Sequence record: OQ378934.1
Origin: Escherichia phage LH2
Length of the DNA: 64,000 nucleotides
Strand: one strand, 5' to 3'
In this document: piece after piece, positions 1-64,000 of the stretch
Numbering within the stretch: the first letter of the stretch is position 1
Layout of the letters: the number at the start of each line of letters is the position of its first letter
The notes under the pieces: generated by a model
What the model saw: the letters and a program-made list of their open reading frames with translations, nothing else
Databases searched by the model: none
What the model was told of the DNA's origin: nothing
Program-made: the position numbers and the translations under genes

Positions 1-81
1 GATTTAGAAAAATGCCAAAAGTTGCTTTCCACTCTTAAAGAACGTGGAACAACTCATATTAAAACTGTAATAGGTAAATAA
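1..81 (+). CDS. 3' end of an upstream ORF truncated by the window edge
   Basis: Open frame from position 1 to TAA at 79-81, same orientation as the downstream early genes. Confidence 0.3.
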   Translation, partial: DLEKCQKLLSTLKERGTTHIKTVIGK

Positions 82-390
82 ATGAAACTGACGACTGAGC
101 AAAAAGTAGCAATTCGTGAAATTTTGAAAACTAAATTGTCCATGGGTATTTCAAACGTGGTTTTTGAAAAGTCTGATGGTACTATTCGTACTATGAAAGG
201 CACCCGTGATGCTGACTTTATGCCAACTATGCAAACCGGTAAATTGACTGAATCTACTCGGAAAGAATCTACTGATATGATTCCGATATTTGATGTTGAA
301 CTCGGTGCATGGCGAGGTTTTTCTATTGACAAATTGATTTCCGTTAATGGCATGAAAGTTGAGCATTTGCTTCAATTTATTGGTAAATAA
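82..390 (+). CDS. hypothetical small protein (102 aa) upstream of gene 31
   Basis: ATG-initiated ORF; position matches the 31.x ORFs of T4. Confidence 0.5.
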   Translation: MKLTTEQKVAIREILKTKLSMGISNVVFEKSDGTIRTMKGTRDADFMPTMQTGKLTESTRKESTDMIPIFDVELGAWRGFSIDKLISVNGMKVEHLLQFIGK

Positions 391-391
391 A

Positions 392-416
392 TGCTTTAAG
401 AATTATTTGTTATTAT
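392..416 (+). promoter_or_regulatory. MotA-dependent middle promoter (TGCTTTA box, 12-nt spacer, TATTAT -10)
   Basis: Matches T4 middle promoter architecture; 31 bp upstream of gene 31; 29 nt identical to the copy at 57724. Confidence 0.55.
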
Positions 417-446
417 TAATTCATCTGTTAACAAAAAGGAAAAACG

Positions 447-782
447 ATGTCTGAAGTACAACAGCTACCAATTCGTGCTGTCGGTGAATATGTTATTTTA
501 GTTTCTGAACCTGCGCAAGCCGGTGATGAAGAAGTTACAGAATCAGGACTTATTATTGGTAAACGTGTCCAAGGTGAAGTTCCTGAACTGTGTGTAGTTC
601 ACTCTGTTGGTCCTGATGTTCCTGAAGGTTTCTGCGAAGTTGGTGATTTGACTTCTCTTCCAGTTGGTCAAATTCGAAACGTTCCTCATCCTTTTGTAGC
701 TCTGGGTCTTAAGCAGCCAAAAGAAATTAAACAAAAATTCGTAACCTGTCACTATAAAGCTATTCCGTGTCTTTATAAGTGA
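447..782 (+). CDS. 31: co-chaperonin gp31 (GroES-like), 111 aa
   Basis: Length and sequence ([22 protein letters not shown]...) match T4 gp31 as I recall it. Confidence 0.9.
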
Positions 783-790
783 TATAAATA
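783..790 (+). promoter_or_regulatory. late promoter box TATAAATA
   Basis: Exact T4 late -10 consensus about 140 nt upstream of rIII. Confidence 0.35.
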
Positions 791-929
791 ATAATATGAA
801 TTGGGTGTCGGAATAATAAGTTAACCGAACAATTCTATGTGGTAGTCTACAACTGAGAGATCTGTCGAAAGAAGATGAAATTCAGAAGAACGTGACTACC
901 GAGTTTTAATCTCTAACGAGAATTTTTAA

Positions 930-1178
930 ATGATTAAACAATTACAACACGCTCTTGAACTGCAACGAAACGCATGGAATAATGGTCACGAAAACTATGG
1001 CGCATCTATTGATGTTGAAGCCGAAGCTCTTGAAATCCTGCGTTATTTCAAACATCTGAATCCTGCTCAAACTGCATTAGCCGCTGAGCTTCAGGAAAAA
1101 GATGAACTTAAATATGCTAAGCCTCTGGCTTCTGCCGCACGAAAAGCAGTTCGTCACTTTGTGGTAACACTGAAGTAA
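930..1178 (+). CDS. rIII: rIII-like lysis-inhibition accessory protein, 82 aa
   Basis: 82-aa ORF immediately after gene 31; assignment by size and synteny. Confidence 0.6.
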   Translation: MIKQLQHALELQRNAWNNGHENYGASIDVEAEALEILRYFKHLNPAQTALAAELQEKDELKYAKPLASAARKAVRHFVVTLK

Positions 1179-1534
1179 TTTATTGGAGAGTCACTGCCTT
1201 AGTGTGAAGTTAAAACGAGGAGCCGTCGAACTGTCTGATTAATGATTTGCGAATCATTATAGTTTTAAGACCCCGGCAGTTTTACGGTGTACCTCTTGAA
1301 TGTTATTCTTATAGCGGCAAGTGCATGCTACCCCGAGGTGATGGCTAATCGGGAGTACGCCTCAAGGCCTATATATCCATCAGTATATATCTTATCCTCG
1401 AGAAATCGGACCCGGAACCTTTAAGCTAACGGTGTGCAACAGATAAGAGCTATAAGGTATGATGACGGGTTTATGGTTATCCTGGTCGTTAAATATTCAA
1501 AAACCTATGTTCCCCTTGAGGGCTTGCGCAGGCA
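1179..1534. other. ORF-free, GC-rich block; candidate structured RNA or decayed element
   Basis: Stops in all six frames; local GC about 50 percent versus about 35 percent for flanks; contains palindrome TAATGATTTGCGAATCATTA. Confidence 0.3.
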
Positions 1535-1576
1535 ATGCCAATAAGTCCTGCATTTTCATTTAAAAGAGAATTTATA

Positions 1577-1753
1577 ATGGCAAAACAAGCTAAAGCAAAG
1601 AAAGCAGTTGAAAAGAAAGTTGGTGATTCTAAACGCGCTGGTTACAAGCGTGGGTCGAACTCTCGTATCAATCAAACTGTTGAGAAGATCATGCGCCGAG
1701 CACGTGCGGTTCTTCGAGATGATGCTTCTCGTTTTGGTAAGCAGAAAGCATAA
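1577..1753 (+). CDS. small basic protein, 58 aa from ATG 1577 (72 aa if from ATG 1535)
   Basis: Lys/Arg-rich ORF ending at a strong terminator. Confidence 0.5.
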   Translation: MAKQAKAKKAVEKKVGDSKRAGYKRGSNSRINQTVEKIMRRARAVLRDDASRFGKQKA

Positions 1754-1757
1754 GTTA

Positions 1758-1787
1758 AGGACTCCTTCGGGAGTCCTTTTTTATTTT
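1758..1787 (+). terminator. rho-independent terminator
   Basis: Hairpin AGGACTCCTTCGGGAGTCCT followed by a T-run. Confidence 0.7.
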
Positions 1788-1806
1788 CCAAAGATTGCAC
1801 AAAGTT

Positions 1807-1855
1807 GTTTACAGTATGGTTCCTTTGTGATAGTATTATCTTACACAAACAAAGG
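1807..1855 (+). promoter_or_regulatory. early promoter (GTTTACA, 17-nt spacer, TAGTAT) overlapping a stem-loop
   Basis: T4 early promoter consensus; stem CCTTTG/CAAAGG overlaps the -10; same module layout recurs at 56858, 57191 and 60532. Confidence 0.5.
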
Positions 1856-1863
1856 AGAATAAA

Positions 1864-1914
1864 ATGAAAACGATTAATCGGGTTACGGTCATTGGGCTGA
1901 TGTTGAAATTATAA
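1864..1914 (+). CDS. 16-aa leader ORF
   Basis: ATG preceded by AAAGGAG Shine-Dalgarno; too short to be confident. Confidence 0.2.
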   Translation: MKTINRVTVIGLMLKL

Positions 1915-1923
1915 GTATTAAAG

Positions 1924-2382
1924 ATGTCTGAATTAGAGATTAGAAGCAATTTTAGATGGCCATCATGTGCATTAAGCAATTTCGCCCAATGGCCTTTCGT
2001 TATGGATGGTATCCAATTTGGAGGTCTCGAAGGATTCCTCCAAGGATGTAAGGTGAAAAATGTTGAACACCAACGTCGTATATTTGGGTTATCTGGGCTT
2101 GCCGCCCAACAAGCTGGAAGGTCTTATGCTAGAGCTCAGGACCGTGGCACGTTGTTCTGGCTTGGAACTCCGTTTTCAAGATACTCCTCAGCGTGGAAAG
2201 AATTATACACAAATGCATATTTTGAAGCAGCGTTCCAAAACAAGGGCTTTCGTGATGCATTACAAGTCTCGAAAGGAAAAGTTTTGAAGCACAGCATGGC
2301 TAGTGGTCTAACAAAAGATGATACAATACTAACCGAAGCTGAATTTATTGATGTGTTAAACCTATTAAGAGACTCTCTATGA
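1924..2382 (+). CDS. NADAR (YbiA/DUF1768)-like protein, 152 aa
   Basis: N-terminal stretch LSNFAQWPFVMDGIQFGGLEGFLQGCK resembles the NADAR signature as I recall it from E. coli YbiA; C-terminal half matches less well. Confidence 0.45.
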   Translation: MSELEIRSNFRWPSCALSNFAQWPFVMDGIQFGGLEGFLQGCKVKNVEHQRRIFGLSGLAAQQAGRSYARAQDRGTLFWLGTPFSRYSSAWKELYTNAYFEAAFQNKGFRDALQVSKGKVLKHSMASGLTKDDTILTEAEFIDVLNLLRDSL

Positions 2383-3242
2383 AGCCTACTATTTTAACTG
2401 ATATTGATGGAGTATGTTTAAGCTGGCAATCAGGTCTTCCTTATTTTGCTCAGAAATATAATCTTCCATTAGAACATATTTTAAAAATGATCCAAGATGA
2501 GAAATTTATTTCTCCGGGTAAACTCTTTAATTGTGATGAAGAACTTGGCGTCAAGTTAATTGAAAAATACAATCGTTCAGATTTTATTCGTTACTTGTCT
2601 CCGTATAAAGATGCCCTGTGTGTAATTAACAAATTAAAAGAAGATTATAATTTTGTAGCTGTTACAGCATTGGGTGATTCTATTGACGCTCTGTTAAATC
2701 GTCAATTTAATTTGAATGCTCTTTTTCCTGGTGCCTTCTCAGAAGTAATGATGTGTGGTCATGATTCTTCAAAAGAAGAGTTATTCAAAAAGGCAAAAGA
2801 GAAATATAACGTAATTTGTTATATTGACGATCTCGCTCACCACTGTGACCACGCGAGTGAAATATTGAATGTTCCTGTTTATTGGATGGCTCGAGGAGAG
2901 CGTGACAATATTCCAAAAACTGCGCAGCGAGTTTATACATGGAATGATGTAGAAAATAAGCTTTTTTCGCCGAAGGAAAATAAAGAAAGTTTTGATAGTG
3001 AAAAAGCTATAAAAGATGTAATTGAGAAGATGGTTAAAAACGATTCTTTTCGTTGGAACACTACCTGGAGAACTCCTGGATTTAATCCGTATAATCCATA
3101 TTATACACATCCATATAATCCATATTATACACACCCGTATCATATGAATCCATTCCATACGTGGAGTTATACTAAGCCTGGTGATGCAGGGTATTTTAAT
3201 AGATTTACTAGTGGTGATAATATTTTCCAAGGAGCATTCTAA
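2379..3242 (+). CDS. HAD-superfamily hydrolase-like protein, 287 aa, with repeat-rich Pro/Tyr C-terminus
   Basis: N-terminal motif ILTDIDGV fits HAD motif I (DxDG); ATGA overlap with the upstream ORF. Confidence 0.5.
   Translation: MKPTILTDIDGVCLSWQSGLPYFAQKYNLPLEHILKMIQDEKFISPGKLFNCDEELGVKLIEKYNRSDFIRYLSPYKDALCVINKLKEDYNFVAVTALGDSIDALLNRQFNLNALFPGAFSEVMMCGHDSSKEELFKKAKEKYNVICYIDDLAHHCDHASEILNVPVYWMARGERDNIPKTAQRVYTWNDVENKLFSPKENKESFDSEKAIKDVIEKMVKNDSFRWNTTWRTPGFNPYNPYYTHPYNPYYTHPYHMNPFHTWSYTKPGDAGYFNRFTSGDNIFQGAF
3091..3138 (+). repeat. tandem 24-bp direct repeat, two copies, inside the HAD-like gene
   Basis: ATAATCCATATTATACACATCCAT then ATAATCCATATTATACACACCCGT; encodes the repeated YNPYYTHP peptide. 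Confidence 0.8.
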
Positions 3243-3511
3243 TGTTTGTCGTTCACACTATTTATGAAAATGAAGGTAATACTACACGTGATTACGGTCA
3301 CGTAAATCAATTTTTTAGATGCAATCCAGAATTCCGAGCTCAAAAAGACGAACGAATTTTTAAAAAATGTGTAGAGCAAGGTTTCATTTACGTCAAGCAC
3401 TGGATGCAAGGAAATAAAGTTAGAACTACATATCATAAGTCTTTGCCTGAGCTTAATGATGAATTGATTTATAATAGAGCTGTAAATCAAACTCTGAAGG
3501 ATGAACAATGA
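3242..3511 (+). CDS. hypothetical protein, 89 aa
   Basis: ATG ORF overlapping the ligase start by 4 nt; position of T4 30.1. Confidence 0.5.
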   Translation: MFVVHTIYENEGNTTRDYGHVNQFFRCNPEFRAQKDERIFKKCVEQGFIYVKHWMQGNKVRTTYHKSLPELNDELIYNRAVNQTLKDEQ

Positions 3512-4968
3512 TTCTTAAAATTCTGAATGAAATAGCATCTATTGGATCAACTAAGCAGAAGCAAGCAATTCTTGAAAAGAATAAAGATAATGAATTGCTT
3601 AAACGGGTATATCGTCTGACTTATTCTCGTGGGTTACAGTATTATATCAAGAAATGGCCTAAACCTGGTATTGCTACCCAGAGTTTTGGAATGCTGACTA
3701 TTACCGATATGCTTGACTTCATTGAATTCACGTTAGCTACTCGGAAATTGACCGGAAATGCTGCAATTGAGGAATTGACTGGATATATCACCGATGGTAA
3801 AAAGGATGATGTTGAAGTTTTGCGTCGAGTGATGATGCGAGACCTTGAATGCGGTGCTTCAGTATCTATTGCAAACAAAGTTTGGCCAGGTTTAATTCCT
3901 GAACAACCTCAAATGCTGGCAAGTTCTTATGATGAAAAAGGCATTAGTAAGAATATCAAGTTTCCAGCTTTTGCACAGTTAAAAGCAGATGGAGCTCGGT
4001 GTTTTGCTGAAGTCCGAGGTGATGAATTAGATGATGTTCGTCTTTTATCACGAGCTGGTAATGAATATCTAGGATTAGATCTTCTTAAGGAAGAGTTAAT
4101 CAAAATGACTGCTGAAGCCCGCCAGATTCATCCAGAAGGTGTGTTAATTGACGGCGAATTGGTATACCATGAGCAAGTTGAAAAGGAACCAGAAGGCCTA
4201 GATTTTCTTTTTGATGCTCCTGAAATCAGTAAAGCTAAAGAGTTTGCCGAAGTAGCTGAATCTCGTACTGCTTCTAATGGAATCGCCAATAAATCTTTAA
4301 AGGGAACTATTTCAGAAAAAGAAGCCAAATGCATGAAGTTTCAGGTCTGGGATTATGTTCCGTTGGTAGAAATATACGGTCTTCCGGCGTTTCGTTTAAA
4401 ATATGATGTACGTTTTTCTAAACTAGAACAAATGACATCAGGATATAATAAAGTAATTTTAATTGAAAACCAAGTAGTAAATAACCTAGATGAAGCTAAG
4501 GTAATTTATAAAAAATATATTGACCAAGGTCTTGAAGGTATTATTCTCAAAAATACCGATGGATTGTGGGAAAATGCTCGTTCAAAAAATCTCTATAAAT
4601 TTAAAGAAGTAATTGATGTTGATTTAAAAATTGTAGGAATTTATCCTCACCGTAAAGACCCTACTAAAGCAGGTGGATTTATTCTTGAATCAGAGTGTGG
4701 AAAAATTAAAGTAAATGCAGGTTCAGGCTTAAAAGATAAAGCCGGTGTAAAATCACATGAACTTGACCGTACTCGCATTATGGAAAACCAAAATTATTAT
4801 ATTGGAAAAATTCTAGAGTGCGAATGCAACGGCTGGTTAAAATCTGATGGCCGCACTGATTACGTTAAATTATTTCTTCCAATTGCGATTCGTTTACGTG
4901 AAGATAAAACTAAAGCTAATACATTTGAGGATGTATTTGGTGATTTTCATGAGGTAACTGGTCTATGA
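3508..4968 (+). CDS. 30: ATP-dependent DNA ligase gp30
   Basis: 486 aa; active-site lysine motif KADGARC; near-identical to recalled T4 ligase. Confidence 0.95.
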   Translation: MILKILNEIASIGSTKQKQAILEKNKDNELLKRVYRLTYSRGLQYYIKKWPKPGIATQSFGMLTITDMLDFIEFTLATRKLTGNAAIEELTGYITDGKKDDVEVLRRVMMRDLECGASVSIANKVWPGLIPEQPQMLASSYDEKGISKNIKFPAFAQLKADGARCFAEVRGDELDDVRLLSRAGNEYLGLDLLKEELIKMTAEARQIHPEGVLIDGELVYHEQVEKEPEGLDFLFDAPEISKAKEFAEVAESRTASNGIANKSLKGTISEKEAKCMKFQVWDYVPLVEIYGLPAFRLKYDVRFSKLEQMTSGYNKVILIENQVVNNLDEAKVIYKKYIDQGLEGIILKNTDGLWENARSKNLYKFKEVIDVDLKIVGIYPHRKDPTKAGGFILESECGKIKVNAGSGLKDKAGVKSHELDRTRIMENQNYYIGKILECECNGWLKSDGRTDYVKLFLPIAIRLREDKTKANTFEDVFGDFHEVTGL

Positions 4969-5153
4969 AAGCTTACTTAGAAACAATTGTCATTGCTCAA
5001 AAAGAAGGTGGAGATGTTTCTACTTCTGTATCACAAATCGTTCTTGAATTTGTAGATGCATATGCTTATAATAAATTCACAGAAACATTTGATGCCTATG
5101 AAAAAGGTCCAAAGTTTGAAATATATCGTACTCTCTTACCATTAGATTATTAA
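4965..5153 (+). CDS. hypothetical protein, 62 aa
   Basis: ATG overlaps the ligase stop (ATGA); ends at a terminator hairpin. Confidence 0.45.
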   Translation: MKAYLETIVIAQKEGGDVSTSVSQIVLEFVDAYAYNKFTETFDAYEKGPKFEIYRTLLPLDY

Positions 5154-5174
5154 AGGCCTTCGGGCCTTTAATTT
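5152..5174 (+). terminator. rho-independent terminator
   Basis: Hairpin AAAGGCCTTCGGGCCTTT then AATTTT. Confidence 0.55.
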
Positions 5175-5182
5175 TATAAATA
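5175..5182 (+). promoter_or_regulatory. late promoter TATAAATA for alt
   Basis: Exact consensus 27 nt upstream of the alt ATG. Confidence 0.5.
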
Positions 5183-5208
5183 GAATAAGAATAAACACTA
5201 GAGAGGAT

Positions 5209-7266
5209 ATGATGGAACTCATTACAGAATTATTTGACGAAGATACTACTCTTCCGATTACAAACTTAAATCCAAAGAAGAAAATACCGCAAATTTTTTC
5301 AGTTCATGTTGATGACGCAATTGAACAACCAGGCTTTCGTTTATGTACCTATACATCTGGAGGTGATACTAACCGTGATTTAAAGATGGGCGATAAAATG
5401 ATGCATATTGTTCCTTTTACATTAACTGCTAAAGGTTCAATTGCTAAATTAAAAGGTCTCGGTCCAAGCCCAATTAATTACATCAATTCAGTTTTTACTG
5501 TTGCGATGCAAACGATGCGTCAGTATAAAATTGATGCCTGCATGCTTCGTATTCTTAAGTCTAAAACCGCTGGTCAAGCTCGACAAATTCAAGTTATTGC
5601 TGATAGACTTATCCGCAGTCGTTCAGGTGGCAGATACGTCCTTCTTAAGGAACTCTGGGATTACGATAAAAAGTATGCATATATTCTTATACATCGCAAA
5701 AATGTATCGCTAGAAGACATTCCAGGAGTTCCGGAAATTAGTACCGAGCTCTTTACTAAAGTTGAATCGAAGGTCGGCGATGTTTATATCAATAAAGATA
5801 CTGGAGCTCAAGTAACTAAAAATGAGGCAATTGCAGCATCTATTGCGCAAGAAAATGATAAACGTTCTGACCAAGCTGTAATCGTTAAAGTTAAAATTTC
5901 CCGTAGAGCAATTGCACAAAGTCAGTCATTAGAATCTTCTAGATTTGAAACACCAATGTTTCAAAAATTTGAGGCTTCAGCGGCAGAATTAAATAAACCC
6001 GCCGACGCACCTTTAATTTCTGATGCTAACGAATTAACTGTTATTTCTACTTCAGGATTTGCATTAGAGAATGCTCTTAGCAGTGTTACAGCTGGGATGG
6101 CATTCAGAGAAGCTTCTATAATTCCTGAAGATAAAGAATCCATTATTAATGCAGAAATAAAAAATAAAGCTTTAGAAAAATTACGAAAAGAATCTATTAC
6201 TTCAATAAAAACTTTAGAAACTATTGCTTCTATCGTCGATGATACTTTAGAAAAATATAAAGGTGCTTGGTTTGAAAGAAATATTAACAGACATTCGCAT
6301 TTAAACCAAGATGCTGCAAATGAGTTAGTACAAAATTCTTGGAATGCAATAAAAACAAAGATTATTCGAAGAGAATTACGTGGATATGCTCTTACCGCTG
6401 GATGGTCATTACATCCTATAGTCGAAAATAAAGATTCATCTAAATACACACCAGCGCAAAAACGCGGAATTCGTGAATATGTAGGTTCAGGATATGTAGA
6501 CATAAATAATGCTCTTTTGGGATTATATAATCCAGATGAGCGTACAAGTATTTTAACAGCACCTGAAATAGAACAAGCCATTGATAATTTAGATTCAGCC
6601 TTTAAAAATGGTGAACGATTACCAAAAGGTATTACTTTGTATCGTTCACAACGAATGTTACCTTCAATATATGAAGCAATGGTAAAAAATCGAGTTTTTT
6701 ATTTTAGAAACTTTGTGTCAACATCATTATATCCAAATATTTTTGGTACTTGGATGACTGATTCATCTGTGGGTGTTTTACCAGACGAAAAGCGTTTAAG
6801 TGTTTCTATTGATAAAACTGATGAAGGGCTTGTTAATTCTAGCGATAATTTAGTCGGAATTGGATGGGTTATTACTGGGGCTGATAAAGTCAATGTTGTT
6901 TTACCCGGTGGAAGTTTAGCGCCTTCAAATGAAATGGAAGTCATTTTGCCACGTGGATTAATGGTCAAAGTTAATAAAATAACCGATGCATCTTACAACG
7001 ATGGAACAGTTAGAACTAACAACAAGCTTATTCAAGCTGAAGTTATGACCACAGAAGAACTCACCGAATCGGTAATCTATGACGGAGACCATTTAATGGA
7101 AACTGGTGAATTGGTTGCAATGACAGGTGATATTGAAATAGAAGACAGAGTTGACTTTGCATCATTTGTTTCATCAAACGTTAAACAGAAAGTAGAATCA
7201 TCTCTCGGAATTATTGCGTCTTGCATAGATATTGCAAACATGCCTTACAAGTTCGTTCAAGGATAA
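5209..7266 (+). CDS. alt: Alt, capsid-packaged ADP-ribosyltransferase
   Basis: 685-aa ORF (T4 Alt is about 682 aa); assignment by size, recalled sequence and position next to gene 30. Confidence 0.85.
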   Translation: MMELITELFDEDTTLPITNLNPKKKIPQIFSVHVDDAIEQPGFRLCTYTSGGDTNRDLKMGDKMMHIVPFTLTAKGSIAKLKGLGPSPINYINSVFTVAMQTMRQYKIDACMLRILKSKTAGQARQIQVIADRLIRSRSGGRYVLLKELWDYDKKYAYILIHRKNVSLEDIPGVPEISTELFTKVESKVGDVYINKDTGAQVTKNEAIAASIAQENDKRSDQAVIVKVKISRRAIAQSQSLESSRFETPMFQKFEASAAELNKPADAPLISDANELTVISTSGFALENALSSVTAGMAFREASIIPEDKESIINAEIKNKALEKLRKESITSIKTLETIASIVDDTLEKYKGAWFERNINRHSHLNQDAANELVQNSWNAIKTKIIRRELRGYALTAGWSLHPIVENKDSSKYTPAQKRGIREYVGSGYVDINNALLGLYNPDERTSILTAPEIEQAIDNLDSAFKNGERLPKGITLYRSQRMLPSIYEAMVKNRVFYFRNFVSTSLYPNIFGTWMTDSSVGVLPDEKRLSVSIDKTDEGLVNSSDNLVGIGWVITGADKVNVVLPGGSLAPSNEMEVILPRGLMVKVNKITDASYNDGTVRTNNKLIQAEVMTTEELTESVIYDGDHLMETGELVAMTGDIEIEDRVDFASFVSSNVKQKVESSLGIIASCIDIANMPYKFVQG

Positions 7267-7269
7267 ATC

Positions 7270-7455
7270 GTGGAACTTATTACAGAATTATTTGACGGCG
7301 CTTCGGCGCCGGTTGTTAACTTAAATCCTAAGCATAAAATACCACAAATTTTTGCTATTCAAGCCGGCGAAGAAAGCGTGCTTCCTGGATTTAGATTTTG
7401 TACATACACCTCTGGCGGTGATACAAATAAAACGTTAAACCAGGCGACAAAATGA
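7270..7455 (+). CDS. paralog of the Alt N-terminus, fragment A (GTG start, 61 aa)
   Basis: MELITELFDGASAPVVNLNPKHKIPQIF... aligns to Alt residues 2 to about 60; frame ends where a 1-nt deletion relative to alt occurs. Confidence 0.4.
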   Translation: MELITELFDGASAPVVNLNPKHKIPQIFAIQAGEESVLPGFRFCTYTSGGDTNKTLNQATK

Positions 7456-7655
7456 TGCATATCGTAATGATAGGTGTTAATGAGAAACTATCATTAGTTA
7501 AGCTTAAAAACTTGGGTGGAAATCCAATTGGTGTCATTAATGCTGTTTTTGATACTGCTCTTCAAACAATGAAACAGTATAAAATCGACGCATGCCTATT
7601 ACGCGTACTAAAAAGTTCAAAATGTAGTTTACAAGTCCCTCGTGTTGTGTTATAA
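7452..7655 (+). CDS. paralog of the Alt N-terminus, fragment B (67 aa)
   Basis: MMHIVMIGVNEKLSLVKLKNLGGNPIGVINAVFDTALQTMKQYKIDACLLRVLKS aligns to Alt residues 65-130 in a shifted frame. Confidence 0.4.
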   Translation: MMHIVMIGVNEKLSLVKLKNLGGNPIGVINAVFDTALQTMKQYKIDACLLRVLKSSKCSLQVPRVVL

Positions 7656-7687
7656 TAATCTTACTGACATAACACGAGGAACACAAA

Positions 7688-7978
7688 ATGAAATCTTCTT
7701 TGCGCTTTTTAGGTCAAGAACTTGTAGTTGAAGGCGTTATTCCTGCTGATAATGCTTTTAATGAAGCAGTTTACGATGAATTTATCAAAATTTTTGGAAC
7801 AGATAAAAAGTTCGGAATTTTTCCTTCTGAAAATTTTTCAAAGCCAGAGCAGACTGAAAGTATTTTCCAAGGTGTAGTAACAGGTAAATTTGAGTCAGAA
7901 GCTCCGGTAAAAATTGAAGTTTATATTGAAGACAGTTTAGTTGCTTCAGTTGCTGCTTTTATTTCATTCCGTAAATAA
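7688..7978 (+). CDS. hypothetical protein, 96 aa
   Basis: ATG ORF ending at a convergent terminator. Confidence 0.5.
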   Translation: MKSSLRFLGQELVVEGVIPADNAFNEAVYDEFIKIFGTDKKFGIFPSENFSKPEQTESIFQGVVTGKFESEAPVKIEVYIEDSLVASVAAFISFRK

Positions 7979-7984
7979 AAATAT

Positions 7985-8002
7985 GGGGACCGAAAGGTCC
8001 CC
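7985..8002. terminator. bidirectional terminator hairpin between convergent transcripts
   Basis: GGGGACCGAAAGGTCCCC with A/T runs on both sides. Confidence 0.6.
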
Positions 8003-8006
8003 ATTG

Positions 8007-8972
8007 TTATATTGCTCCTAATATTTTACTTTGCGAGTTGACAATTCCCGTCATAGTATTAATGTTTGAAATGCTTCCTGAGGTTCCTCCTAGTCTACTA
8101 AGTCGTGAAAGCGAATTAGATAGTCCAGTAACACCTCCACTATTTCCGAGAACGCTTTGAATGCCATTTATAGCAGCAGATTCAAGCCACTCAAGCGCAG
8201 CTTGTCTATCAACCGACCCAGCCTGCATGACTCTATACGCAAAAGTAACATCAAATGTAGTTATTTGGTTATCTCCATCATATGATAACTCAGGAGCGCT
8301 CACTGACACTGGAATGCATCCGGTGAACATCACAGCAGTATGAGGTAATCCATTACGAGCATGAAGATTAACCTGAATGTCTGCTTCAACATCTTGCGGC
8401 AAAGCACGTAATCCAGTTACTGGGTCTTGAACAGCGTTAACCCAGTCTTGCATCGCACGATAATTACATGCTTCTGAATCCATCCTAAATGAAATAACCA
8501 AAGGGTCTAATTCTCTCCCAGTTATACGAATATTAGGAGAATTATAGTTCCAGTCAGTTTCATAGGATAATCTATTCTCTGGCATTTTTACAGAATATAT
8601 CATCAATCCAGATGAGTTATATGCCATGTTAAAGAAGTCAATTAAATATGTACCAACCGTAAATGAGCCTAATAAACTTTGAACTGTGCGTTGACTCATG
8701 GCACCAATAAGATATTTACTGACTCCTGATTTTCTTATTAGTTTTTGTGTGCCAGCTGTAATTAGCGTGGTAATTCCCTGATTAATATCACCTTGAGTTA
8801 ATCCTAACCAATTTGAATTTAGGCCCAAGTTATTATAAGAAAAGTTGCTAATTGAACTTATCAACGAAGAGCTTTTAGTTGATGGAGTTGTCGCAAAAAC
8901 GCAGCTAAACATATTATTACGTTGGAAATCTGCGTTTATTGCTTGATTATTAAATTCCTCTAAAGAATACAT
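8007..8972 (-). CDS. 54: baseplate tail-tube initiator gp54
   Basis: 321 aa; synteny 54-48-29-28-27-51 and T4 length. Confidence 0.85.
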   Translation of the reverse strand: MYSLEEFNNQAINADFQRNNMFSCVFATTPSTKSSSLISSISNFSYNNLGLNSNWLGLTQGDINQGITTLITAGTQKLIRKSGVSKYLIGAMSQRTVQSLLGSFTVGTYLIDFFNMAYNSSGLMIYSVKMPENRLSYETDWNYNSPNIRITGRELDPLVISFRMDSEACNYRAMQDWVNAVQDPVTGLRALPQDVEADIQVNLHARNGLPHTAVMFTGCIPVSVSAPELSYDGDNQITTFDVTFAYRVMQAGSVDRQAALEWLESAAINGIQSVLGNSGGVTGLSNSLSRLSRLGGTSGSISNINTMTGIVNSQSKILGAI

Positions 8973-10066
8973 TAAAAAGTCCCCGCATATAAAGAAGCAC
9001 GGTTTAACGTGATAATTTCTCTCATAGTAATCTCAAGAGTAAATGTACTAGAGAGGTTTGGAGCAATAGCTAATCCATTAAAGTTACCGTTAGGCGTTTT
9101 ATCAAATCTAATGCTCTGTATTTGACATGGGCCAAATATTTCCGTTTTTCCATCAAACTTAGATGTTGCACCAAAGTTTTTCACCATCCAAACTGTCGGG
9201 TTTGAAACTACTAGAACGTTCGTTAAACTTGCTGTCATTTTCTCAAATAGTGTTTTATTTTTAGCCGCGTCTTCCGGAGATAAAGGTTCAATTAACGTAG
9301 AACGATACCAATCATCCAAATACCCCTTTATTTCAGCAGCGTATTGAGATTTACCTGTTTCGCCATAAGAAAAATAGTTAAAATATTGATAGATATTAAT
9401 AATAGCCATTAAATCTTCTGTTGAACGTGGAGTCAAATCCCATGTAAACACTTTAGTTCTATTCTCAGCACCACCATACATACTTCTGGCTGTTGTATAA
9501 ATCTGTTCATTATTATCAGCCATTATACCTTGCGTTATACTTTCCAGTGCCCCAAACACTGCAGTTGAAGCAATATTACTTAGCACACCAGTAGCAGTAC
9601 CTCCGCCTCTGCTGATAAGACTTTCTTGAACATCATTAAATCTATGTGATGATGTATCAACGTCAGATTTAGATCTCGGCAAAAGAATATTTGCAACAGG
9701 TGCTTTACTTATTGTTCCTGAATTATTATCTGATATTAATCCATTTGATAGTTTTGATACTGTACTACTAATAGTGTTTCTGGCTGTACGTAAAATACTC
9801 GAAGATGAAGAAGAGTAGTTAGATCTCATCGATCTAAGACTTCCAGAATCCCTAGATGACATATTGTATGCAGTAAATAATAATCCATTCTTATATAGAT
9901 CTGTTACCTGGAAGTCCCCTGTAGTGTCATTACCACTAGCACGCCCAGTTGGAAACTGGGCAGTGTATGTTTTAGTTGCTACTTCTGATTTAGTACTCTG
10001 TCCGGCTGAAATTTTCTCACCGGACTTTTTAATTAAATCAGCAGTTATTTCTTTAACAATTGCCAT
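8972..10066 (-). CDS. 48: baseplate tail-tube junction protein gp48
   Basis: 364 aa as in T4; 1-nt stop/start overlap with gene 54. Confidence 0.85.
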   Translation of the reverse strand: MAIVKEITADLIKKSGEKISAGQSTKSEVATKTYTAQFPTGRASGNDTTGDFQVTDLYKNGLLFTAYNMSSRDSGSLRSMRSNYSSSSSSILRTARNTISSTVSKLSNGLISDNNSGTISKAPVANILLPRSKSDVDTSSHRFNDVQESLISRGGGTATGVLSNIASTAVFGALESITQGIMADNNEQIYTTARSMYGGAENRTKVFTWDLTPRSTEDLMAIINIYQYFNYFSYGETGKSQYAAEIKGYLDDWYRSTLIEPLSPEDAAKNKTLFEKMTASLTNVLVVSNPTVWMVKNFGATSKFDGKTEIFGPCQIQSIRFDKTPNGNFNGLAIAPNLSSTFTLEITMREIITLNRASLYAGTF

Positions 10067-10074
10067 ATTATTCC

Positions 10075-11847
10075 TTAATTAACTCCAGTCGCATCAAATA
10101 CACCAGGAGCAGTCGTGCTCGTTACAGGTGTCATATTATGAACGACAGTATTTTTCTTAATAACATTATTAGTATTATTGATCGAAGGAGATGCTTGTTG
10201 AACAGGAGCTTGCTGTGCTTTGTTCTTTTCTATTACCTGGACTTGTTTTGCTTCTGGCGATTTAGCAGAAGTTTCAGGTTTGGCATTAGGTTGATTTTTC
10301 TTGAGCTCTTGATAAGTAGCATCAATTTTAGAAAATCTAGCAGCAAGTTCTTTTTTAACTGCCGGTGAATTATTTAAATCCGGGTCATCCATCCGTTTTT
10401 TAAGGTCTTCATAGGCAGCTTCAACTGATTTAACCGTTGAGTCTTTACTCATATCAGCTGAATTAGCGTATTCATCAAAACGATTCATAGCAGCACGAGC
10501 TTCATTAGCTTTCATTAAAGCAATTTTAGCTTCCTCCGGAGAAAGTTGCTTTAATTTTTCTTCTTCCTCTGCTCTCTCTTCATCAGTCGTTAGTGCTTCT
10601 TTATTATCAACGCCACGAATCCAGTTAGATGCACGAGTTTTCCAGTTCGCAATCTTGTCTAACCCTTTTGCTATCGGACCAAGTTCTCCATTCATTCTTT
10701 TATATTGATAGTTTGCAACTTTTTCTTGGTCTTCTTTGTTAAGAGAAGCATTTGTAGTATTTTGGAAATTTTCTAGTGCTCTTCCTTCTACTTCATCAGC
10801 AGTATCCTTCATGCCAGGAATAACTCGAAGAATTGCCGCAGATAATTTAGCCATTCCAAGCTGAATAAGTTCTCCTAAATTATAAAGAACCTTTCCAAGC
10901 CCTTCTACAATAGCTACCGTCAAACCGCCCCAATCTCCCTCTTCCCAGAATTTTTTAATTTCATCAATAGAACTAAAGATGCTATGTAATAAAGGACCCC
11001 ATGTTCCGGTTTCGCTAGAGAATTTAGTAAAGTCTGTACTGAACAAATCCCAAGCCTGTGAAAATTTATCTGACCAATATTTAAAGTGAACCATCAGCAG
11101 GTCTATTCCGACAACAACAGCCAATATCATTGCTGTCATTTTAGCAGCTTCAATAGCAGCACTGACGGTATACTTAAATAACATGCTTGATATTTTATCA
11201 GTAATTGAAATGGATTTCTTAAATCCAAAATCAACAGTCTTTGTTAATTTATCTAAAGCTTGAGATAATTTTAAGTTAAATGCGTCTTTTTTCTGTTTTT
11301 CTTCTGGCGATTCTTGTTTGGGCTCAACTGGCTGAGGGGTAGGGAAAAAATCAGCATCAGGATCATTATTAACTGCTTCAGGAGCCGGTAATAAAGGACC
11401 CACAGATTCAGCTGTATCATCCTCAACAACTTTAACAGGAATAGCGCTTTCAACCGTGGCTAAACTGGTTCCTGTTTGTTGAATTCCAGCTGTCTGAATT
11501 TTTTGCTCTAGTAAACTTGTTAATTTATCTAATTTGCTCCCGAGTGATTCACCGATTTCTTTATTAATATTGTTGCCAATTTCAACAGTTTCAGCAATTA
11601 ACTCAGAACCGGCAGTAGTATCACTCACTGCGTTTTCTACGTTGTCAATTGCTCCAATTATTTCATTCGATTTTTCTTCGACAGTTTGAGCAATTAATTC
11701 AGAAGCAGCTTGAGCATCATCCAATTTCGTAGATATATCGTTAAGTCCAGATAAAGTGTTAGAAGCGGATTTAGCCGCTTCCTGTGTTGGTTTATTATCT
11801 GAAATAACTTTTCTACGCATCGTTTGCATTTCTTGTGGCTTTTTCAT
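10075..11847 (-). CDS. 29: tail tape-measure protein gp29
   Basis: 590 aa as in T4; coiled-coil-rich. Confidence 0.85.
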   Translation of the reverse strand: MKKPQEMQTMRRKVISDNKPTQEAAKSASNTLSGLNDISTKLDDAQAASELIAQTVEEKSNEIIGAIDNVENAVSDTTAGSELIAETVEIGNNINKEIGESLGSKLDKLTSLLEQKIQTAGIQQTGTSLATVESAIPVKVVEDDTAESVGPLLPAPEAVNNDPDADFFPTPQPVEPKQESPEEKQKKDAFNLKLSQALDKLTKTVDFGFKKSISITDKISSMLFKYTVSAAIEAAKMTAMILAVVVGIDLLMVHFKYWSDKFSQAWDLFSTDFTKFSSETGTWGPLLHSIFSSIDEIKKFWEEGDWGGLTVAIVEGLGKVLYNLGELIQLGMAKLSAAILRVIPGMKDTADEVEGRALENFQNTTNASLNKEDQEKVANYQYKRMNGELGPIAKGLDKIANWKTRASNWIRGVDNKEALTTDEERAEEEEKLKQLSPEEAKIALMKANEARAAMNRFDEYANSADMSKDSTVKSVEAAYEDLKKRMDDPDLNNSPAVKKELAARFSKIDATYQELKKNQPNAKPETSAKSPEAKQVQVIEKNKAQQAPVQQASPSINNTNNVIKKNTVVHNMTPVTSTTAPGVFDATGVN

Positions 11848-12377
11848 TCAAATAATCCAATAATATTGCCAATTCCGGTTATTGGACCATTAGGGCCAGG
11901 AATTGCTAAAGTTGTAAAAATATCATTTGCCCATTTTAAAACGAATGCTGGCATCTCAAGAAAATTAATTTCTTTAACTTCATCATTGACCTTAAGCAAG
12001 CACTTGGATAACATATCGCTCACCGTTAAAAATTGTTCAAATTTTCCAGGAGGTCTAAAATAAAATGTATTTCCTTGGTATTGAAATTCCAATCTTTGGC
12101 ATACATAAACATCATTAATGTCATAAGTATAACCATCTATTTCTTTACGAGATTTAATTTTTCCATTAAATTCCAATAAATGAATAGAAACGAAATCAAC
12201 TTCTGCCGGTGATAAATTTGGACAAATAGAATCAATAAGAAGTTTTAAATTTTCATCGGGTCCTTTAACATCTTTTAAAATGTTATAATGTTTAAGACCC
12301 ATTTTAGGAATAGAAACTTCTTTATTGCTTATTGGAAGAACTACTTTCTTCAGTGGTAGTATCAGATTTAAATTCAT
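11844..12377 (-). CDS. 28: baseplate hub distal subunit gp28
   Basis: 177 aa as in T4; ATG start overlaps the 3' end of gene 27. Confidence 0.8.
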
Positions 12378-13497
12378 TTTTAACCTTAACTGGGTCTATT
12401 GTTTCCAGTTTCGTTGCATTAGTGAACATATATAGATGAGTTACTGAATTATTATTGGATAATTCGTGGATAACTTCATCAACGTAAAATTCTGTTTTAA
12501 ATTGGTTTTTACTATCATTAAAAATAATTTTAACGCCAGGGGTTAAGTTAAAATTACCGACAGTAGAACATTTAGCATAGCCATCGTATTGTGCCATAGT
12601 TTGAAGACGAATAGCTTCTTCATATCCATTCCTATAAGTCATTTCAGAATAAGCACCTGACCTTGACACTACAATAGAGTTTTCGCCTTTTCCTGTAGTA
12701 ATCATTGGCAATGAAGAATCTAAAAATGAATGCGCATAGATAGTAGCGTTTTTCATTGGGTCGCGTTTGTGAGGATTCGATTTAGTCAACCAAACGAAAT
12801 CATATGCTAATGGATATTTTAATTCTTGGATGAATTGACCTATTAAAGATGGCTCACCGACAATCATTGGATACGGTTCTTGATTTATCATCATATCATA
12901 GTCCATCATGTTAACTCCCATGATGTCTTGCCATACAAATACAAATTTGTCACTTCCTACAGCTAGAGCAACTTCTCTGACATACGACAAATAGTTTTCA
13001 AATGTACTAGTCCACGGAATATCAGGAACATAAGCATTTATAGCATTTATCGCTGGAGTTAATAGCGTGCGGTCTTGATAAATGACACCAAGCATTTCCT
13101 TTATAGATTCACCTGCATCAGGGAAAAACGGTCTGCCAAATTTAAGATTTTCTATAGAATGAATAGTTCCCAATTCAATAGCAATGATGTTATCACCTTT
13201 TGAATCTACTGACACTGAAAAATGCTTACATCCATAAATTCTTGTTTTAACATTATTAATATCGTTTGCATTAGCTACAGAAATCTGAATTATTTCATTT
13301 CCATCCATTTTTGTATGGATATTTTTAGAATCATAAAACTGCAGCATTCCTTCATTTCGGCCATAAAGAGAATCCCGCATAGTTAATGTTGTAATAGTAG
13401 CAGCTAATTCAACAAATCTATTATTACTCCAAGCGTCGTAGCTATCAAACAATTTAACGCTGAGATTTGGATATCCTGGGCGTTGCAACATACTCAT
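12322..13497 (-). CDS. 27: baseplate hub protein gp27
   Basis: 391 aa as in T4. Confidence 0.85.
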
Positions 13498-14246
13498 TAT
13501 TGTTTATCCTTCTCAATCAGTTTTAATACGAATCCGCGCTCGGCAGGAATCATTTTCATTATTGAATTTAAGCTATAATTACTTTTTACGAGTGTGTGAT
13601 TAATTTGATAAAAAGTAAATATCTCATCTGGGTTAACTAATAGCTTAAACACATCTACTATATCAGTGTATTTTTTTACATACTTATCACAGCAGGACAT
13701 GTGTAGCGTTAAATTAATAGGATTCATTGCATCAAGAATTTTTTCTAATGTTTCTATCTCGATGGCATCAACAAGTTCTATTTGACTTGATTCACTAATT
13801 TCCTTCCAATCATACCATGTTTCATCTACTTGAACAGAATGAATATTTTCAGTAATCATCTTTGCTTTATTTTCATAAAACTCAGAAGGAAACTTTAATT
13901 TAATTTTAACATTAGCTACATCAAAAACAGGTTCCTTTAGTTCTTTTTGATATATTTCAAATGGAACTGTCTTTTCTTTTTTACATTTTGGACATACAAA
14001 TGTGACCGGTACTTTAGTTTTACCTATTGACCCTACAAATACCTGCAAAAATATAAATGGCTGCCAAGTCTTCGGATAGTCTCCAAAATAATCGGCAATT
14101 AAATCAGCAATTATTTCTTTTTGTTCTTGTGGTGACCGATGTTCTATATCGTTTCGAACTAACAAAAAATCTCGATAATCTTCTACCGTAAATGGTTTAA
14201 AACGATGAACACCATCTGGTAATTTACAACGAATAATGTTTGCCAT
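13497..14246 (-). CDS. 51: baseplate hub assembly catalyst gp51
   Basis: 249 aa as in T4. Confidence 0.8.
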
Positions 14247-14263
14247 AGATGCTCCTTTTATTC

Positions 14264-14271
14264 TATTTATA
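14264..14271 (-). promoter_or_regulatory. late promoter (TATAAATA on minus strand) for gene 51
   Basis: TATTTATA on plus strand, 18 nt upstream of the gene 51 ATG; shares 4 bp with the divergent gene 26 late promoter. Confidence 0.5.
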
Positions 14272-14275
14272 AATA
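14268..14275 (+). promoter_or_regulatory. late promoter TATAAATA for gene 26
   Basis: Exact consensus 22 nt upstream of the gene 26 ATG. Confidence 0.55.
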
Positions 14276-14296
14276 TGATAAATAAAGGAGCTAAAT

Positions 14297-14923
14297 ATGT
14301 ATGAATACAAATTTGACGTGAGAGTTGGTTCTAAAATAATCAACTGTCGTGCATTTACTCTTAAAGAATATCTAGAACTTATTACTGCTAAAAAGAACGG
14401 TTCAGTCAAAGAGATTGTTAAAAAGCTAATCAAAGACTGCACAAATGCAAAAGATTTAAACCGCCAAGAATCAGAACTACTGCTGATTCATTTATGGGCA
14501 CATTCTCTTGGAGAAGTTAATCACGAAAACTCCTGGAAGTGCACCTGTGGAACTGAAATACCAACCCATATAAATCTATTACATACACAAATAGATGCAC
14601 CAGAAGACCTCTGGTATACACTGGGTGACATTAAAATTAAGTTCCATTACCCTAAAATTTTTGATGATAAAAACATAGCCCACATGATAGTATCATGTAT
14701 AGAAACAATTCATGCTAACGGTGAAAGCATTCCAATTGAAGACTTGAATGAAAAAGAGTTGGAAGATTTATATTCTATCATCACAGAGTCAGATATTGTA
14801 GCTATAAAAGATATGCTTTTAAAGCCTACTGTTTATTTGGCTGTTCCAATTAAGTGTCCAGAGTGTGGAAAATCTCACGCTCATGTAATAAGAGGACTCA
14901 AAGAATTCTTTGAGCTATTGTAA
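14297..14923 (+). CDS. 26: baseplate hub protein gp26
   Basis: 208 aa as in T4. Confidence 0.8.
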
Positions 14924-15321
14924 TGGCAAATATTAATAAGCTTTATTCTGACATTGACCCAGAAATGAAAATGGATTGGGACAAAGACGTTTCCAGATCT
15001 CTTGGATTAAGGTCAATTAAAAATAGTCTTTTAGGAATTATTACAACCAGGAAAGGGTCAAGGCCATTTGACCCAGAATTTGGATGCGATTTATCTGATC
15101 AGCTTTTTGAGAATATGACTCCTCTTACGGCTGATACAGTTGAGCGTAACATTGAAAGCGCAGTAAGAAACTACGAGCCACGTATTGATAAATTAGCAGT
15201 TAATGTAATACCGGTTTATGATGATTATACTCTGATAGTAGAAATACGCTTTTCGGTCATCGATAATCCTGATGATATTGAGCAGATAAAACTGCAACTG
15301 GCTTCTAGTAACAGAGTATAA
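14923..15321 (+). CDS. 25: baseplate wedge/sheath-initiator protein gp25
   Basis: 132 aa as in T4; GPW/gp25 family. Confidence 0.85.
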   Translation: MANINKLYSDIDPEMKMDWDKDVSRSLGLRSIKNSLLGIITTRKGSRPFDPEFGCDLSDQLFENMTPLTADTVERNIESAVRNYEPRIDKLAVNVIPVYDDYTLIVEIRFSVIDNPDDIEQIKLQLASSNRV

Positions 15322-15347
15322 TGCTTCACGTGTAAACGTGGTATAAT
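15322..15347 (+). promoter_or_regulatory. MotA-dependent middle promoter upstream of uvsY (oriF-type position)
   Basis: TGCTTCA box, 13-nt spacer, TATAAT. Confidence 0.55.
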
Positions 15348-15387
15348 GAATCTAAGTCCATCCAATAACAATTGAATAGAGAACAAT

Positions 15388-15801
15388 ATGAGATTAGAAG
15401 ATCTTCAAGAAGAATTGAAGAAAGATGTGTTTATAGATTCGACTAAATTACAGTATGAAGCAGCTAATAATGTGATGTTATATAGTAAATGGCTTAATAA
15501 GCATTCAAGTATTAAAAAGGAAATGCTTAGAATTGACGCACAGAAAAAAGTTGCTCTTAAAGCTAAATTAGACTACTACTCGGGACGAGGAGATGGTGAT
15601 GAATTTAGTATGGACCGTTATGAGAAATCAGAAATGAAGACAGTTCTATCAGCTGATAAGGATGTTTTAAAAGTTGATACTTCATTACAATATTGGGGAA
15701 TTTTATTAGATTTCTGTAGCGGAGCTCTTGATGCTATTAAATCACGTGGATTTGCTATTAAGCATATTCAAGACATGCGAGCATTTGAGGCTGGAAAATA
15801 G
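15388..15801 (+). CDS. uvsY: recombination mediator UvsY
   Basis: 137 aa as in T4. Confidence 0.85.
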   Translation: MRLEDLQEELKKDVFIDSTKLQYEAANNVMLYSKWLNKHSSIKKEMLRIDAQKKVALKAKLDYYSGRGDGDEFSMDRYEKSEMKTVLSADKDVLKVDTSLQYWGILLDFCSGALDAIKSRGFAIKHIQDMRAFEAGK

Positions 15802-15812
15802 TGAGGTTAATT

Positions 15813-15917
15813 ATGAAAGAAAATATTAGTAAGATTCTTGATGAGATGGTGATTTCTGCTAATCGTATTACGGAAATCGTTAATGAAATGAAAGCCAGAG
15901 CAGCTGTTATGAAGGCT
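15813..15917 (+). CDS. small ORF, 34 aa
   Basis: ATG ORF with upstream GAGG; position of T4 uvsY.-1. Confidence 0.3.
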
Positions 15918-15948
15918 AATAAATAGATATATAATTCAGAGGAGACAA

Positions 15949-16095
15949 TCATGTCAGATAAGATTTGTGTTGTCTGTAAAACTCCAATCGATTCTGCATT
16001 GGTTGTTGAAACAGACAAAGGTCCTGTACATCCTGGGCCTTGCTATAATTACATTAAAGAACTACCAGTTTCAGAAAGTTCGGAAGAACAATTAA
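15949..16095 (+). CDS. small Cys-rich ORF, 48 aa (CxxC ... C)
   Basis: ATG ORF with GAGGAG Shine-Dalgarno; position of T4 uvsY.-2. Confidence 0.3.
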   Translation, partial: SCQIRFVLSVKLQSILHWLLKQTKVLYILGLAIITLKNYQFQKVRKNN

Positions 16096-16174
16096 ATGAA
16101 ACACAACTTTTGCTATAGTGTGACCTTTAGTCTATAGTTTTGGCCCTTCCTTTTTGGTTGGGCCTTTTTTTAAT

Positions 16175-16405
16175 TTAAAAGCTTTCTTCTACTTCATCGT
16201 CTGAATCTTCTAATTCAGCTCTTTTTCCTGCCAAAGCATCTCTCACAGAGATGTCATCAGTATCTTTTAATTCAGTTTCTTTAACTCTTTTCTTATAATA
16301 AGCTTCAAGTTCTTCTAGACCTTCTAATGTTTGGCAAGAGGCAATTTTACCCATAAATTCATCAATAGAAGCTTCATAAAGAAATTGTTTAAATTCTAGT
16401 AACAT
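16175..16405 (-). CDS. uvsW.1: UvsW.1, 76 aa from ATG
   Basis: ORF-track start at 16417 is TTG; the first ATG gives 76 aa and sits behind a GGAG. Confidence 0.65.
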   Translation of the reverse strand: MLLEFKQFLYEASIDEFMGKIASCQTLEGLEELEAYYKKRVKETELKDTDDISVRDALAGKRAELEDSDDEVEESF

Positions 16406-16430
16406 CTTTTTCTCCAAAGGGCCGAAGCCC

Positions 16431-17939
16431 TTATAAATTAACTGTTTTCATTACGTAATTAAATTTTTCATCTGCGTAGCGCTGAATACGATCAATGCCG
16501 TGTTTTAAAAGATAGTTCAAATGCGAGTATTTTTTAGAAGATGTTTTTGATTTAGAAACTACGCCCGCGTCATCTATGAGGTCCCAGACCGTTGCGATTG
16601 TTTTAGAACCATGCTTACGTAATACGCGACCTATTGTTTGCAATACAATAATTTTAGATTTAACACCGTGCGCTAAAACAACGTGATGCAGATTTTTAAC
16701 TGAAATACCAGTAGAAAATACACCATAACTCGCTACTATAATTATTCCTTTACCATTTTCAGCTAAGGTTTTCATTATATTGCGGGTTTCGGTATCAACT
16801 TCCCCTGATACGTAATAAACTTTATCGTATTCATTTTTAATTAAATCGAAAATAGCTTTACCGTGCGATACATGTTTAAACATGACAAAAGCGTTTTCAT
16901 CTTTTTGTGCAAGCTTAATAGCTAATTTAGCGATCCATTTATTTCTTTTACTGAGCCCAGTAATAATTTTTATTTCTTCTTGGTAAGTTTTTCCCTTTAA
17001 TTTAGTAGTGAACTCATCGGGATAGCGAAGAAAAATACTATTAATTTTTAGCTCAGTTACTTGTCCATCTTCCATTAATTTAGAAGTCGTTACTGGCTTA
17101 AATATTTCACCAAACATTCCAACATACTGCATGATATTGGCTTTGCCATCACGTAATGAACCGGACAAACCAAATTTAAACATGCAGTTATTTAAACCTG
17201 ATATGATAGATGAAATACTTTTTCCTGTAGCAAGATGGCATTCATCATTCATCATCATTCCAAACTGTGAGAACCATTCTTTCGGTTGTTTTACTACAGT
17301 TTGCCATGTACCAACAACGACTGGTGCATCATTTTTATATTTATCATCTTTTGATGCTCCACCACCAATTTTCTTTATCATTGCATGACTGAATAAACGA
17401 TAGTCAACAAAGTCATCAGCCATCTGAGTTGTCAGAGCAGTTGTTGGAACAATGATAAGAATTTTACCTTCATAATTTTCCAAATAATATCGAGCAAGCA
17501 AAGCTTGAATTAAGGATTTACCTGCGGATGTTGGAAGATTAAGAATTCTACGACGATTAACTAATCCTTCGAACACTGCATCTTTTTGATACCAATGCGG
17601 TTCAATTCTTTTATTTCCTGAATAGATTTCTAATTTAGAAAGCCATTCATCAAAATCTTTTCTTGATAATTCTTCTTTTTCGTTAATCTGTGGGTCAATC
17701 CAGGCTTTATAGCCAAAGTTATCACAGAACTTTTTAATTTGCCCGACTAAGCCGAATGGAAGAAGACGATTATAATCTAAAAGACGGATTCGTCCATCCC
17801 AGTTGCCATATCTGAAGCGAGGATTAAACCTATATCCATCGGCCTCAAACGAAAAGAAATCTCTTAATTCGTGGAACGTGCTCTCTTCACAATCGATGCG
17901 TACATGACTGAAGTCGTGAAAATGTACTTTAATATCCAT
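16431..17939 (-). CDS. uvsW: UvsW SF2 helicase
   Basis: 502 aa; Walker A-like GKS and a DECH box. Confidence 0.9.
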   Translation of the reverse strand: MDIKVHFHDFSHVRIDCEESTFHELRDFFSFEADGYRFNPRFRYGNWDGRIRLLDYNRLLPFGLVGQIKKFCDNFGYKAWIDPQINEKEELSRKDFDEWLSKLEIYSGNKRIEPHWYQKDAVFEGLVNRRRILNLPTSAGKSLIQALLARYYLENYEGKILIIVPTTALTTQMADDFVDYRLFSHAMIKKIGGGASKDDKYKNDAPVVVGTWQTVVKQPKEWFSQFGMMMNDECHLATGKSISSIISGLNNCMFKFGLSGSLRDGKANIMQYVGMFGEIFKPVTTSKLMEDGQVTELKINSIFLRYPDEFTTKLKGKTYQEEIKIITGLSKRNKWIAKLAIKLAQKDENAFVMFKHVSHGKAIFDLIKNEYDKVYYVSGEVDTETRNIMKTLAENGKGIIIVASYGVFSTGISVKNLHHVVLAHGVKSKIIVLQTIGRVLRKHGSKTIATVWDLIDDAGVVSKSKTSSKKYSHLNYLLKHGIDRIQRYADEKFNYVMKTVNL

Positions 17940-17941
17940 AA

Positions 17942-18559
17942 TTATGCCTTACTAAATTTGCCTTTAGAGTCTCTTTTCATGAGACGACCTTTAATAAATC
18001 CGTCGGGAATAATACCGTCTGGTTGTATTAATTTATTTATTGCTCCATTATTGACCCAAAAAGTTCCTGTGGTAGTCGGTTTGACTTTACATCCTTTTCT
18101 GGACTTTCTATTAAGATGAACCATCCCTTTTACAAATCCTTCTGGAACAAGTTCTCCAGGTTTAATAAAAATATTTTTAGTTCCATTAGTGTAACAAGTT
18201 GTACCTAATACCGTGCCCGGTGAGTTTTCAAATCTCTTAGCGGAAGATTCTTTCATCTTTGCTATAACCTCTGCAGTCATAACAATTCCACCAATTCCAC
18301 CAGGTTTCATATTATAATAATTTTTGCTTTTTATTAGTTCAGGAGTTATAATTTCTTCTTCATACATGTACGCTTCTTCGGAAGTTTTAAACTCTTTTAG
18401 TATTGTTCTAGAGAAATTCTTTTCACCATATTTCTTTATAGCCTGCTGAATTGCCTTACCGGAACCAAGGTAGCCATCATTCAAGTCATCAGTAGAGTGT
18501 TTTCCTATATACTTTTTACCATTTATTAGATTTGTCGTTTCATATACAAAGTGATACAT
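17942..18559 (-). CDS. segE: GIY-YIG homing endonuclease (SegE-like by position)
   Basis: N-terminal YETTNLINGKKYIGKH ... GYLGSG ... NMKPGGIGG; sits between uvsW and inh, which I recall as the T4 segE site. Confidence 0.7.
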   Translation of the reverse strand: MYHFVYETTNLINGKKYIGKHSTDDLNDGYLGSGKAIQQAIKKYGEKNFSRTILKEFKTSEEAYMYEEEIITPELIKSKNYYNMKPGGIGGIVMTAEVIAKMKESSAKRFENSPGTVLGTTCYTNGTKNIFIKPGELVPEGFVKGMVHLNRKSRKGCKVKPTTTGTFWVNNGAINKLIQPDGIIPDGFIKGRLMKRDSKGKFSKA

Positions 18560-18608
18560 ACTATTTTCCGAGTAATAAATATATCTATATTTATACTGAG
18601 GAAATATT

Positions 18609-19289
18609 ATGATAGATAAAGATTATATTGCAGAGCTGAAGGCTCTTGATGATAATAAAGAAGCTAAGGCTAAATTAGCTGAATATGCTGAACAGTTTGG
18701 TATAAAGGTCAAAAAGAATAAATCTTTTGATAATATCGTTATTGATATTGAAGAAGCCCTCCAGAAGCTCGCTAGTGAACCTATGCCAGAGACTGATGGG
18801 TTATCTATTAAAGACTTAATCAATGCTGCTGATGCCGCAGAGGGGTTAAAATATGACGATGAAGAAGTCAATCCAGAGGCAGCACTTCTGATTGATTCTC
18901 CGGTTAAATCTGATATTAAAATTGAAGTAGTCGAAACGGATAAAATTCCCGAAAATACCGATGTTTTGATTGAAGATACTCCTTTTGTTGAAGAAAAATT
19001 CGAACAGGCTATAACTGAGATTATTGAATCTGAAAAGCCGTCTGTATTTACTCTTCCGGAAAACTTTAGTCCTAATCTTCAGCTGATTGGAAAAAATCCA
19101 GGATTCTGCACTGTTCCTTGGTGGATTTATCAATGGATTGCTGAAACTCCGGATTGGAAATCTCACCCAACTAGTTTTGAACACGCGTCGGCACATCAAA
19201 CTTTATTTAGCTTAATTTACTACATTAACCGTGACGGATCAGTTCTAATTCGTGAAACACGCAATTCTTCTTTCGTAACATTAAAATAA
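18609..19289 (+). CDS. inh: Inh-like protein (inhibitor of prohead protease), 226 aa
   Basis: Size and position immediately upstream of hoc. Confidence 0.55.
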   Translation: MIDKDYIAELKALDDNKEAKAKLAEYAEQFGIKVKKNKSFDNIVIDIEEALQKLASEPMPETDGLSIKDLINAADAAEGLKYDDEEVNPEAALLIDSPVKSDIKIEVVETDKIPENTDVLIEDTPFVEEKFEQAITEIIESEKPSVFTLPENFSPNLQLIGKNPGFCTVPWWIYQWIAETPDWKSHPTSFEHASAHQTLFSLIYYINRDGSVLIRETRNSSFVTLK

Positions 19290-19298
19290 GGATAACTT

Positions 19299-20429
19299 AT
19301 GGCTTTTACAGTTGATATAACTCCTAAAACACCTACTGGAGTTATAGATCAGACCCAGCAGTTTACTGCTACACCCAGTGGTCAAACTGGAGATGGACCT
19401 ATTACATATGCTTGGACTGTAGATGATGTTCCACAAGATGGAGCTGAAGCAACTTTTAATTATGTACTAAAAGGACCTGCCGGTCAAAAAACTATTAAAG
19501 TAGTTGCAACAAACCCAGTTCCAGATACTGATGCTGAAACAGCAGAAGCTACTACAACTATCACAGTTCAAAATAAGACACAGACAACTACCTTGGCAGT
19601 AACTCCTGCTAGTCCTGCTGCTGGAGTGATTGGAACTCCGGTTCAATTTACTGCTGCCTTAGCTTCTCAACCTGATGGAGCGTCTGCCACGTATCAGTGG
19701 TATGTAGATGATTCACAAGTTGGTGGAGAAACTAACTCTACATTTAACTATACTCCAACTACAAGTGGAGTAAAAAGAATTAAATGCGTAGCCCAAGTAA
19801 CTGCAGAAAATTATAATGAAAAGGAAGTTACTTCTAATGAAGTATCACTGACTGTTAATAGGAAGACAATGAATCCACAGGTTACATTGACTCCTCCTTC
19901 TATTAATGTTCAGCAGGATGCTTCGGCTACATTTACTGCTAATGTCACTGATGCCCCGGAAGAAGCGCAAATTACGTATTCATGGAAGAAAGATTCTTCT
20001 CCTGTAGAAGGATCAACTAATGTATACACCGTTGATACATCATCTATTGGAAGTCAAACTATTGAAGTTACTGCAACTGTTACAGCAACTGACTATGATA
20101 GCAAAACTATTACAGCAGAAGGTCAAGTTCAGGTAACTGATAAAGTTGCTCCGGAACCGGAAGGTGAATTGCCTTATGTTCATCCTCTTCCACATCGTAC
20201 TTCAGCTTATATCTGGTGCGGTTGGTGGGTTATGGATGAAATCCAAAAAATGACTGAAGAAGGTAAAGATTGGAAAACTGACGATCCAGACAGTAAATAC
20301 TACCTGCATCGTTACACTCTCCAGAAGATGATGAAAGACTATCCAGAAGTTGATGTTCAAGAATCGCGCAATGGATACATCATTCATAAAACTGCTTTAG
20401 AAACTGGTATCATCTATACCTATCCATAA
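19299..20429 (+). CDS. hoc: Hoc, outer capsid decoration protein with Ig-like repeats
   Basis: 376 aa as in T4; internally repeated Thr/Val-rich beta modules. Confidence 0.85.
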   Translation: MAFTVDITPKTPTGVIDQTQQFTATPSGQTGDGPITYAWTVDDVPQDGAEATFNYVLKGPAGQKTIKVVATNPVPDTDAETAEATTTITVQNKTQTTTLAVTPASPAAGVIGTPVQFTAALASQPDGASATYQWYVDDSQVGGETNSTFNYTPTTSGVKRIKCVAQVTAENYNEKEVTSNEVSLTVNRKTMNPQVTLTPPSINVQQDASATFTANVTDAPEEAQITYSWKKDSSPVEGSTNVYTVDTSSIGSQTIEVTATVTATDYDSKTITAEGQVQVTDKVAPEPEGELPYVHPLPHRTSAYIWCGWWVMDEIQKMTEEGKDWKTDDPDSKYYLHRYTLQKMMKDYPEVDVQESRNGYIIHKTALETGIIYTYP

Positions 20430-20432
20430 TCT

Positions 20433-20458
20433 TAGGGGCTTCGGCCCCTTTCTTCATT
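20433..20458 (+). terminator. rho-independent terminator after hoc
   Basis: Hairpin AGGGGCTTCGGCCCCT followed by a T-rich run. Confidence 0.65.
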
Positions 20459-20517
20459 TTGAAAGCACACAAAACACAATCAGAAAATGATGTATATAAT
20501 GGCACCAACTCGATAAC

Positions 20518-20733
20518 ATGAGATTGATTATGAGAACTGAGGTTGTGGTGTTTACTCTTCATGAGTCTGGAAAGTCATTCATTGAAATTGCTCGTGAATT
20601 GAACTTACAGGCGAAAGAAGTGGCTGTATTATGGGCTCGAGCTATGACTGCTAAAAATAAATTTGAGACTCGAGAAAAAGTTGTCTATAGAAAAAGACAT
20701 ATTAATAAAAAGGTGAAAAATGGAACAGTATGA
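20518..20733 (+). CDS. hypothetical protein, 71 aa
   Basis: ATG ORF; position of T4 24.3. Confidence 0.45.
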   Translation: MRLIMRTEVVVFTLHESGKSFIEIARELNLQAKEVAVLWARAMTAKNKFETREKVVYRKRHINKKVKNGTV

Positions 20734-20998
20734 TCTTTATGAAAATGAATCTTTTGCTAATCAATTACGCGAAAAAGCACTTAAAAGTAAACAGTTTAAA
20801 CTAGAGTGTTTTATTAAAGATTTTTCGGAACTTGCTAATAAAGCAGCTGAACAAGGTAAAACATATTTTAGTTATTATTGCACTACTCGCGATAAATTGA
20901 TTACTGAAGAAATTGGTGATTGGCTGAGAAAAGAAGGATTTAGCTTTAAAGCCAATAGTGATCAGCGTGATGGTGATTGGTTAGAAATTACATTTTGA
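20720..20998 (+). CDS. hypothetical protein, 92 aa
   Basis: ATG ORF; position of T4 24.2. Confidence 0.5.
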   Translation: MEQYDLYENESFANQLREKALKSKQFKLECFIKDFSELANKAAEQGKTYFSYYCTTRDKLITEEIGDWLRKEGFSFKANSDQRDGDWLEITF

Positions 20999-21007
20999 GG
21001 ATTAATT

Positions 21008-22012
21008 ATGTTTAAAAAATATAGCAGTCTTGAAAATCATTACAATTCTAAGTTCATTGAAAAACTTTACAGTTTAGGATTGACTGGCGGCGAATGGGTA
21101 GCTCGTGAAAAGATTCATGGCACAAATTTCTCACTGATTATTGAACGCGATAAAGCAACTTGTGCTAAACGTACTGGACCGATTCTTCCTGCTGAAGATT
21201 TCTTTGGGTATGAAATTATTCTAAAGAATTACGCTGATTCCATTAAAGCAGTACAAGATATTATGGAAACTTCGGCAGTTGTATCTTATCAAGTCTTCGG
21301 CGAATTCGCTGGACCTGGCATTCAGAAGAATGTCGATTATGGTGATAAAGATTTTTATGTATTTGACATTATTGTTACTACAGAAAGTGGTGATGTGACT
21401 TATGTCGATGATTATATGATGGAATCATTCTGTAATACATTCAAATTTAAAATGGCTCCACTTTTGGGTCGTGGTAAATTTGAAGAACTTATTAAATTGC
21501 CAAATGATTTAGATTCTGTCGTCCAGGATTATAATTTTACAGTAGACCATGCTGGATTAGTTGATGCAAATAAATGCGTTTGGAATGCCGAAGCAAAAGG
21601 CGAAGTATTTACTGCTGAAGGATATGTATTGAAACCTTGTTATCCTTCTTGGATGCCTAATGGCAATCGTGTCGCTATTAAATGCAAGAACTCTAAATTT
21701 AGCGAAAAGAAAAAGTCTGATAAGCCTATTAAAGCTAAAGTTGAGTTGTCAGAAGCTGATAATAAATTGCTGGGAATTTTAGCTTGCTACGTTACACTGA
21801 ACCGAGTAAATAATGTTATTTCTAAAATTGGCGAAATTGGTCCAAAAGATTTTGGAAAGGTGATGGGACTAACTGTTCAAGATATTTTGGAAGAAACTTC
21901 TCGTGAAGGTATTACTTTAACTCAAGCGGATAATCCTTCTTTGATTAAAAAGGAATTAGTTAAAATGGTACAAGATGTACTTCGTCCGGCTTGGATTGAA
22001 TTGGTAAGTTAA
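21008..22012 (+). CDS. rnlB: RNA ligase 2 (Rnl2)
   Basis: 334 aa; adenylylation motif KIHGTN near the N-terminus. Confidence 0.9.
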
Positions 22013-22019
22013 ATAAAAA

Positions 22020-22035
22020 GGGACCTTTCGGTCCC
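22020..22035. terminator. bidirectional terminator between rnlB and gene 24
   Basis: Hairpin GGGACCTTTCGGTCCC flanked by A and T runs. Confidence 0.6.
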
Positions 22036-22041
22036 TTTGTT

Positions 22042-23325
22042 TTATTCATCAACGATAATTTTTGGTAGTTTAACACCTAATAAAACAGACAAATCTGAAC
22101 GACCCGCCATTTTATCCATGTCTCCACCATCAATTATTCTTGCTTCTTTTTCATCTTTTGCTACAGTGTAAGGATTTGCAGATAAAGCATATCTAACCAA
22201 TAAACCGATAGATGGCTGCAAACTTTCTGGATCAACTACAACTTTAAATGCACCTACATGTTCAGGGTCATCTAAGTCAAGACCTTCTGTATACGGAGCA
22301 TAGAAAATTGATCCAACAATTTCTTTTTCGCCAATATTTTCTACCACACCAACGATTACATAATCTAATGGGCTGTTAGTATCGCAATAAAGCGGTAAAC
22401 CATTAGCTAAGAACCCGTAGGCATTTTGTGAAAGATATTTATCATCTTCTGGTTTATGTTTTAACCAACCTGATGCAGCAAGAATCGCAGCGGCACGAGC
22501 TGAAGCAACACAGAACGTTGCTGTATAAGTTGATTCTTTTTGGATATGCGAAACCATTTCACACACCATTCGATATAATGAACGACCAGCTTCAGGCGCA
22601 GATGCATAACTCAAATCAATGAATCCAGTATCAGTAATTCCTGTAACTTTATAGCGTTTTGACACTGTAATCAAAGACTGCAGAATATCTTTATTGATTT
22701 CATCCGCCATTTCAGTTGCAAGCAAATCTTCCAAGAAATTAGGAGCATCGAATCCATTTGCTTCTAAATCTTGTGCTAATTCAACTGTGATGCCAGTTTT
22801 AAGTTTACGAGATTTAACTGCGGTTTGCCATTTATTAATCTGGAATCTAGCATCCGCAATTTCGCTATCAGAGCTTTCAAATTTGCTTGTTGATGCTGCA
22901 TCAGAAAATAGACGAACCTTTAAAAGAACAATTGCAATCTGAAGAGCTAATTCTAAATCGCTTTCTTCAATATCAGCAAATGGTGTATCTTCTAATACTT
23001 TATAAACGATATTATTATATTTGAATAAATCGCCTTTATTGAGAGTTAATTTAGACTCTTCTGTTAATTCTGTGATTTGTTCTCGGTCTACGTACCCAGC
23101 TTCGCCAGCGTAAGTAGCACCAGTTTTAAATGTAAATTCGTTATCTGGGTTAAGGTATTTGATACCATAAAAAGCAGCAACAGGTTGATTAGTTCTTTGC
23201 GTTGCTACAATGTCAGAATATATTAATTTAGTGGTAGCGCGAGTCAAAGCAACGAGATTTGGGCGACCGATTGAGTTGCTATTCGTTGTGGTTGATTCGC
23301 GCAGAAGTTCGTTGATTTTAGCCAT
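22042..23325 (-). CDS. 24: head vertex protein gp24
   Basis: 427 aa as in T4; paralogous to gp23. Confidence 0.9.
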   Translation of the reverse strand: MAKINELLRESTTTNSNSIGRPNLVALTRATTKLIYSDIVATQRTNQPVAAFYGIKYLNPDNEFTFKTGATYAGEAGYVDREQITELTEESKLTLNKGDLFKYNNIVYKVLEDTPFADIEESDLELALQIAIVLLKVRLFSDAASTSKFESSDSEIADARFQINKWQTAVKSRKLKTGITVELAQDLEANGFDAPNFLEDLLATEMADEINKDILQSLITVSKRYKVTGITDTGFIDLSYASAPEAGRSLYRMVCEMVSHIQKESTYTATFCVASARAAAILAASGWLKHKPEDDKYLSQNAYGFLANGLPLYCDTNSPLDYVIVGVVENIGEKEIVGSIFYAPYTEGLDLDDPEHVGAFKVVVDPESLQPSIGLLVRYALSANPYTVAKDEKEARIIDGGDMDKMAGRSDLSVLLGVKLPKIIVDE

Positions 23326-23352
23326 TGCGCTTTCCTTTTGGTTTATATGATT

Positions 23353-23360
23353 TATTTATA
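23353..23360 (-). promoter_or_regulatory. late promoter for gene 24
   Basis: TATTTATA on plus strand, 28 nt upstream of the gene 24 ATG. Confidence 0.5.
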
Positions 23361-23375
23361 CCATAAAAACAACTA

Positions 23376-23395
23376 AAGGGACCCGAAGGTCCCTT
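23376..23395 (-). terminator. terminator downstream of gene 23
   Basis: Hairpin AAGGGACCCGAAGGTCCCTT with a T-run on the minus strand. Confidence 0.6.
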
Positions 23396-23408
23396 AAATC
23401 GTCAAAGA

Positions 23409-24974
23409 TTAGATACCTTTAACATATACACGGCGGAAGTAAGCGTTTTTACCAAGGCTATTCAGAATAGAAGGCATACCGCTCTGGATGCGAGAAGCCG
23501 GAGCTTGAGCAGCGGATTCTGCAAATGGGTTGATACCGATACCGTAACGAGTTTTGAATCCCATTACTGGTTGGAAGTTCTTCGGATCGGAACCACGCAG
23601 CGGAGTCAGAGCTACATATGGAGCATAGTAAATACCAGCATCCATTTCGTTCGGACCTTTATAACCTACAGTGAAATAATCCTGTTTAGCATACTGGTCG
23701 ATATATACACGGTATTTACCACCCAGAACACCAGCAAATACTGACTTGGTAGTATCAGTGTTAAAGCCGGTAGCCAGACCCTGTGCAGCATAAGAAATGC
23801 CAGTATCAACTGAAGCCAGAACGTTAACTACGTTACGGGAAGCGATAATGAAGTTACCTTCACCACGACCGGTCTGACGAGCAATTTCAACTGCTTCTTT
23901 GTCAATCTGGAACAACAGAGCTTTAAAGGATTCACCCGCCCAGCGAGCACCACGAATATCAATCGGATCCTGGAAGTCAAATACACCAGCTTTAGAACCT
24001 GGAGTCAGGGTCATACCAGATTTACCAACCTGAGCCGAGTAGTTAATCCAATCAACAACTTCACGGTTGATTTCCAGCATGATTTCGGTAGCCAGAATAC
24101 CAGACAGTTCGGCATCAGCATCCATACCGTGAACAGCGCGGAGGTCTTGTGCTAATTCGATAGAGTAAGCAGCTTTCAGCTGGCGAGATTTAGCTTCGAT
24201 AACTTGTTTATCGATACGGAAGCCCATTTCATTCCATGGGTTATCGGTAGAACCGTTGAAACCTTCCTGGAGTTCAGCGATAGAAGTAGCCATACCTTCA
24301 GCGATTTCTACCAATGCACCAGCTTCCATTTGTTTCTTAATTTCAGCATCTAATTTAGCTGCATCAGTTGCGCTTGCACTAATTGTTACTTGAGCAGAAG
24401 CCTGCAGATACACAGTACCAGTGTCCTGGAAGAAGTGAGTATAGATATCACCTACTGTGGTTTCTGTGCTAGCAGCCAGAGCCGGGAATTTCTTAGCAGC
24501 ACCCTGACCAGAGAACATTGCATCTGGGCCATACATTGGGTGGAATGCTTCTTTAGCACCGGAAGCGATTGGGTCTTTACCATATACTGCGCGCAGTGCG
24601 AATACCTGGCCAGTCGGGCTGTTCATCGGCTGAACACCGCAAATATCGAAAGCAATCAGGTTAGGAATAGCACGACGTACCATACCCATAACAGCTGGGC
24701 CAATCTGAGTTACTGCGCCAGAAGTCTGACCAGCAGCGATGTTAGTAGCATTGTAACCGTGGTCACCACCGATTTCAGCTTCTGTTAAGAAAGAACCGAA
24801 CGCCTGAGCGATTTTTTCGTCTTTGTACTCTGGAGCTGTCTGGAAATCTTTTTCCTGGTTTTCAAAGATTTTAGCGATAATCGCTTGTTTGCTATTAGCA
24901 ATTTCCGGTAAACCTTCACCTTCCAGTAATGGCTTCCATTTGTTCAAAAGTTCAGCTTTAGTTTTGATAGTCAT
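23409..24974 (-). CDS. 23: major capsid protein gp23
   Basis: 521 aa; matches recalled T4 gp23 sequence. Confidence 0.95.
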   Translation of the reverse strand: MTIKTKAELLNKWKPLLEGEGLPEIANSKQAIIAKIFENQEKDFQTAPEYKDEKIAQAFGSFLTEAEIGGDHGYNATNIAAGQTSGAVTQIGPAVMGMVRRAIPNLIAFDICGVQPMNSPTGQVFALRAVYGKDPIASGAKEAFHPMYGPDAMFSGQGAAKKFPALAASTETTVGDIYTHFFQDTGTVYLQASAQVTISASATDAAKLDAEIKKQMEAGALVEIAEGMATSIAELQEGFNGSTDNPWNEMGFRIDKQVIEAKSRQLKAAYSIELAQDLRAVHGMDADAELSGILATEIMLEINREVVDWINYSAQVGKSGMTLTPGSKAGVFDFQDPIDIRGARWAGESFKALLFQIDKEAVEIARQTGRGEGNFIIASRNVVNVLASVDTGISYAAQGLATGFNTDTTKSVFAGVLGGKYRVYIDQYAKQDYFTVGYKGPNEMDAGIYYAPYVALTPLRGSDPKNFQPVMGFKTRYGIGINPFAESAAQAPASRIQSGMPSILNSLGKNAYFRRVYVKGI

Positions 24975-24992
24975 TTGTGTTAACCTTTAAAA

Positions 24993-25802
24993 TTAGAAAC
25001 GAGATGCGACTTTCGCATATACACTTACAATATCTTCTGCACCAGGTGCAGCTTTATCTTCTACAGCTTCAGTGACGAAATTCAGTCCGGCTGCTTCAGT
25101 ATCAGGAGTATTTATACCCTCAGTAATAGTGCTTTCATCTTTATTAGACTTCTTCACCATTTCTACGATGGCACTCAATTTACTTGAGAATTCATCTGAA
25201 TAATCCATACCTTCGACCAGAGCAGAGACTTTTTCTTTTTGAGACTCAGTCAGATCTTTAGTACTTTCGCTCAATGCCACTTCACGCTGCACATAATTGA
25301 TATATGCGTCACGCTTATTGAGTTCTTCGAACAGACGAGCTGATTCTTCTTTATGTTCTTGCAGCTCTTCTTCCATTTCAGCTACAACATCAACTGATTC
25401 TTCTGGAACAACAACGTTGTGTTCAACAAAGAGCTCTTTTAATCCACCAAGCATGGATTCAAACAGTTCGGCTTTGATGCCTTTATCAACTGCTAATTTA
25501 TTTTCAGCGAGCCATTCTTTTGCAAGATGGTCGATGAATTTAGAAGCTTGCTCAGCGATTTTCTTCTCAGCTTTTTCTTCGGCTTCTTCTTTATTTTTTT
25601 CTACTTCTTCTTCTGCTTTTTCAGCAATTTTAGCGATATGAGATTCAGCTAATTTAACGGCGTGCTGCTTGACGGTAGCTTCGAATACAGTGCCGAAAGT
25701 TTCTTTTGCTTCCGGAGAAATATTAACTGATTCGAAAATACTATCAAGAGCAACGGAAGCATCAATTTTTTGCGCTTCAGCAATCAGTTGTTCTTTAAGC
25801 AT
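24993..25802 (-). CDS. 22: prohead core scaffold protein gp22
   Basis: 269 aa; acidic coiled-coil. Confidence 0.85.
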   Translation of the reverse strand: MLKEQLIAEAQKIDASVALDSIFESVNISPEAKETFGTVFEATVKQHAVKLAESHIAKIAEKAEEEVEKNKEEAEEKAEKKIAEQASKFIDHLAKEWLAENKLAVDKGIKAELFESMLGGLKELFVEHNVVVPEESVDVVAEMEEELQEHKEESARLFEELNKRDAYINYVQREVALSESTKDLTESQKEKVSALVEGMDYSDEFSSKLSAIVEMVKKSNKDESTITEGINTPDTEAAGLNFVTEAVEDKAAPGAEDIVSVYAKVASRF

Positions 25803-25832
25803 TTTGTAGTCCTGTTGTTTAGATAATAATAT

Positions 25833-26471
25833 TTATAACGCTTTTTTCATGGCCTCTGCGAGAGCCATATAGGCGTCATCGGCACTTGTATCGGCTTCCG
25901 CCGTCTGTGATTCGGTAATTTCCTTAGGAGTTACCCATGCATCTGGAGCACTTGGACCCCATACTGCATCAACACCTACAGTTAATTTGAATCCTTCGTT
26001 TACGATACGATAACCTTTATTTGTGTCAGTCAATGAACCTAATCCACGAGAAGAAACTCCTGGAATCCATCCGGCACGAATATTAGCTGCTAATTTATCT
26101 CCAGGACCATGGTCACCTTCAATAACACGAGCTCGTCCGTATACGTCATTTCCTTTCCACCACATATCTTCTATAATGATAGCGGCTTGCATCGGGTCAA
26201 CATTAGCGCGTGGAGGATGATTTAATTCTCCGAGAGCTTGTTTAGTTAAAACTTGCTCATTGATATAGTCTTTTACCGCTTTTTCTAATATGCGTTTTGG
26301 ATAAAGACGTTTATTTCTATTGACGACTTCCGCTTGCATGAATATTCCTTCGATGTATAAACCAGGTTTTAAACCTAAGTCTTTTCCATCATGGGATTCA
26401 AGCATTGGCACGCCATCAATAATTTCGCCAGGTTGACCCCAAGTTTCAATTAGTAATTGGGGTTCATTCAT
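25833..26471 (-). CDS. 21: prohead protease gp21
   Basis: 212 aa as in T4. Confidence 0.9.
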   Translation of the reverse strand: MNEPQLLIETWGQPGEIIDGVPMLESHDGKDLGLKPGLYIEGIFMQAEVVNRNKRLYPKRILEKAVKDYINEQVLTKQALGELNHPPRANVDPMQAAIIIEDMWWKGNDVYGRARVIEGDHGPGDKLAANIRAGWIPGVSSRGLGSLTDTNKGYRIVNEGFKLTVGVDAVWGPSAPDAWVTPKEITESQTAEADTSADDAYMALAEAMKKAL

Positions 26472-26896
26472 TAGCTTAATCCTAATGCTTTACGGCGTTT
26501 AAGAGCTTTTTTACGCTTACGCTGAGCACGAGATTGACCTGCTGGATTGGCAATCTTCGTTTTGGTAGCTTTGCGAGCAATTTGTCTACGTTTTGCTTTA
26601 GACAGCCCAGTGGTTTGAAATGCATTACGTTCGCGCGTTTTGCGGTCTTTAGTACGTGTAATTTCACCACGAGCTGAAACATGCTTAACAATGAATTCAT
26701 TTAACGGCATATTTTCATTAATAGAAGCTAATGCAACTGCTAAATCAGTTTCATCATCAAGCATATTCTCGATAATTGTATTTATATCGTCTTTATTTAA
26801 AGCAGAAGACAATTCGTCAAAGCGACCCTGTGCTTCAGGAATAAGTGCTTCGACATTCTCGAGAACTAATTCATGAGTTTCAGGGATCAGAAGCAT
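26471..26896 (-). CDS. 68: prohead core protein gp68
   Basis: 141 aa; synteny. Confidence 0.7.
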
Positions 26897-27137
26897 TATT
26901 CATCATCCTCGTCTTCGTCATCTTCGTCAGAGTCTTTGTCTTTTTTGTCGTCTTTATCATCACCGTCTTCGTCATCATCCTCGTCTTCAGGTTCTTCACC
27001 TTCGATTAAGAAATTACGAGCGATAGCGATTTTTTCTTCTTTAATTAAATCAATCGTTCTTGCAGCCATGGCTTCAGCAAATAATTTACGAGCGGCTACG
27101 AGGTCGTTTGATTTAATAGCTTCAATTAAACCTTCCA

Positions 27138-27138
<1 letters not shown>
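26896..27138 (-). CDS. 67: prohead core protein gp67 (strongly acidic C-terminus)
   Basis: 80 aa; synteny. Confidence 0.7.
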
Positions 27139-28763
<1,625 letters not shown>

Positions 28764-28795
28764 TTAAGCAGGATGGGGATTTCTCCCCATTCATT

Positions 28796-29287
28796 TTATT
28801 CCCAATAATCGAGAGCAAGAGTTACTTCAAATGTTTGGATTTCATTGTTTGAATCCCAATCTAATTGAAGTTCACCCACGTTAGTAGGCCACAGGCCTTT
28901 AATTTCGACTTCTTTTGTTACAGTTTTAGCGTCACGAGCATATTGGCGAACAACAGCGCTCTTTTTATACTCTGCTGGTTTTCCACCAGTAATTTCGTTC
29001 CCTTGCCCAGCAGCAATGCTTTGCCAATCAACAAACTTCTGGCGAGCATCATGTGCCTCATCGTTCATTACTGTAACAGTCCAGTCATCGAATGTACGAT
29101 CGCCTGCTACGTTAATTTTACGGTTCATAAATCCGACTGGAATTTTTTCTACAATACCAGCTGGTAAAGCAGTGGCTTTACATTGAAACGTAAAATTTTG
29201 TCCAAGATAAGAAATTTCTACTTGGAATAAGTTAGGTCGAGCAAAATCACCAGATTCAAACGCTCGTGTTACATCATCTACAAACAT
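28796..29287 (-). CDS. 19: tail tube protein gp19
   Basis: 163 aa as in T4. Confidence 0.9.
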   Translation of the reverse strand: MFVDDVTRAFESGDFARPNLFQVEISYLGQNFTFQCKATALPAGIVEKIPVGFMNRKINVAGDRTFDDWTVTVMNDEAHDARQKFVDWQSIAAGQGNEITGGKPAEYKKSAVVRQYARDAKTVTKEVEIKGLWPTNVGELQLDWDSNNEIQTFEVTLALDYWE

Positions 29288-29301
29288 ATTAGCCTCTGTA
29301 G

Positions 29302-29309
29302 TATTTATA
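29302..29309 (-). promoter_or_regulatory. late promoter for gene 19
   Basis: TATTTATA 15 nt upstream of the ATG; a second copy at 29361-29368. Confidence 0.45.
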
Positions 29310-29403
29310 TCCCTATGTTTAACCTAGGGCATATAGAATTAAAGAATTAAGGATATAGTGTATTTATATGGCCTGCCGAAACAGGCCTTTAGAATGCACC
29401 GTA

Positions 29404-31383
29404 TTAACCTGCAAGACCAGTTAACTCATCGAAATCTGCACCAGTAGCAGTTGCTACGAAGTTCAAGGTAATGTAGTTAATGCTTCTAGCCGGTTGGATG
29501 TAGAATGTTGCAACAAACTCATTTCTATCAATTACTGACGGAGTGTTATTTGTTGTATCGCAAACTACACGATATTCATAAATTCCACCGAGAGCTTTAA
29601 TTCCCTGTAAGTATTGGGCAGTTTCTGTGCGGAATGATGAACGAGTAAACGCGTTGTTTAATTCGAACAAACGATATTTTGAACTACGTCCGATATTCGT
29701 TTTCAACATATTAAACAGACGACGAACGTTAATACGATCAAATGGAGAAGGAACAGAAGTAGCTGTTTTATCACCATACAATACGTAACCATCACCACCT
29801 GTACCAGTTACTGGGTTGATAGCTTCTTGATATAAACGGTCGCGCTGAGCTTGGCGAGTTTCAATAGCAAGTTTAATAACGTTAAGAATCTGGCCACGAT
29901 TATAACCAGCTGGAGACATCCAAGTCTGAGAAACGTTATCGGTTCTCGCGCATAAACCAGCAATATCAGCTGCTAATGGAACCCAACGATTCACATCATT
30001 ATATTTGTCATACTGATACTTGTAGTTACCATCGATTGCTGCATAGGTTGAACTGATATTAAAGTTGTTATCAGTGTATGAACCTGCTGCAGTTCTCCAA
30101 TTGACTAAGTTATCAACAGCACGAGTTACAGGAATTCCAACTACAGTTTCACGCGGTGGTGAGCATAATACTAAGCAATCTTGGCGAGCATCACCAATTG
30201 AAACGACGTGTTTTTGGACAGTAGATGCTGTTTCTAAAGATTCGCCAGCGCAAGAACCCGCAATAAACAACTGAACGTCAACAGATTCACGGTCAGCAAA
30301 GAAGTCCCAGGCTTCCATCAAATCTCCTGCTGTTACTTCAGCATTTGACGATAATCCACCAGACAGAGTTAAAATTCCGGAGAAGCCTTCTGGCCAGTTT
30401 TGTGCAGTTGCAAAAATATATTCTGAACCACCTTTTGCGAAAAAGTCATCAATATAGATGTTACTATCGTAAATATCTTTTTCGCCACGCTTTGTTGAAA
30501 GAACAATACTTTGAACAATAGCATCATTACGGCGAACTATAATAGCGTATTGTGAATCAGTTTGTGGTCCATATCCAAACACTGCTTTGGCAGTAGATGC
30601 GCGTGTGCCGCCACCTGGATAAATTGGAAGTAATGCAGAAGCACCTTTTGCGTAGTCAGCTTTAGATACGATTTCAATTTCGATTTTATCGCCCAACTCG
30701 CCTGGATAAAGAGCTACTACTCCTGGAATTCCATATTTTTCGAGATTTGCTTGAAAGCCAACCTCTGTCATAGCAGCTTCAGCATTTTCAATTTCAGCTA
30801 ATAAAATACCAGAATCAGTAATAATTTTTCCAAGGGTTATTACTGCAGCTAAACCAGAGGAAGATGAAGAAATTTCCGCAGTCCAGCTAGGACCTAATTC
30901 CGGATATTCACCGACTTCTTTAGCTTTAGCGATAATTTTTGCAGTAGGAATATTAATTTTCTTAATTTTTCCATCTGTGTCTACTTCAGTAATTTTACCT
31001 TCAGTTTCAATAGCATCTGAAACATATTTGACCGTGATTTTATCTCCAACTGCGTAGTTACTACCTGGGGTAGAAATTGTGTATTCAATATTACCGGCAA
31101 TCGGAGATGAGTTTTTAGCGGTATCTCTATCAACAGCACGAACTACTCGTAAGTCATTTCCGTACTGCAAGAAATTCATCGCAGACATAAAATAGTCAGC
31201 AGTTTCAGCGGTTGGTTGACCAAAAGTATTAACTAAATCTACTTCATTTGTAACCTGTTTAATCTGAAAAGCAGGACCCCACTGGAATTTACCGGCCAAA
31301 GCTGCTGTACCAGTAGAGTTATTAACCACGGTGCTTTGAACCGTAGTTTCTTTGAGCTCAATGCCCGGAGATAATAAAGTCAT
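29404..31383 (-). CDS. 18: tail sheath protein gp18
   Basis: 659 aa as in T4. Confidence 0.9.
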   Translation of the reverse strand: MTLLSPGIELKETTVQSTVVNNSTGTAALAGKFQWGPAFQIKQVTNEVDLVNTFGQPTAETADYFMSAMNFLQYGNDLRVVRAVDRDTAKNSSPIAGNIEYTISTPGSNYAVGDKITVKYVSDAIETEGKITEVDTDGKIKKINIPTAKIIAKAKEVGEYPELGPSWTAEISSSSSGLAAVITLGKIITDSGILLAEIENAEAAMTEVGFQANLEKYGIPGVVALYPGELGDKIEIEIVSKADYAKGASALLPIYPGGGTRASTAKAVFGYGPQTDSQYAIIVRRNDAIVQSIVLSTKRGEKDIYDSNIYIDDFFAKGGSEYIFATAQNWPEGFSGILTLSGGLSSNAEVTAGDLMEAWDFFADRESVDVQLFIAGSCAGESLETASTVQKHVVSIGDARQDCLVLCSPPRETVVGIPVTRAVDNLVNWRTAAGSYTDNNFNISSTYAAIDGNYKYQYDKYNDVNRWVPLAADIAGLCARTDNVSQTWMSPAGYNRGQILNVIKLAIETRQAQRDRLYQEAINPVTGTGGDGYVLYGDKTATSVPSPFDRINVRRLFNMLKTNIGRSSKYRLFELNNAFTRSSFRTETAQYLQGIKALGGIYEYRVVCDTTNNTPSVIDRNEFVATFYIQPARSINYITLNFVATATGADFDELTGLAG

Positions 31384-31411
31384 TTTTAATCCTCTTTAAT
31401 ATGCTTTAATA

Positions 31412-34552
<3,141 letters not shown>

Positions 34553-34593
34553 GATTTCTCCTAATCTGGGCTTTAATTAGTTTATAATATTTA

Positions 34594-36295
<1,702 letters not shown>

Positions 36296-36308
36296 TTAAA
36301 AATCCTTT

Positions 36309-36324
36309 GGGGCCTTGCGGCCCC
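36309..36324 (-). terminator. hairpin terminator between wac and gene 13
   Basis: GGGGCCTTGCGGCCCC followed on the minus strand by a T-run. Confidence 0.45.
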
Positions 36325-36327
36325 ATG

Positions 36328-37791
36328 TTATGCTGGTGATAAAAAGGTAGAAAGTAATACCCATTCGCCGTCTTTACGAACGTAAGCTTGACCATCTTTT
36401 GGAGCTTCAGGAATATAACCTGCTTCTTGTAGAGCTTGAACATCACCTTGCAGAGAAGATATACTACCTTTGGCTGTATTCACTTCTTGTGTAACTGATG
36501 CAATGTTGGTTTCGTTAGCTTTTATTGAATTGGTTAATCCACGTTCTTCGACAGTTGAACCGTTTGGATTAGTTCCATTTACTAAAGTATTTAACGCTAC
36601 AACTTGCCCTTTAATTCCTGTGCTGTTATTACCAATCTCTACTTGTAGGTTCTGAACATCGTTGTTCAAGCTTGAAACAGAAGTTTCAATTGTAGAAACT
36701 CGGTTTAAAAGAGACCCAGGAGGAGAAGGTTGTCCACCGCTAGAATCAGTTCCAACAATTTGGTTTAACCACGAAACATTCGCTCTTAAACCGGATGAAG
36801 TGTTTTCACCGACGATTCCATTTAGAGCTTCGATTGAAGTTTTATTATCTTTGATTTGGCCTTTAATACTCGAAGGAATATCATCTGAACCAATAGAAGT
36901 TTCAATAACGGTTAAACGCTGTTTAATACCTCCACTTTGATTTAGCTCTAAATTGATAGATGCAATATTATTAGTGTTTGTATTAACACTCGTAATAATC
37001 GAATTATTTCCTGGATATCCTATTGAGGTCTTAATAGCACTAATGTCAGATTCAACTGTTGTCTGTTTAGTGTCAATTTCATTTAAGCGGCTGTAAACGG
37101 TTTGTGAAAACGATGGTGGTTTTGGTCCAAGCTCTTCACGAAGATTACCAACTTCAATAGTTAAAGAACCTACATCAGATTCAATAAATTTTGTTTCTAA
37201 TTCGCTTAAACGTATTCCCTGTGAAGTGATGACATCAGTATTATTAATAATGCGATGCTTCATTCCTGTGCTAGGATTTCCTACAACAGGAAGACCATTA
37301 ATATCTTGGCCTGTATATTGCCCAAGTTCACGCTTTATCCACAGTAAATCATTTCTGATCGTTCTGTATACAGAGTTGGCCTCGGAGTTAAATGGACCAA
37401 TATCAGCAAGAATGCTGTCAACCGTACTATTAGTTCCATTTAATATTTCTGTATGTTCACTGGTTAGCGTTTTAAGGTCAGAAATATCCTTTTTATTGAT
37501 ACTTATTTGGGCCAAAGCTTCAATATCACCAGATACATCTAAGATGCCCTGAATTGTTTTAATATCGCTATTCGCGGATTCTAAAGATGTTTTAAGTATT
37601 CCAATGTTTTTATCAAGAACTTCAACATTTCTTAGTATAGAAACTGTAGGTCTATTCATTGAGCCTTCACTTCCATACTGTGTGTCAGCTCCTAATATTT
37701 CTTCGCCGTTTTTAATCCAGGAAATGCGGCTCTGGCCCTCTGCAGGAGGGCCGTCAACGAATGGTAAGTCATTCAGTACAATATCTGTCAT
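36328..37791 (-). CDS. wac: fibritin (whisker antigen control)
   Basis: 487 aa; heptad-repeat coiled coil with foldon-like C-terminus ([27 protein letters not shown]). Confidence 0.9.
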
Positions 37792-39371
37792 TCTTTTACC
37801 TTAATTATGTAGTTTAAAGAAATGTTCCATGGACGTGTTTCATTTCCAATTAATTCAGGACGATTTAGTGTATATTTGGAATTTCGTTGTGATGCTGGGT
37901 CGATTTCATATCCATCATTGGTGAAGTATGAACGGTTATCCCAGTCAAGTCCTTTACGAGTACCAACAAAGTTTGAACGACGAGTATTACCAAATGCACC
38001 GGAATCGTCACCTTCACCAAAACCGCCAGCATGCTTATGATATGACATCTGTTGTTTTTGCACTTCACCAACATATCCACCGGTACAACCTACCGCCAGA
38101 CGAGGCTTACCGAATTGGTCATTACCATTAACATTAGGGTTAGTTAAATGGATACCACGACCTGAGCCGCGAACAAATAATCCACGCATATCAGGCAAGC
38201 CTGGGTTAGAAGAACTACCACCATATCGTGTCCCAATTCTGGAAGCATATAATGGGCAATCCGACGCAGAAACAGTTCCGCCATGACAGAAGCGCCAAGC
38301 ATCACTAGGAAGACTATCTGCCGCCCACATCATAATAGCTCCGACAGGAATAGTTCTATCTATTTCATTCTGTGTTACAACACGCTTACCTTGAATATAA
38401 CCACCGGTCATGTTAACTGTTCCGGTAATATTTGCTCCACCTGAAGCTATTGTAAGCGTATTATTAATGCGAAGTGTTCCATTAATCGTTTGACCACCTC
38501 TTTGGTGGATAACATCAGCATTCCAAGCTAATGCTGATGAAGAATCACCTCCACTCTGTGAGCCGGCGGTTGTAGTTAATTTAACTACGCCTCTCATTGA
38601 CGTTGTAGAACCACGACCATTAAGAGTTGCGCCAGTAACCGCAACAGAAGCATTATTCGAGTTAACTTCTGATTGTGTTCCTAATTTAATTACGCCTTTA
38701 TATTCTTCAGTAGCAGATGAATTCATAAACGTATAAGGAGAAATTGCATAGCCTTCTCTCAAAGTTCCCTGACGAACCTGCGCTACTGTTGCTAATTGAA
38801 CAACACCTTGGTCCGATTCGGTAGCTGTGGTTTCAGAAGGAGCAATTTGCGCAATTAATTTAATAGCTAACTGCTGTGTTTTTAATGGAGTCATTGCAGT
38901 AGTATCATCTGCACCAGCTAATGCTTGCGGTAGAGATGAAATTTTAATAACACCATTCGAGGATTCAGTTGAAACACGAGTTTCAAAAGCATTATTAAGA
39001 GCAACAGTAAATTTAGCTGGAGTTATAGAAGATTCATTATTAACTCCGGCAATGGCTTCATCATTGGTTGAATATCTTGTTAATCCGTAAACAGTTTCAG
39101 TTGCATTTGGATAAGATAATCTTGTTGCCAACGTTGCTGGTGTAACTGCTTTGGTATTATTAGTTCCATCTATAACTTCCTGTTCAGTGGCAAGAAATAA
39201 AATTCCCTTTGTTGTTGACGATGCATCAGGAACTCCATTTACGCCAGCAGGAGAAATGGCTGCTATAGCAGCCTGAACATCAGTAATCTCTGGTGGAAAA
39301 TTCGTATCAGTAGGATCAAATTTTACATAACGAGATTCATTAGAAACGTGTTGGTATGTATTATTACTCAT
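37788..39371 (-). CDS. 12: short tail fibre gp12
   Basis: 527 aa as in T4. Confidence 0.85.
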
Positions 39372-40027
39372 GCTGTTCTCTCAAAATGATAAAGTACTAT
39401 TGGAGTTTGCTGATTATCTAAAGTTACAGTTTGTGCACCAAGCAAATTCCATGTGCCATATCCAGGCTTAGATTCTGAAATAATTTCTTGGGAAATAGTT
39501 ATTCCATATGTGGAATATGTGCTTAATACATGTTTTTGATTATCTAAATAAGTAACTTCTAATTTACTACCATCGGTTGGATGGTCTTTATATGAATTGA
39601 TAGCAGTAAATGACGCAATAGCTTCTTGCAAGGCAACACGAACTTTGGCGACAAACTCAATAGCTGTCATTCCAGTTGTTGCTGAAACTGGAAGACCGAA
39701 TACTAATACAGTAACAGGAGAACCAGGAGGAAGCGAATCATCTGTCACAGTTCCTGAAAATGCCCAATAATCAGTTTGAGAAACACCCTCAGGAGAAACA
39801 CCAGTTTTATTAGTAATAATTGTACCAACGTCTTTTATAGAAAAATTATGAACATCATTAATAGCTGATTCTACATTTGGTTCATAAAATCCTTTCGCTA
39901 ATTGAGAAATTGTCACTGACCCAACTGATTGACGATTCATTACATCGATGTCGCCAGTTTTAGGTCTAAAACCAAGAAAATCGGCTAAGCGGGAAATAAC
40001 TCCCGCTTTATTATTAAGTAAACTCAT
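39368..40027 (-). CDS. 11: baseplate wedge protein gp11
   Basis: 219 aa from ATG; ORF-track extension to 40045 is a 5' over-call; start overlaps the gene 10 stop (TAATG). Confidence 0.8.
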
Positions 40028-41835
40028 TATGCAATCCTTATCCAACGATAAACTGTAATATATGGTTGAATGTTAGTTATTGATGTTGGCGGAGTGTGAG
40101 TAGAGTTAGTAGATGCTTTAGCTTCACGGTATTTCGTGTAAACTGGACCGGATTCATCTGGATCGTATTGACATCCACCAACAATGACTGATCCATTTTC
40201 ATCAACTATTAGAACTTCTTCATCTGTTTCAGTTGCAGGAAGATTAGCATTTTCCAATGTAACAGAAGTAGAACCACCTGTTCCACCTGCAGTATGTGAA
40301 GGATTTCCACCCGAATCTAAATCGTTGTTATTTAGAGCAAAGTTAGGGTCCGAAATATCTTCATTCCATCCAACTAAAACTTTTCCTTGCCCAAATAATT
40401 TCCATGAGCCGAATCCCATATATGTAACAGGGTTATTTGGATTAACAGCGTTTTCATATATAGTTCCGATAGGATAAATCGTATCAAAGATATTTGAAAC
40501 AGCGTTAAATTCGCGTTGATAGGATTGAACTGCTTCTACATTTGGCCAACCAATTTTATCGAAGTCTGTTAAATTTACATCGCCAGAAATATCTACTCCT
40601 GGTCCTTGCGATACATAGAGATTATCAGTTTCATCAATAATCTCATCTTTTGTTAATAATGTGCCTAAATCATTATTAAACCAGGTGATATTGATAATGT
40701 CGCCATGCTCAAATACTCTATCGAAATGTAAAATTTCTGGTATGCCGTTTTCATCAGTTTCAATTGAATAATCGGTATGAGATTGTTCCCAAGTTCCACC
40801 TAAAACAGAGCATTCTACTTCGTCGTCTGAATCAGCACCAACACAATGAAATAATGGCATTCCAACTGTTCCAGCCAATTCTTGTAAAATTCCATTAAAA
40901 CGGACCTCAAGAGAATTAGGATTAATAGGTTCACCTGGAATTAATCCAAAAGCTGAAAATGGAATTGATTTCATTGTTGATAAATCAGTAACGTAAATGC
41001 TTCCTTCTAAAGAAGTTTTTGACGTTAATTTTGAATCTAACAATCTAATTTGACGTCTTGTATATGAACTTCTCCATTGTGATACACCATCCATAAATGT
41101 TTCAATTTGAACAGTGTCACCAATATTACAAGGCTGTCTTAATCGAATATTAAATCCATCAAGAGGAACTAGTTCTCCTTCATTTTCGCCCGGAGAGCCA
41201 AAATCGCTGTTTTCACTAAATACATCGCCATAATACAATTCGTTACCACGATGTTTTACTCTGATGTTATTTACATTATAGCTAGTTCCACGGAAAACAT
41301 CTAAAAAGTCTGTTTGTCCTTGGACTTCAACTAAAAATTCTTTACGAGCTACATTACTAATGTCTGAACTGGTAATTTTGTCAATTTGCTTATTTTTGAC
41401 ATATTCCCAACGTCCTGGGGCGCAATACACTAATTCCAAATCACTGAATTGAACATTAATTTCAACTGGTACTGCAGACCCTTTAATCGTATCACCAGAA
41501 GCAGCTACTAATGTAACTGGGTTGACGTTCCATGTAGCAAATACGTCTCTAGCTCTAATTACCTTGTTGTAATCATTAACTGTTCCTTTTGGAAGATTTA
41601 TAGTCACTCTTCCAGAAGAGGTATTAATAGCGTATGATTTTCCCCATTCAGCTTTTAGTGTTTGCCCAGATGAAGCATCATAAGTTTTCCAGGCACCAGC
41701 TGAATATGGAACGTCTCCATCACCGAGCTCGTAATAAAGCTCATCAAAGTTTTCATTTATTTTTATACCACCTTTACGCAGGTAGTCACCGGTACCATCA
41801 TCTACAACATTACCGATATTAATATTTTGTTTCAT
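40027..41835 (-). CDS. 10: baseplate wedge protein gp10
   Basis: 602 aa as in T4. Confidence 0.85.
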
Positions 41836-42701
41836 TATTGAGCCACCCCGATTTTCTGCGTAGCGATAACTTTAACTGCTGCTCTCATACCGACAGTTGA
41901 AGAACTTATAGTCGCCGTTACATAGTTTTCTTTAATACTAAATGCAATATTAGCGATTTCGTCTTCTTCGGTTTCATTCCCAACTCGCATGACAGCATAT
42001 TCAGAAGAAATGACCTCTGAATTGACAGTATCCACAAGAATATTTATTTCTGCCGTTTTAATTTTTCTTCCATCTACTGATTGGCACGTAACTAGCAATT
42101 TAGCCATATTGTATTCAGTACGATGAAATAGTGGAATATCAACTGATCCGGATGTAGAAATATTCCATGTACCTTCAGCTGGTGATTCCTTTTGTCCAAA
42201 CATACTTTCAATAGAATAATTCCAAACCGATGTAGAATTATCAGATGAAATACAGCGTAAAGTTACTTTACTATATGGGCTAGTTACTACCAAATTACCT
42301 GAAACGCCTTTAATTGAATCAATAGCTTGAATTGTCAAAGGATTAGTAACTGATATTGATCCATTAGAGTTAATGAATTCAACACAGTCGCCAAGTTCGC
42401 CTCTTTCAATGATAACTTTAACACCTACAGTAGAGGTATCAATATCATGCCTAGTGCCAACTTTTACTGGAGTTGCATACTCTGCGATAGTGTGTTTTTG
42501 ATAATATCCAGTAGCATGGATAATTTGACCATCTGCTCCAGTGCCATTTGCTACTGCCATTTTACGCTGATCGCCAAACGCATTATAAATTGCGTTAAAA
42601 TCACTATTAATTTTATTACCACCGTCGAATAAGATATCACCAGTAGAAGCGTTACCAATTTCGCCGGTATCAATCAATTTCTTTGGTTCTTGAATGAACA
42701 T
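41835..42701 (-). CDS. 9: baseplate wedge / long-tail-fibre socket protein gp9
   Basis: 288 aa as in T4. Confidence 0.85.
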   Translation of the reverse strand: MFIQEPKKLIDTGEIGNASTGDILFDGGNKINSDFNAIYNAFGDQRKMAVANGTGADGQIIHATGYYQKHTIAEYATPVKVGTRHDIDTSTVGVKVIIERGELGDCVEFINSNGSISVTNPLTIQAIDSIKGVSGNLVVTSPYSKVTLRCISSDNSTSVWNYSIESMFGQKESPAEGTWNISTSGSVDIPLFHRTEYNMAKLLVTCQSVDGRKIKTAEINILVDTVNSEVISSEYAVMRVGNETEEDEIANIAFSIKENYVTATISSSTVGMRAAVKVIATQKIGVAQ

Positions 42702-42725
42702 AGCGGTTTCCTTATGAGTTTATAG

Positions 42726-42733
42726 TATTTATA
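42726..42733 (-). promoter_or_regulatory. late promoter for gene 9
   Basis: TATTTATA on plus strand, 25 nt upstream of the ATG. Confidence 0.45.
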
Positions 42734-42740
42734 AAGAAAA

Positions 42741-42760
42741 AGGGAGCCCATGGGCTCCCT
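42741..42760. terminator. palindromic hairpin between gene 8 and gene 9
   Basis: AGGGAGCCCATGGGCTCCCT, a perfect palindrome. Confidence 0.5.
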
Positions 42761-42764
42761 TAAT

Positions 42765-43769
42765 TTAAAATGTAAACAGAATATTGATTTCTTCTGTTTG
42801 ATCCATTGCCATGATAATAGGTGGCCTATTTTCCATATAAATCATTTCGCCCGAATGCCTCATTAAATCTTCCGGATCATAATAATCCTTTTCAGCTTTA
42901 ACGTTTGGGTCATTTGGATGAGCTTTAGCTTCAAGAGGATTCGTGATTATTGATATTTGTCTAAATCCTTTATTTCCTGGCAATGCAGCTTCAGGAAAAT
43001 AAACTGAATCTAAATATGCTTTAAAACGGATAGTATTTGCCTTAACACGGTAAATTAATCCAAAATCATCTTGTTGCCAAGTGAGATTATCTTCATACCC
43101 CCATCTAGTCGGGTCTTCTTTTAATTCCTCAGGCCAAGGAACCACGATATATTCATTTGTGCATCTATTTATAGATACATCAGGCGGAATCTCAAATAGA
43201 TATTCCCACACATACCCGTCTCCTGGTTCAATTGTTCCTTCAGCATCTCCTCGGCCTTCAGGCGGAGTCATTGACCTAGCAGAAGGAGTCCATTTTCCAC
43301 CTAACTTAAGGCATTCATCTTTATCAGTTAAAGATGCGATTGAACACATTCCGGTATCAGGAACATCTAAACAGCGATATACTAACCAGCCTGCGCCTGA
43401 TTCAGTAGCGTTGTAAGGAGCTGAGTTACACACTACAATGTCATTAATTCTAAATGTGTATGGATCAGGATATCGAGTATCTCCCCAATCTCTACGAGGA
43501 ATAACTGCATCAAGCATTGATGGAAGAACTTTTACTGTTCCCATCATATGCGTCCACATGTCAGTTACACCTAATACAGAATCAGTGGGATAAGGCGGGG
43601 CAAAGCCCGCCTCATTTTCATTTGATGACCACGGTTCTGATCTTCCAAATGTGATAAAGATAGTGTTTTTATCCGGACCACTTCCAATTGAATTATAAAA
43701 ATTCAACATTTTTTCTGTTCTAAATTTTGAAGTAACTATCGCACGATAGATAACACTTGAATCATTCAT
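42765..43769 (-). CDS. 8: baseplate wedge protein gp8
   Basis: 334 aa as in T4. Confidence 0.85.
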   Translation of the reverse strand: MNDSSVIYRAIVTSKFRTEKMLNFYNSIGSGPDKNTIFITFGRSEPWSSNENEAGFAPPYPTDSVLGVTDMWTHMMGTVKVLPSMLDAVIPRRDWGDTRYPDPYTFRINDIVVCNSAPYNATESGAGWLVYRCLDVPDTGMCSIASLTDKDECLKLGGKWTPSARSMTPPEGRGDAEGTIEPGDGYVWEYLFEIPPDVSINRCTNEYIVVPWPEELKEDPTRWGYEDNLTWQQDDFGLIYRVKANTIRFKAYLDSVYFPEAALPGNKGFRQISIITNPLEAKAHPNDPNVKAEKDYYDPEDLMRHSGEMIYMENRPPIIMAMDQTEEINILFTF

Positions 43770-46700
43770 CTATTTTAACCTGTGTTGGATTTTCAGGGTC
43801 TCTTGGATTTCCTATATTATCTTTTAGACGTTTATTAACTAAATCTCTAAATTGCGCAAATGTTGTTCCAGATGCATCAAATAAAGGACTCATTAATTTA
43901 CGTCGTTCAGACGGCAATTGACCTTGAAATATTGAATTATTATTTTCAGCATTATAGTCATCAGGAAGAGGATATTTTACGCCAGCCATTGGGCCAGGCT
44001 CATAAATTGCTTCGCCTGTTACTGAATCATGCTCAATTTCGCCAGTTGGAGTCAATTTAGCTACTCTATCAGCGTATTCAGTAGGCAATCCAGAATCCCA
44101 TTTATAGTTTTTGTATTTATTAATTATAGTCTCTGTATGTTTAAGAGTTAAACCGACATTAATAAACATTGTTAAAAGGGTAATTGCTATAAATCCAAAT
44201 CCTACTGGATGAACAAAACGAATAACGTCAGATTTCCAGCGGGAAGAAGGTAAATTGGATTTAATTTTCATTACATAGTATGATCTACTTCTATTAATAT
44301 AGTCTATATTGTTTTGAAGCAAATCCTTTCCTTTAACGCCACGAATAATTTCGCCTTCAAAACCAGGGAGTCTTTCTGCTTTAACTTCTTGACCAGCAAT
44401 TAATCGTCCCAAAAGATTATGAATAGTTACGGTCCATTGCAATTTACCATTAGAATAGCTTCTTTCTATATAAGTAACATTACATCTTCCTGTAGCTGTA
44501 TAAATCGTTTGTCCTACTAAGTCTTCAGTCAAAGAATCAGATTGAACGATTATATCATATTCAGTACCAGCCCCAGATTCAATTTCAATTTCAACCTCTT
44601 CATTATAAAGAACTTTAAAAAGAAATTTGTATGATGCTTCAATTCCTTTAGTTGAATAAAAATCATAGCTACGTGATTCGAAAAATCTTGCAACAGCATC
44701 ACGTTTGTCAGCATTTAAATAAATGTTTCTTTTATATATCTCTGACCACAAATATTCCCACGCATGCTCTTCTCGTGGATATTTGTTACGAATTAAATTT
44801 CGTAAATTATTATACTGAGTTCCATATCCATCAGAAAGATATTGAATATATGCTTCGCAAAATGCCTCAAAATTCGAATCCTGTAACAAATAAGAATCAG
44901 GCATCATTGTGCCAATCAATGGTCTTAAATCAGGGTCAGCTAATCCACGCTCTTCTTCAGGCGACCAAGGGGTTTCATGCTCTTGGTTTTGTAAAAATGC
45001 TTTTAAAAATACTTCAGTTGGCTTCCAAATAATTTCTACTGTATCTCTCACACGATAGTTAAAATCATAGTAAGAAATTATTTCACCAGAAGCTTTATAG
45101 AAAAGCATCCCAGATGCATATTTTTTAAATCCAGTGAATTTAACATTTGGCATTACTATCGTGCAATCGCCATCGTCCCAATATTCATGAACTAATCTAT
45201 CTGGTGATGTTTCCGGAATATTTTCTATAACTTTAGTGTATTTTAAATCAGCATAAACTACTACAACCCTATCAGAGTTGTTTATCCAACAACGTGTGTT
45301 AGATTTTTTAGACCAGTTAAAGAATGGTTCAGCGTAGTATTTCATCGGCTGAGGAGTAAAAGTTTCCCAATCAGACTTTTCATCTGCTATAAATGCCATC
45401 ATATGATAATGCTTATCAGCTAGCCATTCACGAGGAAATTCATATTTAACAGCGCCAATTAACTGGTATTTTGCTGCAGTTTCAGGGTCATTAACAACAT
45501 TATCACTTAAAAATTTAAAATTACTCGAAGACAGAGAAACTAATTTACCGTCAGTTGACATATTCGCATATCCGGGTTGAATACGTCTTCTTTCTTCTTC
45601 GGTATTACCAAAAACTCTTTTCCATGTTTTTTCGTCATGATTTAAAACATATATTCCTTTATCAGCGGAATCAATTATTTTTGATGTTCTAGGATTAGCA
45701 TTTAATGTTTCAACTTCACCAATAATAAGAGCAAAAACTTTATCACCAACAGAATCCATTTTATAGCATACTGCTTTAGGATTTCCGGTTATAGTCATTG
45801 TGTCAGGTTCAAAAAGTCTTTCCGAATATGTTGGAGATAATGGGTCAGAATCTATAGGTGCATTACTCGTTTTTATGTATCTAACTTTGTCTCTGGCTAC
45901 AACGTAAATGTAATCATCGGTGCAAGTAATAGCTTCTGCAATGCGGTATACATTCGCTGGCAAAGTCGCGTAAGTGGCAAAAATTTCTACATCAAATCCT
46001 AAATGTAACTGGTCGCCAAGTTTAGCAAATGTTATATCCTGTGAACTGAATCTGACATCATCTGCTGACCATCTAACGTCAGTCGATTTACGGCCATAGA
46101 AGACCTTGTCGTATCCTAGAACGTATGTTGTGTTCGCAGATTGGTAATATACAGTCTTAGATAAAGGATATCCTACGCGGTCATTGAAGAGCTTTACGGC
46201 TTTCCAGGTTTGTCCTTTATCATTAGATACTTTAACTACGGGTTGATAGCGCTCAAAAAGATATAGAATCCCTTCTGATTCCATCAAATAAACTCGGTTA
46301 ATATCCTTACATACTTGCTGAATAGAACCTTGTATTTCATGATACTCATTTTCACCAATAATAAAATTACTTATTGATGAAACATCAACATACGATGGGC
46401 TGAATTGAAATGATTCATTCATCAATGCAGCCATTATAGTGTCATTATTAAAATTAACATAATCAGAATTATTAAGAGTAAATTTTTCCTGAATGAATTT
46501 ATTAGCTAATTGCATTTCAATCATGTTTTGAAATGTATAAGCATTTGTAGCAAAAGTTTCAAACTCTTCTGTATAAACCCAATCAGATTGCTCAAAATCT
46601 TGTACAGCTGTAGCTACTCTAATGATGTATGATGTTAGTGGATCAGCATCATCAAAAAAGAAACTATTATTTGCTGTATATCCTAAATTAATCCAACGAT

Positions 46701-46860
46701 ATTGATCGCTCGGGAGATTTTCCCCCGAGTCTGTTTTTGTCTCAGCGATTTCTACAAAATAGTAGAAATTAGCACCAACGTCATCCCAGCGTACTTGCAC
46801 CTGATTTGCGGATAACTTGGAAATTCTGAGACTAGTGACTGAAGGTGCTTTTACTGCCAT
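43762..46860 (-). CDS. 7: baseplate wedge protein gp7
   Basis: 1032 aa as in T4. Confidence 0.85.
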   Translation of the reverse strand: MAVKAPSVTSLRISKLSANQVQVRWDDVGANFYYFVEIAETKTDSGENLPSDQYRWINLGYTANNSFFFDDADPLTSYIIRVATAVQDFEQSDWVYTEEFETFATNAYTFQNMIEMQLANKFIQEKFTLNNSDYVNFNNDTIMAALMNESFQFSPSYVDVSSISNFIIGENEYHEIQGSIQQVCKDINRVYLMESEGILYLFERYQPVVKVSNDKGQTWKAVKLFNDRVGYPLSKTVYYQSANTTYVLGYDKVFYGRKSTDVRWSADDVRFSSQDITFAKLGDQLHLGFDVEIFATYATLPANVYRIAEAITCTDDYIYVVARDKVRYIKTSNAPIDSDPLSPTYSERLFEPDTMTITGNPKAVCYKMDSVGDKVFALIIGEVETLNANPRTSKIIDSADKGIYVLNHDEKTWKRVFGNTEEERRRIQPGYANMSTDGKLVSLSSSNFKFLSDNVVNDPETAAKYQLIGAVKYEFPREWLADKHYHMMAFIADEKSDWETFTPQPMKYYAEPFFNWSKKSNTRCWINNSDRVVVVYADLKYTKVIENIPETSPDRLVHEYWDDGDCTIVMPNVKFTGFKKYASGMLFYKASGEIISYYDFNYRVRDTVEIIWKPTEVFLKAFLQNQEHETPWSPEEERGLADPDLRPLIGTMMPDSYLLQDSNFEAFCEAYIQYLSDGYGTQYNNLRNLIRNKYPREEHAWEYLWSEIYKRNIYLNADKRDAVARFFESRSYDFYSTKGIEASYKFLFKVLYNEEVEIEIESGAGTEYDIIVQSDSLTEDLVGQTIYTATGRCNVTYIERSYSNGKLQWTVTIHNLLGRLIAGQEVKAERLPGFEGEIIRGVKGKDLLQNNIDYINRSRSYYVMKIKSNLPSSRWKSDVIRFVHPVGFGFIAITLLTMFINVGLTLKHTETIINKYKNYKWDSGLPTEYADRVAKLTPTGEIEHDSVTGEAIYEPGPMAGVKYPLPDDYNAENNNSIFQGQLPSERRKLMSPLFDASGTTFAQFRDLVNKRLKDNIGNPRDPENPTQVKIDE

Positions 46861-48839
46861 TGTGATATAGGCTCCAAATCGATAGTTAAGTATTGTGGAC
46901 GTAAGTCATTTTCAAATACAATCAGTGAACCATCGCGAGTAAAGATAACATCATCGGTTGGGTCAGAATATAATTCAATAGTCTGAACTTCAAATTTTTC
47001 AGATGTTAAATTAATTTTAGCGATATTCCAATAAATCACATCAGCTGGATAATTTATTTCACCGATAACATAGTATTTGTCGCGTCCATCAGAATTTGCT
47101 AATTTGTTAAAATCATTGCCTGTATACGGCTGAATGTTTTCATTTTCTGTAACATCGCCAGAAGCAAATGGACCAATAATAACTTTACCAATTCCTTTAG
47201 AATCTCGGTCTGTTGATACTATACGAACGTCATATAATACATCTTCTTCTAAACCAGTATCAGGATTTACAACCTTTCGTCCAGAATTAAATGAAAACGT
47301 ATTAGATTCCATAGAACGATCTTTTATTTGATTATTGTATTTAATACCTGCTTCAGGCGTTTTATAGAAGTTTTGTACTTCACGAACAATTTGAATTGTC
47401 GCTGATGAACCAATGATAGAATGATCTGCATCATCTACATATGTCAACATCTTAGACTTAGCAAAAGACGAGTTAAAAATTTCTACATCTTCGGTATAAT
47501 AACGATCAATTTTATCAATTATTTGACCTTCGAGCCACTGTTCGGATTCTTGCAGTTTATTTAAAGCATATGTGACTTTTAAATTAGTCTTAATAAAAAG
47601 ATAATTAGGAGAAATAATTGATGGCGTAATAGGAGCTAAATTATAGTCTTTGAGATAATTTTTAATATCTTCACGTTGCACAGTAGTTAAATACAATCCT
47701 GATTTAGGTTTAGCAGCAATAAATGCATACCCAGGTTTAGTAGAATCAGTGAAAGTCTGAACAGCTTGAATAATAGAACCAAATCTCTCTGAAACAAATG
47801 TATCGTAGTCAGTCGCAGTTACGCAGCGTTGCTGGGTTTCGCGTTTAATAGTACCCAATTCGCGAATACGCTCAATATCTTCTGGATCACCGCCGCCATC
47901 TGCTCCGACAAAATCTGGGTCGTCGTTTGGATTTTCATTAATATTGATGACAGTTATATTTGTTAATGTATCTGCATATGAAAATCCGACTGCGCCATTC
48001 GCATCAGCGCCATTAGTACTGATGTATTCAATAACAATCGTAGAGTTCTGAGTAGGTTTAAGACCTCCGATATAATTAGCGGTCAAAGCTCCTTCAGAAG
48101 CATTAACAGAAATTTCACCTTCACCAAAATAGAATTCAGTGTTTCCATCAATAGTTTCACGCATATAGTAAATCGTTGATGTTGAACCAGCATGAACCAT
48201 TGACTTTCTCGTCCAGTTAATCCATTCCGCTCCATCAACATATAATTTAACCTGGTTTCTATCAATATTTTTATCATAAATGATAATAGGTGTTAATTTA
48301 TCATAAATGATTTCAGTTCTTACTATACGTCCCTGGGCCAATTTTAAACGTGGAAAATATTGGTTATTTTTATCACGAATAGCAATAACGTCTTCGGTAG
48401 AAACGAAGTTATATGGATTAACAGAAGTATCTTTTGCATATGCTAAAAAGCGAGTTCCGCGAGGAATAGTAATGTAATTCCTATTCAATGCGTCGGTGCA
48501 TGTTAACATAATTTCGGTCTGCGCAGCGGATTTTGAAGTAGGTAAATATCCGTTATCTTGTGCAGCTTGAACAACTGAACTTCGTAAGTTAGCAGTACGC
48601 ATAAAGCTTTCATACACAGCAGCATTACCAAACTGCTGAATGTACAACGTATTATAAGCCAAAAGGTCACACAGAACGTTTAATCTTGAGCCTTCAAAAT
48701 CATAATCCAAAAATTCATTTTGGCCATTAAGCCATTCAATGAGGTTTTGTTTTATTTCAGCAAACGTACCCCCGACGAATATCTCGGGAATAGCATTTGC
48801 TGTTCTTGTTAATTGATAATTTACAGGGGTATTTGCCAT
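46851..48839 (-). CDS. 6: baseplate wedge protein gp6
   Basis: 662 aa (T4 about 660). Confidence 0.85.
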   Translation of the reverse strand: MANTPVNYQLTRTANAIPEIFVGGTFAEIKQNLIEWLNGQNEFLDYDFEGSRLNVLCDLLAYNTLYIQQFGNAAVYESFMRTANLRSSVVQAAQDNGYLPTSKSAAQTEIMLTCTDALNRNYITIPRGTRFLAYAKDTSVNPYNFVSTEDVIAIRDKNNQYFPRLKLAQGRIVRTEIIYDKLTPIIIYDKNIDRNQVKLYVDGAEWINWTRKSMVHAGSTSTIYYMRETIDGNTEFYFGEGEISVNASEGALTANYIGGLKPTQNSTIVIEYISTNGADANGAVGFSYADTLTNITVININENPNDDPDFVGADGGGDPEDIERIRELGTIKRETQQRCVTATDYDTFVSERFGSIIQAVQTFTDSTKPGYAFIAAKPKSGLYLTTVQREDIKNYLKDYNLAPITPSIISPNYLFIKTNLKVTYALNKLQESEQWLEGQIIDKIDRYYTEDVEIFNSSFAKSKMLTYVDDADHSIIGSSATIQIVREVQNFYKTPEAGIKYNNQIKDRSMESNTFSFNSGRKVVNPDTGLEEDVLYDVRIVSTDRDSKGIGKVIIGPFASGDVTENENIQPYTGNDFNKLANSDGRDKYYVIGEINYPADVIYWNIAKINLTSEKFEVQTIELYSDPTDDVIFTRDGSLIVFENDLRPQYLTIDLEPISQWQ

Positions 48840-48847
48840 TTTAAATC

Positions 48848-49141
48848 CTATTTAATGAATACTTTAGATGATGCCTGAGCCACAGTATCACCGCATGATA
48901 TTGGATCAGCCATTTGAACAGCTTTCTTTCCAGTGACATATACCTTAGAAGTTCTAGGTTGTGTCACTCCGCCATGTGTTTCATACGGCTTTTTAATTTC
49001 TGTATGTTCTGTAATTGGATCACCTGCTACGAGAACAGCAATTCCTCCGGTGAATACTTTACTTTGTGTGGCATTCACAACTGTTGGAGGCCATGCTTCA
49101 TGGCCAGCAGTAACACACTTATCGTAACTTAATCCTGACAT
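48848..49141 (-). CDS. 5.4: PAAR-repeat spike-tip protein gp5.4
   Basis: 97 aa; PAAR-like Gly/Val repeats. Confidence 0.8.
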
Positions 49142-49719
49142 TTATAATACCCCGCTTTAACTCGCCCCTTTAAGGTACTATAATTTATATTAAGAGCTTT
49201 AGCTGCGATTTTAATACTTTTATATAAAACGCCGTTGATAATAATAGATTTAGCATTAGGGGCTATTTTGCCATACATTGGGTTATTGGCGCCGCACATC
49301 TTCGGAGTTTTACCTCTAGGCCCTCTAGGCCCTCTTTTTCTAGACGATTTAATGCTAATTTTCAATCTAGTTTCACGCGAATGAGATTTACCGTAAAATC
49401 CATTTTTAACACCCGCTGTGCTATGTTTTGGGAAGCCACCGATACCACCTAGTTTCATATTATAAGTTTTCTCAGATTTAACAAATTCCTCTGTGACTAT
49501 TTCTGCCTCTGCGTCATACATAGCTTTTTCAGATTCAAAGAATTTTATAATATGCTTATAAAAATTATCTATGCCATATTTTTTAATGGCATTTTTAATG
49601 GCAACGCCAGAACCCATATACCCATCATCCAAATTTGAAGTTTTATGGACACCTACATAAATTTTTCCCGTTGTTTTATTAGTTATTGAATACAAATAAA
49701 AATATTTATGGCCTCTCAT
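49129..49719 (-). CDS. GIY-YIG homing endonuclease, 196 aa
   Basis: [18 protein letters not shown] ... DDGYMGSG ... NMKLGGIGG; paralog of the segB-like and segE-like genes; NUMOD-like motif [13 protein letters not shown]. Confidence 0.75.
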
Positions 49720-50224
49720 ACACGTAGCTTCTCAATTTATTAGCCCAACGACTCCAATTTCCAACTATAGTTTTTGTGTAATTTTTAACAAGAGTTTTTC
49801 TTATTGGAGCTGGAGGATTCGTCGGTTCAGTAGTATCAGAAGATGACCTAGAATTACTGCCAGAACCTCCAGATTCGCTTTGTTCTTGGTAGTCATATAT
49901 TAATGTTACTTCGTAAGTGAATGTCTTCTGGAGGTTTTGAGGAGCTTTCCATAGATATAACTGAGTATTAGAATCAGTTGGAAGGTCTTCCCATGAAGCA
50001 GCGGTTTTAAATTCATTATCTAAACGATATTTCAACGCATCATTTCCAAATCCAAATACAGATTCATACGTTCCATATAAACGATTTTCTTCTACTAAAA
50101 CCCCAGGAGTTTCTTCGTAACTAGTTATATTTATAGATACTAACGTTTCACCTGTTTCTAATTGAGCGGTAAAGGTGACGTCGATAGAAGAACCTTCCAT
50201 GGATTCTCCTAAATCAGCGCTCAT
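49706..50224 (-). CDS. hypothetical protein, 172 aa from ATG
   Basis: ORF-track start at 50242 is TTG; acidic N-terminus and Ser-rich linker; sits between the two endonuclease genes. Confidence 0.45.
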   Translation of the reverse strand: MSADLGESMEGSSIDVTFTAQLETGETLVSINITSYEETPGVLVEENRLYGTYESVFGFGNDALKYRLDNEFKTAASWEDLPTDSNTQLYLWKAPQNLQKTFTYEVTLIYDYQEQSESGGSGSNSRSSSDTTEPTNPPAPIRKTLVKNYTKTIVGNWSRWANKLRSYVYERP

Positions 50225-50234
50225 TGGAAGTATA

Positions 50235-51101
50235 TTAGCCAATTGTTGAATTCTCTAATGATGTAAATTTATAATCACATTTTTTCAACGCTTTTAAAAT
50301 TGCGTTATAACTTACATCCGGGAGGTCGTGTTCAATTGCTTTTTCTCTAAACCATTTGTATTTCTGTGGATGTGGTTTTCCCAAATCCTCCCAAAGTTTT
50401 TTGACTTTTTCTATACTAATCCAAGGTTCAACTGATCTTAGTTTTTTATTTCTAGCATCTAATCTCGATTTTCTTATCAAAGGATCATTCCATGATTGTT
50501 TCGTTCCTTCTATTTTTCCTGGATGATTGATTAATTTGTTTCTATATTCATCGGATTTCCATAAAGATTTAACGGTATTAGAAATACGAATTTTTAATGT
50601 TGGATCATTTTCAAAAGCAGTTTTCATCGCATTACTCATTTTCTTTCTATATTCTGGCGATGCGCATCTTTCTTTGTTTATTTTAGATATTTTCTCTGAA
50701 AATTCTTTAGTTGACGTTGATTTAGCTAATGCCTTCAATTGAGCTTTCCTATATTCAGGATTAGACCACATTCTCTTCAAATCTTCGGATGAAAAACCAT
50801 CACCGCCGGATTTTATATTGGTACATAGAATATCAGATGATTTATATTTCGAAATCCAATATCTTTCTCTTGAATTGAGGATTTCATAAGTAGAAACAAA
50901 TTCAATTATTTCAAAATCTATTTTATAACCAGGTTTATTACGTATCTTTTTAATATAATCACCGGAACCTCTATACTTATCATTTTCTAAATCAAAATAT
51001 CTAGATTCATGTTTACCAATATAAACCCGTACTAATCCTTTCGGATTAGTAACGGTTGTTTTATATATGTATCTAAATTGAACAGTGTTAGATTTTTTCA
51101 T
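50235..51101 (-). CDS. GIY-YIG-type homing endonuclease with three NUMOD-like repeats, 288 aa
   Basis: RYIYKTT...VRVYIGKH...YRGSG... then repeats SNPEYRKAQ / ASPEYRKKM / KSDEYRNKL. Confidence 0.6.
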   Translation of the reverse strand: MKKSNTVQFRYIYKTTVTNPKGLVRVYIGKHESRYFDLENDKYRGSGDYIKKIRNKPGYKIDFEIIEFVSTYEILNSRERYWISKYKSSDILCTNIKSGGDGFSSEDLKRMWSNPEYRKAQLKALAKSTSTKEFSEKISKINKERCASPEYRKKMSNAMKTAFENDPTLKIRISNTVKSLWKSDEYRNKLINHPGKIEGTKQSWNDPLIRKSRLDARNKKLRSVEPWISIEKVKKLWEDLGKPHPQKYKWFREKAIEHDLPDVSYNAILKALKKCDYKFTSLENSTIG

Positions 51102-51119
51102 AATTCACCTCTGAATTAT

Positions 51120-52850
51120 TTATAAACCTACGTCTATACGGCTACCATCAATTGTGTATTGACCAGATGAAATAGAACTCATAGATGCCATTTTTTCTGT
51201 CCAATCACCACCAACGTCCCAATCAACTGTCCCAGCAACTTTCCAAGAAAGATTTCCATTTACTGTGTTAGTTTGATTTCCTTCAACTAAAGTGGTAGCA
51301 TCTCCTTTAACTGTAATGTCAGCATTACCTTCAACTACAATAGTAACATTACCTTTTACTAGGATAGTTCCATTACCTTCAACTGTCTTGGTTTCATCGC
51401 CACGCACAAATATTGTGTTGCTTCCATCTATTTGGTGAAGACGATTATCCATGTTGTAATAAATTTCTGATCCACCGACGTTAGTCTTTTTATCGCCGGC
51501 TACCAAAAAATTACCATCAGCATTTGTTATATCATACAAATTATCAACAGTTTTTCTTGTTCTTCTTCCTGATGGTGATACTTCCTCATACGTTCCAGTC
51601 GGATGAACTAATCTGTATCGCTCTTGCCCAGGGGTATCATCAAATTCCTGAATATGACCGCTTTCAGTTTCCATTGTGTGAACATACGGATACTCACCTT
51701 TATATGAAGAAACAGGTTCTTTGAATAAAATTCTCGAATCATTCGGAATAGGAGGGTCAGCCGGGTCAGAAGACTTTGCTACAGTAGCAGCCATTGCAGA
51801 CAAAGACCTAGCTGGTGTTTTCACTTCAATACCGTATGATTCCAAATTGCCTGTAAGAATAATCATGGTAACACGGGATGCACGGCCTTTTGTTTGTTGA
51901 TACCACAATGAATCACGACCGGCTTTATATGCTTTTTCCCAATCTCCGGCTAACATAGCAGTTAACATTGTGTTAAATTTAGCTACACCGCCAACACCCA
52001 TCTGAAATGCCATATTTTCTAATGCCATTTGACGAGAACGATTAACTGCTTTCCAAACTGGGCCAACTTTAGAATGTGATTTAATGTCACGTTGCATATC
52101 AGCTAAATCACGTTCAAATAAAGTTACCGCTTCTTCCATTGTAATAGAACCTGGATTTCCGGTAATTTCACGACCAACTTGTTTTGATAAAACTTTATTA
52201 ATTTGGGCCATATCACGAACTGGCTGCTTCATGATAAGATGACCAATACCAATTGTCGGATATCCTTCTGTATCCCAATAAACTTTTAGTCTTAATCCTT
52301 CATCACGGCGAAGCATTTCAGCCATTGACATATTTGGATTATCATCAGTTGGAATTTCTGATAATGGTCTATCATCAGGATTTATCGCAGTGTCTAGATT
52401 GCTATCTTGGATAATATTAGAAGACGAATCATATCCTACTTCTCCGCCTTGGTTTAATACGTTAGTATCATTTCCTAGACGTCTAGGATACTGCCCAGTT
52501 GGGTCAGAAAATCCTTCAAGTCTATTAGGTTTTTCGCGAACTATCCCACCATACGTGCCAAGGACAATTCCGTTAGTTTTCCATTTGTCTAAAAAATGAC
52601 CATAAACTCTAGTTCCTTCTACCGGACCAGTAACGGAGCCTCCAATTCCAGACATTGCTGCAGAAGTTATAGGTTGAATAACTGACATCCATGGTAATTT
52701 ATCAGTTGGAATACCCATTACGTCGCCTTGTGCTCTTTGAGGTGGATGCAGACCAACTACACGAACACGAACACGACCTAATTTTAATGGGTCCATTCTA
52801 TCTTCAACAACACCAACAAACCAATTAAGATTATTACTTATCATTTCCAT
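51120..52850 (-). CDS. 5: baseplate hub and tail lysozyme gp5
   Basis: 576 aa; central lysozyme domain (DEGLRLKVYWDTEGYPTIGIGHL) and C-terminal beta-helix repeats. Confidence 0.9.
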   Translation of the reverse strand: MEMISNNLNWFVGVVEDRMDPLKLGRVRVRVVGLHPPQRAQGDVMGIPTDKLPWMSVIQPITSAAMSGIGGSVTGPVEGTRVYGHFLDKWKTNGIVLGTYGGIVREKPNRLEGFSDPTGQYPRRLGNDTNVLNQGGEVGYDSSSNIIQDSNLDTAINPDDRPLSEIPTDDNPNMSMAEMLRRDEGLRLKVYWDTEGYPTIGIGHLIMKQPVRDMAQINKVLSKQVGREITGNPGSITMEEAVTLFERDLADMQRDIKSHSKVGPVWKAVNRSRQMALENMAFQMGVGGVAKFNTMLTAMLAGDWEKAYKAGRDSLWYQQTKGRASRVTMIILTGNLESYGIEVKTPARSLSAMAATVAKSSDPADPPIPNDSRILFKEPVSSYKGEYPYVHTMETESGHIQEFDDTPGQERYRLVHPTGTYEEVSPSGRRTRKTVDNLYDITNADGNFLVAGDKKTNVGGSEIYYNMDNRLHQIDGSNTIFVRGDETKTVEGNGTILVKGNVTIVVEGNADITVKGDATTLVEGNQTNTVNGNLSWKVAGTVDWDVGGDWTEKMASMSSISSGQYTIDGSRIDVGL

Positions 52851-53424
52851 AAGATTTCTCCATTATACGTATAAGGTCGTTCATAAATGAATTGATGTCT
52901 GATTTTGCTATTATTTTTATTTGACGAAGTTTTTCATTTTCAAGAACAGCAGCTTCATACGTATCGACCGCAGCAAGTGCTCCTTCATATTGAGGATATT
53001 TTCTAGCTTTATCACCTTTGTCATACCAAACATATGGATTATCATCGTATGATATTAAATTATAAAATTTTTCACCGTTCTCATTCACATGATATACTAT
53101 TTGGTCTCCACCTACATTTTTGTATTTTTGTATAGATGCTTGATAAGCAGCTTCTTGTGAAGTAATCCATCCATAATACGGGTCATAATTATCATTACAC
53201 ATCAATAAAACCCAATACAGCTGTGGATTTCCATATATAGCATTTGCTAATTCTTCCGGGCGTGGTGAACCTTTAATATAATAAGTACGTAAGCGGTATC
53301 CCGCAAGAGCGCGTTTAAAATAGTCTTTATAGTTTCTAAAAATATCTGTCATAGGAATAGTCGGCGCGTTTTTATTCACTGTTTTGGCCGCATATTCAAT
53401 CGGATCAAAAAATGTAAAGAGCAT
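52834..53424 (-). CDS. 53: baseplate wedge protein gp53
   Basis: 196 aa as in T4. Confidence 0.85.
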   Translation of the reverse strand: MLFTFFDPIEYAAKTVNKNAPTIPMTDIFRNYKDYFKRALAGYRLRTYYIKGSPRPEELANAIYGNPQLYWVLLMCNDNYDPYYGWITSQEAAYQASIQKYKNVGGDQIVYHVNENGEKFYNLISYDDNPYVWYDKGDKARKYPQYEGALAAVDTYEAAVLENEKLRQIKIIAKSDINSFMNDLIRIMEKSYGNDK

Positions 53425-53437
53425 GGGCCCTCCTGTT

Positions 53438-53445
53438 TATAAATA
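53438..53445 (+). promoter_or_regulatory. late promoter TATAAATA for gene 4
   Basis: 27 nt upstream of the gene 4 ATG. Confidence 0.5.
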
Positions 53446-53452
53446 TATTATC

Positions 53453-53460
53453 TATTTATA
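53453..53460 (-). promoter_or_regulatory. late promoter for gene 53 (divergent)
   Basis: TATTTATA on plus strand, 29 nt upstream of the gene 53 ATG. Confidence 0.5.
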
Positions 53461-53471
53461 AGGAGAATCCA

Positions 53472-53924
53472 ATGGCATATTCTGGAAAATGGGTTCCTAA
53501 AAATATATCAAAATATAGAGGTGACCCTAAAAAAATTACGTATAGATCAAATTGGGAAAAATTCTTTTTTGAATGGTTAGATAAAAATCCAGAAATTATT
53601 GCATGGGGTAGTGAAACAGCAGTAATTCCTTATTTTTGTAATGCAGAAGGGAAAAAACGTAGATACTTCATGGATATTTGGATGAAAGATTCTTCTGGAC
53701 AAGAATTTTTTATTGAAATAAAACCTAAAAAAGAAACACAACCACCAGTTAAACCAGCACATCTAACGACCGCAGCGAAGAAAAGATTTATGAATGAAAT
53801 TTATACATATTCTGTTAATACTGACAAATGGAAAGCAGCGCAATCTTTAGCTGAAAAGCGTGGAATAAAATTTAGAATTCTAACAGAAGATGGATTACGA
53901 GCTCTTGGCTTTAAGGGGGCATAA
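53472..53924 (+). CDS. 4: head completion protein gp4
   Basis: 150 aa as in T4. Confidence 0.85.
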
Positions 53925-54748
53925 TGGCTATTTTTCAAATAATTAATGAAAGCACTCCCCAAGTTCCAAAGGTTAAGCAATCATTAAACGAAAAGAAATG
54001 GATTCAGATAGGTCTTGAATATAAAAAGGCCAAAGCAAAAGGAATGACAGGAAAGCAATTTGCTGAAGAAAGAGGAATTAAATACTCTACGTTTACTTCA
54101 GCAATGTCAAAATATGCTTCAGGAATTAAAACAGCTGAAAAGATTCAAAAGCTTGAATCAAAACCAATGAATAAACTCAATAAGCAAGAAAGACAACTGC
54201 TTATGATAAATTCATTCAGACAAACATTGCGCGATAAAATTCGTAATGAAGGTGCAGCAATTAATAATAAAACCAGAAAGTGGTTTGCTGAAACTATTAA
54301 GCAGGTAAAAGGACATAAAGTTGTTCGCCCGCAGCCGGGACGAATATATGCTTTTGCTTATGATGCTAAACACAAAGAAACTCTTCCTTATTGGGATAAA
54401 TTTCCTTTGATAATTTACCTCGGTTTAGGTAAACATAATTTAATGTACGGATTGAACTTGCACTATATTCCACCTAAAGCTCGTCAGCAATTTCTAGAAG
54501 AGCTTTTAAAGCAATATTCGAATACACCTACTATTACTAATAAAACGAAATTAAAAATTGATTGGAGTCAAGTGAAAGGATTTAGGGGTGCAGACCAAAT
54601 GATTAAGGCATATATACCCGGTAATATTATGGGTAACCTTGTTGAAATCGCCCCGAAAGACTGGGCGAACGTTGTATTAATGCCACTCCAAAGCTTTTAC
54701 TCCAAAGGAAAACGTTTCTCTGCAAACAAAGTTTGGTCAAATATCTAA
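53924..54748 (+). CDS. 2: DNA end-protector protein gp2
   Basis: 274 aa as in T4. Confidence 0.85.
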
Positions 54749-54854
54749 TTCTATTATCTTCCATTCTTTTCTATTGTTTGTTCTAATTGGAATTGAATGG
54801 AAGGGACTTAGACCCATTATACCATCAACATTTATGAAGCATTATGAGGAATAT

Positions 54855-55385
54855 ATGTCGCAAGCACTACAACAAATTTTTAACCAAGCAAATACAACTA
54901 ACTTTGTAGTATCAATACCACATAGTAATACTACATCTGCTTTTACTTTAAATGCTCAGTCAGTTCCTATTCCGGGAATTAGGATACCTGTTACTGATAC
55001 CGTGACTGGGCCGTTTGGACTAGGCCGAGCACAGCGTCCAGGAGTTACATTTGAGTACGACCCACTCATCGTGAGATTTATAGTTGATGAAGAGCTTAAG
55101 TCGTGGATAGGAATGTATGAATGGATGCTAGGAACTAGTAACTATCTTACAGGCGAAAATACTGCCCAAAAAACAGGTCCTGAATACATTACGCTTTACA
55201 TTTTAGACAACAGTAAAACTGAAATCGTGATGTCAATAAATTTTTATAAGCCTTGGGTTTCTGACCTGTCTGAAGTAGAATTTAGCTACACGGAAGATTC
55301 AGACCCAGCTTTAGTATGTACAGCAACGATTCCTTATACGTATTTTCAAGTAGAAAAAGATGGTAAAATTATAGCAGAAGTTTAA
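54855..55385 (+). CDS. 3: tail completion/sheath stabiliser gp3
   Basis: 176 aa from ATG 54855; ORF-track start at 54774 is TTG. Confidence 0.75.
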   Translation: MSQALQQIFNQANTTNFVVSIPHSNTTSAFTLNAQSVPIPGIRIPVTDTVTGPFGLGRAQRPGVTFEYDPLIVRFIVDEELKSWIGMYEWMLGTSNYLTGENTAQKTGPEYITLYILDNSKTEIVMSINFYKPWVSDLSEVEFSYTEDSDPALVCTATIPYTYFQVEKDGKIIAEV

Positions 55386-55409
55386 TGCTTCAGTTTCATG
55401 TGTTATAAT
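55386..55409 (+). promoter_or_regulatory. MotA-dependent middle promoter for gene 1
   Basis: TGCTTCA box, 11-nt spacer, TATAAT. Confidence 0.5.
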
Positions 55410-55434
55410 CTTAACTAAATTTGAGGAGAAACAT

Positions 55435-56147
55435 ATGAAACTAATCTTTTTAAGTGGTGTAAAGCGTAGTGGAAAAGATACTACTGCAGATTTTATCATG
55501 AATAATTATTCTGCAGTTAAATATCAACTTGCTGGTCCTATTAAAGATGCATTGGCTTATGCATGGGGCGTATTCGCAGCAAACACTGACTATCCTTGCT
55601 TAACTCGTAAGGAGTTTGAAGGAATTGACTATGATCGTGAGACTGATTTAAATCTGACTAAATCAGAAGTAATCACGATTATGGAACAAGCATTTTGCTA
55701 TCTTAACGGTAAAAGCCCAATTAAAGGTGTGTGTGTTTTTGATGACGCAGTTAATTTCGTAGCATTTAATAAGATTATTGACGTTATAAATAATATTGAA
55801 GATCAATGGTCAGTCCGTCGTCTGATGCAAGCCCTAGGTACGGATTTGATTGTTAATAACTTCGACCGCATGTATTGGGTAAAATTATTTGCTTTAGATT
55901 ATCTTGATAAATTTAACTCAGGTTATGATTATTATATCGTTCCTGATACTCGTCAAGATCATGAAATGGATGCGGCTAGGGCGATGGGTGCTACAGTAAT
56001 TCATGTAGTTCGTCCTGGTCAAAAATCCAATGATACACATATTACAGAAGCTGGATTGCCAATTCGTGATGGCGATTTAGTAATTACAAACGATGGTTCT
56101 CTTGAAGAACTTTTTTCTAAAATTAAAAATACACTAAAGGTACTATA

Positions 56148-56148
<1 letters not shown>
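55435..56148 (+). CDS. 1: deoxynucleoside monophosphate kinase gp1
   Basis: 237 aa; P-loop GVKRSGKDT. Confidence 0.85.
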
Positions 56149-56845
<697 letters not shown>

Positions 56846-56857
56846 TTTCACAAAGTT

Positions 56858-56894
56858 GTTTACACGTTGATGAGGTAGTGATACTATTACCTCA
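56858..56894 (+). promoter_or_regulatory. early promoter (GTTTACA, 17 nt, TACTAT) with embedded stem-loop
   Basis: Stem TGAGGTA/TACCTCA around loop GTGATACTAT; same loop as the module at 57191. Confidence 0.5.
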
Positions 56895-56917
56895 TCAAAA
56901 TTAATTAGGAAAATAAA

Positions 56918-57190
56918 ATGAAAACTTTCAAAGAATTTATCGTTGAATCTGCTCTTAATGAAGAAGTAAAAATTAGCAAAGCTGTCAAGACTATGATTGC
57001 TGACATCAATTACCTATATGGTATTGATTTAACTGACTATGTAACAGTTGGTAACAAACGTAACTATTTCGTGTTTGACATCTCTGAACTTGACCAGAAT
57101 CAAATTAACAACATTGAGCGTTTTGCTAATGATAAGGGTCTTCGACACGAGCCTGGTGGCTATAAAAAATACGCAATTTATTTAAAATGA
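56918..57190 (+). CDS. internal-protein-like protein with capsid-targeting-sequence-like N-terminus, 90 aa
   Basis: N-terminus MKTFKEFIVESA resembles the T4 internal-protein targeting sequence (MKTYQEFIAEA, from memory); lies in the ipI-equivalent locus. Confidence 0.55.
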   Translation: MKTFKEFIVESALNEEVKISKAVKTMIADINYLYGIDLTDYVTVGNKRNYFVFDISELDQNQINNIERFANDKGLRHEPGGYKKYAIYLK

Positions 57191-57229
57191 GTTTACTTTT
57201 AGATAGGGTAGTGATACTATTACCCTATC
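57191..57229 (+). promoter_or_regulatory. early promoter (GTTTACT, 17 nt, TACTAT) with embedded stem-loop
   Basis: Stem GATAGGGTA/TACCCTATC around the same loop GTGATACTAT. Confidence 0.5.
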
Positions 57230-57248
57230 AACTACAGAGGAGAATAAA

Positions 57249-57431
57249 ATGAAACGTTGTGAATTAATTCGAAATGTTGCTATTGCAATTTCTGCTTCCG
57301 CTTTTAGTTTTTCAATGTTTGTTGGATTTATATGCGGATTATTAACTACAGCAGAAAATGTGTTTTCACTTGTAGTAGCATTTTTAATTGGTTTAATCGC
57401 TATCGTTATGGATAAAATTTCTAAAGGTTAA
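57249..57431 (+). CDS. small hydrophobic (membrane) protein, 60 aa
   Basis: ATG ORF with GAGGAG Shine-Dalgarno; two hydrophobic segments. Confidence 0.45.
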   Translation: MKRCELIRNVAIAISASAFSFSMFVGFICGLLTTAENVFSLVVAFLIGLIAIVMDKISKG

Positions 57432-57433
57432 TA

Positions 57434-57721
57434 ATGATTCTTTATGCGAAAGTATCATCCATTGAAAATGGATATAAATATGATCAAGATGCGGCTAAAG
57501 CCTTGATTGATGATTATGGCATTTTAACGTGTTTTGAAGTTGAAAAGGTTTACATTGACCGCTCATCTTCTCAGGTTAAATTAGTGAATGAAGACCGTAA
57601 ATTTAATACAGTAAATTTTGATTTCTTTATTGAAACAGAAAAAGGTCCTCTTGAATATGATATTTTCAAGAATCCTTTGGGTCTTGAATGCATCGTAAAT
57701 ATGTATTATCATAAATGGTAA
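57434..57721 (+). CDS. hypothetical protein, 95 aa
   Basis: ATG ORF; stop codon abuts the tRNA middle promoter. Confidence 0.5.
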   Translation: MILYAKVSSIENGYKYDQDAAKALIDDYGILTCFEVEKVYIDRSSSQVKLVNEDRKFNTVNFDFFIETEKGPLEYDIFKNPLGLECIVNMYYHKW

Positions 57722-57724
57722 ATA

Positions 57725-57749
57725 TGCTTTAAGAATTATTTGTTATTAT
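57725..57749 (+). promoter_or_regulatory. MotA-dependent middle promoter for the tRNA cluster
   Basis: TGCTTTA, 12 nt, TATTAT; 29 nt identical to the gene 31 promoter at 391. Confidence 0.55.
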
Positions 57750-57818
57750 TAACTCATATCTCACTGATTAATACCCTCTATCATCAAGGGTTCTTGCTTG
57801 AGAGCCTTTGTTAATAAT

Positions 57819-57891
57819 TGGGAATTAGCCAAGTTGGTAAGGCATAGCACTTTGACTGCTAGATGCAAAGGTTCGAGTCCTTTATTCCCAG
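57819..57891 (+). tRNA. tRNA-Gln (anticodon UUG)
   Basis: Cloverleaf folded by hand: acceptor TGGGAAT/ATTCCCA, anticodon loop CTTTGAC, T-arm AAAGG-TTCGAGT-CCTTT. Confidence 0.85.
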
Positions 57892-57892
57892 C

Positions 57893-57979
57893 GCGAGAAT
57901 GGTCAAATTGGTAAAGGCACAGCACTTAAAATGCTGCGGAATGATTTCCTTGTGGGTTCGAGTCCCACTTCTCGTACCA
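57893..57979 (+). tRNA. tRNA-Leu (anticodon UAA), type II, CCA encoded
   Basis: Acceptor GCGAGAA/TTCTCGT, anticodon loop CTTAAAA, long variable arm, T-arm GGGTTCGAGTCCC. Confidence 0.85.
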
Positions 57980-57985
57980 AAGTTT

Positions 57986-58057
<72 letters not shown>

Positions 58058-58069
58058 AAATTTAATTTA

Positions 58070-58143
58070 CTCCGTGTAGCTCAGTTTGGTAGAGCGTCTG
58101 CTTTGGGAGCAGAATGTCGTAGGTTCAAATCCTGCCACGGAGA
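58070..58143 (+). tRNA. tRNA-Pro (anticodon UGG)
   Basis: Acceptor CTCCGTG/CACGGAG, anticodon loop TTTGGGA, T-loop TTCAAAT. Confidence 0.85.
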
Positions 58144-58145
58144 CT

Positions 58146-58232
58146 GGAGGCGTGGCAGAGTGGTTTAATGCACCGGTCTTGAAAACCGGCAGTCGCTCCG
58201 GCGACTCATAGGTTCAAATCCTATCGCCTCCG
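58146..58232 (+). tRNA. tRNA-Ser (anticodon UGA), type II
   Basis: Acceptor GGAGGCG/CGCCTCC, anticodon loop CTTGAAA, long variable arm. Confidence 0.85.
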
Positions 58233-58239
58233 TAATTTC

Positions 58240-58312
58240 GCTGATTTAGCTCAGTAGGTAGAGCACCTCACTTGTAATGAGGATGTCGGCGGTTCGATTC
58301 CGTCAATCAGCA
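58240..58312 (+). tRNA. tRNA-Thr (anticodon UGU)
   Basis: Acceptor GCTGATT/AATCAGC, anticodon loop CTTGTAA. Confidence 0.85.
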
Positions 58313-58318
58313 TATCAA

Positions 58319-58390
58319 GGCCCTGTAGCTGGAAGGTTCAAGCAAGCGACTCATAATCGCCAGATGGTGGTTCAATTCCACCCAGGGCCA
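58319..58390 (+). tRNA. tRNA-Ile (anticodon CAU, presumably lysidine-modified)
   Basis: Acceptor GGCCCTG/CAGGGCC, anticodon loop CTCATAA; T4 carries an Ile tRNA of this type. Confidence 0.75.
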
Positions 58391-58431
58391 TATTTTGGGA
58401 ACATAAATATTCTTAGAAATAGGAGATATTT

Positions 58432-59097
58432 ATGTTCCATTACATTTATAAAATAACAAATAAAATTAATAATAAAATCTATATAGGCGCTCATTCTACC
58501 GAAAATTTAGATGATGGATATATGGGTTCTGGTAAATTATTAAAAAGAGCCCAAGACAAGTATGGTATAGAAAATTTTTCTAAAGAAATATTAGAGTATT
58601 TTGATGATAAAGAATCTATGCTTGAGTCAGAAAAGAATATTGTGACTGAAGAGTTTTTAAAGCGCCCTGATGTTTATAATTTGAAATTAGGTGGTGAAGG
58701 TGGTTGGGACCATTTAAACACTAAAGAATATTTGGATAAAAAGAAAGAAGCTTCCTTAAAAGGGGCTGCTGCTTTTAAAACCAGATTTGAGAACGACCCA
58801 GACCTTAAAGAAAAATATCGTAAAATGGGTTCAGAAAGGTTTAAACAGCTTTGGGATAATCCTAAGTATAGAGAGAAATTTTTAAATATTAAATCTTTCT
58901 TGGGTAAGACCCATACTCCTGAAACTATTAATAAAATGAAAGAATCTCACGCCAGAAATAAACACCAACAGGGCGAAAAGAATTCCCAATTTGGTATGAT
59001 GTGGATTCATTCATTAGATGAAAAAGTTTCTAAACGTATTAAGAAAACTGACCCAATTCCAGAAGGATGGTTTAAAGGTCGAAAAATGAAATTTTAA
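58432..59097 (+). CDS. segB: GIY-YIG homing endonuclease inside the tRNA cluster (SegB-like)
   Basis: 221 aa; YIYKITNKINNKIYIGAHS ... DDGYMGSG ... NLKLGGEGG; sits between tRNA-Ile and tRNA-Arg as segB does in T4. Confidence 0.8.
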   Translation: MFHYIYKITNKINNKIYIGAHSTENLDDGYMGSGKLLKRAQDKYGIENFSKEILEYFDDKESMLESEKNIVTEEFLKRPDVYNLKLGGEGGWDHLNTKEYLDKKKEASLKGAAAFKTRFENDPDLKEKYRKMGSERFKQLWDNPKYREKFLNIKSFLGKTHTPETINKMKESHARNKHQQGEKNSQFGMMWIHSLDEKVSKRIKKTDPIPEGWFKGRKMKF

Positions 59098-59100
59098 TTA

Positions 59101-59177
<77 letters not shown>

Positions 59178-59179
59178 AA

Positions 59180-59487
59180 CAAGAAACCGGGTCGCTACCG
59201 GTAAGTCGTCGGACTGATGTTCCCTGGAGTATAGTTTCTCCCACAGTTTTACTGTGTTCTGATTCTTTACTATCACAACAGAAACGGCGCACCGAATTAT
59301 CGATTCGAGGAAATATCTTTGCCGTAAGCCGAGTAGCGTTTTTGACGGAACGTTCGGATATGGTCGAGATATGGCCTTTTAAAAATATTGAGTAGCGTCA
59401 ACTGCTTAATAACCGGGTTCAAATCCCGGCGTTTCGTACAAACACTTGCCTTAGCAGGTGGAACCCCGACAAGATTGCCGCAAGGCT
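59180..59487 (+). ncRNA. stable-RNA region (T4 rnaC/rnaD-like), boundaries not resolved
   Basis: About 300 nt ORF-free and GC-rich, directly after tRNA-Arg, ending at a terminator; contains a tRNA-like T-arm CCGGGTTCAAATCCCGG. Confidence 0.4.
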
Positions 59488-59488
59488 T

Positions 59489-59516
59489 AGCCCCACCCGA
59501 AAGGTTGGGGCTTTTT
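59489..59516 (+). terminator. rho-independent terminator, copy 1 of a duplicated terminator
   Basis: Hairpin AGCCCCACCCGAAAGGTTGGGGCT plus TTTTT. Confidence 0.7.
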
Positions 59517-59518
59517 GG

Positions 59519-59526
59519 TATAAATA
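59519..59526 (+). promoter_or_regulatory. late promoter TATAAATA
   Basis: Exact consensus 40 nt upstream of the ORF at 59566. Confidence 0.5.
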
Positions 59527-59565
59527 TAGTAGTATATTAAATCACGAATTAAAACAGGAAATAAG

Positions 59566-60024
59566 ATGAAATCATATGCTCAATTTTTAAATGAAGCATC
59601 CGCTTCAGATGTTCGCGCTGTAGCAACTGCTGCTATTAAAGCTGGTAAATATTCTTATAAAGATGCTTCTGACGAATCTCGGTACAAGTTCTACGACGAT
59701 ATGAGAGCTGAAGGCTTTGTGGGTAACTATGTTACCACCGCCTGGAAAAGCCTGGTTGCTACTGGTGCGGCTTTCGAAAAACCTTCCGGTAAACCTGCTC
59801 CTAAGGCTGACCCTAAAGCAGCACAAGAGAAAAATATTGCTAAAGGAATTATCTCTAGGTATGAAGCAATTCTTAAAGAACTTTTGGTAATTAAGACCGA
59901 AGGCCAGAAACTTGCGCGAGCTCATAGTTTCAAAGATAACCCACATGCTCATGACCTAGAGTATGTTGAAGATCTCCAAAAAATCATCAAAGACCGCATT
60001 TGGTCTGCTAAACAAATCAAATAA
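59566..60024 (+). CDS. internal-protein-like protein with capsid-targeting-sequence-like N-terminus, 152 aa
   Basis: N-terminus MKSYAQFLNEASA resembles the T4 internal-protein targeting sequence; driven by a late promoter; flanked by duplicated terminators. Confidence 0.55.
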   Translation: MKSYAQFLNEASASDVRAVATAAIKAGKYSYKDASDESRYKFYDDMRAEGFVGNYVTTAWKSLVATGAAFEKPSGKPAPKADPKAAQEKNIAKGIISRYEAILKELLVIKTEGQKLARAHSFKDNPHAHDLEYVEDLQKIIKDRIWSAKQIK

Positions 60025-60031
60025 CATTCTT

Positions 60032-60059
60032 AGCCCCAGCCGAAAGGTTGGGGCTTTTT
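60032..60059 (+). terminator. rho-independent terminator, copy 2 of a duplicated terminator
   Basis: Hairpin AGCCCCAGCCGAAAGGTTGGGGCT plus TTTTT; one mismatch versus copy 1. Confidence 0.7.
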
Positions 60060-60193
60060 GGTATCTAGGCCTTTCTGGATCTCTCTAGGCATCATTTAGT
60101 TTCTACCTTTTATAATATATTATCCTATCCTTTAATTGCCCCTCCCTGCCCTAGAATTCCCTAAAACTTTTTAAAAAATTTTTTCACAAAACT

Positions 60194-60223
60194 GTTTACA
60201 TCCCTGTTCTTCCATGGTACTAT
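60194..60223 (+). promoter_or_regulatory. early promoter (GTTTACA, 17 nt, TACTAT)
   Basis: T4 early promoter consensus upstream of the ORF at 60268. Confidence 0.45.
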
Positions 60224-60267
60224 ACAACTATCAACTACTGATACAGAAAAACAACTTGGAGAATGAA

Positions 60268-60531
60268 ATGGATAATTACGGCGAACTGTTCAACTTCTTT
60301 ATGAAATGCGTTTCAGAAGATTTCGGTCGTACAGTGAATGATATTAAAGTTATCGGTCCTGATCATCCGATGTTTGAAACTTACGCAGTAATGGGTAATG
60401 AAGATGGTCAGTGGTATACTGTAAAGGTTGTGATTAACATGTTCACTGCTGAAGGTTATGTTAAACTGTCTTCTAAAGTTTACCATGATAACGACGAAAT
60501 CGCAGAAGAATATTTTAATAATATGAAATAA
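60268..60531 (+). CDS. hypothetical protein, 87 aa
   Basis: ATG with GGAGAA Shine-Dalgarno; the ORF-track start at 60214 lies inside the promoter. Confidence 0.5.
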   Translation: MDNYGELFNFFMKCVSEDFGRTVNDIKVIGPDHPMFETYAVMGNEDGQWYTVKVVINMFTAEGYVKLSSKVYHDNDEIAEEYFNNMK

Positions 60532-60567
60532 GTTTACATAGGCTCATGATTGAGATATTATGAGCCT
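60532..60567 (+). promoter_or_regulatory. early promoter (GTTTACA, 17 nt, TATTAT) with embedded stem-loop
   Basis: Stem AGGCTCAT/ATGAGCCT overlaps the -10. Confidence 0.5.
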
Positions 60568-60586
60568 ATAATTTGAGGAAACTGTT

Positions 60587-61105
60587 ATGCCTCTTTATAC
60601 CGAACTGAATGAAACTTCCGAAAAATCTTTTGATGGTATCTTATCAATAATGCAAAAGCAGGTATTAGAACAGCTTAGTGAAGCCGCAAGCAACGGACAT
60701 AAGGCTTGTCGAATCCCAAGCCCACATCGTCGCCTGTATGAACGCCCTCTTATTAATTGGCTAGAAAGCGAAGGTCTTACAGTTAAGATTTGTCCTGCCA
60801 AATTTGATGTCCCACGTATTCTTAATATTTACTGGGATAAACCGATTGAGAAAAGTGAACCTTGGGTTGTCAATGTAAAAACATATGATAATGGATGCTC
60901 ACTTGAGGTGTCTGCTGTAATTAAAGGCACTCACGGTGAAAAATCGTGGGGTTGGCCTGGTAAAGATAAAGAAATCGTGTTAAGTGTAAAAGCTACTAGT
61001 ATTAGTACTCCTATAGCTAAAAGCATTATCGCCGCCGCTGTTGAAGAAGCTGAACGAATTTGTAAAATTAAAAATAGTTTACATCTCTTAAATAGCATGA
61101 TATAA
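60587..61105 (+). CDS. hypothetical protein, 172 aa
   Basis: ATG ORF downstream of the early promoter module. Confidence 0.5.
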   Translation: MPLYTELNETSEKSFDGILSIMQKQVLEQLSEAASNGHKACRIPSPHRRLYERPLINWLESEGLTVKICPAKFDVPRILNIYWDKPIEKSEPWVVNVKTYDNGCSLEVSAVIKGTHGEKSWGWPGKDKEIVLSVKATSISTPIAKSIIAAAVEEAERICKIKNSLHLLNSMI

Positions 61106-61148
61106 TTCTTCCACAGATTTTAATTTTTAATCAACCTAAGGAAATACT

Positions 61149-61742
61149 ATGAACACACTGAAGAAAATTGTTGAGTTTATTCGCACTAAACTTGGTTCTG
61201 CTATGGCTAAAAATCTATCTGCTGAAGAACAGTATACTGCTGCAGCAGCAAAACTTCTTGATAAAATTAAAGACCTAAAAACTGCTTCTGTTAAATCTAT
61301 TAATGAAGAAAAACGTATTCGTGAACTTGTTATCGAAAAGAATCGACAAGCCGAATCAAAAGAGCGTGAAATTCGCAAACTTCTTTCCGAAGGTCAAGAT
61401 GTAACAATGCATGCTAAGCTCGGTTTACTATATCGTCGAACAGCTGAGCAGTTGACTACTAAAGCTGATGGTTATGCTGAAATGCGAATTGAAATCGCCA
61501 AGAAAGTAGTTGAGTTAGATGATGCTCGTCAAGAACTTGCAGTTAAATTGGAATATATCCGTGAAACTCGTGCGGCAAATGCCCTTGGAATTAGTACTGC
61601 TGATGATGTAGTTGAAATCGCAGCGCTAACTAAGGTTGATATTGAAGATACTCTTGCTCGAGTTGAAACCTTTAACGGTAATATTTCCGGGGTTGAAACT
61701 ACCTCTGCCGATGTTCAGGAATACATTAATTCTCTGAAATAA
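61149..61742 (+). CDS. coiled-coil protein, 197 aa, possibly PspA/IM30-like
   Basis: Almost entirely alpha-helical heptad-type composition; PspA-like call is a weak impression from pattern only. Confidence 0.45.
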
Positions 61743-61746
61743 TGAT

Positions 61747-61764
61747 AAGGGGCTTCGGCCCCTT
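61747..61764 (+). terminator. hairpin, probable terminator
   Basis: AAGGGGCTTCGGCCCCTT; weak T-run. Confidence 0.4.
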
Positions 61765-61783
61765 ATACTTGGAGTAAATAGGA

Positions 61784-62398
61784 ATGAAAATGAAAATGCA
61801 AAGTGATTTCAATTCAATGTTTGAAGAGTTCCAAAGACAGGTTGATGTTCCAGACCAATTACTAAATGCTCTTAAACGTATGGCAGAAGGACGTAATTAC
61901 TATTGGGGGTCTTCATATGAAACTGATGAAAGTCTTTCTGGAAGATTTTCTAGAGGTAAAAAGTCTTTAATACGTCCTGGAATACTCATTAACAGTATTG
62001 AATCAATTCATTCATTGACGTGTGATTTTGATGTTGAATTTACTGATTTCATTTCTCCTGAATGGACAGTTTGTTATTTAAATGACGATTATGATTATCT
62101 TGGCGTTTATAGTTTAAGTGACGCATGGTTTAAACGTAATTTACAAAAGTCAAATTTGTTCTATATTGATACTACGGTAAAATTTCAGGGAAAGAAATAT
62201 TTCTTTACTCTTATAGTTGATTCTGAAACAAAGCATGAAAATAAACGTATTCTTAGTAAAAAGAATATCTTAACTATTGTTGATGATCTTTTTGATAAAT
62301 TCGTGGAAAATCCTAATTTTGAAAGCGATTTATTATTAGAAAAATTTGTTAAGGAATGTAGAGAATATGTCAAAGCCATCATTATACCTTCCAAGTAA
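61784..62398 (+). CDS. hypothetical protein, 204 aa
   Basis: ATG ORF with GGAG Shine-Dalgarno. Confidence 0.5.
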   Translation: MKMKMQSDFNSMFEEFQRQVDVPDQLLNALKRMAEGRNYYWGSSYETDESLSGRFSRGKKSLIRPGILINSIESIHSLTCDFDVEFTDFISPEWTVCYLNDDYDYLGVYSLSDAWFKRNLQKSNLFYIDTTVKFQGKKYFFTLIVDSETKHENKRILSKKNILTIVDDLFDKFVENPNFESDLLLEKFVKECREYVKAIIIPSK

Positions 62399-62759
62399 AC
62401 CTGTGAAGTATGAACTAAAGCGTCAGCTAATTCCTACTGATGTATTAATAGGTCCTGTGACAGCTATATCATTTGTAATTCTATTGATTGTTGGAATGGT
62501 TATAGACTTTATGACTGATATTGAATCTGGCGTAATATTTTTGTTAGTATTAATTCTTCCATTAGTAGTTCCATTTTTATTGGTACCTGTAAATTGGGTA
62601 GGATATTGGTATCAAGGAAGGCATTATCGTAAACGTGTACGTGAATGGAAAGCTCAGTGTAAAAAGATTAAAAAGGAACACCAGCTTAAACTAAATATGT
62701 ATGAATTTAATGAAATTATGAAATTTGTTAAGGAATCACGATGCAAAAGCCAAAACTAA
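62367..62759 (+). CDS. small membrane protein, 130 aa from ATG
   Basis: ORF-track start at 62346 is TTG; two strongly hydrophobic segments then a basic tail. Confidence 0.45.
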   Translation: MSKPSLYLPSKPVKYELKRQLIPTDVLIGPVTAISFVILLIVGMVIDFMTDIESGVIFLLVLILPLVVPFLLVPVNWVGYWYQGRHYRKRVREWKAQCKKIKKEHQLKLNMYEFNEIMKFVKESRCKSQN

Positions 62760-63034
62760 ATAAAGTCAAATATTCGTTTCCTGAGGCACTATTAATTCTT
62801 GCCGTGTCAGTATTTGCAGCTCCTGCTGGTAGTCTTATTGGATTAATGATTGACTGTTTTATTTTAAACATCGATAGTTCAGCAATTATAACAGAGGTTT
62901 GGAGTGAACTTCGTTTTACTATAGCGATTTCATTATTTTCATTCTTTGGCACCATGCTATATTTTCATTATGATAATTTTAAAATAAATTGGCAAAGAAA
63001 AAAAGGATTACAAAATACAATTAAAAGAATATAA
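62741..63034 (+). CDS. small membrane protein, 97 aa
   Basis: Two hydrophobic segments; overlaps the previous ORF. Confidence 0.45.
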   Translation: MQKPKLNKVKYSFPEALLILAVSVFAAPAGSLIGLMIDCFILNIDSSAIITEVWSELRFTIAISLFSFFGTMLYFHYDNFKINWQRKKGLQNTIKRI

Positions 63035-63100
63035 TAACTACATGTCTTATATTGAAAATGAATCAATGAAAGAGTTTGTGAGTGATTGTAGGAAAATTAA

Positions 63101-63589
63101 ATGATTTTAAAAACTCGCTGGTATGATTTAGATGATGGGGATGATGGCATTCCAGTTGATAGAGTTGACTGGAATGGTTGTTCCGAAGATACAAAGAAAC
63201 GATTAATTAGGGAGTTTAGAATGGGATATCAAGCAGCTAAGCCATTTACTGTAACAGATGATAAATTCGTGTGTATTCAAAATGGTCGCGCTAAGTTAAC
63301 AAATGCTGATTGGTTCACAGATAAGAAGGTTCTTCTGTGGTATATCATTAGTCTTCCTATATCATCATTCGTATTTTACTTTTTTATAAAAAATCCAATG
63401 GACAGAATAGGCGATTGGATTCTTTTAACTATACTTGTTAATATTTTTACAGCAGCAGTATTATCAGGAATATGGCGTATGTTCATTGAAATGCCGTGGC
63501 GTTTACGCAGACAACAAAAGATTTTTGATGAAAAGAAATATACTCAAAATTTAAATAACTTTATCACTGAATGCAGGAAATTAAAATGA
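63101..63589 (+). CDS. membrane protein, 162 aa
   Basis: Soluble N-terminal domain followed by two hydrophobic segments. Confidence 0.5.
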   Translation: MILKTRWYDLDDGDDGIPVDRVDWNGCSEDTKKRLIREFRMGYQAAKPFTVTDDKFVCIQNGRAKLTNADWFTDKKVLLWYIISLPISSFVFYFFIKNPMDRIGDWILLTILVNIFTAAVLSGIWRMFIEMPWRLRRQQKIFDEKKYTQNLNNFITECRKLK

Positions 63590-64000
63590 AAACACTATCA
63601 GCTGGTATTATCTTTATGACAGAAGATAAAGATTTATTTATGGGTCGGGTTACTGGTTCTCGTAAGCCTGGAATGATGGCACATCGCTGGGATATTCCAA
63701 AAGGCCGTGTAGAAAATTCTGATTTAAACGCACTAGATGCAGCACGAAGAGAATGTTTAGAAGAGACTGGTTTTAGCAATTATAATCCAGACCTTCTAGA
63801 AGACCTAGGTGTATTTAAATATTCTAGTAATAAAGACCTTCAGTTATTTTATTATACGATTCCAGTAGAGCATGAGATGTTTAGAAATTGCCATTGCGAG
63901 TCTTATTTTGAAAATAAAGATGGTGTTATGATTCCAGAGATGGATGCTTTTGCTCTTATTCCTCGTACTCAGTGGCAATATGTGATGGGTCCTTCACTTT
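63586..64000 (+). CDS. nudE: Nudix hydrolase (NudE-like), 3' end truncated by the window
   Basis: Nudix box GRVENSDLNALDAARRECLEETG; ATGA overlap with the previous ORF. Confidence 0.8.
   Translation, partial: MKTLSAGIIFMTEDKDLFMGRVTGSRKPGMMAHRWDIPKGRVENSDLNALDAARRECLEETGFSNYNPDLLEDLGVFKYSSNKDLQLFYYTIPVEHEMFRNCHCESYFENKDGVMIPEMDAFALIPRTQWQYVMGPSL

Follow-up and report, generated by a model that had tools for sequence, protein, structure and literature searches.

The interval between rnaC and e.8 in Escherichia phage LH2 (OQ378934.1) is probably a unit of a late cassette array encoding an undescribed internal-head-protein family, a reading to which we give a probability of roughly 0.63. The analysis covered a stretch of 64,000 nt, hereafter the window. 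The interval holds a 152-aa ORF with a candidate capsid-targeting leader, preceded by a late promoter and placed between two nearly identical terminators. Judged from the related loci compared below, the site is an array and not a single insertion.

Layout of the rnaC/e.8 interval

The window is Tequatrovirus (T4-like) DNA, the region having 90-97% identity to Tequatrovirus phages, and the local order runs from a seven-tRNA cluster through segB, tRNA-Arg, rnaD and rnaC to the studied interval and then e.8 (Table 1). rnaC, the last gene of the tRNA transcription unit, is the left neighbor of the cassette site, which is separate from both canonical internal-protein loci (57B/tRNA.4 and e/denV). 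A first-pass annotation of this DNA had placed here two terminator hairpins differing by one base, bracketing a late promoter and a 152-aa ORF, at a site apart from the ipI-equivalent locus. All of the coordinates hold, the promoter and the ORF are where they had been put, and the gene lies between rnaC and e.8; the repeat is in fact 36 nt long.

Table 1. Features of the rnaC/e.8 interval and its surroundings, in window coordinates.
Feature	Position	Strand	Remarks
ipI-equivalent	56918-57190		starts MKTFKEFIVES
segB	58432-59097		
tRNA-Arg	59101-59177		
rnaC (species 1 stable RNA)	59300-59438	+	97-99% identity to the RB33 and T4 rnaC annotations
Repeat copy A, predicted intrinsic terminator of the tRNA/rnaC unit	59486-59521	+	hairpin 59489-59512, T-run 59512-59516
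Predicted late promoter core TATAAATA	59519-59526	+	exact T4-type consensus; overlaps the 3' end of copy A
Shine-Dalgarno-like AGGAAA	59556-59561	+	4 nt before the ATG; conserved in the upstream-region alignment
152-aa ORF, PHROG 2280	59566-60024 (stop included)	+	begins MKSYAQFLNEASA
Leader, candidate capsid-targeting sequence MKSYAQFLNE	59566-59595	+	predicted gp21 cleavage after Glu10
Predicted mature part	59596-60021	+	142 aa, pI 9.4
Repeat copy B, the cassette's own predicted intrinsic terminator	60029-60064	+	hairpin 60032-60055, T-run 60055-60059; terminator scan
e.8 early-type promoter TTTACA-17-TACTAT	60195-60223	+	promoter scan; outside the cassette, in the right flank
e.8 homologue, site-defining right neighbor	60268-60531	+	97-99% nucleotide identity to T4 and RB33 e.8

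The terminators form a direct repeat in which 35 of the 36 positions are identical, at a spacing of 543 nt, and their cores of hairpin plus T-run (AGCCCCACCCGAAAGGTTGGGGCTTTTT at 59489-59516 and AGCCCCAGCCGAAAGGTTGGGGCTTTTT at 60032-60059) are one base apart. Copy A folds into nine pairs around one C/U mismatch (-16.3 kcal/mol) and copy B into ten continuous pairs (-20.6 kcal/mol), each with a GAAA tetraloop and then U5; shuffled sequences never folded as well as either. With a G+C-rich hairpin followed by a U-run, both copies are predicted to be intrinsic (rho-independent) terminators. The element at copy A is annotated as a potential terminator in T4 record X03016, and the terminator downstream of the gene has also been marked by independent annotators. 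Identity between the copies reaches into the unpaired flanks, taking in CTTA ahead of the stem and GGTAT behind the T-run. The 28-mer core, at three mismatches or fewer, occurs in only these two places in the 64 kb (0 expected from 100 shuffles), and this search gave no further copy at the ipI-equivalent locus or elsewhere in the window.

The first three bases of TATAAATA are the last three of copy A. The octamer alone is not rare in the window (22 occurrences against about 10 expected), and its placement, 2-3 nt past the T-run and 31-42 nt before the ATG, is kept in three T4-like genera, namely Tequatrovirus, the Klebsiella T4-like phages and Tegunavirus. In the window 39 nt separate its 3' end from the ATG, predicted to be a suitable distance for a T4 late promoter. 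The annotators of phage SA20RB independently label TATAAATA a T4 late promoter, and the same record annotates the e.8 promoter as a T4 early promoter. Given this layout, copy A would halt early and middle transcription arriving from the tRNA genes; TATAAATA, 2 nt past the T-run, would initiate the late ORF transcript; and copy B would end that transcript ahead of the e.8 early promoter. The ORF would then be a late-only unit within an early region, a unit made up of late promoter, ORF and terminator that starts directly after the terminator of the tRNA/rnaC unit.

Elsewhere in the window, at 5175, 23360(-), 29368(-) and 42733(-), TATAAATA stands directly after strong hairpins of unrelated sequence, from which we take a terminator followed by a late promoter to be a general layout in this genome. 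Among these terminator and TATAAATA pairs, only the rnaC/e.8 terminator is duplicated.

Several further observations concern the surroundings of the site. Rfam returned zero family matches for the stable RNAs rnaD and rnaC, which together span 59180-59440; the rnaD part (about 59201-59300) has 64-78% identity to RB33, fD1 and G8, and rnaC 97-99%. At 58319-58390, where ARAGORN calls a tRNA-Met (anticodon CAT), T4 annotates a tRNA-Ile, and the matching position suggests that this is probably a modified-CAU isoleucine tRNA. Phage G8 (L002, about 2680-3170) is about 370 nt longer between tRNA-Arg and rnaC, with small hypothetical ORFs annotated in the extra DNA; a check of this DNA for tRNA gave zero. 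Between tRNA.2 and tRNA-Gln, RB33 (L001 726-1241; RB33_136) and fD1 (g142) have a 171-aa ORF that the window and T4 lack. This indel gene was considered as a further leader-bearing gene and rejected, having no internal-protein leader; fD1 g142 was scored virion-associated despite the absent leader. To the right of e.8 (60533-61105), the early promoter TTTACA-17-TATTAT shares sequence with a 13-bp inverted repeat (60538-60569), an arrangement resembling the promoter/stem-loop elements on either side of canonical ip genes. The ORF that follows (60587-61105, 172 aa) is common to the window and RB33, and T4 (e.7), fD1 and G8 carry different genes at that position; from about 60550 on, the match to fD1 and G8 breaks down.

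The 152-aa protein and its leader

The ORF is a real gene on the evidence of its dN/dS against seven homologues (0.08-0.16), which indicates purifying selection at about 0.1, and its product matches the PHROG 2280 profile over its full length (residues 1-152, E = 2e-53). The N-terminal half evolves faster (dN/dS 0.10-0.24) than the C-terminal half (0.03-0.06); by the latter value the family shows more conservation than is usual for an arms-race effector, which counts against an effector reading. The AlphaFold2 model (mean pLDDT 82.9) is all-helical, with two domains and a Lys/Pro/Ala linker between them, and the predicted structure includes a long coiled hairpin. Fold and family searches with the protein yielded no match giving a function. 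A profile search of 1.84 billion representatives returned just 23 proteins, so that the family is narrow and the search added no wider context. For the mature part, homology with T4 IPI, IPII and IPIII was rejected, as the leader alone aligns, at about 7-8 bits. The UniRef entry of Klebsiella phage KPKp names its homologue “Internal head protein”; every other name seen was hypothetical, as was every homologue label among the 60 tblastn matches listed. One 182-aa relative (P0031) has the family's N-terminal domain seemingly fused to the first part of MSKFNFIQIERG..., a gene that in Klebsiella phage VIPKPNOM02 follows the homologue; the P0031 sequence suggests that a deletion or frameshift joined the homologue to its downstream gene.

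The ten N-terminal residues of T4 IPIII suffice to bring the protein into the head, positions 4 and 7 controlling targeting and positions 8 and 10 processing, and the prohead protease gp21 cuts after L/I-x-E (reviewed in PMC9026906). The leader studied here, also about ten residues long, has Tyr at position 4 (where Tyr or Phe is expected), Phe at position 7, and Leu8-Asn9-Glu10 followed by Ala, and so holds all four positions (Y4, F7, L8, E10) experimentally critical in IPIII. For comparison, T4 ipII and ipIII start MKTYQEFIAE, T4 ipI starts MKTFKEF and PST ipVI starts MKTFKEFIAE. A leader pattern written after the sequences had been seen matched two of 577 candidate ATG starts in the window (at least 40 codons each), the 152-aa ORF and the ipI-equivalent. 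Across 26 aligned homologues from several T4-like genera the leader is kept, with E10 nearly invariant, and most of the more distant representatives keep it too, although the mature part falls to less than 20% identity to the window protein; MKFKEFLAE, MLEYSEFLKE, MINFSDFLNE and MITFNEFLNE are examples of such leaders. The persistence of the leader while the mature part diverges is our main argument that it is functional and not a by-product of recombination. The first-pass annotation had noted a resemblance of the N-terminus to the capsid-targeting sequence, and both the four critical residues and the family-wide conservation bear this out. Its wider suggestion, that late expression and a packaging signal point to a second injected protein, is supported too, with packaging and injection as predictions.

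Within the protein, L-x-E occurs only at residues 8-10 and 103-105, and the latter site lacks conservation in distant homologues. The beginning of the window ORF (59566-59610) is without 15 nt (AVLNE) of the common 157-aa alleles; the missing 15 nt lie between two TTAAATGAAGC repeats, and their loss removes one of two L-x-E sites.

By its leader, the product would be the precursor of an internal head protein whose first 10 residues take it to the prohead core, where gp21 would cut after Leu-Asn-Glu10. The basic mature protein of 142 aa would then stay with the DNA in the head and exit with it at infection. Our best guess, by analogy with T4 Ip1-3, is that the injected protein would inhibit a host defense against incoming modified DNA; alternatively, it would bind DNA within the head. 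Ip1-3 are inhibitors of GmrSD-type restriction enzymes, a different enzyme for each protein (PMC12373910).

In phage fD1, LC-MS/MS of purified virions detected the 157-aa homologue g140 above the strict threshold (PMC8309999, Table S3), and the canonical ip homologues g129 and g146 of this phage cleared it too. That preparation scored 113-137 of 277 phage proteins along with 672 host proteins, SegB, NudE and DenV being on the list (PMC8309999), and a non-leader ORF was also among the proteins scored. With so many non-structural and host proteins in the preparation, the detection of g140 is weak support for packaging. Our search of the literature found no cleaner virion proteome of a carrier phage, and the fPS-2/fPS-65 paper contains no proteomics. 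In fD1, gp21 cleavage after Glu15 or Glu10 would give peptides beginning ASSTEIQAVAK or AVLNEASSTEIQAVAK, and SYTQFLNEAVLNEASSTEIQAVAK would belong to unprocessed protein, most likely a contaminant.

Gain, loss and exchange of cassettes

In T4, T2 and PST the ORF is absent, and a single terminator copy, corresponding to copy A, is joined straight to the e.8-side flank (GGTATCTAAGCC...); the right flank of copy B in the window, GGTATCTAGG, continues as it does beside T4's single copy. With one copy left and an exact junction, this empty site is the product expected from one crossover between terminator copies. A comparison of T4-like genomes for presence or absence of the cassette, which the first-pass annotation had proposed as a check, was thus positive, with break-points in the repeat. 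Among 60 records drawn evenly from the 670 that match the T4 junction, nine contain the empty site in one uninterrupted piece. The ORF family was found by tblastn in 511 phage records, once per record, which is about three quarters of related records, and e.8 in 596. These population figures are BLAST counts in the GenBank phage collection, used because IMG/VR gave only 10 related loci. Present in 511 records and absent from T4, T2 and PST, the ORF is non-essential and polymorphic. T4, T2 and RB3 have a single copy of the 36-nt element; most other sampled records have two, and the highest number is three.

The interval from rnaC to e.8, extracted from 16 loci with BLAST anchors, contains zero units (T4 and PST), one (the window, RB33, G8, fD1 and others) or two. 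One such second unit encodes a 187-aa ORF starting MKTYAEFLTE, found in 165 records and always beside the first unit where checked; its terminal hairpin is a different one, yet its junction with the right flank falls at the same ...GGGCTTTTTGGTATCTAGG. A 205-aa ORF starting MKTYNEFLNE, of the same broad family (E = 2e-44), is present in JS98-like loci, and two of these loci (L013 and L015) have, behind the same terminator and TATAAATA, a 184-aa membrane-like ORF (MKLLKYLSWILLVPLDF...) with no leader, from which it follows that the array is not reserved for packaged proteins. In L016 the 184-aa ORF reads as fused to an upstream out-of-frame stretch. Each unit is preceded by the terminator and TATAAATA in most extracted loci; AATAAATA, a variant matching at seven of eight positions, takes the place of TATAAATA at the 187-aa unit and at the first unit in L011 and L012. 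Genomes with two cassettes thus have the terminator-promoter composite, or its AATAAATA version, before each unit; the window has the late promoter after copy A alone.

The alleles of the ORF vary independently of the flanking DNA. RB33 matches the window at 99% in the flanks but at 77% in the ORF, and phage 005 at 82% in the e.8 flank but at 93% in the ORF. In a 50-nt identity profile against RB33 and fD1, a divergent block runs from about 59601 to 60000, beginning just past the leader and stopping about 25 nt short of the stop codon, and against G8 the pattern is reversed. An alignment shows the window allele to be chimeric: the stretch between terminator and leader, both included, is of fD1 type and the mature part, starting with its first residues, of G8 type, with the junction at the leader boundary. 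These comparisons suggest that allele exchange draws on the promoter and the leader-coding DNA as a 5' handle, besides the terminators. The leader could in part be retained through its coding sequence as such a handle, which weighs against the targeting reading. Variants of the stem's 5' arm (GAC, AGC and ACC) occupy copy A in some genomes and copy B in others, and JS98-like loci have the paired change GGCCC...GGGCC in every copy, which points to homogenization within genomes. By this comparison, portable homology is provided by the near-identical terminators along with the conserved DNA of promoter and leader, and ordinary phage recombination between such stretches deletes the unit (T4, T2 and PST), adds units and swaps alleles.

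Direction can be judged from more distant relatives. Klebsiella T4-like homologues stand just after tRNA genes with the same hairpin, T-run and TATAAATA upstream, and in Tegunavirus fHe-Yen9-01 two tandem paralogues lie downstream of an rnaC-like stretch with the same upstream layout. This shared placement makes the gene look ancestral at the site, and the empty state of T4 and T2 looks most simply like a deletion between the two terminator copies. In a Klebsiella phage the terminators before and after the gene are unrelated to each other, which marks the terminator duplication as a feature of T4-proximal groups. The first-pass annotation had taken the duplicated terminators for recombination scars of an insertion; the repeat-bounded polymorphism it implied is there, but the direction is probably wrong, and the terminators look like functional elements of the unit rather than scars. 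About 400 nt upstream of the cassette site lies segB, and SegB could aid the spread of the region; homing by SegB with co-conversion was rejected as the cause of presence and absence, since T4 has segB yet an empty site.

Three other explanations were weighed. It is very improbable that the terminators are alike by convergence, or by an old duplication kept by selection, and play no part in gene gain, loss or exchange. Both do look strong and functional, and unrelated hairpins followed by the late promoter are common elsewhere in the window, but function of the hairpins has to be set against identity that extends into unpaired flanks, empty sites in T4, T2 and PST that are exact one-copy products, stem variants that swap between the A and B positions, the paired changes of the JS98-like loci, and ORF alleles that are independent of the flanks.

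The other two explanations concern the protein. An unlikely one, which we nonetheless rank first of the three, is that the ORF encodes an unpackaged late protein, either cytoplasmic or involved in assembly, the DNA of leader and promoter being kept as a recombination handle or translation-initiation region. The crossover in the window allele, mapping exactly to the leader boundary, fits this, as do a leaderless cassette in the array and the contaminated preparation from which the sole virion evidence comes. A handle made of DNA is harder to reconcile with a leader that is kept as amino acids in Klebsiella T4-like phages, Tegunavirus and other distant members despite diverged nucleotides, beside mature parts less than 25% identical, and whose conserved positions are exactly the four that matter for targeting and cleavage. 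Packaging might also be transient, if the protein were an accessory of the prohead core or scaffold (like gp67 and gp68) that is degraded or expelled at maturation, and not an injected effector. We hold this to be quite unlikely. A leader with L-x-E at both 8-10 and 103-105, the helical structure with its long coiled hairpin, and wide conservation across genera at low dN/dS would suit such a role; yet the protein is dispensable, given T4, T2 and PST without the gene, T4 core proteins are cut into multiple fragments (PMC9026906) whereas this one has just two L-x-E motifs, the second unconserved in distant homologues, and peptides were detected in mature fD1 virions. We therefore retain the internal head protein, encoded in a shuffled late cassette, as the preferred reading.

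Significance and relation to known systems

About three in four sequenced T4-like coliphages carry the family, which also occurs in several sister genera; almost all records call it hypothetical, and the laboratory models T4 and T2 are without the gene. As each T4 internal protein blocks a different GmrSD-type enzyme, further leader-bearing proteins are candidate anti-defense effectors with a ready assay. Tentatively, and at somewhat less than even odds, we propose that rnaC/e.8 is an unrecognized third site for injected head proteins, where PHROG 2280 and its paralogues would be a widespread family of injected effectors that, as Ip1-3 do, counter a host defense against incoming DNA. The late-only array would recombine at an intrinsic terminator fused to a late promoter. 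If that is true, this effector family escaped classical study because T4 and T2 lost the gene. The site is also a compact natural case of repeated regulatory DNA letting phages add, drop and swap single genes, with recombinant junctions readable directly in the sequence, and for phage therapy or engineering it offers a tolerated insertion point with its own late promoter, candidate packaging leader and terminator.

The closest likeness is to T4 IPI-III and the polymorphic ip genes, with which the ORF shares the leader MK(T/S)(Y/F)x(E/Q)F(I/L)xE ending in the gp21 motif. Both are small, non-essential, patchily present and flanked by repeated regulatory DNA, as described for the polymorphic ip genes by Repoila et al. 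(1994; as cited in PMC2839356 and PMC12373910), and their mature parts are mutually unrelated. The ORF differs in lying at a third site, rnaC/e.8, apart from 57B/tRNA.4 and e/denV; as late as 2025 a paper spoke of the two Ip loci. It also differs in its regulatory DNA, as T4 and PST ip genes stand behind an early-type promoter/stem-loop and this ORF behind a G+C-rich terminator and TATAAATA, and in its distribution, the family being conserved across genera and not restricted. Packaging, cleavage and injection are here predicted properties.

The PeSL and PmSL elements are promoter-early and promoter-middle stem-loops through which T4-like phages shuffle modules. With their cassettes the site has in common composite terminator-promoter elements repeated either side of small accessory ORFs, cassettes that bring their own promoter and terminator, and indels between close relatives (T4, T2 and PST) that end in the repeated element with one chimeric copy left. 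For the PeSL elements, recombination between repeats has been proposed, with excised mini-circles (PMC2839356, PMC4122927). The promoter here is TATAAATA, of the late type, on which those two papers are silent, and not an early sigma-70-like one. PeSL and PmSL elements are moreover spread through hyperplastic regions, whereas this repeat is found at one site in one to three copies per genome. A purely functional analogy can be drawn with integron arrays, which likewise consist of tandem single-gene units with a repeated recombination sequence and variable content at a fixed site; the rnaC/e.8 array has neither an integrase nor an attC-type site, each of its units has its own promoter, and exchange presumably proceeds by the phage's general homologous recombination. 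Taken together, these comparisons suggest that a known kind of shuffled cassette extends to a new site with a variant regulatory element.

Follow-up and report, generated by a model that had tools for sequence, protein, structure and literature searches.

LiaI of Bacillus subtilis, PspB and PspC of enterobacteria and PspM of mycobacteria are small membrane proteins that serve as anchors for PspA-like effectors. The locus analysed here lies in a 64-kb stretch of DNA (the window) from a T4-like coliphage (Tequatrovirus). Its gene e.6 encodes a protein that resembles the PspA/IM30/LiaH family (PF04012) in a profile match collinear over alpha0–alpha3 and part of alpha5, in a predicted amphipathic cationic N-terminal helix and a predicted long hairpin, in a length of about 200 aa, and in the small membrane proteins of its gene neighbourhood. 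It differs from that family in scoring below the Pfam threshold, in being shorter and in being encoded by a phage rather than a cell.

As in the LiaI-LiaH, PspB/PspC-PspA and PspM-PspA pairs, a soluble PspA-like protein stands beside small inner-membrane proteins; this likeness is architectural only, and the comparison also draws on Ravi et al. 2024 (PMC11237479). By analogy, the cytoplasmic tails of E.4, E.3 and E.2 could recruit E.6. In contrast to the cellular anchors, E.4, E.3 and E.2 showed no sequence similarity to PspB, PspC, LiaI, LiaF or PspM in Pfam or NCBIfam; the phage set also has a soluble member, E.5, and its defining feature is a motif common to the C-termini of its proteins. 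Searches of the e.6 cluster with Pfam, NCBIfam and PADLOC returned no homologues of PspB, PspC, PspF, LiaI, LiaF or PspM.

T4 is the reference lytic phage, and about half of its genes, including e.2–e.8, have no assigned function; e.6–e.2 have so far been annotated as “conserved hypothetical” or “predicted membrane protein”. No relevant literature turned up on T4 e.6 or on PspA encoded by phages, the PSP comparative genomics paper and an ESCRT-III review do not discuss phage-encoded members, and the main text of the HIDEN-SEQ preprint contains no e.x data.

Gene content of the e.6–e.2 cluster

The region corresponds to T4 genes e.6, e.5, e.4, e.3 and e.2, immediately 5′ of nudE (Table 1), with the same order, orientation and position between the tRNA cluster and nudE/e. 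The whole block shares 94–97% DNA identity with hundreds of Tequatrovirus genomes. Protein identity to the T4 orthologues (e.6, e.5, e.4, e.3 and e.2; NP_049742 to NP_049738) was 98% for E.6, 96% for E.5, 86% for E.4, 69% for e.3 (truncated part compared) and 100% for e.2 (over 97 aa), and that of NudE was 98%. The 5′ neighbour of e.6 is an RB69ORF146c-type ORF here, whereas it is e.7 in T4. The start of nudE overlaps the stop codon of e.2, and an Rfam scan of the cluster gave no match except the tRNAs upstream.

The promoter-like site before e.6 is the best-scoring one (11/12) in 59100–64000 and, as a putative promoter read from its sequence, fits a T4 early promoter. In T4, the RNA of e.6–e.2 is classed as early and all five proteins have been detected during infection (PMC9697503, supplement). 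This detection and the 94–97% conservation indicate that e.6–e.2 are real genes and not chance ORFs.

Table 1 Features of the e.6–e.2 cluster, in window coordinates.
Feature	Position	Strand	Description and basis
Promoter-like site	61078..61106	+	TTTACA-17-TATAAT with upstream TG; sigma-70-type; about 40 nt 5′ of the e.6 start
e.6	61149..61742	+	197-aa soluble helical protein; assigned to the PspA/IM30/Vipp1 (bacterial ESCRT-III) superfamily as a divergent phage member
Hairpin	61745..61766	+	9 bp, GC-rich, C(UUCG)G tetraloop; between e.6 and e.5; -15.6 kcal/mol, z=-2.65
e.5	61784..62398	+	204-aa soluble protein, no TM; PHROG 2607, unknown function; motif F188-V-K-E-C192-R193 encoded at 62345-62362
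e.4	62367..62759	+	130-aa membrane protein, two TM segments (hydropathy); PHROG 2604; motif variant F-V-K-E-S-R-C at 62724-62744
e.3, truncated	62741..63034	+	97 aa, not 120; alignment with T4, SP1, U115, KMB39, Nami and RB32; hydropathy
A7 run causing the e.3 frameshift	62998..63004	+	A6 in T4 and five other relatives
Out-of-frame e.3 C-terminus remnant	63036..63104	+	23 aa; encodes NYMSYIENESMKEFVSDCRKIK*, motif F-V-S-D-C-R
e.2, long form	63101..63589	+	162 aa, two TM segments (hydropathy); PHROG 2203 “membrane protein”; motif encoded at 63560-63577
nudE, 5′ part	63586..64000	+	Nudix hydrolase, annotated in relatives; 3′ cluster boundary; continues past the window end

An earlier note, made from the sequence alone, had described a 197-aa helical ORF followed by three consecutive small ORFs, each with two hydrophobic segments, ahead of a Nudix gene. 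The helical ORF is confirmed, and its AF2 model is about 80% helical. All three small ORFs are also real, but they do not directly follow it, as e.5, overlooked in that note, lies between. The hydropathy check agrees with predicted transmembrane segments in the small ORFs: E.4 and E.2 have two each, whereas E.3 has one strong (2.2) and one weaker (about 1.5) hydrophobic segment in an ORF truncated by a frameshift.

The start of e.5 is ambiguous between ATG 61784, 61790 and 61796, the second of which is used in T4. N100, F188, C192 and R193 are invariant in the alignment of e.5-like proteins. The AF2 model of E.5 (shallow alignment, pLDDT 64) had no significant fold match, and its best Foldseek match in the PDB was rejected as meaningless (E=0.018, TM 0.17). 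Homologues of E.5 carry the precomputed Pfam family PF26876. E.5, E.4, E.3 and E.2 gave no match in Pfam, NCBIfam or PADLOC, and the small membrane proteins matched only unknown-function or generic “membrane protein” families among the PHROGs.

For e.4, ATG 62367 was preferred over TTG 62346 as the start, as in T4 e.4; in the ORF read from the TTG, the first seven residues lie outside the PHROG match, which starts at residue 8. Both transmembrane segments of E.4 are strong (Kyte-Doolittle 2.6 and 3.1). Its charges (Lys+Arg/Asp+Glu) are 5/2 at the N-terminus, 0/3 in the loop and 15/5 in the tail, with a predicted N-in/C-in topology that would place the very basic tail in the cytoplasm. E.2 comprises a 76-aa N-terminal soluble domain, two transmembrane segments (Kyte-Doolittle 2.0 and 2.2) and a basic, predicted cytoplasmic tail ending in N-F-I-T-E-C-R-K-L-K.

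Homopolymer runs distinguish the alleles of e.3 and e.2. The e.3 gene is intact in T4 and frameshifted here by its A7 run; the A6 allele reads AGA AAA AAG, an in-frame A_AAA_AAG heptamer. In IMG/VR, the exact sequence context of the A7 form occurred 0 times and that of the A6 form twice. The truncated product is without the C-terminal motif, and the out-of-frame remnant is identical to the in-frame C-terminus of the relatives. Conversely, T4 e.2 is the same over 97 aa and is then frameshifted (A5, 102 aa), whereas the gene is intact here (A6, 162 aa). Because e.3 is frameshifted in the window and in RB32, and e.2 in T4, the membrane partners are individually dispensable.

Homology of E.6 to PspA, IM30 and Vipp1

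On sequence-profile grounds, the homology of E.6 to PspA/IM30/Vipp1, which form the bacterial branch of the membrane-remodelling ESCRT-III superfamily, is remote but genuine. We used a close-family profile of E.6 (A1) and a more divergent 40-sequence family profile (A2). Against the PDB, A2 matched Vipp1 sll0617 at E=1.1e-4, collinear over residues 1–146 and 1–147, and eight of the nine best matches were Vipp1 or PspA. Alignment of A2 to a PspA/Vipp1 profile with hhalign gave a probability of 92.4% (P=5.3e-7) over 168 columns, from residue 1 onward in both, compared with 0.5% for a reversed profile; it paired “ARVETF” of E.6 with “ARFESF” of PspA. Foldseek with the E.6 model placed Vipp1 or PspA structures in all of the top eight PDB positions (best E=4.8e-4, probability 1.0), with the archaeal ESCRT-III protein CdvB2 ninth.

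Divergent members of the family, from Ackermannviridae, reach Pfam PspA_IM30 (PF04012) directly. The curated cut-off of 33.9 bits was passed by P0067 (39.0 bits, E=8.9e-10) and P0066 (35.1 bits, E=1.4e-8); ORF8 of a Kuttervirus scored 33.7 bits (E=3.6e-8), and P0068 and P0069 had E-values of about 1e-4. The Pfam-matching members are joined to the T4-type E.6 family at E=1e-21 to 3e-20. The window E.6 alone had no PspA_IM30 match in Pfam at E<=1 and none in NCBIfam (including PspA and LiaH) or PADLOC, and its identity to E. coli PspA is about 14%. A1 did not match the single sequence of E. coli PspA in hhalign (probability 0.6%) and found Vipp1 in the PDB only at E=2.1 with hmmsearch, so that the more divergent A2 was needed. 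An exhaustive HMMER search with A1 against 1.84 billion representatives returned 45 family members, among which canonical PspA was absent. The link between E.6 and PspA is therefore profile-level and transitive. The description of the ORF as faintly PspA-like in the earlier note, drawn there from composition alone, consequently stands for the family profile (PDB, hhalign and Foldseek) but not for the window sequence alone, and its proposed HMM check of the ORF against PspA/IM30 was negative for the single sequence but positive for the divergent members P0067 and P0066.

E.6 is predicted to begin with an amphipathic helix, followed by a long alpha1/alpha2-3 hairpin and then a short C-terminal region, with helices at residues 3–22, 25–80, 86–145, 166–174 and 186–196 (AF2, pLDDT 76). 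The predicted alpha0 (3–22) has a hydrophobic moment of 0.45 and a net charge of +4; the moment is 0.49 in E. coli PspA and averages 0.42 in the E.6 family. No hydrophobic segment was found in E.6 (maximum Kyte-Doolittle 19-mer 1.05). E.6 has 197 aa, compared with 222 aa for PspA; its C-terminal 50 residues correspond only loosely to alpha4/alpha5, and the divergent C-terminal third of the family ends in a conserved Y-[IL]-x-S-L-K.

E.6 is encoded by lytic phages of Straboviridae and Ackermannviridae, with members in phages of Escherichia, Klebsiella, Aeromonas, Serratia and Salmonella. In RB43 and in Aeromonas phages the e.6/e.5-like pair lies elsewhere in the genome, close to nrdD/nrdG, yet is still kept together. 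The Kuttervirus homologue (Salmonella phage vB_SentM_sal1 ORF8, QMV34086.1) shares 23% identity with the window E.6 over 194 aa (BLASTP, E=1e-11) and, as it reaches the level of the Pfam threshold, is closer to cellular PspA than E.6 is. As after e.6, small membrane proteins come next, but these have one transmembrane segment and are without F-[IV]-x-x-C-[RK], which is present in the window; the membrane-protein neighbours of the Ackermannviridae homologues have no such motif. One GenBank record already names the Kuttervirus/Ackermannviridae homologue “PspA/IM30 family protein”, so what is new is the T4-type family with its breadth and partners, and not the kind of protein.

A sequence motif shared by E.5 and the small membrane proteins

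A C-terminal helix motif, F-[IV]-x-x-C-[RK], is common to the soluble E.5 and the two-TM proteins E.4, E.3 and E.2. Its linking of E.5 with small two-TM proteins is described here for the first time, and we know of no Psp, Lia or PspM system that has it. Since the membrane proteins have a predicted N-in/C-in topology, the motif would lie in the cytoplasm. Among 40 related loci gathered with profile A1, the gene after e.6 bears the motif at its C-terminus in 39, and motif-bearing TM proteins occur downstream in 26; 104 of the 110 motif ORFs sit downstream of e.6. These counts show the motif to be a sequence mark of the genes after e.6 throughout Straboviridae. The strict C-terminal motif was found neither elsewhere in the window (shuffle expectation 0.14) nor in the rest of the T4 genome.

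Comparison of the TM family profiles aligned their C-terminal 14–28 residues (P=1e-5 to 1.6e-4). As the profiles align over that part only, we do not claim that E.4, E.3 and E.2 are paralogues along their whole length; E.4 and E.3 are connected by weak BLAST links via intermediates. The motif helix, hydrophobic-x-x-F-[IV]-x-x-C-[RK], resembles the conserved E.6 C-terminus V-x-x-Y-[IL]-x-S-L-K.

Candidate function and alternatives

On balance, we lean towards the early, accessory e.6–e.2 cluster being a Psp/Lia-like module of the phage, with protection or remodelling of the host inner membrane as its role. E.6 would be made early from its own promoter and, extrapolating from its family, would bind the cytoplasmic face of the inner membrane via alpha0 and polymerise through its hairpin. 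It would stabilise or reshape the membrane and preserve the proton-motive force during insults such as DNA-injection lesions, holin build-up with lysis inhibition, or attack by abortive-infection effectors. The motif proteins would act as its membrane anchors or adaptors, like LiaI for LiaH, PspB/PspC for PspA and PspM for mycobacterial PspA, and the module would be conditionally useful and not essential. The remark in the earlier note that a membrane-remodelling partner would fit the theme of the small membrane proteins is supported by the fact that e.6 and the C-terminal-motif proteins are conserved as a pairing.

The placement of E.6 in this superfamily provides a gene that is conserved in two large phage families with a definite function that can be tested, and suggests that lytic phages bring membrane-maintenance machinery of their own instead of relying solely on the host phage-shock response. 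It bears on resealing after T4 DNA injection, on membrane potential through long lysis inhibition and on how phages might resist membrane-attacking defence systems. For the ESCRT-III field, it would mean one more branch, viral and compact (about 197 aa), whose C-terminus is distinct and which brings a new candidate recruitment motif.

It is conceivable, if rather doubtful, that T4-like phages possess a Psp/Lia-like system of their own in which an E.6 polymer receives changeable clients and anchors that dock by their C-terminal helix. Because the motif helix resembles the E.6 C-terminus, it could take the C-terminal-helix site of a neighbouring subunit in the polymer. The clients and anchors would comprise E.5-like soluble proteins, two-TM proteins and small Trp-rich proteins, and single anchors would be switched on or off by the homopolymer frameshifts of e.3 and e.2. 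With such a system the inner membrane would stay sealed and energised both after DNA injection and through lysis inhibition; alternatively, the system would neutralise membrane-perforating abortive-infection effectors.

We consider it unlikely that the small membrane proteins act alone, in superinfection exclusion, immunity or lysis timing as proposed in the earlier note, with their adjacency to e.6 reflecting only the packing of early accessory genes. They resemble T4 Imm, Sp, RI and Ac in being small, early inner-membrane proteins; between phages they differ in number, and frameshifts occur in some of them, as is typical of arms-race genes; and they are dispensable in the laboratory, as T4 knock-down of e.2–e.8 had no fitness effect in a laboratory host. 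However, they did not resemble Imm, Sp, RI, RIII, a holin or any defence or anti-defence family, and the proposed roles gained no support from the searches for Imm, Sp, RI or holin matches (Pfam, PHROGs, NCBIfam and PADLOC) or from that knock-down. Their sole conserved element is a cytoplasmic C-terminal motif in common with the soluble E.5-like protein, and this sharing, together with its place after e.6 in 39 of the 40 loci, is easier to reconcile with one cytoplasmic partner for all of them than with periplasmic exclusion.

Phage decoys of host proteins are common, and E.6 might be a PspA mimic that interferes with the host by binding PspF or PspB/C, by co-polymerising with host PspA and poisoning it, or as a decoy for a host defence in which PspA takes part. 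The homology spans alpha0–alpha3, the part that makes partner and membrane contacts, and e.6 is expressed early; even so, we judge such a role distinctly unlikely. Its identity to E. coli PspA is low for mimicking specific host interfaces, and the family's conservation in phages that infect many different hosts is what a self-sufficient function would lead one to expect. Nor would T4 gain much from repressing the psp operon, since it shuts off host transcription anyway. A candidate target for a decoy is a type II CBASS that comes from Bacillus cereus and was studied in B. subtilis; it tethers its cyclase to PspA (PMC11153139), but this link is known from Bacillus and not from enterobacteria, and that paper does not mention phage homologues.

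It is very improbable that E.6 is an unrelated helical protein whose likeness to PspA comes only from coiled-coil composition: the match is collinear from residue 1 to residue 1 over 140–170 columns by three independent methods, the reversed-profile control fails, two members lie above the Pfam curated threshold, no other family recurs with comparable E-values, and the Kuttervirus homologue has its PspA/IM30 name in GenBank. It is scarcely credible that the C-terminal motif is a nucleotide-level feature, such as a Shine-Dalgarno sequence or translational coupling for the next gene: each window motif does lie 10–35 nt from the next start codon with AAGGAA/AGGAAA inside or beside it, but this Shine-Dalgarno shifts in position (K-E in e.5 and e.4; R-K in e.3 and e.2), 0 to 24 residues of tail extend beyond the motif, and there is free variation in the codons used for the invariant residues (TTT/TTC for F, TGT/TGC for C and six Arg codons for R), which indicates selection on the protein.

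The hairpin between e.6 and e.5 has no U-run 3′ of it on the + strand, and is probably an mRNA-stabilising or attenuating element rather than a full terminator. The homologous hairpin site is annotated “terminator” in phage SP1.

Gene content and predicted topology upstream of nudE

The 64-kb window has a G + C content of about 36%, and positions 59500–64000 share 94–97% identity with hundreds of Tequatrovirus (T4-like) genomes. On the + strand, a tRNA cluster, split by a GIY-YIG homing-endonuclease gene, is followed by rnaD and rnaC homologues, several small ORFs, the block under study, and nudE. The ORFs of the block were identified as e.6, e.5, e.4, e.3 and e.2 from the annotated T4 record and pairwise alignments.

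Features of the e.6–e.2 region and its upstream flank
Feature	Position	Strand	Product	Remarks
GIY-YIG homing-endonuclease-like ORF	58432-59097		221 aa	T4 segB position, between tRNA-Met and tRNA-Arg
rnaD homologue	59182-59293			77% identity to T4 small stable RNA; 3' of tRNA-Arg
rnaC homologue	59300-59438			98% identity to T4 small stable RNA; 3' of tRNA-Arg
ORF	59566-60024
Hairpin	60032-60055			GC-rich, GAAA loop, then TTTTT; 3' of ORF 59566-60024
RB69ORF146c-type gene	60587-61105		172 aa	PHROG 6869; 5' of e.6
Sigma-70-like site	61078-61106			TTTACA-17-TATAAT with TG; just 5' of e.6
e.6	61149-61742	+	197 aa	98% identity to T4
E.6 C-terminal pattern	61690-61739			residues 181-197
C(UUCG)G hairpin	61745-61766			GC-rich, without U-run; 3' of e.6
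e.5	61784-62398	+	204 aa	96% identity to T4
e.4	62367-62759	+	130 aa	86% identity to T4
e.3	62741-63034	+	97 aa	69% identity to T4
e.3 A7 run	62998-63004
e.2	63101-63589	+	162 aa	100% identity over 97 aa kept in T4
e.2 A6 run	63383-63388

All the ORFs described in the earlier note, one helical and three small and hydrophobic, were present, but the soluble E.5, which it had overlooked, lies between the first and the other three. Kyte–Doolittle hydropathy in 19-residue windows bore out two TM segments each for E.4 (strong, 2.6 and 3.1) and E.2 (2.0 and 2.2), whereas E.3 has one strong segment (2.2) and a weaker one (about 1.5); E.6 and E.5 showed none. The charges of E.4 (N-terminus KR5/DE2, loop KR0/DE3, tail KR15/DE5) obey the positive-inside rule for a predicted N-in/C-in hairpin. 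Its start was placed at ATG 62367, and an upstream TTG was rejected.

Instead of T4 e.7, the ORF 5' of e.6 is of the type that 'replaces e.7' in RB32, a locally swapped gene between flanks that are otherwise near-identical. At the endonuclease site, the close relatives Nami and KMB39 carry tRNA-Tyr and tRNA-Asn without an endonuclease, and the window has eight tRNA genes versus ten in Nami. Rfam at the gathering threshold gave no family matching the rnaD or rnaC homologues.

Relationship of E.6 to PspA and Vipp1

The PspA likeness noted earlier found no match for the window E.6 alone in Pfam, NCBIfam or PADLOC, and emerged at the level of the divergent family. An alignment of close homologues (A1; all from T4-like phages, ≥46% identity to the window protein) matched Synechocystis Vipp1 in the PDB at just E = 2.1 in hmmsearch, although collinearly, and hhalign found no similarity to E. 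coli PspA given as a single sequence. Run exhaustively with A1 against 1.84 billion representatives, HMMER returned only 45 proteins, all of about 200 aa, and canonical PspA was not among them. From its divergent members we built a second alignment (A2; 40 sequences, down to 18% identity), with which the evidence is, at the profile level, much stronger: the match to Vipp1 had E = 1.1e-4 and ran for about 146 positions from residue 1 on both sides, and eight of the nine best PDB matches were Vipp1/PspA. Against a small PspA/Vipp1 profile, hhalign gave 92.4% probability (P = 5.3e-7, 168 columns; reversed-profile control, 0.5%), extending to PspA 'ARFESF', for which the E.6 counterpart is 'ARVETF'.

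Family members were also scanned singly against Pfam PspA_IM30 (curated cut-off, 33.9 bits). The divergent members P0067 (E = 8.9e-10, 39.0 bits) and P0066 (E = 1.4e-8, 35.1 bits) scored highest, followed by ORF8 of a Kuttervirus, Salmonella phage vB_SentM_sal1 (E = 3.6e-8, 33.7 bits), and P0068 and P0069 (E about 1e-4, 22 bits). P0067-type proteins come from Ackermannviridae, and one GenBank record already names such a gene 'PspA/IM30 family protein'; its product and the window E.6 align along 194 residues (E = 1e-11).

The AF2 model of E.6 (pLDDT 76) comprises an N-terminal helix (3–22), a long hairpin (25–80 and 86–145, pLDDT >85), and two short C-terminal helices. The eight best Foldseek PDB matches were all Vipp1/PspA (best E = 4.8e-4, probability 1.0), followed in ninth place by CdvB2, an archaeal ESCRT-III protein. 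Helix 3–22 is cationic (+4) and amphipathic, with a hydrophobic moment of 0.45 (0.49 in PspA). Mainly on profile and transitive evidence, E.6 very probably belongs to the ESCRT-III superfamily as a genuine though remote member of its PspA/IM30 branch.

E.6 would add a member to an already known kind of protein. At least one Ackermannviridae homologue has been called PspA/IM30 by automatic annotation. Full-text literature searches returned no paper tying PspA/ESCRT-III to T4 e.6 or to T4-like phages at large, and neither a PSP-system comparative genomics paper nor a 2025 ESCRT-III review discusses phage-encoded members. T4-type e.6 homologues are databased as 'hypothetical' or, on no visible basis, 'host specificity protein'; other relatives carry 'putative phosphoserine phosphatase' (e.5) and 'putative sulfurtransferase' (e.3). 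No Pfam, NCBIfam or PHROG match backs these names for e.6, e.5 or e.3. The E.5 homologues P0211–P0224 carry a precomputed Pfam accession, PF26876, and a curated family may cover E.5. The AF2 model of E.5 (pLDDT 64) had no significant match among known folds.

A C-terminal motif tightly linked to e.6

The proteins encoded next to e.6 share a cytoplasmic C-terminal motif, F-[IV]-x-x-C-[RK]: E.5 ends ...EKFVKECREYV..., E.4 ...KFVKESRCKSQN, full-length E.3 ...EFVSDCRKIK and E.2 ...NFITECRKLK. We surveyed the ORFs of 40 IMG/VR loci with e.6 homologues. The gene directly after e.6 encodes a soluble 150–290 aa protein ending in the motif in 39 of them, one to four small TM proteins with this ending occur in 26, and of the 110 ORFs that bear the motif, 104 are downstream of e.6. 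In two large Aeromonas phages the motif takes the form F-[IV]-x-Y-C-[IV]. The e.6/e.5-like pair is preserved in RB43 and Aeromonas phages, where it lies near nrdD/nrdG instead of nudE. At 15–22% identity, N100, F188, C192 and R193 are invariant in the E.5-like alignment.

Among the final 30 residues of ORFs, the strict motif occurs in the whole window in E.5 and E.2 only (0.14 expected from shuffles), and in T4 in e.5, e.3 and a 36-aa e.2 remnant only (1–73.5 and 128–169 kb scanned directly, the stretch between covered via its window homologue); it is specific to the e.6 cluster. Profile–profile comparison of E.4, E.3, E.2 and a fourth TM family aligned the C-terminal 14–28 residues alone (P = 1e-5 to 1.6e-4); the similarity is accordingly described as a shared module, and not as proven full-length paralogy. 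Neither the motif nor the e.6-linked gene set appears to have been described before, and their functional role is putative.

Some loci also have small soluble Trp-rich ORFs (92–135 aa) ending ...F[IL]xxCR... about 2–3 kb downstream of e.6 (loci L017–L049, e.g. L026 7848–8147, L019 8016–8345; endings such as FIKQCRRNQNVS and FLEYCRSDVQL); none occur in the window or T4. The E.6 C-terminus itself reads V-x-x-Y-[IL]-x-S-L-K in 34 of 40 family members, with spacing identical to hydrophobic-x-x-F-[IV]-x-x-C-[RK] in the partners; the pattern may simply be one common to amphipathic helices, or may hint that the partners mimic the E.6 C-terminal helix.

Putative role, expression and homopolymer frameshifts

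By analogy with PspA, Vipp1 and LiaH, E.6 would bind the inner membrane through its N-terminal amphipathic helix (alpha0) and polymerise, stabilising or remodelling the membrane. Gene linkage and the LiaI-LiaH, PspBC-PspA and PspM-PspA pairs suggest that the motif proteins may recruit or regulate it. Speculative settings are membrane resealing after injection, maintenance of proton-motive force to keep the holin from firing early or during lysis inhibition, and counteraction of membrane-attacking defence effectors. We favour this composite, by a little over even chances. That the small proteins have independent exclusion or lysis functions is unlikely, and that E.6 is a host-directed PspA mimic or decoy is slightly less likely again. 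A coiled-coil artefact behind the PspA resemblance is highly improbable. Least credible is a nucleotide-level origin of the motif: its F, C and R codons vary freely and 0 to 24 residues follow it, so selection acts on the protein and not on a ribosome-binding site.

The best sigma-70-like site of the region precedes e.6, and a stable hairpin follows the gene. The hairpin 3' of ORF 59566–60024 looks like a real intrinsic terminator. Published T4 time courses report early RNA for all five genes, with early protein for e.4 and e.5, middle for e.6 and e.2, and late for e.3 (PMC9697503 supplement); all five are therefore expressed. Knocking down T4 e.2–e.8 by CRISPRi-ART left fitness in a laboratory host unchanged, but the sensitivity of the assay is limited, since the endolysin gene e likewise scored 'Not Fit' (PMC11879866 supplement).

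The window e.3 is truncated. Because its A7 run replaces the A6 of T4, SP1, U115, KMB39 and Nami, the last 23 codons are out of frame, yet intact to 63104. The A6 relatives read AGA AAA AAG, an in-frame A_AAA_AAG heptamer of dnaX type, at which a -1 shift would yield exactly the window's short product (...WQRKKGLQNTIKRI*). RB32 independently has a longer A-run and the same truncated ending. The difference could stem from a sequencing error or from decay, or serve as an on-off or two-product device. The reference T4 e.2 (102 aa) is likewise a frameshift-truncated form of a 162-aa protein (L001, the T4 sequence, 67472–67960), with A5 in T4 versus A6 in the window and six relatives, and the 160-nt 'gap' before nudE in T4 keeps a 36-aa ORF with the lost E.2 C-terminal motif.
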